The notes under the pieces were generated by a model. The model had not been told where the DNA came from, searched no databases, and was given only the letters and a program-made list of their open reading frames with translations. The position numbers were made by a program, and so were the translations under genes. Shown one piece after another: positions 1 through 39,161 of a stretch of 39,161 nt of DNA. Where the stretch lies: the IMG/VR virus record IMGVR_UViG_3300038334_000131, positions 1 through 39,161 of that record; one strand, written 5' to 3'. Every line of letters starts with the position of its first letter. Positions within the stretch are counted from its first letter, which is position 1. This stretch comes from a virus (Duplodnaviria; Caudoviricetes).

Positions 1-354
1 TTACAAATTAGTTACCGTAAATCGTATTTTTACGTAAAAGGTCTCTCCAGCCATGCAACCCGGGTTATTCACATAAAGGGAACCCAGTTCTTTTTTAACA
101 TGTTCGCCCAACTCGGGATGGGTGGCACTTAAATCGATAATTTTAACCCGCGATTCCTCATTTACACATACTTTAAGCCATACATCGCCTTCAAGCCCGT
201 TTTTAACAGCTTGTTGAGGATAATCTATCGACTTTTCAATTTTATTTTTGAAAGCCTCAGGTAACTTGGCTGCCGCTGTTGGCAACCGTTTTGCACTTAC
301 ACTCGATGCAGCCAGAATCATCAGGCCTGCCATCAATAAAACAAGTTTTTTCAT
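1..354 (-). CDS. Secreted protein with TonB C-terminal-like domain (host)
   Basis: Signal peptide MKKLVLLMAGLMILAASSVSA, then YPQQAVKNGLEGDVWLKVCVNEE, which matches the TonB_C pattern YPxxAxxxGxEGxVxv. Confidence 0.7.
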   Translation of the reverse strand: MKKLVLLMAGLMILAASSVSAKRLPTAAAKLPEAFKNKIEKSIDYPQQAVKNGLEGDVWLKVCVNEESRVKIIDLSATHPELGEHVKKELGSLYVNNPGCMAGETFYVKIRFTVTNL

Positions 355-733
355 AATAATTTGGTTTTAAGGGTATATAACTATTTGTGCCGGCAAGGGT
401 AAATGCCACACGTGATAATTTAAACCATGGGGTTTCCTTAAAACCACTTATAAATACCATTATTGATTCTAAAATTCCGGATGCTGTTTCCAAAGCTGTT
501 CGGGGCTTAGGATCGGATGCGTTCTTTGGTGTATTAAAGGCTACCCGGGAAACGGATACAAATGTACAATCACCAAATACATACAAACGGTATGCACCTT
601 GAATTCCTTTGAGTAGACTGCTAATTAACAACAAAGTAAAGGATTTGAGCCAAATCTTCAAACCTATAGCCAAAACCCAAAGGGCTAAAAGGGGCTTAGG
701 TAAATAGGTTCGAAAATCAGACTCAGCTTTCAT
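257..733 (-). CDS. Hypothetical membrane protein (host)
   Basis: ATG preceded by CCTTAAAACCCAATATC, nearly the same initiation region as the downstream gene; hydrophobic N-terminus; the 98 nt overlap with 1..354 lowers confidence. Confidence 0.35.
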   Translation of the reverse strand: MKAESDFRTYLPKPLLALWVLAIGLKIWLKSFTLLLISSLLKGIQGAYRLYVFGDCTFVSVSRVAFNTPKNASDPKPRTALETASGILESIMVFISGFKETPWFKLSRVAFTLAGTNSYIPLKPNYYEKTCFIDGRPDDSGCIECKCKTVANSGSQVT

Positions 734-868
734 GATATTGGGTTTTAAGGGTCAACATGCGAGCGTATTTTTTCCGGTCGGGAATATGATACAACTCCTT
801 AATTTTAAATACTTTTATATAATCTTATGATTTAATTAGAACGTTTCTGTTATCAAGGTTTCGAGTTA

Positions 869-896
869 TAGACGAGACTAATATTATTTCGTTACA
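869..896 (-). promoter_or_regulatory. Putative ECF sigma-factor promoter
   Basis: Minus strand reads TGTAAC-N16-CGTCTA, a typical ECF -35/-10 arrangement, pointing into ORFs 733 and 354. Confidence 0.5.
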
Positions 897-1499
897 CTCC
901 CCGCTTAAAAAAATTTGTTTCGGCCCGCTACCATTTGAGAATAGATACCTGAAATGATTTTATTTTGAAAATTACCGGTGAGTTGGAGAAAAAAACAAAA
1001 GTAAAAAACTACGACGGGTTTTTACAAAAAAGTTGCAGCAGCACAAAAACTACTGTCGGTTTCATCCAAAAAACGTTTGAAGTATGCGTATGGGCTTTCA
1101 AAAGCCCGTAAGTCGGCATTTGGCTTTTTCGCGATGAAGTTTTTTCATAAGCTCAGGTTTTATTGAACAAATTTGTAGTAAAACCACACATTAATTTGCT
1201 TAAGTAATAAAATACAAACAATTCATTTTCAAATAATTTCAGTTGTCTAAAAAAGTAAATGCAAGTTAAACCATTTTTGTAAATTCAAATAAAAATTTAA
1301 ATTGAAAACAGTTTCCAAAACAAAGGATAAGTACCTCAGAAAGAAAACGTAAACAAATTACGTCTGTTTTAAATAACCGGGACCCACCCGGTGTACAAAG
1401 TACTAAAAATAGGACCTGCCCATAAATATTGCCCGGATAAATGCTGAGAATACCAAAAATGTTTTAAATTTAACCAACCAAAGCGAGCTAAGGCACCAC

Positions 1500-3413
1500 A
1501 TGATTAAACGAACAAAACCAACAACAACTGATTCCAGTGCTACCATCAATGAACTGAGCCAGATAAAAGCCAAATTGGTCGATTTGCTGGGTTGGATTGT
1601 TATTATATTTATGTGGTTTGCCCTGCTGGGAACCCTGCTGCGTATTCGTGAATTCGGCATTACCCCCTTAAATTATTACCATGTGGTTATGGCTATGGTA
1701 CTTTTGTCAAGTTTTGTGTGGCGCAACCTGATGTCGTGGCAGCTCCGAGCCTGGATTCTGTTAATGGTAATCTTTACCGTAGGAGCCGGGGGAATATTAA
1801 CCTATGGATTGCTGTCGCAGGGCGTTTTACTTTTATTACTGTTTGTGGTACTTGCAGCCATTCTCATAAACAAGTTGTGGGGCATTATTTCGCTTACCAC
1901 GGTTATAGTTTTCTATATTGCCTGCGCCTTTTTATTCCGCTTTAAGCTACTTACCATTCAGGCCGATGTGGAACTTTTTGTAGATTCCCTTTCGAGCTGG
2001 GCCATGCTACTGCTGCTGTTTTCGATAGTAGCTGCAGTAATTTTTATGTTTTGGAATAAAACCCTGCAATTTTTAACCCAAAAAATAGAATTGAGCAACC
2101 TGCATGAAGTGAACCTGCAACGGATTAACCGATTGTTGTCGAAAGAGATTGAAAACCGGAAACAAACCGAGCAGCTTTTAAAGAAACAAATCGACGAAAG
2201 TAAAAAAATCAATCAGGAATATCAGCAAATAAACCAACAACTCAACCTAACAAACCAACAACTCGAAGAATCGAACCGTTTGCTGCAAGAGGCTAAAGAA
2301 AAAGCCCAGGCAGCCGACCAACTGAAGTCGAGTTTCCTGTCGAACATGTCGCACGAGGTTCGTACACCCATGAATGCTATTGTTGGGTTTACCACCCTGC
2401 TCAAGGGCGATGACATAAACACCAACGAAGCCCACCGCTACCTCAACATTATACAAACCAGTACCAACAACCTGTTGCATGTAATTTCCGACATTATGAT
2501 GATGGCTCGGCTCGAATCGGGTCAATATACCCTGCATCCTGAATTATTCGATATAAATATCCTGATTGAAGAGCTGGCCAATCGCTATACCCGCGAAGTT
2601 TTCATCCTTAAAGAACACAAACTGACTTTTTCCATTATCAATAACATTCCCAACCCCTGCCCTATTATAAGCGATCTGGAAGGATTAAAACAAATTGCCA
2701 CCAAGCTCATCGACAATGCCATTAAGTTCACCGACGAGGGGCATATCGATGTATTTATTGATATTACACCCAATAATAAGCTAAATTTAATGGTAAAAGA
2801 TACGGGTATCGGCATATCGAAAAAAATTAAATCGGAAATTTACGAATCGTTTCGGCAACTCGACAACCAAAACACCCGAAAGTATGGTGGAACCGGAATC
2901 GGCTTGTCCATTGTAAAGGCACTGGTTGAATTATTGAACGGAACCATCGAGTTTGTCAGTATTCCCGGAAAAGAAACCATGTTTAGTGTGAGCATTCCGG
3001 TAAAGCCCCAGTTAAATAAGCAAAAATCAATTCAAACAAGCGAATTAAATTTAATAGGTAAAACCTTGTTAATTATCGGAAAGCATTCCTGGGAGGACGA
3101 AAAACTAAAAGCCCTGTTGCATAAAACCCAGGCAACTTTAGTTTTTGCCGAAAGAGCCCGGCAAGCCCTCGAATTACTGGAACAAAACCAAGTGGTAACC
3201 CTGATAATAGTAAACCTCTACCTTCCCTACATGCCTGCTTCGGAACTGGTAAAAAGCCTTAAAGAAAATTATCCCGACATACCGGTTATAGCCCACAATA
3301 ACGTGGAAAAAGAACTGGTCGAGTTTATTCCTGAACCCATTGGCGATATGGTAGTACAAAACCCTATCGACGAAAATCAATTTATACAACTGCTCAGGAA
3401 TTACCTGGAATAG
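1500..3413 (+). CDS. Membrane hybrid sensor histidine kinase with degenerate receiver domain (host)
   Basis: Multiple TM helices, coiled coil, H-box FLSNMSHEVRTPMNAI, N-box LIDNAIKFT, G boxes DTGIG and GGTGIGLSI, C-terminal REC-like domain. Confidence 0.92.
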   Translation: MIKRTKPTTTDSSATINELSQIKAKLVDLLGWIVIIFMWFALLGTLLRIREFGITPLNYYHVVMAMVLLSSFVWRNLMSWQLRAWILLMVIFTVGAGGILTYGLLSQGVLLLLLFVVLAAILINKLWGIISLTTVIVFYIACAFLFRFKLLTIQADVELFVDSLSSWAMLLLLFSIVAAVIFMFWNKTLQFLTQKIELSNLHEVNLQRINRLLSKEIENRKQTEQLLKKQIDESKKINQEYQQINQQLNLTNQQLEESNRLLQEAKEKAQAADQLKSSFLSNMSHEVRTPMNAIVGFTTLLKGDDINTNEAHRYLNIIQTSTNNLLHVISDIMMMARLESGQYTLHPELFDINILIEELANRYTREVFILKEHKLTFSIINNIPNPCPIISDLEGLKQIATKLIDNAIKFTDEGHIDVFIDITPNNKLNLMVKDTGIGISKKIKSEIYESFRQLDNQNTRKYGGTGIGLSIVKALVELLNGTIEFVSIPGKETMFSVSIPVKPQLNKQKSIQTSELNLIGKTLLIIGKHSWEDEKLKALLHKTQATLVFAERARQALELLEQNQVVTLIIVNLYLPYMPASELVKSLKENYPDIPVIAHNNVEKELVEFIPEPIGDMVVQNPIDENQFIQLLRNYLE

Positions 3414-3577
3414 TTGAACCCGACTGGCTAAGCAGCCAACAAACAGAAGAATTCATCGCATTTTAGCACGGCACATACCCAAAGCAATCCCATAACATAA
3501 AATTTGCGCGGGAGTAAAAATTGAATTAGTGAAAGAATATTTCTATTTTCGGGTTTTCTAACTAAAAAAATAGTACA

Positions 3578-3597
3578 GTGAAAAACTTATTCTTATT
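3578..3597 (+). pseudogene. 5' fragment (GTG start, MKNLFL...) of the interrupted M3 peptidase gene
   Basis: GTG AAA AAC TTA TTC TTA TT joins in frame to C ATA GCT GTG GCA... at 37073, giving MKNLFLFIAVALFLGYGC, a lipoprotein signal peptide. Confidence 0.85.
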
Positions 3598-3649
3598 TAT
3601 AATCCGCGATTTCAAATGTACATTTAAACAATTCCAAATGTACACTTTT
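3598..3649 (+). repeat. Prophage end (Mu attR-equivalent) with two transposase-binding sites 22 bp apart
   Basis: GATTTCAAATGTACATTT (3608-3625) and AATTCCAAATGTACACTTTT (3630-3649); the latter is the exact reverse complement of 36946-36965 and 37039-37058. Confidence 0.9.
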
Positions 3650-3680
3650 GCAATGGAAAAACACACCTATAATCGCGACG

Positions 3681-3893
3681 AAAATAGCTACTTTTTGTAG
3701 TAAATACCCGACAATCCAGGGAAAATAATCTAACATTTATCCGCTCTAAGGCAAATACACTGAGAATAAGACGGTTTATCTTATCGAAGCTGTATTAGTA
3801 GGTATTTTTGACTAGTGCCGTAAATAGGCTTAAAATGAATCACTCTACAATTTGTGGATTGATACTAAAAATAGCTTACTTTTGTAGTAAATA
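3681..3893 (+). promoter_or_regulatory. Duplicated promoter/operator block upstream of ORF 3911
   Basis: Near-identical AAAATAGCT(T)ACT(T)TTTGTAGTAAATA at 3681-3706 and ~3867-3893; TACTTTTG (-7 box) at 3878-3885; CTACA-N3-TGTAG-like sites at 3688 and 3845. Confidence 0.6.
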
Positions 3894-3910
3894 AACTACA
3901 AACTTGACGT

Positions 3911-4399
3911 ATGATAATCTCAGAAATTCAAATGAAAGCCATTAGGCAGCTTATAAGCAAGGCTGATAAACAACAGCTAAGCTTGCACACTCAAAAATCG
4001 GTGCGCACTATTGAGGCTGTATTGCAGTCAGACCGAATGAACGATGAAATTGAGCAGGCTATTTTGTTGACTGCTAAGCAAAACCTCTTTGCTTTGTCAA
4101 ACGTAATTCAGGACATTGAAGCAAAAAACACGGTAAAGGCATCATTGCCGGAGTTCAGAAAGTACCGCAGCTCTGCGACGTGGAACCAGGGCGGCGAATA
4201 CTCCCGATATTTAGACATTTATTTGCAGCTTACTCACTTAAAGCTTTCGGGAATGGAGGAGCTTTGGGATGTTGTTTGGAAGGATTACAAGGATTTAATT
4301 ACTAAACCCTACTATTGCATCTATTTGTTTGTGCGCCTGCTGGGTGTGGAGGATAAGGAGGCTTTAAGTTTTTTCAATAAAAAGCTTCAAAACTTTTAA
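3911..4399 (+). CDS. Hypothetical moron protein with possible N-terminal HTH
   Basis: Own promoter; opposite strand to the tail operon; DKQQLSLHTQKSVRTIEAVLQSDR resembles an HTH. Confidence 0.65.
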   Translation: MIISEIQMKAIRQLISKADKQQLSLHTQKSVRTIEAVLQSDRMNDEIEQAILLTAKQNLFALSNVIQDIEAKNTVKASLPEFRKYRSSATWNQGGEYSRYLDIYLQLTHLKLSGMEELWDVVWKDYKDLITKPYYCIYLFVRLLGVEDKEALSFFNKKLQNF

Positions 4400-4407
4400 A
4401 ACCTGCC

Positions 4408-4415
4408 TATATTTG
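4408..4415 (+). promoter_or_regulatory. Bacteroidetes -7 promoter box
   Basis: TATATTTG matches TAnnTTTG, immediately before the structured region. Confidence 0.65.
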
Positions 4416-4417
4416 TA

Positions 4418-4547
4418 GTGCCAACTATCAAAATTTTAAAAGGGAAACCCCGCGTTTTGCCCGTGTATTACCAAAATACGGGTCAGAGTGCGGGGCTTTT
4501 TACGCCCCCCTGGGTTTCCCTTGATAGTTGGCGCTTGCACTCTGACC
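4418..4547 (+). ncRNA. Putative structured regulatory RNA (C4/CI antisense-RNA-like)
   Basis: 14 bp stem 4418-4431/4521-4534; 9 bp stem 4442-4450/4512-4520; terminator-like CCCCGC/GCGGGG+T-run; alternative 11 bp pairing 4481-4491/4537-4547. Confidence 0.7.
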
Positions 4548-4553
4548 TTTTTA

Positions 4554-5342
4554 TTAATAATTCCGGGTCAATACTTCCACCTTCTTTTTACCCTTATTTA
4601 TTTTGGTAGCACACAGGTTTTTAGAGTGCTCTGTTTGAATCCAACCAAACCGCTGTGCGTATTTATTAAGCTCAGCGTTAGGGAACGACGATAAAAGAAA
4701 CCTCCCCTTAACATTCGACAATGTTTCCAGGAGGGCATTAAAATGATGTTGTGTGTACCCCGTATAATGACCCTGGTCAGTTTCCGGGTAGGGCGGATCG
4801 CAATAAAAGAACGTATCAACACTATCCCGGCTTTTTATCACCCGGAGCGCGTCCTGGCTTTCAATTTGAACACGGCTTAAACGGTTGCTAAACACCTCCT
4901 GAAAGCGAAGCTTTGCATTGTCAACCTTTTTCTCACAAGTGTTTTCTTTGCGGGCATAAGCCCAGCCGCCGCCAATAATTGAACTGAAGCTTTGCGACGT
5001 GTTTACCCAAAAGGCCCAGGCGCGTTTTACTTCAGAAAATAAATGAGGGTTTGAACTTATTACCCGTGCGTCGTCGTAAAGCTGGCGACTGTGGATGGTG
5101 GATTGAACCAGGCTGTAAAGCTCGTCGAAATGTAGCTTTAAAACCCTGTAAAAGTTTATTACTTCGGTGTTAAGGTCGTTTATTACCTCTACTTTGCTGG
5201 GTTCTTTCGCCCAAAACACCGCTGCACCGCCGCAAAAGGGTTCGCAATAAAGCGAATGCTCAGGAATGAGCGGTAAAATTTCCTTGAGCATCATTTGTTT
5301 ACCGCCGTAGTAGCTTACCGGCGTTTTTAAATAAATTCGCAT
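4554..5342 (-). CDS. D12-class N6-adenine DNA methyltransferase (Dam-like)
   Basis: SYYGGK, EPFCGGAAV (motif I), INDLN, FFYCDPPY (motif IV). Confidence 0.93.
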   Translation of the reverse strand: MRIYLKTPVSYYGGKQMMLKEILPLIPEHSLYCEPFCGGAAVFWAKEPSKVEVINDLNTEVINFYRVLKLHFDELYSLVQSTIHSRQLYDDARVISSNPHLFSEVKRAWAFWVNTSQSFSSIIGGGWAYARKENTCEKKVDNAKLRFQEVFSNRLSRVQIESQDALRVIKSRDSVDTFFYCDPPYPETDQGHYTGYTQHHFNALLETLSNVKGRFLLSSFPNAELNKYAQRFGWIQTEHSKNLCATKINKGKKKVEVLTRNY

Positions 5343-5351
5343 GACTTTAAG

Positions 5352-5391
5352 TTTTAAAGGTTAATACTTTTCCCGTGTATTACCTTTAAAA
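5352..5391 (-). promoter_or_regulatory. Hairpin in methylase 5' leader
   Basis: 15 bp stem with one bulge (TTTTAAAGG-T-TAATAC / GTATTA-CCTTTAAAA), 9 nt loop, ending 10 nt before the ATG. Confidence 0.7.
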
Positions 5392-5396
5392 GCTTT

Positions 5397-5609
5397 TTAT
5401 TTAGCGTTAAACACCTGCGTAATAACACCCGGGGCAATAAGCTCCCCCAGGTTAACCAAAAGCCTTGGACTCTCGTTTGTGGCGCGGATATCGATAGCAT
5501 ACCCGGCTCTAAGGTTAACCACCTCAGTAATTACTTCAGGGGGTAATATATCACCCAAGTTAATTAGTGTCATCTCGCTTGTCTCTGATTGTATAAGGTC
5601 TATTTCCAT
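5397..5609 (-). CDS. Small hypothetical protein with an internal duplication
   Basis: LINLGDILPPEVITEVVN vs LVNLGELIAPGVITQVFN; coupled to the upstream tail gene. Confidence 0.65.
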   Translation of the reverse strand: MEIDLIQSETSEMTLINLGDILPPEVITEVVNLRAGYAIDIRATNESPRLLVNLGELIAPGVITQVFNAK

Positions 5610-6715
5610 GTTGCAGGTATTAATGCTTGATTATCAAAATTACAGCTTCCAAAACATGTAGTTCCGTTCGGTTCGGGCACCCGGAGCCAATAAGCTGGGG
5701 CATCCCCAGTCAATAAGGACAGGAACCTAAACGTTCCAATCATTTCAGTAATATTTGGGCTGTTTGCAAATAAATTGGCAGGTACATCACCTGATAAATC
5801 AGTGTTATAAAACAAATAAGAAACTATTGCTAAATATGGGTGATTTGAAAGAAAATCGTTTGGAATTGTATTAGAAATGCCAGTATCTCTGAAATGGCCG
5901 TAAACTGTGTTTAGTAGCGTACAATTTGACAAATAACCTGCCGGAATTGCCCCTGTAATGTTTGGGCAAATCCAAAACACTCCTGCGGCATCTGTTAGTA
6001 AAGTACAATTTATAAATAAGTTTGCTGGAATAGCTCCTGATACCAGGGTTTCTCTAAACAAATACCGAACATTCGTTAGCTTTGTACAGTAGATAAGGAA
6101 ATTAACTGGTATCCCCCCAGAAATTTGTGAGCCTGAGAATAAATTACTTATGTTAGTCAATTCGGTGCAATGGTCGAGAAATGTTACCGGAACTATTCCT
6201 GTTAAATCTGTACTAGCAAGCGCATATGATAGATTGGTTACTAAATGAGAATAATAAAGGAAGTTTGAAGGAATTGACCCGGAAACACTCGTGCCAAAAT
6301 ACATTGCGGCTCCATTTACCAATTTATTGAGTCCCTCAGAATCATCCGGTATAGTGCCGGTAAGATTAGAACAACCATAAAAATTCAAAGCCACAAGACC
6401 TATATCACCAAATTTTAAATGCTTCGTGATATAACCTTTCATAGCTCCATTGCTCACCCAAAAGCTCTCACAAGTCCCCACAATCTTAACCTCGTAGGTT
6501 CCGGCTACAGCATAGGTGTGTGAGGCATTAGGGTCATTATAAGCGGCTACGTACTTGCGGGGGGAGCCATCCCCCCAGTCAACAAAATAGGTATAAACAT
6601 ACCCGCTTAAATGTGGGAGCGTCACCGTTGTATTGTCGGGAACAGTCCATTCAGTTACGAAAGGCTTTGAGGCTTTGCCCCACAAATTGGCGTTATTGGC
6701 AACAATCAAACTCAT
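5600..6715 (-). CDS. Tail-associated adhesin: PKD-like domain plus BspA-like leucine-rich repeats
   Basis: VDWGDGS...HTYAVAGTYEVKI followed by ~24 aa repeats (ISGxIPxNFLxxCTxLTNVxxLF). Confidence 0.75.
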   Translation of the reverse strand: MSLIVANNANLWGKASKPFVTEWTVPDNTTVTLPHLSGYVYTYFVDWGDGSPRKYVAAYNDPNASHTYAVAGTYEVKIVGTCESFWVSNGAMKGYITKHLKFGDIGLVALNFYGCSNLTGTIPDDSEGLNKLVNGAAMYFGTSVSGSIPSNFLYYSHLVTNLSYALASTDLTGIVPVTFLDHCTELTNISNLFSGSQISGGIPVNFLIYCTKLTNVRYLFRETLVSGAIPANLFINCTLLTDAAGVFWICPNITGAIPAGYLSNCTLLNTVYGHFRDTGISNTIPNDFLSNHPYLAIVSYLFYNTDLSGDVPANLFANSPNITEMIGTFRFLSLLTGDAPAYWLRVPEPNGTTCFGSCNFDNQALIPATWK

Positions 6716-6716
6716 A

Positions 6717-7382
6717 CTAAACCTCCTTTTGGCTACAGCTCACATGTTTATTCACCCCATCGTTCATCACCGATATTTGGTACTTTCCCACCTCAAGGGT
6801 AAGCAGCGGGCTTATCCAACGCTCGTCACCGCAAATATGGTCACCTGGGAACGTGAAGGTTCTGGCGCTGGTGGTTACGTTTACCGGAAACCACAAGCTC
6901 TTGAAATTGGTCGCGTTCACATAGCTAATAGTCACATTCTCGTTAACTACAATTGCACCGCCCCCGGTTTTGGTTGCCCACACCTCGCGGAGGCTATCAA
7001 AATCAAACTGTAATTGTCCGGCAGCTACACTAACCTCAATGGTTTTCCGGCTGGTAAAAAACGTTTTTAGCCAGGCTAAAAAGATTGCATTTAGATTGGC
7101 AATGCTAAGCTTCTTTAAGCTATTGCCATCCTCACTATCAACAAGGGCCAACTCGTCGGCATCAGCGAGCGTTTCTTTTGCCGTGGCCCCGTGAATTATA
7201 TTTGCGGTACTCGGGCCATTTTCACCGCCGAAATATGGCAGGGCATTCCATGCGGTTACGCCGTCGCCTATTTTTCGCTTGTTGGTAACAAGTTCGTGTC
7301 CTTCCTCTGCAATTGCGAGCACAGGATTAACAGCCGTCCAGTTTTCGGCTGTATCATATCTTATCTGAATTTGGTCTGCCAT
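6717..7382 (-). CDS. Tail fibre protein with Mtd_N/hyaluronidase-N-like domain
   Basis: IQIRYDTAENWTAVNPVLA..E.G.E..T.K.KIGDGVTAWNALPY signature. Confidence 0.8.
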   Translation of the reverse strand: MADQIQIRYDTAENWTAVNPVLAIAEEGHELVTNKRKIGDGVTAWNALPYFGGENGPSTANIIHGATAKETLADADELALVDSEDGNSLKKLSIANLNAIFLAWLKTFFTSRKTIEVSVAAGQLQFDFDSLREVWATKTGGGAIVVNENVTISYVNATNFKSLWFPVNVTTSARTFTFPGDHICGDERWISPLLTLEVGKYQISVMNDGVNKHVSCSQKEV

Positions 7383-7384
7383 GT

Positions 7385-8950
7385 CTATTCTCTTAGTGCG
7401 TTTCCGCAGTTAATATTGTCGTTTGGGAGCTGATAAACCTCATCAGCCCGTCCCCCATAAAATTTTCTATCAATATCACCGATAAGCGCCAACGTCTGCG
7501 CCTGTGTAAATACCGAGGCGGTGTCGGCTTTTTTTAGCTTCACAGTTTGAACCTCTACCGTATTGCTTTGTGTGGCCGCCTGGGCGTTCTTTAATTGTGT
7601 GCCGATGCTTTTCAGCAAGGGCGTGGGCATAAGTTCGCCCACATCGAGCTTGTATTTGTATGGGTTTGCAATGTTCCGCGATATGCCGGTAATGCGGATA
7701 AGCCCATTTATGGCTAAATCAGTATCGCTTATGGTAACGGAGTCGCCAAGGGTAAAGCTTATGGCATTGTCGCGCACATAAGCCTCGTCGTTATTCAGCT
7801 CATACATTGCGTTTGGGTGGTCAAATTTTGCCAGCCACGCCTCGGCTGCTGTTTTTAAGCGGCTTTTGGCATCGGTAACATAAGCAGGCGGGAGCCATAT
7901 ATCAAACAAAACATACTGGTCGCCAATGGCAAACTTCAGGATTTCATTGGGGTAGGTTCCGCTCTCGTCGGTAAAGTAATCAACGGTAAAGGTCTGAGTG
8001 GCGTTGTCGTAACTTAAATCGAAGGTTATCCCGGCCAAAGCTCCGGTTTTAAAGTTGGCTTTGGGTGTAAGTCCGGCCAGCAGGTAGGCGTTTAAATCGA
8101 AGTCCATAGCGGTATCGATAAACACCCGGTTGTTTTCGGTATCGATACCAGTAACCGTACCAGTGCGCTCGGGCTTAATGTCGTCGAATACCTTTACCGC
8201 TTCACGGATGCCGTACAAAGCAACATTACTCTCTACTCGGCTCTCGTTGTTAAGCAGCGGGTTCTCAAAAGCCAGACGCTTATATACCAACGGACTTACA
8301 TAGTCGGGCGGTAGGTTGTTCTGACTGCCATACGCCCACAGCCGGGTAATTATATTGGCGCTTTCAACCTTTTTGCGCGTGAGCTCATAAAGACCCTGGA
8401 ACCGGCCCACTTTAAAGGTTAACCCAGTGTCAACGCCGGGAGTGGTAAAGTGCAACACCTTACCAACAAGATAAAACTCAAAGCCCAGCTCGTCTTTAAT
8501 GTAGTTTATGGCATCGAGCACACTCATATTGTCGAAGGTGAGTGTTTTTACCTCGGTAACATCGCAGGTTCCGGCGCTATAGCCTCCCAAATCGCGGTTA
8601 AGGTTGGTAATACACAAATCGAGAAAGCCCTGGGCGTTGCCGGTAAAATCGAAATAAAAATCGGAGTAAAGCAAAAAGCTTGCTTTTTGAAGCTCGTAAA
8701 TACCGCCCTGGAATTGACACTCGTATTTGTGCTCGTTGGCGCTGGCCTTGGTGTAATTAGGCAAGCTGTTCAAACAGTATTCAAGGCCGTTCAATAGTAG
8801 GTTGTCGCCAATTTGCAAATCAATATACGAGCTGTGGGTAAAGCTCAATTTAACCAGGTCGTCGGTCATAAGCTTTTGAACCAGCTCGCTATTGTCATCA
8901 GGGCGAACGTAGGCAATAATTGCGCTATCTCTGTAAATCTTAAGAAGCAT
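7385..8950 (-). CDS. Phage tail (Tal/hub-like) protein
   Basis: Position after Dit; IITRLWAYGSQNNLP, YGIREAVKVFDDIKP and LGDSVTISD motifs of prophage tail proteins. Confidence 0.8.
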   Translation of the reverse strand: MLLKIYRDSAIIAYVRPDDNSELVQKLMTDDLVKLSFTHSSYIDLQIGDNLLLNGLEYCLNSLPNYTKASANEHKYECQFQGGIYELQKASFLLYSDFYFDFTGNAQGFLDLCITNLNRDLGGYSAGTCDVTEVKTLTFDNMSVLDAINYIKDELGFEFYLVGKVLHFTTPGVDTGLTFKVGRFQGLYELTRKKVESANIITRLWAYGSQNNLPPDYVSPLVYKRLAFENPLLNNESRVESNVALYGIREAVKVFDDIKPERTGTVTGIDTENNRVFIDTAMDFDLNAYLLAGLTPKANFKTGALAGITFDLSYDNATQTFTVDYFTDESGTYPNEILKFAIGDQYVLFDIWLPPAYVTDAKSRLKTAAEAWLAKFDHPNAMYELNNDEAYVRDNAISFTLGDSVTISDTDLAINGLIRITGISRNIANPYKYKLDVGELMPTPLLKSIGTQLKNAQAATQSNTVEVQTVKLKKADTASVFTQAQTLALIGDIDRKFYGGRADEVYQLPNDNINCGNALRE

Positions 8951-10109
8951 TATAATAAACCTCCCATCCTTTACTTATTAAAGTATTGATTGCCGAAATT
9001 CCCGAGGCGTTGGGTACCGCGTTGGTTCCGCCTGAAATATTCAAATACCCATTATCGGAGGCCACAATCTCTGAGCTTAGCAACAACTCGTCAACTGAAG
9101 CCTGGCTCAACGCATTACCGCTTAGGTTCAGGTGAGCCGTTCCATAAGCCGGGTAAGGCGGAAACTTACCATGTCTATAAGTAGTGATGCCGGCGTTAAC
9201 TAAATTAACAGTATGAGTCTTATTAAATGGGTCCTTCGATAGCCAGAAGGTTGCCCCATTGTAATTATACAAAGCCCACAGTCTGAGCTCAAAAACCGTT
9301 GGCTCATTAACCGTAAAAGCCTGGCTATAATTAAGCACACTGGCGTTGGTTTCGAGTAGAACCACACCATCCCGTATAATTTGCCACTTTGAATCTATTG
9401 CATTGCCATAAGTTGGGTGTCCAAAGGCACCATATTTTACAGCGTCAACAGCAAAAGTAAAGTCGTCGTTTGCCGTAAAGCTTAAGCCATCGGTTGGGTC
9501 TAAAGTGTAAGGATATCCCACGGTAGTAACTCCGTCGGCATCTATAATAATATCAACCTCTCCGGCGCTGGCGTATTGGTGCGTATAATCACCAGGGCCG
9601 GGCAATAACTCCCTGGCTCCGTCGCCCCAAAATATATAGGCGGGCTCTGTTCCGGCATAGGTAATCGTATTAACCACATCGCCACTGCCGTAAGTAATCC
9701 ACCGCGTTGCCGCCGGGTTGGCGTCGGTAAGCTTCAGATTAAATAAATAGGCATGTTGCCCGCCTGAAGCTGGCGAATATTTGCCGGTAATCTCGGGCTC
9801 TTTAAACACAAGCATTCCTTTGCGATAATCGCCACGAACACTAAGTACAACCAACCCGGCGGCAAAAGCACTATTAAAGGCCTGCATTTTATCTACAAGC
9901 GCCTGCTTGCTGTCGGCCAGGCAAATACACTCAAAGGTGTAGTCCTGCTCTTTTAGCCTGATGTTATTAAAGTCAACGTCTACACCGCTTTTGTCTGCCC
10001 AAACGCGTTTACTTATACGTTGAGCCGCTCCATCGAGCAGCCCGGTAACTTTTATAACCTCAATGCCATTGGCGGCAAAAACATCGGTATTATTAATTAA
10101 GTATTGCAT
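8940..10109 (-). CDS. Distal-tail-like protein with PKD-like and C-terminal LRR-like extension
   Basis: Follows tape measure; IFWGDG...YTHQYASAG; LNLSGNALSQASVDELL. Confidence 0.65.
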   Translation of the reverse strand: MQYLINNTDVFAANGIEVIKVTGLLDGAAQRISKRVWADKSGVDVDFNNIRLKEQDYTFECICLADSKQALVDKMQAFNSAFAAGLVVLSVRGDYRKGMLVFKEPEITGKYSPASGGQHAYLFNLKLTDANPAATRWITYGSGDVVNTITYAGTEPAYIFWGDGARELLPGPGDYTHQYASAGEVDIIIDADGVTTVGYPYTLDPTDGLSFTANDDFTFAVDAVKYGAFGHPTYGNAIDSKWQIIRDGVVLLETNASVLNYSQAFTVNEPTVFELRLWALYNYNGATFWLSKDPFNKTHTVNLVNAGITTYRHGKFPPYPAYGTAHLNLSGNALSQASVDELLLSSEIVASDNGYLNISGGTNAVPNASGISAINTLISKGWEVYYNAS

Positions 10110-10111
10110 AG

Positions 10112-13100
10112 CTAAAATCCTGAATTTTGTAAAACGTCGCGGGTTTCTTTGGTGTATTTTTCAATGTTGCCCAGCTTTTTATCCATCTTGTTTAAAACGT
10201 CGAGGTGCTGACTGGCACTAATAACCAATTTCGCCAGGTCTACCCGCATGGCTCCGGTGTGCCCGGCCAATATATTTGCAGTTCCTTCCTGGATGTTTTT
10301 AACAGCTCCGGCGGTCGATTGCGAGTCGGTTCCGGCAAGCGCCGACGGGCTAAAAAGGTCGGGAAAATTCTCAACCATTGTTTTCCACTGTTCGTCCATT
10401 TCGGCAATCATGGCTAACCACTGCTGATTTAATGCGGTGCGTTCCTCGGCTGTAAGTCCATCGGCGTCGCGGCTGGCTTCGGCTAAACTCTCATACCATT
10501 GCGCAGCCTGCTCCATAATAAAGCGGTCTTTGAACTGGGCAACCAAAGCCTCGCGCATCACATCGTTCAGTCCTTCTCCAAAGCGTTTAATAAAGTCGTC
10601 GCCAGCAAGCTGGGCGTCGAGCCATATTTGGGCAATTTTATCGCCCAGCGAGCTGGCGGTTGTACCGGTAACCCGCTCATTCCACTCGTCCATCATTTGA
10701 TTAAAAGCTTCGACAAGCCCTTCATAATGCTCCATGTCCTGGTTAATCATATCCCAGACATCACTTTGCAAGCTGTATCCGCTTTTAACTAAAGATTGAG
10801 CATAAGCATAGGCTTCTTCAACGCCGCTAACTTCAACCGAACCAATAGGCCCATTTTCGTCTGATACTGGCAAATAATAGGTTTTGTTTTCCAGCGCATT
10901 CTTTTGTGTGGTAATTTCATCTAAAGTTTTTCTAGTTAATTCGTCAGCCTTTAGCCCATTCAGTTGCTTTATTAGGTCAATTTGGCGCTCAAGAAAATCG
11001 TTCTGTAGCTGAAGCTGGCGGGTATATTTCTCTTCGTTGAAGGCTCTTATACGCTCGGCCTCGGCGCGTTTCTCCTCAAGGGTCGACAGGTTTCCAAACA
11101 GCTTTATTATTGAAGTGAACGTTTGCAAAATGCCACCTACAGCCTGGGCGTAATTACCCGATGCAAAACCGGCGGCAATATTGGCCGCTCCGGCGGCTAA
11201 ATCGGCAGCGGTGTTAATCGACTCGGCAAGCTTTTCGTTAAAGGTGCCGGCCAGTGCTGCCATGTCGCCCAAAATAGCTGAAGCGTCGCTAAGATTAGAC
11301 GCTAGTTTTTGGTCAAGCTTCTCGTTTGCTTCAGCAAGCTTTTTCTGAAGCTCAATTTTCTTTTCCTCGGGCATTCCGGCAACTTCAAGCTCCTTTTGAA
11401 TCCGGGCAATAAAGTCCTTTAACTCCTTGCGGCTGTAATTTTCGATATTCTTAAACAGCCAGCTATACAGGCCGTTCTCTTTTTGCAGAGCAAAAACAGC
11501 AGCCCGGTATTGTTCGTCGAGCACTTCAATATGACCGGTAAGCCCGCGCTCCTGCAAAAGCTGTTTATCCTTCAGGTACTTTTCAGTAAGGGCGTTAAGC
11601 TTTTGGTAATGGTTTTTTGTGTCGGCAAATAGCTTGTTTAGGTAATCGCGCTGCTTTTTAGCTTCTTTATCCTCCTCCTTGGTGGCTTTTGCGTCGTCTT
11701 TTTTCGTTACACTTTGAAGCTCCAGGGCTGCAAATCCAATTTGGTCTTTGGTAAGCTTACCGGCAAGCAGTTTTTTCAACAAATCGGCATAGGTACCCGC
11801 TTTTTTAAGCAGCTCGGCATAAAGCTTGTCTGCCTCGTCCTGGCTAATTTGCGACTTTACCGCCTCATATTCCTTATAGGCTTCTTTTTGCGCCAGAATA
11901 TTCTTTTTCCATTTATCAAAAGCGGTGGATTCGTCGTCATCATCATCATCATCATCATCATCATCGGCGTTTATCTCGGCGGTTATACCAAGTATTAGCT
12001 TTAATTGTTCAATGCGCTTTTGATAATCCTCTGTTTCAGAGGCAAGCTCCTCGCGCTCTTTTTCGCGAACAGCCAGTACCTCTTTTTGTATACTAAGAAA
12101 ATTAAGAAGCTTTTGTTCTTCTGTTCTCGAGTCAATGGTTTGTCCGCCAACATCGCGAACAGAGCCCGTGCGTCCGGCCTCTTTTTGTAATTGAACCTGT
12201 TTGCTTAAATACTCAACGGTCTTTTTTAGCTTTTCCTCTTTAGTACCCTCCGAAAGGGCAATGTCTTTATTGGCTTTTAAAATAGCTTCCTGAATGTCGA
12301 GCCACACATTGGCCTCTTTTGTTCTCGCGTCAGCAAGCTTTGCCGCTTTCGACTCCTCATCCTCGCTTAAATTCGCAAGAATAATGCGGTTACTAAGCTG
12401 CTCGTTGTAAAGGCGCAGGTTTTCCTTCAGCTTTTCTGTATTCAGATTTTCTGCCTCAAGGCCGCGGACAATATCCGGGCTTAACTCTTTTAGCTGCTCA
12501 AGAATATGGCGGCGCTGGTCTTCCTTGGTATTTGAATCGGTTAATTGCATAACCAGCCTATTAACCTCTTCGCTTTCCTGCCTTATTTTATCGGCTGGAG
12601 AAATTTTAACCCACTCGGTAACCCGGCCAATTAGTTTGGAGTAATTCCCATACAACCCGGTTAAACTAGGGCTCAAGCGCGAACCTATAGCCACATAAAG
12701 GGCGTCGGTTGAGTCCTCGGCGTTACTCATTGCGCCACCCAGCGTTTTCGATATGGCGGCCATGGAACCGGCAACGCCTTCCATTTTACCCAGCCCAAGT
12801 ATATAATTGCGAATAGCCTGGGCGTTGTTCTCAACCTCAGTGGTAACGCCTTTAAAGGTGTACTTAATAATGTCGCCGTTCTTTTGGGCTTTTATACCAA
12901 ACTCTTTTAAACGCTCATTTTCGCCCATTTCAGCATCGAGCAGCGCCTCTGCCAATTGGTCAAAATCTTTGGCCTTGCTCGACGCCAGGTCGCCAAGGTT
13001 TGTCATTTCTTCCATGGTTGGCTGAAAGCCCTGGCCTACCATCTTAACAAAGGAGTCGGTAAGGTTATTTAATTGAAAGGGGGTTTTTGCAGCAAACTCC

Positions 13101-13396
13101 TGAAGCTTATCCATAGCAGCAACCGCCCGGTCGTGCGAGCCCAGCGAATTGGTGAGCACCGCTTCGTACTTTTCAAAATCGGCGGTCAGGGTTTTAATTT
13201 CGGCGGTTATTTCCCTAATTTGGTCAAAGGTGAAATAACTAACCATGCCAATACCCACCTTTTTAAGCACCGAATCCAGGTCGTTCACTTTCTGTTCAAC
13301 CTGGTCACCGGCGCCCGCCATTAAACCTTTAAGCTCGGCCACATCCTGGCGAAACTGGTCTAAATACAATCTATATTCAACTCCCGGGTCGTTCAT
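10112..13396 (-). CDS. Tape measure protein
   Basis: 1094 aa, helical; LQEFAAKTPFQL, LGDLAS, GENERLKEFGI tape-measure motifs. Confidence 0.92.
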   Translation of the reverse strand: MNDPGVEYRLYLDQFRQDVAELKGLMAGAGDQVEQKVNDLDSVLKKVGIGMVSYFTFDQIREITAEIKTLTADFEKYEAVLTNSLGSHDRAVAAMDKLQEFAAKTPFQLNNLTDSFVKMVGQGFQPTMEEMTNLGDLASSKAKDFDQLAEALLDAEMGENERLKEFGIKAQKNGDIIKYTFKGVTTEVENNAQAIRNYILGLGKMEGVAGSMAAISKTLGGAMSNAEDSTDALYVAIGSRLSPSLTGLYGNYSKLIGRVTEWVKISPADKIRQESEEVNRLVMQLTDSNTKEDQRRHILEQLKELSPDIVRGLEAENLNTEKLKENLRLYNEQLSNRIILANLSEDEESKAAKLADARTKEANVWLDIQEAILKANKDIALSEGTKEEKLKKTVEYLSKQVQLQKEAGRTGSVRDVGGQTIDSRTEEQKLLNFLSIQKEVLAVREKEREELASETEDYQKRIEQLKLILGITAEINADDDDDDDDDDDESTAFDKWKKNILAQKEAYKEYEAVKSQISQDEADKLYAELLKKAGTYADLLKKLLAGKLTKDQIGFAALELQSVTKKDDAKATKEEDKEAKKQRDYLNKLFADTKNHYQKLNALTEKYLKDKQLLQERGLTGHIEVLDEQYRAAVFALQKENGLYSWLFKNIENYSRKELKDFIARIQKELEVAGMPEEKKIELQKKLAEANEKLDQKLASNLSDASAILGDMAALAGTFNEKLAESINTAADLAAGAANIAAGFASGNYAQAVGGILQTFTSIIKLFGNLSTLEEKRAEAERIRAFNEEKYTRQLQLQNDFLERQIDLIKQLNGLKADELTRKTLDEITTQKNALENKTYYLPVSDENGPIGSVEVSGVEEAYAYAQSLVKSGYSLQSDVWDMINQDMEHYEGLVEAFNQMMDEWNERVTGTTASSLGDKIAQIWLDAQLAGDDFIKRFGEGLNDVMREALVAQFKDRFIMEQAAQWYESLAEASRDADGLTAEERTALNQQWLAMIAEMDEQWKTMVENFPDLFSPSALAGTDSQSTAGAVKNIQEGTANILAGHTGAMRVDLAKLVISASQHLDVLNKMDKKLGNIEKYTKETRDVLQNSGF
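11931..11966. repeat. (TCA)9 microsatellite encoding poly-Asp in the tape measure
   Basis: tcgtcg(tca)9tcg; protein ADDDDDDDDDDDE. Confidence 0.9.
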
Positions 13397-13405
13397 TGTT
13401 TTTTT

Positions 13406-13594
13406 TTATTTGTCGTTGCTGGCCCTGGCGGCTAATTCGCCCAGGGTAATTTCTTCGCCTTGTTCCTCGTCGCCCTCAATAGCGGCTATCAGCATTATTA
13501 AGTTTACAAAACTTATTTCCCACAATACATAGTCTAAAGTCCATCCATAGTACTTAACCACACCTTGAAACATGTGCCAGGGGCTATTTAACTC
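13406..13594 (-). CDS. Tail assembly chaperone gpT-like segment (frameshift extension; not in ORF track)
   Basis: -1 frame relative to 13588..14046 reads ELNSPWHMFQGVVKYYGWTLDYVLWEISFVNLIMLIAAIEGDEEQGEEITLGELAARASNDK*. Confidence 0.8.
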   Translation of the reverse strand, partial: ELNSPWHMFQGVVKYYGWTLDYVLWEISFVNLIMLIAAIEGDEEQGEEITLGELAARASNDK

Positions 13595-14046
13595 CCCTGA
13601 TTCAGAAGGCTCACTCCTTTTATCAAAGTGATAGAAGTCATAAAAGACTTAATCTCCAGGCTCGAGGTTATGGCTACAAACACATTAAACACCGACTCCC
13701 AATCGGTATCGTTCGTAATAAACTCAAGCAGTTTATCGGGCGGTTCCTCCTTGCAGTTCGAAATGCCTATTGCACAAATCTTAATCAAATCGGGCATGGA
13801 ATGATTCATACACCGCAAAGCCTCGCGCCAAGGGTCGGGCTTATTCGCATCAAAGCCAACTTGTAATAACAAGCCGCTTATTCGCATCAAATTCCCAGGG
13901 CTTAAATGGCCAATAGAAAAGGCCCGCTCTTTAGGCCGTATTTTTAAACGGTGCAGCCATGTAAGCCGGTTCACCCTCATGGTAACCTTTTTAGTTTTCC
14001 CGGTCATGGCCGCAACCGCTTTCTTTTGAATGTCGTTCCCGTTCAT
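13588..14046 (-). CDS. Tail assembly chaperone gpG-like
   Basis: Lies between major tail and tape measure genes. Confidence 0.75.
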   Translation of the reverse strand: MNGNDIQKKAVAAMTGKTKKVTMRVNRLTWLHRLKIRPKERAFSIGHLSPGNLMRISGLLLQVGFDANKPDPWREALRCMNHSMPDLIKICAIGISNCKEEPPDKLLEFITNDTDWESVFNVFVAITSSLEIKSFMTSITLIKGVSLLNQGS

Positions 14047-14057
14047 AGCTAATTGTA

Positions 14058-14087
14058 TAAAAAGCCTCGGAGGTATTCCGAGGCTTT
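14058..14087 (-). terminator. Intrinsic terminator after major tail gene
   Basis: AAAGCCTCGGA/TCCGAGGCTTT hairpin with T-run on the minus strand. Confidence 0.8.
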
Positions 14088-14095
14088 AATTAATA

Positions 14096-14614
14096 CTATA
14101 CCGATACCTCTGCGCTTTGGAATGGACTCAAATCTGCTCCCAGAGCATCCTTTGGAACCAAAACATACATATCGACCGATATTTCGGCCATGCCTGTTTT
14201 GTTGTACTTACCCGAGTAACCGGGTACCACAATCACTTTGGGGGCAGTAGCCACCTCGTGTTTTCCATCGGTGTCGCCTGAGGTTATCTCAACACTTTGG
14301 TTTTTCAACACCCGGGTGGTGGGTGCGCTCCATTTGCCTAGGACGACTTCGCCGCCAAACAAAGTGGCTTTCAACGCTGAGGAACAATTGAACGTTGAAA
14401 AGGAGATTTTCATAACAGCGTTACTGTCGTCAATCAACGCTACAATGGGGTTTGGTTTGTCGTCCGGGGTGATAAAACTCACGCCCGGCTTGGGAAAGTC
14501 AATCATACAGGTGTCCTTTACAATGTCCTCAAACACGGTGTCGAGTGCTGCTCCCATAGCGCCATCAGCGCCACAATCCCCCATCTTAATCGATTTTACA
14601 TTTCTGATATACAT
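14096..14614 (-). CDS. Major tail tube protein
   Basis: Size, position, beta-rich, LFGGEV...WSAP motif. Confidence 0.75.
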   Translation of the reverse strand: MYIRNVKSIKMGDCGADGAMGAALDTVFEDIVKDTCMIDFPKPGVSFITPDDKPNPIVALIDDSNAVMKISFSTFNCSSALKATLFGGEVVLGKWSAPTTRVLKNQSVEITSGDTDGKHEVATAPKVIVVPGYSGKYNKTGMAEISVDMYVLVPKDALGADLSPFQSAEVSV

Positions 14615-14639
14615 TTGAAATGGTTTTAAGGGTTACTAA

Positions 14640-15281
14640 TTAATCTTCAAGTTGCTCCTCAAGCGCCTGTGTGGCCTCTTCTAAAGCAACGGTAAGTTTT
14701 TCAATACGCTTGTTCAGCTCAACAAGCTCACGCTCGGCATCATTAGCAGCCTCCTCGGCTTTTTTAATTACTACCTGGTTTTGCTCAAGCTTGGTTTTCT
14801 CAACAGCCTCGCTGTCTTTTTTTGCCTTCAACAGGTCGGCAGCCGCTTGCTCGGCGGCTTGCTTTGCCTCGTCTGTTTTTTCGGCTTTAGCCTTCGAGTC
14901 GGCCAGCTTTTTAGCCTCGGCAGCTTTGCCCACTTCGGTTAAGGCGTCGGCAGCCGCTCTGTCAACTTCCTTACCCTTATTCACAGCTTCGGTAAAAGCC
15001 TCGTTGGCTTTTTCAACCGCTGCGGTTCTGGTTTCAACTTGAGATTTAGCCTCGTCAAGCGCTGCTTCAACCTCTTTAACTGTAGACTCGGCACTTTTTA
15101 CGAGTACGCCTTTTAGTTTCTCGCGAGTTACGCCGCCCAAAAACTTTGTCTCATTCTCGGCACTGTGCGAAAGCGCTCGGCTCTCGGCTGCAAAAGCGTT
15201 TCCATTGTCACAAACAAAAACTTCTTTTAACTTTGGGTTTCGTGCAAAAACACCCCTGGCAATTTCATATTTACGTTCCAT
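14640..15281 (-). CDS. Ala/Glu/Lys-rich coiled-coil phage protein
   Basis: Short globular N-terminus (EVFVCDNGNAF) followed by a long heptad region. Confidence 0.75.
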   Translation of the reverse strand: MERKYEIARGVFARNPKLKEVFVCDNGNAFAAESRALSHSAENETKFLGGVTREKLKGVLVKSAESTVKEVEAALDEAKSQVETRTAAVEKANEAFTEAVNKGKEVDRAAADALTEVGKAAEAKKLADSKAKAEKTDEAKQAAEQAAADLLKAKKDSEAVEKTKLEQNQVVIKKAEEAANDAERELVELNKRIEKLTVALEEATQALEEQLED

Positions 15282-15302
15282 AATTAACGTTTTAAATTTT
15301 TA

Positions 15303-15704
15303 CTATTTTTTTAAGGGAGTACCCCGTAAGAGGTAGCTTCCAAAGAAAAAGCCCAACACAATTAAGAAAGCTGTTGGCAATCCCCAGGCTTCTCCAAACT
15401 CTTTAATCTTATTGGCAAGCTCCGGGTTGGTAAAATAGAGCCACACTACCAGCCAAAACAAAGCGAAAAAGTTAACTATCACCACATAACTTATTACCCT
15501 TCGCGCCCGGCTGCGCTCTGTACTTTCGCCAAGCGTATCTTTCGCATGCTCGGCCAGTCCGTCGGCAACCTTCAGATTAAACTCACTGCGCTCCTGGTTG
15601 CTGAAGTGTAATTTATCAGCACCCGAAGCCACCTTATTAATAAGGTTGTCAACATCTATCGCTTTTTTAAACAAAGGCATGGTATCTGGTTTTTCCGTTA
15701 TCAT
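15303..15704 (-). CDS. Holin-like membrane protein
   Basis: Two TM helices, LGFFFGS ending, adjacent to endolysin. Confidence 0.65.
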   Translation of the reverse strand: MITEKPDTMPLFKKAIDVDNLINKVASGADKLHFSNQERSEFNLKVADGLAEHAKDTLGESTERSRARRVISYVVIVNFFALFWLVVWLYFTNPELANKIKEFGEAWGLPTAFLIVLGFFFGSYLLRGTPLKK

Positions 15705-16143
15705 TCACCGCCTTGAGCACGCTAAAGCGATTCAAGCCGCGTTCGGTATAGCTCACATGTACCCAGTCGGGCTGTTCGTCGTCGCCAAACTCCCAAATCA
15801 ACTGGTCAAAGGTCAGGTTTTCCTTAATGTAGCGGAAAAGCCTGGCGTTGTCTTTACATTGTAAATCAGCAGCCTCGCCTTTACAGTGCTGGCTGGTGGC
15901 TACATACACACCGTTTTCAATACGGTGAGCTCCGCCAATCAGTTCGTTCAGGGCTTTACTTCTAAACCCGGAGCTAACAAACAAAGGCATGTCGAGCGCC
16001 ACCCGGGCCGGTTCAAGAACCCGGTTAACTAAAGCCGACAACGCATTGAACTGCGACGGATCGGGCATGTTACCTATCCGGTGTTGTATGGCGGTTTGGC
16101 TTTTAACAAACTCTTTTAGGTGGAAGTGTTTACTTATCTGCAT
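15667..16143 (-). CDS. Endolysin, peptidase M15 family
   Basis: ISKHFHLKEF, VSSGFRS, SQHCKGEAAD, FDQLIWE, WVHVSY. Confidence 0.92.
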   Translation of the reverse strand: MQISKHFHLKEFVKSQTAIQHRIGNMPDPSQFNALSALVNRVLEPARVALDMPLFVSSGFRSKALNELIGGAHRIENGVYVATSQHCKGEAADLQCKDNARLFRYIKENLTFDQLIWEFGDDEQPDWVHVSYTERGLNRFSVLKAVNDNGKTRYHAFV

Positions 16144-16390
16144 GACTAAAATTTTTACAGCTTGCCTGGTTTAATTCTACTTTACGAATGCGCTCGGCAT
16201 GGTCGTTTAGTCGCTTCTCGTTGGTTCCAAACCGATGGTCAATATTGTCGAGCCTGGTCTGGTGGGCAACAAGAACCTCGTTGGCTTTATTCAGGCTTTT
16301 TATAAGGTCTTCAAACTTCAGCAACAAGCGCAAAAGCAAAGCTCCTATAATACCTAACAATACGCTTATTATATATAAGGTCATAAACAC
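16130..16390 (-). CDS. Single-TM coiled-coil protein (holin-like)
   Basis: N-terminal TM helix plus coiled coil, upstream of endolysin. Confidence 0.6.
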   Translation of the reverse strand: MFMTLYIISVLLGIIGALLLRLLLKFEDLIKSLNKANEVLVAHQTRLDNIDHRFGTNEKRLNDHAERIRKVELNQASCKNFSHADK

Positions 16391-16451
16391 AGTTTTTAAA
16401 AGCGCCGCCTACTCTGGTAGCCATTTCGGCGGCTTAGCTACGGGGTTTATC

Positions 16452-17525
16452 TTACGCTCCGGCAGCTTGCACAAGTGCAAATATGCCTTTCTGGTCGCTC
16501 CTGCGAATTCTACCACCAGCTCGTAAAAGAGCCGAGTAAATGTCGCCATAATGGGTTGGGTCGCCCTCGTTCTCAAAGAACTCATGGTCGCCTAAAGCGC
16601 GAATAACGCTTTGTTTTTGCCATGCCAGTACGGCTGCGTTGTCCGTGTCAGCTTCAGCAGCGTCGGGGTCTTTTGCCACCGGGGTCGCGTCGTTGGTGTA
16701 TGCAGCAACATAAGCGCGTTCGTCCAAGAAGGTAAAGCTGAACATCTTACCCACAACACCGGTCTTTTCGTCGTAGCTTTGCGAGAAATCGCGGTACTGG
16801 GTAGCGGTAAGGTTGTCGGTAAACTGCTCATACATATCGGCGTCGAATTGTATAAAGCGGTCTGTTTTGGGCACTCCGGCCTTATTCATAAGCTTGCGGA
16901 GGTTTTTAACATCGGCAACAGTAACCGCCTGGCGGGTTCCAATACCAATATGAGCAGCCACAGCGGCTCCGGTGGTACGTACAATATTAGTGGCCAAACT
17001 GGGGCACCACTGGCGCAACATCCAATCACCAACCAATTCACTAATGGCATCTTTACTCTCGCCAAGCACACTCTGCCTTTTATTGTATGATAGCTCATAC
17101 TTTTCGGCGTTGGGTATTTTAACCGGATCGCTGGTGTACTCGTCCAAACTAAAGGTAATGTCAGTGTCGCTTCGCAGGGTTACGGCAGCCGCCGAGCTGG
17201 TATCGCGATTACGACTAACGCCTACTTTGGCTCCTGCCTGCGGTATGTGAACAACCTTGCCGCTTAATACAAACTCGTCGGCGTTCATACACTTATCCAT
17301 AAATGGATTAGCCTTAAAAAGGTTGCCTACAATGTCGCCAAGCCAAATCTCTTTTTCAACCGCCATGGTTAAAACGCCGGTCATGCTTGGCAAAAACGAT
17401 TTAATCACGCTCAGGGTGGTTAAGGCCCCAAAAACGTGATAAGGGTTAAACCCGGTTCCGGCTGCTATGGTCAAGCTCATAACAGCGGTAAACAACAGGG
17501 CTACTAAAAAACTAATGGGTTTCAT
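16452..17525 (-). CDS. Major capsid protein with hydrophobic N-terminal leader
   Basis: Follows protease/scaffold; AVEKEIW, VVHIPQAG, YELSYNKRQSV, GDIYSALLRAGG. Confidence 0.85.
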   Translation of the reverse strand: MKPISFLVALLFTAVMSLTIAAGTGFNPYHVFGALTTLSVIKSFLPSMTGVLTMAVEKEIWLGDIVGNLFKANPFMDKCMNADEFVLSGKVVHIPQAGAKVGVSRNRDTSSAAAVTLRSDTDITFSLDEYTSDPVKIPNAEKYELSYNKRQSVLGESKDAISELVGDWMLRQWCPSLATNIVRTTGAAVAAHIGIGTRQAVTVADVKNLRKLMNKAGVPKTDRFIQFDADMYEQFTDNLTATQYRDFSQSYDEKTGVVGKMFSFTFLDERAYVAAYTNDATPVAKDPDAAEADTDNAAVLAWQKQSVIRALGDHEFFENEGDPTHYGDIYSALLRAGGRIRRSDQKGIFALVQAAGA

Positions 17526-17584
17526 AAATATAGTTTTAAGGATTAATAACTAAACTTTGGTTAATAACACACGGTCGGCGGAGC

Positions 17585-18559
17585 TTAATCCGCTTTCACG
17601 TTTTTAGGTTCACTACCGTACTGGGATTTAAAAAGCTTAATGTACTTAGGCTTGTCGTTAAGCTTCATTTGCTCAACAGCCTTTGGGTCTTTTTCCATGT
17701 AGTCCGAAAGCTTCCAGTCCTTACGGCTTTCTGCTTCCTCATCACCTTCGCCAGTCTCGGGAACGTCACTAAGCTTTTTGTAAGTCGGCAAAGCTTTTAC
17801 CGCTGCGGTAGCGGCTTCTTTGTTCGATTCAAAAAGGGTTAGGTAAGTAGTCTTTTGCTCGTCGGTAAGCTTACGCGCCGGGTCGTTTAAAAGGGTTTCA
17901 AACTCTTTTTTCCCATGACTGGCCAGCTTGGTCTCAAGCTCGTTTTTTTGCGTGGTTAACGTTTCCACCTCGGCGGTTTTGTCCGCCAGTTTTTTAGACA
18001 CCGCTTCGTGCTCGCTATGAACACGCTGAACAGCTTCTAAAATAGCATCCTCGCTGGCGCTGTCGCTCAGCTTTAAAAACAATGCAAGTTTTTTCATGTC
18101 GTTTTCTTTGATTAAATTGTTTTTATTGAAATCGGAAAGTTTGAACTCGTTATTTTGACTGTCAACCAGCTTAATGGCATCGGTATCGCCAGCTATGTCA
18201 ACCAGGCTGCCCTCTTTAAGCACCCACTTTGTTACGGTTGGCGCCGTTTGGCCTTCAAGTCTAAGCTTTGGGTCTTCACTCCACTCTAATGGTTGAACCC
18301 AAATAGACGCCATGTTAATCATGTCATCCTCATAAAGCTTCTTGTAGTGGCGACCTTCATCGGTATCAGCAAAAACAGGCTCGGCGGTAATCTTGCCATC
18401 CTCTATTTTCACATCTTTCCATTTGCCAATTATTTTGCCGCGAATGTGCATCCACAGCATTACCGGGTTTTTGGTGAAAAGCTTTAGGTCGGCACCGCCA
18501 ACCAAAACGCGGTAACCATAAACATTTACACCTTCTGTACACAAAATAATTCGTCTCAT
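17585..18559 (-). CDS. Prohead protease/scaffold
   Basis: NVYGYRV, FTKNPVMLWMH, IGKW, MAS, LKEGSLVDI HK97-type protease motifs; helical scaffold C-terminus starting near MKKLALFL. Confidence 0.88.
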   Translation of the reverse strand: MRRIILCTEGVNVYGYRVLVGGADLKLFTKNPVMLWMHIRGKIIGKWKDVKIEDGKITAEPVFADTDEGRHYKKLYEDDMINMASIWVQPLEWSEDPKLRLEGQTAPTVTKWVLKEGSLVDIAGDTDAIKLVDSQNNEFKLSDFNKNNLIKENDMKKLALFLKLSDSASEDAILEAVQRVHSEHEAVSKKLADKTAEVETLTTQKNELETKLASHGKKEFETLLNDPARKLTDEQKTTYLTLFESNKEAATAAVKALPTYKKLSDVPETGEGDEEAESRKDWKLSDYMEKDPKAVEQMKLNDKPKYIKLFKSQYGSEPKNVKAD

Positions 18560-18583
18560 TTCGTTTTTCGATTAAATTCTAAG

Positions 18584-18716
18584 CAAATATGAGGGGCTTT
18601 TTTAAGGCTTAAAAATCGGTTTCACATCATACCGCAGCCGGGCGGGTATTATACCGCAGCCGTGCGGGTATCATAAAAAAGCAATTTGAAAACCCACTTT
18701 ATAAAGGTGAATTTTG
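18584..18716. promoter_or_regulatory. Divergent late promoter region with central 22 bp tandem repeat
   Basis: ATACCGCAGCCG(G/T)GCGGGTAT(T/C) x2 at 18629-18672; degenerate -7 boxes CATATTTG (minus, 18584-18591) and GAATTTTG (plus, 18709-18716, with TTTG at 18685-18688). Confidence 0.7.
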
Positions 18717-18738
18717 AGCAGTATTTAATAGTAATTAT

Positions 18739-19191
18739 ATGGCTGCACTTACCAACAAACAAAAGAAAGACTGGGCTAAACTCCTGTTTTTAAAGGAGAA
18801 TTTAACGCAAAAAGAAATTGCCGAGCGCGTTGGCGTTACCGAAAAAACAATAAGCAACTGGGTTAACGACAAAAAGGAAAACTGGGAGATGCTTAAAAGC
18901 TCGGTAATTGTTACAAAAAGCGAGGAACTCCGGCGCATTTACATGCAGATAAACGAGCTTAACACCTTTATTGCAACCCGTGAACCAGGGCAGCGTTTCG
19001 CAAATTCTAAAGAGGCCGACTCGCTGAATAAGCTGGCAGCAACCGTCCGGGCACTTGAAACCGATGTGGCTATAGCCGATGTCATTGAGGTATTCAAGCG
19101 GTTTACCGAATGGCTCCGGGCGGTCGACCTCGACAAGGCAAAGGATGTGATTCGGCTCGAAGATGACTTTATTAAACACCTTTTAAAGTAA
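18739..19191 (+). CDS. Terminase small subunit-like HTH protein
   Basis: LTQKEIAERVGVTEKTISNW HTH directly upstream of large terminase. Confidence 0.8.
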   Translation: MAALTNKQKKDWAKLLFLKENLTQKEIAERVGVTEKTISNWVNDKKENWEMLKSSVIVTKSEELRRIYMQINELNTFIATREPGQRFANSKEADSLNKLAATVRALETDVAIADVIEVFKRFTEWLRAVDLDKAKDVIRLEDDFIKHLLK

Positions 19192-19195
19192 TGCC

Positions 19196-20728
19196 ATGCA
19201 AGTATTAAAAGCCGACGACAAAAGAGCCCTGCTCGATTGGAGCGAGTACCGCGAGAACCTGATAAAACTCACAAGTGTTGAGTATGAGCCTGAAGAAGCA
19301 AAACGAGTGCGTATTAAACATCTCGAAAAGAACCCAGAGGAATGGTTTAAATACTACTTTCCGAACTATGCCTATGCCGAGCCTGCCGAGTTTCACAAAA
19401 AGGCTACCAAGCGGATAATGTCAAACGACAACTGGTACGAGGTAAGGGCATGGAGCCGCGAGCTGGCAAAAAGCACCCGGGGCATGATGGAGTTTATTTT
19501 TATGGCAATGACCGGGAAACTAAAAAACATTGTACTGGTTTCACACTCTTACGACCAGGCCGAAATCCTTTTAAAGCCGTTCAAAATTAACTTCGAAAGC
19601 AACCAACGGCTTATAAACGACTATGGTATACAAGAAAAACCCGGTGAGTGGACAAGCGGTCTTTTCGTAATTCGCGCGGGCTGCTCTTTTTGCGCTATTG
19701 GTTCAGGTCAAAGTCCCAGGGGTTTTAAAAACGAAGAAATAAGGCCCGACGGCATTTTGATAGACGACATCGACACCGACGAGGAAGCCAGGAACCCCGA
19801 GCGAATTAAAACAAAATGGAAGTGGATTGAGGAAGCCCTGTTTTTCTCCATGTCGGTTAGTAAGCGCAAGCTCATTCTTTTCCTGGGTAACATTATCGGA
19901 AAGGACACTTGTATTACTCGGGCTATTAAAAAAGCTGATTACGCCTCAATTGTAAACATCCGCGACAAAAACGGGATTAGCTCCTGGGCCGCCAAAAATA
20001 CCGAGGAGGCAATTGACTGGATGCTTAATAAGGTAAGTTATGCAGCCGGGCAAAAAGAGTTTTTTAATAATCCTATTAGCGAGGGTTCTGTTTTTAAAGA
20101 AATGCGCTGGGGTAAGGTTCCTCCGCTATCAAAATTTCCGTTTTTGCTTAAATACGGCGACCCGGCCCCAAGCAACAAAGAGAATAAGTCCAACAGCAAC
20201 AAGGCTAACTTGCTCCTGGGGATGCTCGGCGGAAAACTGTATGTGATTACAGGTTACCTGGAGCAGGTTACAAACTCAAAATTTGTAAACTGGTACTGGG
20301 ACTTAGAGGATTATGTAAAAGGTAAAAACATTACCTATAATTACATAGAAAACAATAGCCTGCAAGACCCTTTTTATGAGCAGGTCTTCTTGCCCCTGTT
20401 TAAAGAAACTGCCATTACACGGCAAAAGGCTATTTATCCAACGCCCGACGAGCGCAAAAAACCCGACAAATTTACTCGCATCGAGGGAAACCTGGAACCT
20501 TTGAATCGTTTGGGAAACCTTATACTAAACGAGGCGGAGCGCAATAACCCACACATGCTGCGGCTCGAAGAGCAGTTTAAGCTGGTAGAGCCCACCTTAA
20601 GCGCCAATGTCGACGGCCCCGACGCTGTGGAAGGTGGTTATTGGGTTATTTTAACCAAGCTTAAGGTGGTAAAAAAAGAAGACATTGCAACCGGCCCCCG
20701 TGGCCGTCAATCAGGTAACCGGTACTAA
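19196..20728 (+). CDS. Terminase large subunit
   Basis: WSRELAKST (Walker A variant), GQSPRG, ILIDDID (Walker B), DGPDAVEG nuclease motif. Confidence 0.92.
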   Translation: MQVLKADDKRALLDWSEYRENLIKLTSVEYEPEEAKRVRIKHLEKNPEEWFKYYFPNYAYAEPAEFHKKATKRIMSNDNWYEVRAWSRELAKSTRGMMEFIFMAMTGKLKNIVLVSHSYDQAEILLKPFKINFESNQRLINDYGIQEKPGEWTSGLFVIRAGCSFCAIGSGQSPRGFKNEEIRPDGILIDDIDTDEEARNPERIKTKWKWIEEALFFSMSVSKRKLILFLGNIIGKDTCITRAIKKADYASIVNIRDKNGISSWAAKNTEEAIDWMLNKVSYAAGQKEFFNNPISEGSVFKEMRWGKVPPLSKFPFLLKYGDPAPSNKENKSNSNKANLLLGMLGGKLYVITGYLEQVTNSKFVNWYWDLEDYVKGKNITYNYIENNSLQDPFYEQVFLPLFKETAITRQKAIYPTPDERKKPDKFTRIEGNLEPLNRLGNLILNEAERNNPHMLRLEEQFKLVEPTLSANVDGPDAVEGGYWVILTKLKVVKKEDIATGPRGRQSGNRY

Positions 20729-20742
20729 TTAATAATACTATT

Positions 20743-21027
20743 ATGGCAAAACTTTCAGCAGTAGAAAAAAAAACCAACTCGCCCGACTTTCTTTTTCATT
20801 GTCCGGGCTGTGGTTATTCGCATGGTGTTTGGACTACCCGGCTACCTGGCGAAAATCATCCCCTTTGGCAATTTAACGGCGACATAAACAACCCAACCAT
20901 AAGCCCCAGCTTATTGGTTCGCGGCCAGTTTATCTGTCATTCGTTTATTCGCTCGGGAAAAATTCAATTCCTTAACGACTGTACGCATCATTTAGCCGGT
21001 CAAACCATCGACATGCAGGATGTCTAA
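20743..21027 (+). CDS. Cys/His-rich small protein (DUF6527-like)
   Basis: CPGCGYSH, WQFNGD..PTISPSLL, CHSFI..G.IQFL.DCTH. Confidence 0.75.
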   Translation: MAKLSAVEKKTNSPDFLFHCPGCGYSHGVWTTRLPGENHPLWQFNGDINNPTISPSLLVRGQFICHSFIRSGKIQFLNDCTHHLAGQTIDMQDV

Positions 21028-21059
21028 AGTCTAAATTCTAACATCTAAACTCTAAAAAA

Positions 21060-21473
21060 ATGGCATTCATTGAAGAAACAGATTTAGCCCGGGCAATGCG
21101 CCAGGAATACATCGACGAAATTAAGCGCACCGACGATGCGCTGATACCTCACTGCACAGGCTCGGCCATTGCCGAAATGAAAACATACCTGCGCGAAACC
21201 TACGATGTCGACACCATTTTTGCAAAAACAGCAGCCCAACGAAATAGCCTGCTGGTAACCTTTGCCGTCGATATAGCCATATACAACCTTATCGAGGCCG
21301 TGCCCGTGGGTGTCGATGTGGAACAGCGGCGACTGAGGTACAAGCGGGCTATCGACTGGCTTATCGGTGTGCAAAAGCAAAACATTATGCCCGATTTGCC
21401 TATACTGGCAGATTCGCCGGCGCAAAGCGCTATAATTATAAAATCAGTTGAGCGGCGCGAACTGCGCTATTAA
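21060..21473 (+). CDS. Mu gp36-like head-tail adaptor
   Basis: AIAEMKTYL, DIAIYNL, RYKRAIDWL...PDLP. Confidence 0.85.
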   Translation: MAFIEETDLARAMRQEYIDEIKRTDDALIPHCTGSAIAEMKTYLRETYDVDTIFAKTAAQRNSLLVTFAVDIAIYNLIEAVPVGVDVEQRRLRYKRAIDWLIGVQKQNIMPDLPILADSPAQSAIIIKSVERRELRY

Positions 21474-21543
21474 ATTTAGCTTAAACAAGTGTTTAATACC
21501 GTTCAAAATTAATTTAACCACCCCTTAAAACACATTCGTAGCC

Positions 21544-22824
21544 ATGGCAGAAAGAAACGCTAAAAAAACGCCCTCAGAGGGCATTTTAATACAAACCCTC
21601 GATATTAAGCAGATAAACCGCAGTAATGTCGACATTAAACGCTGGCGCGATGCGCTAAAAGCAGCCGAGGGAACCACTGAAAATCGTAAGCTCTTATACG
21701 AGTTGTACGACGACATGATACTCGACGGCCACTTGCGATCTGTTATGAATAAGCGCATCATGTCTATTACCAATACCGACCTGGTATTTATGAAAGACGG
21801 CAAGGAGGTAGAGGAAATGTGGCCGGTAATAAACTCAAAGGAGTTTAAAAAGGTACTCCGGTACATTATCGAGGCAAAGCTATACGGCCACAGCACGGTT
21901 GAATTTACAGCCGGTAACGAAATGGACTTTACTGCTGACCTAATCGACCGCCGCCACGTTAAACCGCGCATGGGCCTCGTGGTTAAAAGTACCGGCGACA
22001 CCACCGGCGAAGCTTTTCGCGAGCCACCTTACAATAACTTTGTGCTCGAGGTGGGCGGTAAAAAAGACTTTGGCCTGTTATTACAGGCTTCGCAGTATGT
22101 TATTTACAAACGCGGGGCGCTGGGCGACTATGCCGACTACCTGCAACTATTTGGCGTTCCATTCCGCCACGCGAAGTACGAGAACCCCGAGTCGCGCAAG
22201 GTAATTGACGAGGCTATGGCTAACATGGGCTCTGCTGGCTGGGCCAGTACCCCTAAAGATGTTGAAATAAATATACTGCGGGCCGAAGGGGCCACCGGGG
22301 CAAACCTTATTTTCAAAGGCTTTATTAAAGATGTTTGCAACGACGAGATTAGCGTTACCATCCTGGGGCAAACCATGACCACCAGCGACAGCAAAAACTC
22401 AGGTTTTGCCCAGGGCGTTGTACATGCCGGTGTCGAGAGTCAGATACACGCCGACGACCGCCGCGACACGCTGGCCGTTTTAAACTCCGACGTGGTTCGC
22501 ATTTTGGCTAACCTGGGCTTTCCAACCGAGGGCGGTGAGTTTATTTATCCCGATATCGATACGCTAAGCCTGAAAGATCGGATCGACATCGATACCAAAG
22601 CCGCCGGGCTGGTTGAGTTGCCTAAGCGCTATATTTACGATAAATATAGCATTCCAATGCCCGAGGGCGGCGAGGAAACAACCGGCGGGCAGCAGCCCTC
22701 AGAATCTCAAAAACCCGAAGCGCAAAAAAAAGCTAAAAAGCTAAGCCACCACGATATTATTGAGGCCGAGCTGGTAGACGAAAAAGGCTTTTGGAAAAAA
22801 CTGGGAGAGCTCCTTTTTTCGTAG
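21544..22824 (+). CDS. Portal protein (Mu gp29/DUF935-like)
   Basis: LYDDMILDGHL, FGVPFRHAKY, EISVTILGQTMTT, QGVVH. Confidence 0.92.
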   Translation: MAERNAKKTPSEGILIQTLDIKQINRSNVDIKRWRDALKAAEGTTENRKLLYELYDDMILDGHLRSVMNKRIMSITNTDLVFMKDGKEVEEMWPVINSKEFKKVLRYIIEAKLYGHSTVEFTAGNEMDFTADLIDRRHVKPRMGLVVKSTGDTTGEAFREPPYNNFVLEVGGKKDFGLLLQASQYVIYKRGALGDYADYLQLFGVPFRHAKYENPESRKVIDEAMANMGSAGWASTPKDVEINILRAEGATGANLIFKGFIKDVCNDEISVTILGQTMTTSDSKNSGFAQGVVHAGVESQIHADDRRDTLAVLNSDVVRILANLGFPTEGGEFIYPDIDTLSLKDRIDIDTKAAGLVELPKRYIYDKYSIPMPEGGEETTGGQQPSESQKPEAQKKAKKLSHHDIIEAELVDEKGFWKKLGELLFS

Positions 22825-23701
22825 TAACCCCGCCAAGGTTGGCACCGGAAGCGGGGAGCACAGTCACAGCCACAAGCTGGCCGACAAGCCAAAAGGACTA
22901 AAAACAAAAGGCTATGCCGCCTTTAATGCAAAAATTGAGGACATTCTTGAACAGCTTTTAAGCGGTAGTTTAAAACCTCAAGACCTCGACTTTGATTTGT
23001 GGGAAACAACCGTTCAAAACCTGTTAAATGCTGGTTCAAGCGGGTACGGTCAAAGCTTTATAAACATCGATAACGACCTGCCCGATGTGGAAATGATTAA
23101 GAAGCTGAAAGAAAACATTTACCGCTTTGCAGGCTTCAAAACACACAACCATTTGGTGGCATTAAACAAACTGCTTATTGGCGACAACGGGCAAATGGTT
23201 CCTTACAACGAGTTCCGCAAAAAAGCCCAGGAATACCGGCAAAAAGCGCTTAAGGTAAACGACCTTTACAACGAGGCGCATCTGTACACCGAGTACCAAA
23301 CGGCACTTATCCAAAGCCAACACGCGGCAGAGTGGCAACGTTTTGAGGCCGATAAGGATATTTTTCCGTATTTAAAATTCAATAAAACGCCAAACGAGTA
23401 CGACCGCCACAAAAAGTACGACGGGCTTGTTTTTGCCATCGACGACCCCATACTCGACGCATTAAGCCCGCAGTTAGACTGGGGGTGTGAGTGTTATTTA
23501 ACCCAGGAGGAAAAAAAGCCAAAGCGGCAGCAGGTTCCCGAGGTTAACGACGTGCCCGCAGAGTTCGCTTCAAATGTGGGAAAAACCGGGGAGGCTTTTA
23601 ACGAAAAACACAATTATTTTAAAGTCGAAAAAGGAGCTAAAACCACTATTGAAAAGAATTTGAACACTTTTATAACTGACTTTGAAAAGCGGAAAAAGTA
23701 A
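22814..23701 (+). CDS. MuF-like minor head protein, probably expressed as a frameshift fusion to portal
   Basis: FAGFKTH, LYTEYQTA, FPYLKF, PQLDWGCEC; frame is open from 22778 with no ATG/GTG/TTG before 22997. Confidence 0.85.
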   Translation, partial: FFRSNPAKVGTGSGEHSHSHKLADKPKGLKTKGYAAFNAKIEDILEQLLSGSLKPQDLDFDLWETTVQNLLNAGSSGYGQSFINIDNDLPDVEMIKKLKENIYRFAGFKTHNHLVALNKLLIGDNGQMVPYNEFRKKAQEYRQKALKVNDLYNEAHLYTEYQTALIQSQHAAEWQRFEADKDIFPYLKFNKTPNEYDRHKKYDGLVFAIDDPILDALSPQLDWGCECYLTQEEKKPKRQQVPEVNDVPAEFASNVGKTGEAFNEKHNYFKVEKGAKTTIEKNLNTFITDFEKRKK

Positions 23702-24225
23702 TGCCAGGCAAACAGGTTAATATGAATCACTTTGGCGCTCACCTGCGCAAAACACTCGACAAAGCCCCGCGGGTTATTGGCGTAATGGCGCTAAACCATT
23801 TTAAAGAGAGCTTTAAAATGCAGCAGTTTAACAATCCCGGCTCACCGCGATGGGAGCCAACCAAAAGCGGCAAAAGCAGTGGTATTCTAATTGGTAAACA
23901 AAGCGGTGCCCTGCGTAACAGCGGCCAGGTACTTCAGGCCGATTTAAAGCTCATTCGCGTGGGGTTCCTGCGCCCTTACGCAAACACACACAACCGCGGC
24001 GGGGTAGTGCATCCGCGGGTAACGCCTCAAATGCGAAAGTTTGCCTGGGCCAAACATTACAGTGCAAGAACCAACGACGAAAAAGAGAAGTGGAAAGGCC
24101 TGGCGCTAACTAAAAAAACACGATTAACCATTAAAATACCAAAGCGCCAGTTTGTAGGCCCCAGCCGCAGCCTGAACGTAAAGGTTAACGCCTGGCTTTC
24201 GTCAAACCTCGATTATCGGGGCTAA
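23701..24225 (+). CDS. Virion morphogenesis protein (Mu gpG-like)
   Basis: SGALRNS, PYANTHNRGG, IKIPKRQFVG. Confidence 0.85.
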   Translation: MPGKQVNMNHFGAHLRKTLDKAPRVIGVMALNHFKESFKMQQFNNPGSPRWEPTKSGKSSGILIGKQSGALRNSGQVLQADLKLIRVGFLRPYANTHNRGGVVHPRVTPQMRKFAWAKHYSARTNDEKEKWKGLALTKKTRLTIKIPKRQFVGPSRSLNVKVNAWLSSNLDYRG

Positions 24226-24247
24226 CTATTAACTAAACACTATTATT

Positions 24248-24676
24248 ATGGACTTAATTAAAATCATTTACGAGGCCATTCGCGACCGGCTTAAAGCCGA
24301 GGTTCCGGCCATTGTTTTTATCGACGAGGATAACGACCAGCTCGATTATGAGGAGCCGCCCGTTTCGTTCCCCTGTGCCCTGGTCGATGTGTTGGATTTA
24401 AACTACGACTCAACCGAGGACTTTTTCGCCTCGGGAACCGTGCTGGTAAAAGTAACCTTTGCCTTTAAAAGTTTCCTGCCTACCGACAGCCTTACTCCCT
24501 CGGCTGAAGCTTTTGCCTGGAGCCCGACACTGGCCGGCGGTATAAGTGCAATAAACGGCTATGAGCCGGCCAATTCAACCGGCTTTATTAAGCAGGGGTA
24601 CACCCGGGTAAAGCGCCCAGGGTTAAAAGTGTACGAGGCCCGCTTTAACATCAACTTTGCCGGACGCAATGTATAA
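24248..24676 (+). CDS. Tail terminator-like protein
   Basis: IDEDNDQLD..PPVSFPCALVD; position after gpG. Confidence 0.7.
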   Translation: MDLIKIIYEAIRDRLKAEVPAIVFIDEDNDQLDYEEPPVSFPCALVDVLDLNYDSTEDFFASGTVLVKVTFAFKSFLPTDSLTPSAEAFAWSPTLAGGISAINGYEPANSTGFIKQGYTRVKRPGLKVYEARFNINFAGRNV

Positions 24677-24809
24677 TTATTGTATTACATACCGGGCGCC
24701 AAACACAAGCCGAAACGGGCTAATGAATTGGAGAGCTGGCTCACAGCAAGAGGCCGAGGATAATTTTAAGCGGGTTTACCCAAATTATGAGCTAATTGAT
24801 ATTGTATAA
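24669..24809 (+). CDS. Small 46 aa hypothetical protein (not in ORF track)
   Basis: MYNYCITYRAPNTSRNGLMNWRAGSQQEAEDNFKRVYPNYELIDIV*; overlaps the upstream stop and ends at the terminator. Confidence 0.55.
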   Translation: MYNYCITYRAPNTSRNGLMNWRAGSQQEAEDNFKRVYPNYELIDIV

Positions 24810-24838
24810 AAAAAGCCCCGACAATTGCCGGGGCTTTT
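24808..24838. terminator. Bidirectional intrinsic terminator
   Basis: AAAAGCCCCG-loop-CGGGGCTTTT between convergent genes. Confidence 0.85.
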
Positions 24839-24852
24839 AAAGTTATATTTAG

Positions 24853-25155
24853 TTATGGCGTATACATGCCGAGTACCTGTTTAATCGTTTCGTCACTATA
24901 TATAAAAGCCTCATTAAGTTGTTCCATCTGGATCGAATCAGAACATTCTAACATGTGGTTAGCTAATTCTTGTCGGTAAGCTAGAATTTGTTTTAAACTT
25001 TCTGTTGTTTGCTCAATGTCCATTGCTGATGCTATATGTATGCGATTAAGTTCTCCTACTCGTGTAGACCGTGTCTTTTCTTCCGCATCAGAAGTACGCG
25101 CAATAACACTTTGCATGGCATGCCTATGCAGTTGTTCTAATCTAGTTGTATCCAT
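24853..25155 (-). CDS. Hypothetical protein
   Basis: 100 aa helical ORF with AT-rich initiation region. Confidence 0.6.
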   Translation of the reverse strand: MDTTRLEQLHRHAMQSVIARTSDAEEKTRSTRVGELNRIHIASAMDIEQTTESLKQILAYRQELANHMLECSDSIQMEQLNEAFIYSDETIKQVLGMYTP

Positions 25156-25205
25156 AACTCAAAATTTTATTAGTGCAAATTAGTGTAATTAGTGGCAAAA
25201 AACAA

Positions 25206-25511
25206 TTAATCCCAAACAAACCACGCAAACTCTTTTTTCAGTTCCCTGGGCTCGGGCTTGGTGTTCATAAAGTTGTCCAGCAAAGGCTTATTCTCATTCA
25301 ATAAGTCAACTATGCGCGATTCGCTAATAAAAAACTCCTCATTAAGGCTCGACAAAATGTCGTCGAATCGCTTTCGCTTAATGTGCATGTGGTAATAAAA
25401 GCGGGCGCTAAGCAGATTATTACGCCGGGTAATCTCAACCGCGCTGCGGCCTTTGCCTTTTGGCGGTGCAGTCTCTAAATAGGTGTCATATAAATTTTTA
25501 AGCCCTCGCAT
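25206..25511 (-). CDS. Putative late/middle transcription regulator (Mor/C-like position)
   Basis: C-terminal HTH LSSLNEEFFISESRIVDLL; lies at the end of the early region. Confidence 0.6.
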   Translation of the reverse strand: MRGLKNLYDTYLETAPPKGKGRSAVEITRRNNLLSARFYYHMHIKRKRFDDILSSLNEEFFISESRIVDLLNENKPLLDNFMNTKPEPRELKKEFAWFVWD

Positions 25512-25610
25512 GAAACAAAAATAGCAGCTTTTCGTCTACATATTGTAGATTACAGTCCAATTTTTTACTTAACTTTACATTAAAATATTAACAATTAAAC
25601 TATTAATAAC

Positions 25611-26048
25611 ATGAAAAAATTGATTTTACTAGCGCTAACAGCCGCATTATTTAGCTGCTCAACACAGCTCGACTATCTGAGAACTGAGCCCGAAAGGGTA
25701 AATTACAGCTTTTTGGATTTTTCAAAGTACGCCCAAAAGGGCTTTTACTTTTCGCCCAGGGATATTACTACGAACTACAAAGTTCTGGGCGAAATAAGCG
25801 TCACCATCCAAAACAAAACGGTAGTATACTTCGACCGCGTTGCTTTTGAACGCATGAACCGCGAAGGGTACCAAGCCGACTCTTTAGCGTACATGTCGTT
25901 CGACTACGTTAATAAGCCCATCGCAAGTTTGTTCGACAAGGCTTATGAGGTTTGTGTAAAAAAAGGGGGAAACGGGCTGCTGTTTTATAAAATAGAATCG
26001 GCATTAGGCTCCCAATCAATAACGGGCACATTAATAAAAACCGAATAA
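25611..26048 (+). CDS. Lipoprotein moron
   Basis: MKKLILLALTAALFSC lipobox; opposite strand to neighbours; own terminator. Confidence 0.85.
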   Translation: MKKLILLALTAALFSCSTQLDYLRTEPERVNYSFLDFSKYAQKGFYFSPRDITTNYKVLGEISVTIQNKTVVYFDRVAFERMNREGYQADSLAYMSFDYVNKPIASLFDKAYEVCVKKGGNGLLFYKIESALGSQSITGTLIKTE

Positions 26049-26086
26049 AAAGAAAACCCCTCACAATTTGCGAGGGGTTTTCTTTT
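26047..26086. terminator. Bidirectional intrinsic terminator
   Basis: AAAAGAAAACCCCTC...GAGGGGTTTTCTTTT. Confidence 0.88.
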
Positions 26087-26330
26087 AACTGTCGGCGGCT
26101 TGCCTGTTAAACTGTTCCCAGTCGGTTTCGGCAGCCACCTTTTTAAGCGTGGCTGTTTTTGTTTTTAACTTGCCTATCTCCGATTCGTGCATGGGGAAAT
26201 TTGCGCTTAAATAAGTCCGCTGCATTTCGCCCATGTCGCTTAAATCAACAAACCTGGTCAGGTGCTTATTCTCGTATTCAAAAACAAGTTTACCCTCAAA
26301 AAGCTCGCTGCTTAGTTCGTACACCGGCAT
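26085..26330 (-). CDS. Hypothetical phage protein
   Basis: Tightly packed early-operon ORF. Confidence 0.7.
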   Translation of the reverse strand: MPVYELSSELFEGKLVFEYENKHLTRFVDLSDMGEMQRTYLSANFPMHESEIGKLKTKTATLKKVAAETDWEQFNRQAADS

Positions 26331-26333
26331 AAG

Positions 26334-26654
26334 CTAATAGTACATGTACCACTTAAACCGCTCGGTTTTCTCAAGCTTTATAGACCACCTGCCCGGGCGG
26401 CTGTTAAAGGTGCTTCGCCACACGCCTACAAAACCATACCAGGCACCGGCTAAAATGCCGCGCACTACATTTAACACAAAAAGCAGCCACACAAAGGGGC
26501 TGTACCAACGTAGCTTAACCTTCCAGGTGTACTCGGTTGCATCTACACCTTTTAGTGTCGAATTCCGCTTGTCTAACAAAATTGGCTTTACTATTAAAGC
26601 CACAAAAAACGCTCTAATTCTCTTTTTCATATAATCTATTTTAAAGTTAATCAC
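26334..26654 (-). CDS. Hypothetical membrane protein
   Basis: Hydrophobic segment; packed in operon. Confidence 0.6.
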   Translation of the reverse strand: MINFKIDYMKKRIRAFFVALIVKPILLDKRNSTLKGVDATEYTWKVKLRWYSPFVWLLFVLNVVRGILAGAWYGFVGVWRSTFNSRPGRWSIKLEKTERFKWYMYY

Positions 26655-26847
26655 CTAATAATTCAATAAACTTTCGGTTCCTTATAATCTTTTCCTGGTT
26701 ATCAAACAGGAACTTAGTGTCGTGGTACCGCTTCGAGTTCGGGATCGTGTGCCTTATGTCGTCGGCAAGCTCCTCCAAATAAGCCTGCATCTCAGTCCAG
26801 TTACTTTCGGCCTCGGCCTCATAAATTTTAGTTAATATATTTCCCAT
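26647..26847 (-). CDS. Hypothetical protein
   Basis: Start overlaps the upstream stop codon. Confidence 0.65.
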   Translation of the reverse strand: MGNILTKIYEAEAESNWTEMQAYLEELADDIRHTIPNSKRYHDTKFLFDNQEKIIRNRKFIELLGD

Positions 26848-27413
26848 TACTTATGATATTTATAAGGCCGTTCGTGGCCTTTGGTTTTTTTTTCAACGTA
26901 AGGCTCAACCAGATTGGGCAGCATTGTTATTTCAATCGATTCGCGCAAATCGGCTGAAATACGAGACAGCTCGGGGCCGCTATCTTCACTAGAAATTACC
27001 ACAATTTGGCCGACTGCGGCTGTTAATTTCGATAGCATTTCAACTGAGGGATGAGCACCTACAATACAAACGCCCCTTTGTGCTAAGTCGTAACTGTCGG
27101 CAGCTGCGCGCAATTGATTGAACTCAATTACAGGAACCTGGCACTCGGCCAAATCAGGGCTAATTAAAGCCCCATCAATGTACACCGTTTTACCATTCAA
27201 GGTCTCAACAAAAGTGCGGGCTCCACCATATATTTTCATTTGCGGAACTTCGCCCAAACTTACGCGCCTGGCATAGTTCATAATATCGCTGGCCAGCTTG
27301 TGCCTGTCGCCAATCCAATCCATCCCCGAATCATCGGCCCAGCGGCTTGCTACCTCTCTGGCCTCGTCGGTTATTTTATCCATAGGAATAAGTTTGTAGT
27401 CGTTTAGATTCAT
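26847..27413 (-). CDS. Hypothetical phage protein
   Basis: 188 aa ORF in early operon. Confidence 0.7.
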   Translation of the reverse strand: MNLNDYKLIPMDKITDEAREVASRWADDSGMDWIGDRHKLASDIMNYARRVSLGEVPQMKIYGGARTFVETLNGKTVYIDGALISPDLAECQVPVIEFNQLRAAADSYDLAQRGVCIVGAHPSVEMLSKLTAAVGQIVVISSEDSGPELSRISADLRESIEITMLPNLVEPYVEKKTKGHERPYKYHK

Positions 27414-27451
27414 AGCTCTATTTTAATTTTGGTTAAACAATCATTGAACGC

Positions 27452-27503
27452 TTTACAACGCCACCTAAAAAGCATTAAAACGCTGTTTAGTTGGTGAGTT
27501 GTA
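27452..27503. repeat. attC-like imperfect palindrome
   Basis: TACAAC...CACCTAAAAAGCATTAAAACGCTGTTTAGTTGGTG...GTTGTA. Confidence 0.55.
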
Positions 27504-27523
27504 CGCAATTAGCCCACGCACAA

Positions 27524-27973
27524 CTAATCTATGTACCCATTGCTTAAATCCCAACTAAATTTAATCTGCATCATTTCAATGTAGCGTTTGCCTGTTTTGC
27601 TCACAAATATACGTTCATCTTCCAAAGTCGGCTTGTACTTTGAGTACCTAAGCAACCACCGAAAGGCTATGGCGTTTAAGTAGTGGTTATCTAACCTGTC
27701 TTCATCTGTTGTTAATATACTGCTGTATTTACCTTTTTTAGCATCTTTCGCCAAACCTTTCTCAATACCCCTCATGGTATTTATCACAAACTTGCGGTAT
27801 TTCTTGCGGTTAAAAGCCCAAGCCTTACGGTACAGCTTATTCTTGCGTTCTGTCGTTGTTTTGGCATTTCCTTGCCCACGCACTTTAAAAGCGTACAACA
27901 CCAAATATAGCGCATTGCGCAAGCGTTTAATTAAGTTCTTCATGTCTTTAAATTTTGTATGTTTAATAATCAT
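27524..27973 (-). CDS. Basic hypothetical protein in cassette-like insert
   Basis: Lys/Arg-rich ORF bounded by ACAAC/GTTGT arms; start may be internal (MKNLIK). Confidence 0.6.
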   Translation of the reverse strand: MIIKHTKFKDMKNLIKRLRNALYLVLYAFKVRGQGNAKTTTERKNKLYRKAWAFNRKKYRKFVINTMRGIEKGLAKDAKKGKYSSILTTDEDRLDNHYLNAIAFRWLLRYSKYKPTLEDERIFVSKTGKRYIEMMQIKFSWDLSNGYID

Positions 27974-28022
27974 TGTACTAATTTGGTTGGCGCAACGAAC
28001 GCCATATTATCCACGTTGTAAA

Positions 28023-28406
28023 TCATTCGTCTATAAACTTACGCAGGCGTTTTACAGGTACTCCCAAATCATAATACTCAAACACCTCGCGGTACTTTTT
28101 CCGGTATTCCACGTCAGTCTCGAGTAAATTACTCACCGTTTTGCAGGCATGTAGTACCGTAGCGTGGTCTTTACCGCCGCAGGTAAGTCCAATCTTGGCA
28201 AGACTGGCTTTTGTACACTGCTTGCTTATATACATGGCTATCTGCCTGGCTTCCACAATATGGCGGTCGCGTAGCTTTACATCAATAAGCTCGCCCACTC
28301 CGGTTAACTCGGCTACCTTTAGCTTTATTCCCATAACGCTATTGTCCTTTATTATTCCGGGTATGGCATACGCGCCAACCCTACTTTTTAAGGCTATCGC
28401 TGGCAT
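28023..28406 (-). CDS. DnaA C-terminal (domain IV) HTH protein
   Basis: RDRHIVEARQIAMYI..SLAKIG...GGKDHATVLHACKTV. Confidence 0.9.
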   Translation of the reverse strand: MPAIALKSRVGAYAIPGIIKDNSVMGIKLKVAELTGVGELIDVKLRDRHIVEARQIAMYISKQCTKASLAKIGLTCGGKDHATVLHACKTVSNLLETDVEYRKKYREVFEYYDLGVPVKRLRKFIDE

Positions 28407-28728
28407 CGTTCAAAGTCCTTTCAATTCGTTCATTTATAACTTCCTGCGCATCGCGCCCGCTTAATTCCTTAGCGACCATATTTTCAAACTGGGTAACCAG
28501 CTTGGGCAGCTCGGCAGGCGTGTAATAATTCAAAGGCTTATGCAGATAGCTGTATTTGTTCATCCAGCCATCTAAAGCCACAAAGTTCACGGTAACGCGC
28601 CCGCCATGCGTTGGGTATGTCCACCCCAGCTCGTGGCATAGGCTTAGTATTTTGCGACGCTGGGTTTGCCCGCGGTCAAAATCGGCTTTGCTTTGTCGTT
28701 TAAAAGGCGCCATTCCAAAGGGTATCAA
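28381..28728 (-). CDS. Hypothetical protein, GemA/DUF1018-like
   Basis: QRRKILSLCHELGW...KPLNYYTPAELPKLVTQFE. Confidence 0.55.
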   Translation of the reverse strand: MIPFGMAPFKRQSKADFDRGQTQRRKILSLCHELGWTYPTHGGRVTVNFVALDGWMNKYSYLHKPLNYYTPAELPKLVTQFENMVAKELSGRDAQEVINERIERTLNDASDSLKK

Positions 28729-29224
28729 ATGTTTCTAAAAAAAACTCATAGGCATCCTCCGGGTTAAGCTGTGGAAACAGGCTCTCGGTACCATAAAAAG
28801 CACCAAATTCCATTTCAAGACTTTTCCGGTCGTAGGGTTTTACCTCGCGCATCAGGTGCATGGGCAATTTAAAATTATCGAATACTGCCTTTAAAATATT
28901 TTCCTCAATAACACTAAACTGAGGCAACGCCTTTTTAAGCGGTGTAATCATATCGCCAAGGTAACTCTCAGCGGCGTCGTGTAATAAGCCGGCAAGCGCC
29001 AGTTTTATATTTCCGGGCTGGCCGTTTGTTATTAAATCGGCCACTAAAACGGAGTGCTGAGCAATTGAAAAATACTGGGGGGTTTGCCCCGCCCAGCGGC
29101 CTTTAAATGCCAGACCGCGGGCAATGTCTCTAATGTCAATCATGTCGGGCGTTGGCCTGAACAGATTAAACTCAAGGCCCATAAAAGTGTTTATGATGCC
29201 GCTGGTGTTGTTTAAACTTACCAT
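28700..29224 (-). CDS. HD-domain phosphohydrolase (YfbR-like)
   Basis: DIRDIARGLA, FSIAQHS, LLHDAAESYLGD. Confidence 0.9.
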   Translation of the reverse strand: MVSLNNTSGIINTFMGLEFNLFRPTPDMIDIRDIARGLAFKGRWAGQTPQYFSIAQHSVLVADLITNGQPGNIKLALAGLLHDAAESYLGDMITPLKKALPQFSVIEENILKAVFDNFKLPMHLMREVKPYDRKSLEMEFGAFYGTESLFPQLNPEDAYEFFLETFDTLWNGAF

Positions 29225-29382
29225 AGTTCGTCTATTTTAGTTAATAAATACTGTTTGCGTAGCTCAAGCCTTACCCAATCGTCAATGTCAAGCATACCGT
29301 CGGGCAGACCTTTTAAATCCATCATTAAGTTTATAAAGCCCACTTCAACCCAAAGGGGAAGGGCTAAGAACATTTGTTTCAT
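29218..29382 (-). CDS. Small 54 aa hypothetical protein (not in ORF track)
   Basis: MKQMFLALPLWVEVGF...KIDELW*; overlaps both neighbours and fills the gap. Confidence 0.6.
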   Translation of the reverse strand: MKQMFLALPLWVEVGFINLMMDLKGLPDGMLDIDDWVRLELRKQYLLTKIDELW

Positions 29383-29771
29383 AGGCTTAGTTTTAGTTGG
29401 TTTGCAATGGGTTTTCTTATATTAAACTGCTCATAGTAGGCAGTTCTCAGCTTCTCTCTAATTTCTATCCGAACCTCAGCCGAAACATTAAACCGATCGG
29501 CTATAAAATTATGCTCCAACACTTTTTCAATATCCCCGTAGTAGGGTTTCTCGTCAATTAAGTACGAGTATTTGGTAAACATCCGTATCGCTATCTCAGC
29601 GGGCATTATTTCAGCCTCCGCCTGCTGGCGAACATAAACCACTCTTATGCGTCGTTCAATCCACTCCTCGTTAGCTCTCGAATTATTGGCAGCATTCTCA
29701 AAATAAACAGCCATTTCGCGCTTACGAACCACCTTTGGGGTTAACTTACTGTATCCGTACCAAACTCTCAT
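29379..29771 (-). CDS. Hypothetical protein (start revised to MRVWYG)
   Basis: ATG lies immediately after the stop of 29773..30108; the longer start overlaps that gene. Confidence 0.65.
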   Translation of the reverse strand: MRVWYGYSKLTPKVVRKREMAVYFENAANNSRANEEWIERRIRVVYVRQQAEAEIMPAEIAIRMFTKYSYLIDEKPYYGDIEKVLEHNFIADRFNVSAEVRIEIREKLRTAYYEQFNIRKPIANQLKLSL

Positions 29772-29772
29772 A

Positions 29773-30108
29773 CTAAAACAGTATATCGTAAAAGCCATTA
29801 CTGCCGGTTTGCGCAAGCAAAACCGAACAATTAACCCACGAAAGACACACAAACCATCCCTCGTCGGCACTATTCTTTTCTCCGTCGTCAACACCAAACA
29901 AAAGGTCGCTACCCACGCGGCCAGCATACACCAGCTCAGCATCGCTAATGGCAAATGAAGTCCTGCTTTTGCTTCCTAGCTGGGTAAAACGACAGCCAAC
30001 GGCAATAAGGGTGTTCAAACCCCATTCAAACGGGAGTTCCTGAACCTCGTCGGGCTCACATTTTACCCAGTTAATACCTTTGTAAATCACGTGTTCCATA
30101 ACTTTCAA
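29773..30108 (-). CDS. Hypothetical protein
   Basis: Operon-packed ORF. Confidence 0.6.
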   Translation of the reverse strand: MKVMEHVIYKGINWVKCEPDEVQELPFEWGLNTLIAVGCRFTQLGSKSRTSFAISDAELVYAGRVGSDLLFGVDDGEKNSADEGWFVCLSWVNCSVLLAQTGSNGFYDILF

Positions 30109-30119
30109 CTTTTAACTCC

Positions 30120-30172
30120 AAGTACTCTAGTCACTTTAAGTACTTTAGTCACTTTAAGTACTCTAAGTACTT
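30120..30172. repeat. 9 bp-period tandem repeat
   Basis: aagtactct agtcacttt aagtacttt agtcacttt aagtactct aagtactt. Confidence 0.85.
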
Positions 30173-30177
30173 CTTTT

Positions 30178-30222
30178 TGCTCCCCGTGGCGGAGTCGAAC
30201 CGCCACTTTCGACCATCGGGGA
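30178..30222 (-). ncRNA. tRNA-like minihelix (acceptor stem plus T-arm only)
   Basis: TCCCCG-ATGGTCGAAAG-TGGCGG-TTCGACT-CCGCCA-CGGGGA-GCA on the minus strand. Confidence 0.6.
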
Positions 30223-30229
30223 TAACCCG

Positions 30230-30583
30230 CTACTTTGCAGCTCGGGTAATAATTGCGTAAAAACCACCTTCAATAGGCTCGGTGGCCAGCATCATGTTGG
30301 CCTTTTCGCTTTTATCAATGCTTTTTAATAGACTCCTGGCAACAGATGCACAATTACAAAGCATTCCGCCAGCACTATTCTGCCTAAGCTTTACGCCTTT
30401 CTCCTTTTTCAAATACCAGTCGGCGCTTGCTTTTTCATCCTGGTAAAAAGCAACCTCGTCGCCCGATTTTAGCCCAAGAGTAAGCGCGGCAACCTTGCTT
30501 ATAGTTATTACTCCCTTAATGGTTACCGACACTGTGCTCTCGCCTTTTCTCGAGCGCTGGTGTGTTCTGTTAATCAATTCCAT
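30230..30583 (-). CDS. Hypothetical phage protein (AbrB-like beta fold possible)
   Basis: GVITISKVAALTLGLKSGDEVAFYQD. Confidence 0.7.
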   Translation of the reverse strand: MELINRTHQRSRKGESTVSVTIKGVITISKVAALTLGLKSGDEVAFYQDEKASADWYLKKEKGVKLRQNSAGGMLCNCASVARSLLKSIDKSEKANMMLATEPIEGGFYAIITRAAK

Positions 30584-30599
30584 AACATTAGTTTTTAAG

Positions 30600-31256
30600 T
30601 TAGTCTAACGAAGCCTCGGTAATACCAAGCGGCAACGTAAGCCATTCGTTGTCTTTTTCGCGGCGGTACCGGGCAATCATGTACATTTTGGTTTTAATGG
30701 GCTTATAGGCGTCAATAATAATTTGAACGTTGTCAATAAAATCCTTGTCGCCGTGCTCGTTCGCCATCTGTAAAAGCTGCATCACCTTGCGCGCGTTCAG
30801 CGTTCCCTTGGCATCGCGGCTAAGCAGCTTTTTCGCCATTTTAACAAGCATCTTGCTGTCTTTATCAATGCCCAGCTTATTAAGGAACTTGTTTACACCA
30901 TCAACACCAGCCGTGTGGCTGTCGTCAAAACTATCAACCACATGGAACCCAATAATAATGCGGTAATTACCATCTTTCGTGGTAAACGTGTGCGAGTACT
31001 GCTCGTCGCTGCCGTCGTAAACCTGCTTTTTAAGCTCAATAATGTCGGCAAACATGGCGTACACCTTCTTTTTTGCCTTACTTAAAAAGTCGCTTACCTC
31101 AAGCAGTATCTCAAAACCCTCCTTCACACTCTCGTCAGTAAGGTCTTTAAGCGTGTTACGCTCTTCTTTTTTTGCTGCAATCTCGGCAGCTTCAAGCGCT
31201 TTCAGCTCATCAAGCTGCTTGCGCTGTTCCGGTGTTAATACTAAACTCTTTGTCAT
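30600..31256 (-). CDS. DUF3164-like protein (Mu Gam position)
   Basis: QYSHTFTTKDG, LLSRDAKGTLNARKV, W.TLPL. Confidence 0.8.
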   Translation of the reverse strand: MTKSLVLTPEQRKQLDELKALEAAEIAAKKEERNTLKDLTDESVKEGFEILLEVSDFLSKAKKKVYAMFADIIELKKQVYDGSDEQYSHTFTTKDGNYRIIIGFHVVDSFDDSHTAGVDGVNKFLNKLGIDKDSKMLVKMAKKLLSRDAKGTLNARKVMQLLQMANEHGDKDFIDNVQIIIDAYKPIKTKMYMIARYRREKDNEWLTLPLGITEASLD

Positions 31257-31267
31257 ATCTCTAATTT

Positions 31268-31522
31268 TTAAAATGAATAATGCAATGCAACAATGGGGGC
31301 CGCTAAGGCGGGTATTCCCCCGGTTTTTTTCTTGGTAATCTGGCGGCTAAGCCGGCCTTTTAAGCTGTCAACCTTACACTCGGCTGCGCGTAGCTTGCTC
31401 AACTGGCTTTCAAAAGCAGGGTCGCTGTAGCTGTTTTCGTCAAACCAAAGCAGCAGACTCTCTTTGCGCTGCTCGGCCTGCTTTAACTGCTCTTTAATGC
31501 TTTTTAAATGCTCGTTCCACAT
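31268..31522 (-). CDS. Hypothetical coiled-coil protein
   Basis: Operon-packed ORF. Confidence 0.6.
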   Translation of the reverse strand: MWNEHLKSIKEQLKQAEQRKESLLLWFDENSYSDPAFESQLSKLRAAECKVDSLKGRLSRQITKKKTGGIPALAAPIVALHYSF

Positions 31523-31526
31523 AACT

Positions 31527-31877
31527 TTACTTTTTAATTGTTTGTAAATGCTGAATTTTCTCTACCAGGGTGCCTGGGAAAGCCATAATGCCTACGTGGC
31601 ACTGCTTATAGAACTCGAGTAATTGCGCGGGCGAATAGCGGTTTAAGGCAAACACCTGGCACGAGTTCAAAAAAAACATATCGGCTATCCCAAACTGGTT
31701 GCGCCACCAAACCCAGTAAGCAGGCGTTTGGTGCAACACATCAACCACCGCAACATTATAGCCCTTGGCTTGCATAAAGTCGTAGCTATACTCCAACACA
31801 TTCAGGTAATACTGCTCCTCGCTTAAGCCAAGGAGCCTCATTACTTCTTTCCTGATGTTCTTTGCGCGCGTTTCCAT
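31527..31877 (-). CDS. Hypothetical phage protein
   Basis: YWVWWRNQF motif; operon-packed. Confidence 0.7.
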   Translation of the reverse strand: METRAKNIRKEVMRLLGLSEEQYYLNVLEYSYDFMQAKGYNVAVVDVLHQTPAYWVWWRNQFGIADMFFLNSCQVFALNRYSPAQLLEFYKQCHVGIMAFPGTLVEKIQHLQTIKK

Positions 31878-31884
31878 ATCCCTG

Positions 31885-32511
31885 TTAAAATAATGAGCCC
31901 TGGGTTGTTAACTGGCCGGGCACAAATAAGCGCTGGCTCACCGGCTTGCTTAAATAGCGCCCGTGGCTGTGGCAAGTGCCGTTTTTAAAAAACAGCTTTA
32001 TATCGCTGGCATGTAGCAGGTCAATAGCTCCGGCTCCGGCAGGTTTACCCTGGCTTTGGCCAAAGCTTACCAGCACTATGCTCAGATGCCGCTTTTTAAA
32101 GCGCTCGCGCATTTCCTTAAGCTGCTCAAAGGTGAAATTCATGTATTGAACGCTGTCAACAACCACCAGTCGGTAGTAATTACGCTCAATTTTGTGGCAC
32201 ATTTGCTCATAATCCAACTTATTACCCACCCACAGCTTGGGGCTTTTTATGTCAAAATCGGTAATCCGGTCTTTAATGGTCTGGTTTACACCTTCCTCGT
32301 GGCTATTGTAAAGCACCTTACCATAGTAGTGCGAGTAGTAGTCGGCAAACTGAAGCGTAAACACCGACTTTCCCGACCCGCTCTCGCCATACATCATGGC
32401 AGTAAACCGGTTTTCAGGCCTCCCCATCAATGGGCTGTATTTTCCCAGGTCAAGAATCTTATAATTCCGCTCCTGGATGCTCTTTATATTATAGATATTC
32501 CGGGCTGCCAT
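31885..32511 (-). CDS. RecA/Sms-like P-loop ATPase
   Basis: GESGSGKS Walker A, LYNSHEEG, VVVDSVQY Walker B. Confidence 0.85.
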   Translation of the reverse strand: MAARNIYNIKSIQERNYKILDLGKYSPLMGRPENRFTAMMYGESGSGKSVFTLQFADYYSHYYGKVLYNSHEEGVNQTIKDRITDFDIKSPKLWVGNKLDYEQMCHKIERNYYRLVVVDSVQYMNFTFEQLKEMRERFKKRHLSIVLVSFGQSQGKPAGAGAIDLLHASDIKLFFKNGTCHSHGRYLSKPVSQRLFVPGQLTTQGSLF

Positions 32512-33359
32512 TACTCGTTTGCGTTATAGTTTTCGTCCTTTTTCAGCTTATGAATCATGCGGGCAACCTGCCTTAAGTCGCCTTTGCTTGCGCCGATAAT
32601 CGCGCTAATATGCTCCGGGTTGCTTACATCGTTGGCCTTACACACCGCGCCAACATCGTTACTGCTTACCGGGGTAAGTGGAATAAACTCACCACCCAAA
32701 CGGCTGTAAATCTCCTGGTAAGCCTGCTTATTGCGGCTTACACCTTTCTCAATCCGTATTTTAAAGTATGGGGCGCCACATAGAATAAAGCCGCAACGCT
32801 CCTGGGTTCGGTTGAATAGGGTTTTAAACATATTCAAAGCCGGGTCTTTAAGCTTGTCAGCCTCGTCAATAATAAGCAGGGGGTTGCGCTTGCGGTTCAG
32901 CACTTCAACCACCGTCTCAACCATTTCGTGGACGGTTCCCTCTACGGTAACGCCCAGGCTTGAGCCAATTTTTTGCAGAAAAATTTTCTTAGTCCAGTAC
33001 TCGTCGCACTCAACATAAGCCACTTCCTTGGTGGTGGCAGTATAATGCTTAAGCGCGAAGCTTTTACCACTACCCGGGGCAAAACTAAAAGCCAGGGCCA
33101 CGTGATTGCTTTGCGCATCCTGGCAAAGCGCATAAATTTTAGCCAGGTTAGCCGTTTTAGCCGGTTGCCATTTGCTGGCCATGCCGCAATAAACCATCAC
33201 CTTGCGCCAAATCTGGTCACCTACTATGTCCCACTTATCGTTTAGTATATTGCTCACATTAGCCGAGCTAATGCCGATAAGCGGAGCTACTTTGTTACCC
33301 GAAAGTTGTAAACTTTCCATTTTTTGTACTAATGCGTTTTTAACACTAACTTTGTCCAT
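32511..33359 (-). CDS. MuB-like AAA ATPase with N-terminal HTH
   Basis: APGSGKS, LLIIDEADKL, YSRLG, GDLRQV. Confidence 0.9.
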   Translation of the reverse strand: MDKVSVKNALVQKMESLQLSGNKVAPLIGISSANVSNILNDKWDIVGDQIWRKVMVYCGMASKWQPAKTANLAKIYALCQDAQSNHVALAFSFAPGSGKSFALKHYTATTKEVAYVECDEYWTKKIFLQKIGSSLGVTVEGTVHEMVETVVEVLNRKRNPLLIIDEADKLKDPALNMFKTLFNRTQERCGFILCGAPYFKIRIEKGVSRNKQAYQEIYSRLGGEFIPLTPVSSNDVGAVCKANDVSNPEHISAIIGASKGDLRQVARMIHKLKKDENYNANE

Positions 33360-33417
33360 AATTCAAAATTTTAATTATTAATACTGTTTTTGAACCGGGG
33401 GCGGGCCTGCTCCCGGT

Positions 33418-33687
33418 TTACTTATATTTATTTATTAGCATTTCTTTTATGCGCTTAGCTTCATTCAGCGCGTCAATAGCCTTGTCGTAGCGCTTAATCT
33501 CTTTAGCGCTCATCACATCGTGAACCACGTACGATCCAATCTTTGGGTAATAATAGAACCCGGCAGTTTTACTGTTGAACATCGGAGCAGCCAGGGGCAT
33601 CCCGCTGGCAATTTCAAGCTCGCGCTCCTTTTCAGGCATCTGCTCAAGCCTGAAAAGCTTTACTTTGTTTGAGGTTTGTACATACAT
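33418..33687 (-). CDS. Hypothetical protein
   Basis: ORF between transposase and MuB. Confidence 0.6.
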   Translation of the reverse strand: MYVQTSNKVKLFRLEQMPEKERELEIASGMPLAAPMFNSKTAGFYYYPKIGSYVVHDVMSAKEIKRYDKAIDALNEAKRIKEMLINKYK

Positions 33688-33737
33688 TTTTCTAGTTATT
33701 AGTTATTAATTATTCACTATTCACTATTCACTTTTCA

Positions 33738-35816
33738 CTAATCAATTCCCGGTATTTTAATCCGCTCAGCCTCGCGTTCCCAGGCATCCTTTTCAGGAGT
33801 TACGCCCATTTCCTTTAGCAGGAAGTCGCTTTCAGCATGCTCCTTAATGCCTTTCGGCTCGTGGGGAGTCAATGCGGTAACTTCGGCATGGTCGCTGTAA
33901 TCGGGTTCGGGCAAGGCTGGTCTTTGCAGTCCGGGAGCCTCCTCTATCATGCGGGCGCGTTCCACCTTACGCGTGGTTTCAATAGCCTTGCGGGCTGCTT
34001 TCAATTTTGCATAGGGTTTGTGGTCGGCGTCGGGGCCGTAGCCAATAGCCGGGGTGTATCGCTTGGCTGTGCGCACAAAGGCGCTGGTTTCAAGGTCAAA
34101 AATATAGAGTTGTTCCAGGTTAAACGGGTCGTATCGCACTTCAAACTTTTGGCCGGTGTAGTTTTTTACAAACTTAAAGTCGTCAATCGGGTAATAAAGT
34201 GGTTCCCGCAGCACTTCCATGCTAAACATTTGCTGTTTAAAGGTTAGTTCGTTGCGCAGATAAAAAAGGCGAACCATATCAATAGGCTCAAGGGCTATCT
34301 GGTTAGGTTTATCGCTGGCCGCATGCAATTGTGCCGGGCTGGCTTGCAGCTTGGCAAATTTACGCGAGTAAGTATTTAGTGGCGTGTGCCGGTATGCCTG
34401 CATTACCTTCACAGCCTCGCTAATTGCACCCTCTAATTCAAAACCGGCCTTTTTGGCTTCTTTCAGTGTGCGCTGTATGTGTTCCTCAGTCCGGTGAGCG
34501 CTTGGGCGGGTACTTTTTACGCCCTCGCCATAGTACAGCTCACTGGCGGCCATAAACACACTTTGAACGGTACCAAAGCTTCGCTCAACCTGAGCCTTAC
34601 CCGTACTTTTCGAGCTTTCAATTACCGTAACGCCATAGCGGTTTTTCAACTGTTCAACCAGGTGCAGCCACTCTTTGGTATTGTGCCCGGGGAACCGGTC
34701 GAGTACCAGCGTATGAGGCAAAGCGCCGGTATTCATGCAAGCAGCATGCAGGGCGGCGGCATAAGCCCATCGGCTTTCCGTGTAACCGTAGTATTCGCCC
34801 AGGTAATCACCCGAGTGTGCATCATAAACAGCCACTATATAAAGGAACATGTCCTTTTTTTGTCCGTTTTTTGCAACCGCCCGGTGGGGTATCATATTAA
34901 TACGGGTACCGTCCATCTGCCAAACGTCATTCGCATGCAGCGGGCGGGCCATCGGCGTAATGCCGTTAAATTTCGAGCTAAAGCGGCTATTATCACCATA
35001 GCGGGCGTTTGCGCTTAAAAAGCTAATATCGCGGGCATTTACCCAGTTTTGCAGGGTACTTTGGCTCGGTATCTTGTCAAATTGCTGAATTTCGCAGTTA
35101 CGTAGGAGTGTGCGTACAATCATAGCGTCGGTGTAATTGTGCCCATCCATTAATTGAAGCATCCAGCCGCGTATCGTTTCAAGGGTTTGGGCGTCGCTTT
35201 GCCGGTACAAAGCCCGGTTATTATTCCCCGCGCGGGGCACTGTTACAATCTCGTTAATGGGGGTTCCTTCAAAGTAGGCTTTTACCTTTTCCGCCAGGCG
35301 GCGGGCGTTGCTGGGCTTTTGTCCGTATTTGTCAAAAATAAGTCCCAGTTCGTTATAAAAAGTAAGGCTGTTGGGTTTAATGTTATTCGCCTTCATGTAG
35401 TTTGCCGCGGCCACAATCGCGCTGGCATTCTTAGCGGTTTTCTCCTTCTGCTCCGGTTTAAAGCCGTCGTAATAGCGGGTAAACCCATGATAATTATTTA
35501 TAGCCTCTAAAACAGCCAACTCAAGCGCCTCGGCTTTTGCCTCCTTTTCATTGGCCCGGTTGTTTTCATGCGCCGTTTTAATCCAGTCAGCAGGTTCCAT
35601 GCCTTGGCAAAGCTTCTCTTTTATGCTTTGCTGATACTCAGTCTTAAGTCCGGCATAGTGAATGTAAATAGTCCGTCCCTCTTTGTGATGCGGCCAGCAA
35701 GAAACAACACCCTGGCGGTGTTGGCTTAATGCCTTTTTAAGGTAGTTCTCACTCACGCCAATCGAGGCGAGCTCGGGAACAGTAACACATATTATATTTT
35801 GCTGTAGCCCCGGCAT
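33738..35816 (-). CDS. MuA-like DDE transposase
   Basis: WQMDGT (D), VYDAHSG, VLDRFPG (D), KAQVERSF (E), VRYDPFNL C-terminal motif. Confidence 0.92.
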   Translation of the reverse strand: MPGLQQNIICVTVPELASIGVSENYLKKALSQHRQGVVSCWPHHKEGRTIYIHYAGLKTEYQQSIKEKLCQGMEPADWIKTAHENNRANEKEAKAEALELAVLEAINNYHGFTRYYDGFKPEQKEKTAKNASAIVAAANYMKANNIKPNSLTFYNELGLIFDKYGQKPSNARRLAEKVKAYFEGTPINEIVTVPRAGNNNRALYRQSDAQTLETIRGWMLQLMDGHNYTDAMIVRTLLRNCEIQQFDKIPSQSTLQNWVNARDISFLSANARYGDNSRFSSKFNGITPMARPLHANDVWQMDGTRINMIPHRAVAKNGQKKDMFLYIVAVYDAHSGDYLGEYYGYTESRWAYAAALHAACMNTGALPHTLVLDRFPGHNTKEWLHLVEQLKNRYGVTVIESSKSTGKAQVERSFGTVQSVFMAASELYYGEGVKSTRPSAHRTEEHIQRTLKEAKKAGFELEGAISEAVKVMQAYRHTPLNTYSRKFAKLQASPAQLHAASDKPNQIALEPIDMVRLFYLRNELTFKQQMFSMEVLREPLYYPIDDFKFVKNYTGQKFEVRYDPFNLEQLYIFDLETSAFVRTAKRYTPAIGYGPDADHKPYAKLKAARKAIETTRKVERARMIEEAPGLQRPALPEPDYSDHAEVTALTPHEPKGIKEHAESDFLLKEMGVTPEKDAWEREAERIKIPGID

Positions 35817-35885
35817 AACTAGCAGAAAATTCTATTGTTTGTAGTTTTTGAAACCACATTTTGTAGTGTTCTCATGCAAATTTTT

Positions 35886-36110
35886 TTAAGCTAGTTCAAG
35901 TTTTTGATTATTTATAGAGGCCAGTTTTTTAGCAAACTCCAATATTTCGGCACCTTTACCCCGCATAGCTATTCTGTTTCCATTCAATAAATGACTGATG
36001 TAGCTTTCTGATACGTCAAATTTAGTTATCAATAGCTTGCGGTCATCAGCGCTTAATTGGTCGCCCAGGGCTTTAGCTTCTGTGTTAAAATATTTTTTGT
36101 TGGTATGCAT
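35886..36110 (-). CDS. Ner/Cro-like HTH protein
   Basis: FDVSESYISHLLNGNR; divergent from repressor. Confidence 0.8.
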   Translation of the reverse strand: MHTNKKYFNTEAKALGDQLSADDRKLLITKFDVSESYISHLLNGNRIAMRGKGAEILEFAKKLASINNQKLELA

Positions 36111-36140
36111 TTTTTAAATAGTTTTGTAAATAATACTTGA

Positions 36141-36163
36141 CAAATATAAACTACATTATGTAG
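36141..36163 (-). promoter_or_regulatory. Early promoter (-7 box) with adjacent operator
   Basis: TATATTTG on the minus strand (36141-36148) next to palindrome CTACATTATGTAG (36151-36163). Confidence 0.75.
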
Positions 36164-36165
36164 AA

Positions 36166-36636
36166 ATGCAAGAAAAAAACACACAATATGTCGATTTAAT
36201 ACTACAAAAGGTAAAGTTAATGGCCGAATTAGACACCGACCAGGAGCTAGCCGACCTTTTTGGCACTAGGGCAGGAACAATTTCGGCCTGGCGAAATCGC
36301 AATTCAATAAACTACGATATGTTGATTAAAGTTTGTCAGGAAAAAGGATGGGACTTGAATTATATTTTAACAGTCGATAATGGTAACCTAAATGGTAATG
36401 TAAATGGTAACCTAAATCCAAACGTACACAAAAAGGTTACCATAAAAAGCGGTTCAATTGGCCAGGCCAACAATTATGGCAACAACGCCACGGTAAACAG
36501 CACCTTTGCAAACGAAAAAAGCCAAAAATACAACACTGAATTAGAGGTTCTTAAAGAGCAAAACCTCGCACAAAAACTCACCATAGCTAAGCTCGAGGGC
36601 CAGGTTGAGCTTTTAAAAAGTCTTCTCAACAAATAA
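36166..36636 (+). CDS. CI-like phage repressor (HTH plus coiled coil, no S24 peptidase domain)
   Basis: TDQELADLFGTRAGTISAWRNRNSI...DLNYILT. Confidence 0.88.
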   Translation: MQEKNTQYVDLILQKVKLMAELDTDQELADLFGTRAGTISAWRNRNSINYDMLIKVCQEKGWDLNYILTVDNGNLNGNVNGNLNPNVHKKVTIKSGSIGQANNYGNNATVNSTFANEKSQKYNTELEVLKEQNLAQKLTIAKLEGQVELLKSLLNK

Positions 36637-36686
36637 TATTATATACGAGCCTACGTTATTTTGTAAACACCCACAAATTAACGTAT

Positions 36687-36887
36687 ATGCCAACTATCAA
36701 CATTAATAAGCTCCACATTAATCAGCTAAATCTTGCCGATAATTTAACGCTTAACAATCACGAAATTAAAAGAGATTGCCACGGATGTCGGTCGGTATGT
36801 CCACGCTACCAGGAGTACATAAATAGCCTCAGGAATGAAATAATAAAGCTTAAGGAGGAGCTTATTATACTAGCAAATGGTAAATAG
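36687..36887 (+). CDS. Small Cys-containing coiled-coil protein
   Basis: CHGCRSVC followed by heptads; lies downstream of repressor. Confidence 0.6.
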   Translation: MPTININKLHINQLNLADNLTLNNHEIKRDCHGCRSVCPRYQEYINSLRNEIIKLKEELIILANGK

Positions 36888-36945
36888 GTGTTCAATACCT
36901 TTCAGAAAGTATTAAATAATTTACCCTGAATTATACTGAATGGAA

Positions 36946-37068
36946 AAAAGTGTACATTTGGAATTGGTGATAAGTTACCATTGAATAACGTGTAACTCTT
37001 TGTTATTGCTATCTTTGCTAAATAAACATTAACTATTTAAAAGTGTACATTTGGAATTAGGCCCCATA
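36946..37068 (-). repeat. Prophage end (Mu attL-equivalent) with two separated transposase-binding sites
   Basis: AAAAGTGTACATTTGGAATT at 36946-36965 and 37039-37058. Confidence 0.9.
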
Positions 37069-37070
37069 TA

Positions 37071-39161
37071 TTCATAGCTGTGGCACTATTCCTGGGGTAT
37101 GGATGCCAGCTAAAAAACGAATCGAAAAAATCTATGGAAAATCCCTTATTAAGCTCGTTTGAAACACCTTTTCAGGTTCCTCCTTTTGAACAGATAAAAC
37201 CGGAACACTACATGCCGGCTTTTTTAGAAGGTATGAAGCAGGAAAAAGCAGCGGTTGAAGCCATTATTACAACTACCGAAGCGCCAAGCTTCGAAAACAC
37301 CATTGAAGCTCTCGAAAACAGCGATGAACTGTTGAGCCGGGTAAGCAGCGTATTTTACAACCTGACTTCGGCAGCTACCAGCGACAAATTGGAAGTAATA
37401 TCGATGGAACTGGCACCCATTATGTCGGGACACAACGACGACATCCGTTTAAACGAAACCCTGTTTGCAAAGGTAAAAGCTGTTTACGACCAGCGCGAAG
37501 CCCTGGAATTAACTACCGAACAACTAACTTTGGTTGAAAACACCTACAAAAATTTTGTACGCGGCGGAGCCAATCTCAACGATGAAGCAAAAACCCGCTT
37601 CCGTGAAATCAATAAGGAATTATCGGTACTGTTCCTGAATTTTGGCCAGAATGTGTTAAAAGAAAACAACCGTTTTATGCTGGTTGTTGACAACGAAGCC
37701 GACCTTGCCGGCCTTTCTTCAACCTCGATAGCTGCTGCTACCCAAAAAGCCAATGAAAAAAACCTGGAAGGCAAATGGGTATTTACCATTCACAAACCCA
37801 GTCTGCTCCCCTTCCTGGCCAACGCCGAAAACCGCGATTTACGTCAGAAAATGTTTGAAGCATACATAAACAAAGCCAATTACGACGATTCGCTCGACAA
37901 CAAGGCTATTATTAATGACATTGTAAACCTGCGTATCGAGAAAGCCCAATTGCTGGGTTACGAAAACTTTTCGGCCTATATTTTAGACAAAAACATGGCT
38001 AAAAATGCCGATAATGTTTACAAACTGCTCGATCAAATCATGCCCAACGCCCTACGGGTGGCAAAAAAAGAAGTAGCCGACATGCAACATATGATTACTG
38101 CCGATGGACACAACTTTAAACTGGCCCCCTGGGATTACGATTTCTATGCTACAAAAGTAAAACAGCAAAAATTTGCTTTAAACGAAAACGAAATCCGTCC
38201 TTACCTGAAACTGGATAATGTTCGCGATGGTATGTTTTGGGTAGCCAACCAACTATACGGAATCAGTTTTACTCAGCTCGAAAACATGCCGGTTTACCAT
38301 CCCGAAGTAGAAGTTTTTGAAGTAAAAGAAGAAAACGGTGACCATTTGGGCATTTTATATATGGATTATCACCCACGCGAGTCGAAGCGTTCGGGAGCCT
38401 GGTGCACCAGTTACCGCTCACAGAAATACGAAAATGGGGAACGTGTGGCTCCGGTCATGTCGATTGTTTGCAATTTCTCTGCACCAACAGCCGATGCTCC
38501 GGCCTTATTAACGGTTGACGAAACAGAAACCCTGTTCCACGAATTTGGACACGCTCTCGACGGCTTATTTGCCAACAAGCATTACTCAAGTTTGCGCACC
38601 CCGCGCGATTTTGTGGAATTGCCTTCTCAAATTATGGAACACTGGGCTTTTGAACCCGAAGTACTGAACCATTATGCCAAACATTACCAAACCGGCGAAT
38701 CGATGCCTGCCGAATTAATAACAAAAATAGAGAAAGCCGGTAAATTCAACCAGGGTTTTGCCACCACCGAATACCTGGCGGCTTCGTACCTCGATTTGGA
38801 CTGGCATACCCAAACCCAGGTTCAGGATTGGGATGTTAATGCATTTGAAGCAGCCTCGATGAAAAAAATAAAAATGATAGACGAAATTGTTCCCCGCTAC
38901 CGCAGCCCCTATTTCCTTCATGTGTTCTCAGGCGACGGATATGCTTCAGCTTACTACAGCTACATCTGGGCCGAAGTACTCGACGCCGATGCCTTTGAAG
39001 CCTTTAAGGAACATGGTATTTTCGATAAAAATACGGCCAGTGCTTTCCGAACCAATGTATTGGAATTGGGTGGAACTGAAGATGCGATGGAATTGTATAA
39101 AAAATTCCGTGGTTCAGAACCCGGCATCCAACCTTTACTAAATAACAGAGGTCTTAACTAA
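37071..39161 (+). CDS. dcp: M3 metallopeptidase (peptidyl-dipeptidase Dcp-like), 5'-truncated by prophage insertion
   Basis: NPLL, KRSGAW, TLFHEFGHAL, DFVELPSQ, YYSYIWAEVLDADAF. Confidence 0.92.
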   Translation, partial: FIAVALFLGYGCQLKNESKKSMENPLLSSFETPFQVPPFEQIKPEHYMPAFLEGMKQEKAAVEAIITTTEAPSFENTIEALENSDELLSRVSSVFYNLTSAATSDKLEVISMELAPIMSGHNDDIRLNETLFAKVKAVYDQREALELTTEQLTLVENTYKNFVRGGANLNDEAKTRFREINKELSVLFLNFGQNVLKENNRFMLVVDNEADLAGLSSTSIAAATQKANEKNLEGKWVFTIHKPSLLPFLANAENRDLRQKMFEAYINKANYDDSLDNKAIINDIVNLRIEKAQLLGYENFSAYILDKNMAKNADNVYKLLDQIMPNALRVAKKEVADMQHMITADGHNFKLAPWDYDFYATKVKQQKFALNENEIRPYLKLDNVRDGMFWVANQLYGISFTQLENMPVYHPEVEVFEVKEENGDHLGILYMDYHPRESKRSGAWCTSYRSQKYENGERVAPVMSIVCNFSAPTADAPALLTVDETETLFHEFGHALDGLFANKHYSSLRTPRDFVELPSQIMEHWAFEPEVLNHYAKHYQTGESMPAELITKIEKAGKFNQGFATTEYLAASYLDLDWHTQTQVQDWDVNAFEAASMKKIKMIDEIVPRYRSPYFLHVFSGDGYASAYYSYIWAEVLDADAFEAFKEHGIFDKNTASAFRTNVLELGGTEDAMELYKKFRGSEPGIQPLLNNRGLN

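Follow-up and report, generated by a model that had tools for sequence, protein, structure and literature searches.

In phage Mu, the Com protein opens a hairpin in the leader of mom. Small RNAs that activate rpoS-type leaders and synthetic toehold switches work by anti-antisense opening of a hairpin. FluMu-type prophages are described with Com-linked methylases and with adenine methylases in the mom position (PMC3299994), and StxS is given as an activating sRNA on the rpoS leader (PMC12197685). IsrK, an sRNA of the Gifsy-1 prophage, unfolds an inhibitory structure and so activates translation in trans (PMC4825925). C4 RNA of P1 and P7 and CI RNA of P4 are branched phage antisense RNAs of about 100 nt with a long closing stem (PMC12197685, PMC4825925), and have been described from Proteobacteria (PMC2864571). 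In Bacteroides, BatR and FopS/GibS pair near start codons and repress host genes (PMC10861873, PMC11697453). The Bacteroidota are without Shine-Dalgarno sequences and tune initiation by structure (PMC6847099).

Here we analyzed a viral stretch of 39,161 nucleotides (the window) in which a predicted small RNA lies opposite the 3' end of a phage DNA methylase gene. As in Mu com/mom, a DNA-modifying gene stands at the end of a Mu-like genome, here under predicted translational activation, behind a leader structure that folding predicts to inhibit translation. Unlike in com/mom, the activator is a predicted RNA whose gene lies downstream in the opposite orientation, no Com was found, the enzyme is of the D12 class (PF02086) rather than Mom (acetamido-adenine), and the host belongs to the Bacteroidota. 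By prediction the RNA works like Com, yet the system is not a com/mom member. It shares with IsrK a complementary site downstream of the RNA itself, whereas IsrK acts on its own read-through mRNA (orf45-anrP) and the target here is a separate convergent gene. The branched fold with a long terminal stem, the variable pairing segments and the self-complementary downstream site resemble C4 and CI, which, however, repress or terminate (PMC12197685, PMC4825925). In contrast to C4, CI and IsrK, the regulated methylase is on the opposite strand in every match, and not downstream on the same strand. The difference from rpoS-type sRNAs is that each phage has one dedicated RNA-leader pair with a guide of its own, and that the phylum lacks Shine-Dalgarno sequences. 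BatR and FopS/GibS have other structures and are unrelated to the methylase RNA, as is a 2026 genome-language-model preprint (bioRxiv 10.64898/2026.09.22.753630). Activating sRNAs and C4/IsrK-like phage RNAs are thus known, but in family, target and gating the element matches none found in the literature searched. That search found no description of the element; most subscription papers and the supplement of PMC5737381, which describes 224 motifs, were outside its scope.

Prophage setting of the methylase gene

Profile searches identified the window as a Mu-like prophage with a Mu-type transposase, a MuB-like ATPase, a Mu portal, gp36 and a repressor. The transposase, ATPase, portal and gp36 all lie between two end repeats.

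3629..3649, strand not given: prophage end repeat, with an exact 21-nt inverted copy at 36946-36966
4554..5342, minus strand: D12-class N6-adenine DNA methyltransferase, 262 aa (PF02086, E 1e-24; phrog_56, E 3e-61)

The methylase starts at an ATG at 5342 and is the final gene of the minus-strand tail module, i.e., it holds the mom position; its match to TIGR00571 scores below the cut-off. Relatives of this locus, where named, are mostly Bacteroidota, and Portal_Mu was present in 13 of 24 related records, many of which are fragments. The terminase-portal-head block (18739-24676) is on the plus strand and the capsid and tail genes are on the other strand, among them a tail-end protein (5600-6715, minus) with repeats and a weak PKD-like N-terminus. 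Near the prophage end are two imperfect direct repeats of about 34 nt (3679-3714 and 3866-3901), possibly protein-binding sites. A 162-aa ORF between the prophage end and the RNA (3911-4399, plus) had no Pfam, PHROG or NCBIfam match.

A predicted small RNA and its match to the methylase leader

The elements on the two sides of the methylase gene are as follows.

4408..4415, plus strand: promoter-like box of the type TAnnTTTG (TATATTTG), from sequence
4417..4535, plus strand: structured small RNA with a closing stem P1, an inner stem, a guide hairpin and a side hairpin (fold z -7.9)
4417-4430 with 4522-4535, plus strand: closing stem P1, with both sides changing in 10/10 pairs across 16 relatives
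4460..4472, plus strand: guide, complementary to the methylase leader (own leader rank 1 of 148)
4480..4492, plus strand: latch strand a', forming the 3' side of the guide hairpin and complementary to site a as well
4536..4552, plus strand: downstream site a (4536-4548), then a U-run (rank 1 of 34 tails)
5352..5391, minus strand: predicted leader hairpin, with the 5' arm at 5391-5377, the loop at 5376-5368 and the 3' arm at 5367-5352
5372..5384, minus strand: target, made up of 5 loop nucleotides (the toehold) and 8 nucleotides of the 5' arm

An earlier sequence-only reading had proposed a promoter ahead of a structured plus-strand region. Both parts were recovered: the box at 4408-4415 is presumably a Bacteroidota -7 box, and the plus strand of 4415-4540 folded at -65 kcal/mol, a value that 0 of 200 shuffles equaled, compared with -54.7 kcal/mol for the minus strand. 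A sigma-70 promoter scan, with a model that does not cover this promoter type, was at chance level. The RNA would be transcribed from the convergent box and could also be supplied by read-through from the 162-aa ORF. The U-run after site a, which stops just short of the methylase stop codon, likely marks the RNA 3' end. A small ORF in the element (GTG at 4418, 63 aa) was set aside as a reading because the stems show compensatory changes. No Rfam family matches the element, including the C4, CI and IsrK models and anything named D12-methyl, a name reportedly given to an RNA motif by Weinberg in 2017.

The 13-mer CCCGTGTATTACC was found, as that reading had it, at 4460-4472 and 5372-5384, and the match extends to 16 of 17 identical positions (4456-4472 against 5368-5384). 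The 4.32 Mb genome contains no further copy. Taken alone, this repeat is only suggestive, because 55 of 20000 random genome pairs of the same geometry share at least 13 nt and the window contains dozens of exact 13-mer direct repeats. Folding also agreed with the proposed leader hairpin (14-15 bp, 9-nt loop, -11.1 kcal/mol), in which the target takes up part of the loop and the upstream arm. The other arm covers -25 to -10 relative to the ATG and so ends 10 nt before it, as had been claimed. The target lies at -42 to -30, i.e., 30-42 nt upstream of the methylase ATG, and the arm that it would free ends at -10.

Conservation of the match in related loci

We fetched 228 related loci. With the window this made 229, of which 201 could be parsed and 168 included both flanks; clustering at 90% reduced these to 148. 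The element was defined without regard to the leader, by a promoter-like box, a closing stem and folding energy, on the opposite strand over the 330 nt that follow the methylase stop. The first filter was passed by 39 loci, five of which were dropped for weak folding or a TT-type box, and the strict one by 34 of the 148 non-redundant D12 methylase loci; a TAnnTTTG-type box 1-6 nt before the stem is part of the definition of these 34 elements.

The RNAs were then compared with all 148 leaders. The best contiguous helix was formed with the RNA's own leader in 19 of 34 cases, where about 0.2 are expected by chance, and the own leader was among the top 3 in 22. Reverse-complement controls placed it in the top 3 in 4/34, all of them cases that match through a stem arm (class B, below). 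The whole-molecule duplex energy hardly discriminated (own leader rank 1 in 1/34 and top 3 in 5/34). The RNA-RNA pairing proposed for the window therefore held up as a contiguous helix, with its own leader at rank 1 of 148, but not by whole-molecule energy, where it ranked 41.

We denoted as class A the 22 loci in which an inner hairpin supplies the guide from its 5' strand and loop. The target in these loci is a leader hairpin, of which the guide matches the loop and 5' arm, while the 3' arm sits on the start region or immediately before it; the class was assigned after the matches were seen, and three target boundaries were set by eye. Every class A target has 5-11 unpaired loop nucleotides and 4-15 that are paired to a downstream arm. 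The guide-target match is mostly 10-22 nt long, and there are 20 distinct 10-nt target ends among the 22 loci. Internal transitions between guide and target were G-U-compatible for the antisense strand by 17 to 7 (p 0.03). The p-values given here overstate significance because 17 of the 22 loci share one clade; the window is on a separate branch, and pairwise protein identity ranges from 47 to 96%. The fold preference for the RNA strand was modest in class A (15/22).

A 23rd locus (L145) came from outside this sample. Its class A-like leader was noticed first, before its element, which was then found by a model built without it (E 4e-8). The guide of L145 matches its own leader with one bulge (rank 4 of 148), and the cost of opening its start region falls from 7.6 to 4.1 on relief. 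With this locus added to the 22, the guide co-varies with the leader hairpin, both in the loop and 5' arm that it matches and in the 3' arm predicted to occlude the start, which was the check suggested for homologues, and the guide-leader match is general at the sequence level, being kept by covariation across 23 related loci. The covariance model R1 performs weakly, recovering L145, L094, L002, L121 and L103 but giving the window E 0.4 (E 0.09 on the opposite strand). A class-wide search of 141 genomes with this weak model, which included no positive control, gave no match. A descriptor of the element found the window copy and one weak match in the host genome and nothing in 1.5 Mb of shuffled sequence.

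The lack of a com-like gene, already remarked on for the window, extended to the related records. No match to PF10122 (Com) exceeded the cut-off in 58 records, some with the element and some lacking it. The 600 nt upstream contained no CxxC-CxxC ORF in any of the 23 class A loci (less than 500 nt were available for two of them); the 70-aa ORF upstream in the window is without Cys. Because element-free records also yielded no Com, the replacement of Com by the RNA is best taken as an analogy.

Predicted occlusion of the start region and its relief

The cost of opening -15 to +3 had a median of 9.0 kcal/mol in class A and 3.6 kcal/mol in 81 element-free loci (p 2e-6), of which 35 also need at least 5 kcal/mol; in all 34 unselected loci it was 7.5 kcal/mol (p 2e-4). 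With the target blocked, the start region became easier to open by >1 kcal/mol in all class A loci but one (21 of 22), compared with 35 of 109 controls, which included class C (below). In the window, the opening cost fell from 8.8 to 4.0 when the target was held unpaired. By folding, the guide pairs with the upstream arm of a start-hiding hairpin, the arrangement expected of an activating sRNA, in 22/22 class A loci.

Read directly from sequence are the Mu-like prophage, the position of the methylase, the convergent promoter-like box with its stem, and the match between guide and target, which covaries from locus to locus. Since the guide and the hairpin change together across 23 loci, the RNA likely switches the enzyme on. 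In the mechanism that we propose, the late mRNA would fold the leader hairpin, with its 3' arm predicted to cover the A-rich region before the AUG. The guide would dock on the leader loop, displace the 5' arm and thereby free the 3' arm. The invasion of the hairpin by a convergent sRNA, which the sequence-only reading had put forward as probably activating, is thus supported by homologue covariation and folding. Like Com in the case of mom, such a switch would postpone methylation to the lytic phase, so that the DNA of the progeny is shielded from restriction. The housekeeping-type promoter alone does not account for late timing.

A predicted latch on the guide

In the best structure of the RNA by itself, the 5' half of the guide is base-paired; this is the portion with the match to the leader loop. 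Removal of a' made the guide cheaper to open by >2 kcal/mol in 19 of 20 loci. The net binding computed for the window was +0.2 kcal/mol with the guide closed and -7.5 kcal/mol with a' captured. Folding therefore predicts a guide that is latched by a' in the window RNA, and binding that becomes favourable only once a' is removed.

Nearly all of the 34 elements have a site past the closing stem that pairs with a', with a T-rich run after it; in the window, the duplex of a' with this tail has -23.4 kcal/mol. Across 16 aligned members the a':a helix is 99% paired, compared with 24-44% in slid controls, and 4 of 8 pairs change on both sides. The covariation values of a':a and P1 were reached in 0 of 500 shuffles, a test that is inflated by related sequences. 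Site a, just past the RNA 3' end, could capture a' and free the guide. A plain cis refold was rejected on energy, with a median penalty of 14.3 kcal/mol in 21 loci. Because of this cost of about 14 kcal/mol, a':a would have to form in trans, as a pseudoknot or kinetically, during transcription. Pairing of IsrK and CI in trans with their own read-through transcripts is a precedent (PMC4825925). The latch, the downstream self-pairing site, the possible second target at 36687 and two other arrangements, all presented here or below, had been missed by the sequence-only reading.

Other arrangements and alternative explanations

In about 10 loci (class B: L076, L109, L119, L132, L139, L148, L009, L010, L034, L163), the sequence at or next to the start codon could pair with the 5' arm of the RNA. 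Their leaders are mostly weakly structured (7/10 open for <5 kcal/mol), and these RNAs look like repressors. For L109, L139 and L009 there is, in addition, a similarity of the mRNA to the tail site, which would make a two-part target like that of C4.

The class B targets on the start codon raise the question of whether the class A RNA, too, pairs with the leader but represses, by blocking ribosome loading or standby, by RNase III cleavage or by premature termination, keeping the methylase off in the lysogen. Its closest scaffold analogues, C4 (PMC12197685) and CI (PMC4825925), repress, and a housekeeping-type promoter suits a lysogenic repressor. The targets of L001, L155 and L161 extend as far as -11 to -7, a position at which the ribosome could be obstructed by the bound RNA; among class A loci, relief was missing in L001 only. 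However, most class A targets end short of -15, an already-shut leader has no need of a repressor, and the target arm is paired to the downstream arm in 22 of 22 loci, with its removal opening the start in 21. We consider repression unlikely and activation of methylase translation, through pairing with the leader loop and upstream arm, probable.

A similar element was found in 33 further loci, in 30 of them directly upstream of the methylase (class C; examples are L004, L075, L121, L123, L160, L177, L191, L198 and L214, with about 20 more). In class C it lies 10-170 nt upstream and overlaps the methylase leader. The promoter-like box is on the strand opposite the methylase in all and on the methylase strand in none, and the mRNA strand folds better in 25/30. 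The proposed homology to class A draws on the shared layout and one model match (L121, E 1e-3).

These upstream elements, about 30 of which resemble the class A element and fold better on the mRNA strand, would fit an element that acts mainly in cis, as a 3'-end or termination structure of the methylase mRNA or as a class C relic, the leader match being a leftover duplication. The resemblance of class B leaders to copies of the stem's 3' arm and the modest strand preference of class A (15/22) point the same way. A relic would decay, though, and the match has been kept, mostly at 10-22 nt, in 20 sequences with G-U-biased changes; it also takes in the loop of the RNA, which only the antisense strand can supply. 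We regard this explanation as still less plausible than repression. It is very improbable that the 13-mers act as DNA, i.e., as a protein-binding site or as recombination repeats: exact direct repeats do flank the gene in the window, but the sequence varies between loci, copies within a locus differ in the G-U-compatible direction, and both copies lie in RNA structures. A chance repeat, for which the background of 55/20000 and the dozens of other 13-mer repeats in the window might speak, is refuted for the family by the same geometry in 22 other loci and has a negligible probability in the window.

A possible second target and wider meaning

The RNA may also reach a gene beside the repressor.

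36687..36887, plus strand: orphan ORF of 66 aa behind the repressor; the 5' arm of the RNA is copied in its first codons

Among 142624 ATG triplets in the genome, 36687 is the only one with a match of at least 14/15 to this arm. The 3' arm of the RNA could pair there (-19.4 kcal/mol); this arm is buried in the closing stem. The leader of the ORF folds a hairpin that ends just before the ATG. The product had no relatives among proteins of near length. A search of nine other phages for a second target found no 5'-arm copy at a start, and a match in L002 was rejected, being inside an apparent reading frame. The ORF is a possible second target of the 3' arm, as judged from these matches.

A broader proposal is that transposable phages of the Bacteroidota use, in place of Com, a family of latch-gated natural toehold RNAs not described before. 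Each phage would evolve a guide-leader pair particular to it, the RNA would stay inactive until its latch strand is taken up, one scaffold would have been adapted into activator, repressor and overlapping-antisense forms around a single methylase gene, and the copy in the window would also reach a second gene. We put this forward tentatively, as slightly less probable than its opposite. If true, activation of the methylase by the RNA would be a natural RNA counterpart of the Com/mom protein switch that arose independently in the same place of the genome, and the RNA would be one of the few phage sRNAs to activate a gene separate from their own. With about 20 distinct natural guide-leader pairs, the 23 loci offer RNA switches ready for use in the Bacteroidota, and the timing of phage DNA methylation against host restriction becomes testable.

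Some loci fell outside the three classes. In L007, L035, L043 and L044, where no adjacent element was detected, the first methylase codons contain AGTGTGAC, which resembles a class B target and may reflect coding conservation or a distant RNA. L038, also with no element detected, has an exact 12-nt copy of its pre-start leader sequence about 30 nt past the stop. Seven loci (L180, L171, L164, L216, L227, L128, L133) have related, element-free leaders with strong structure at the start and SD-like GGAG motifs, and are possibly under a different control.
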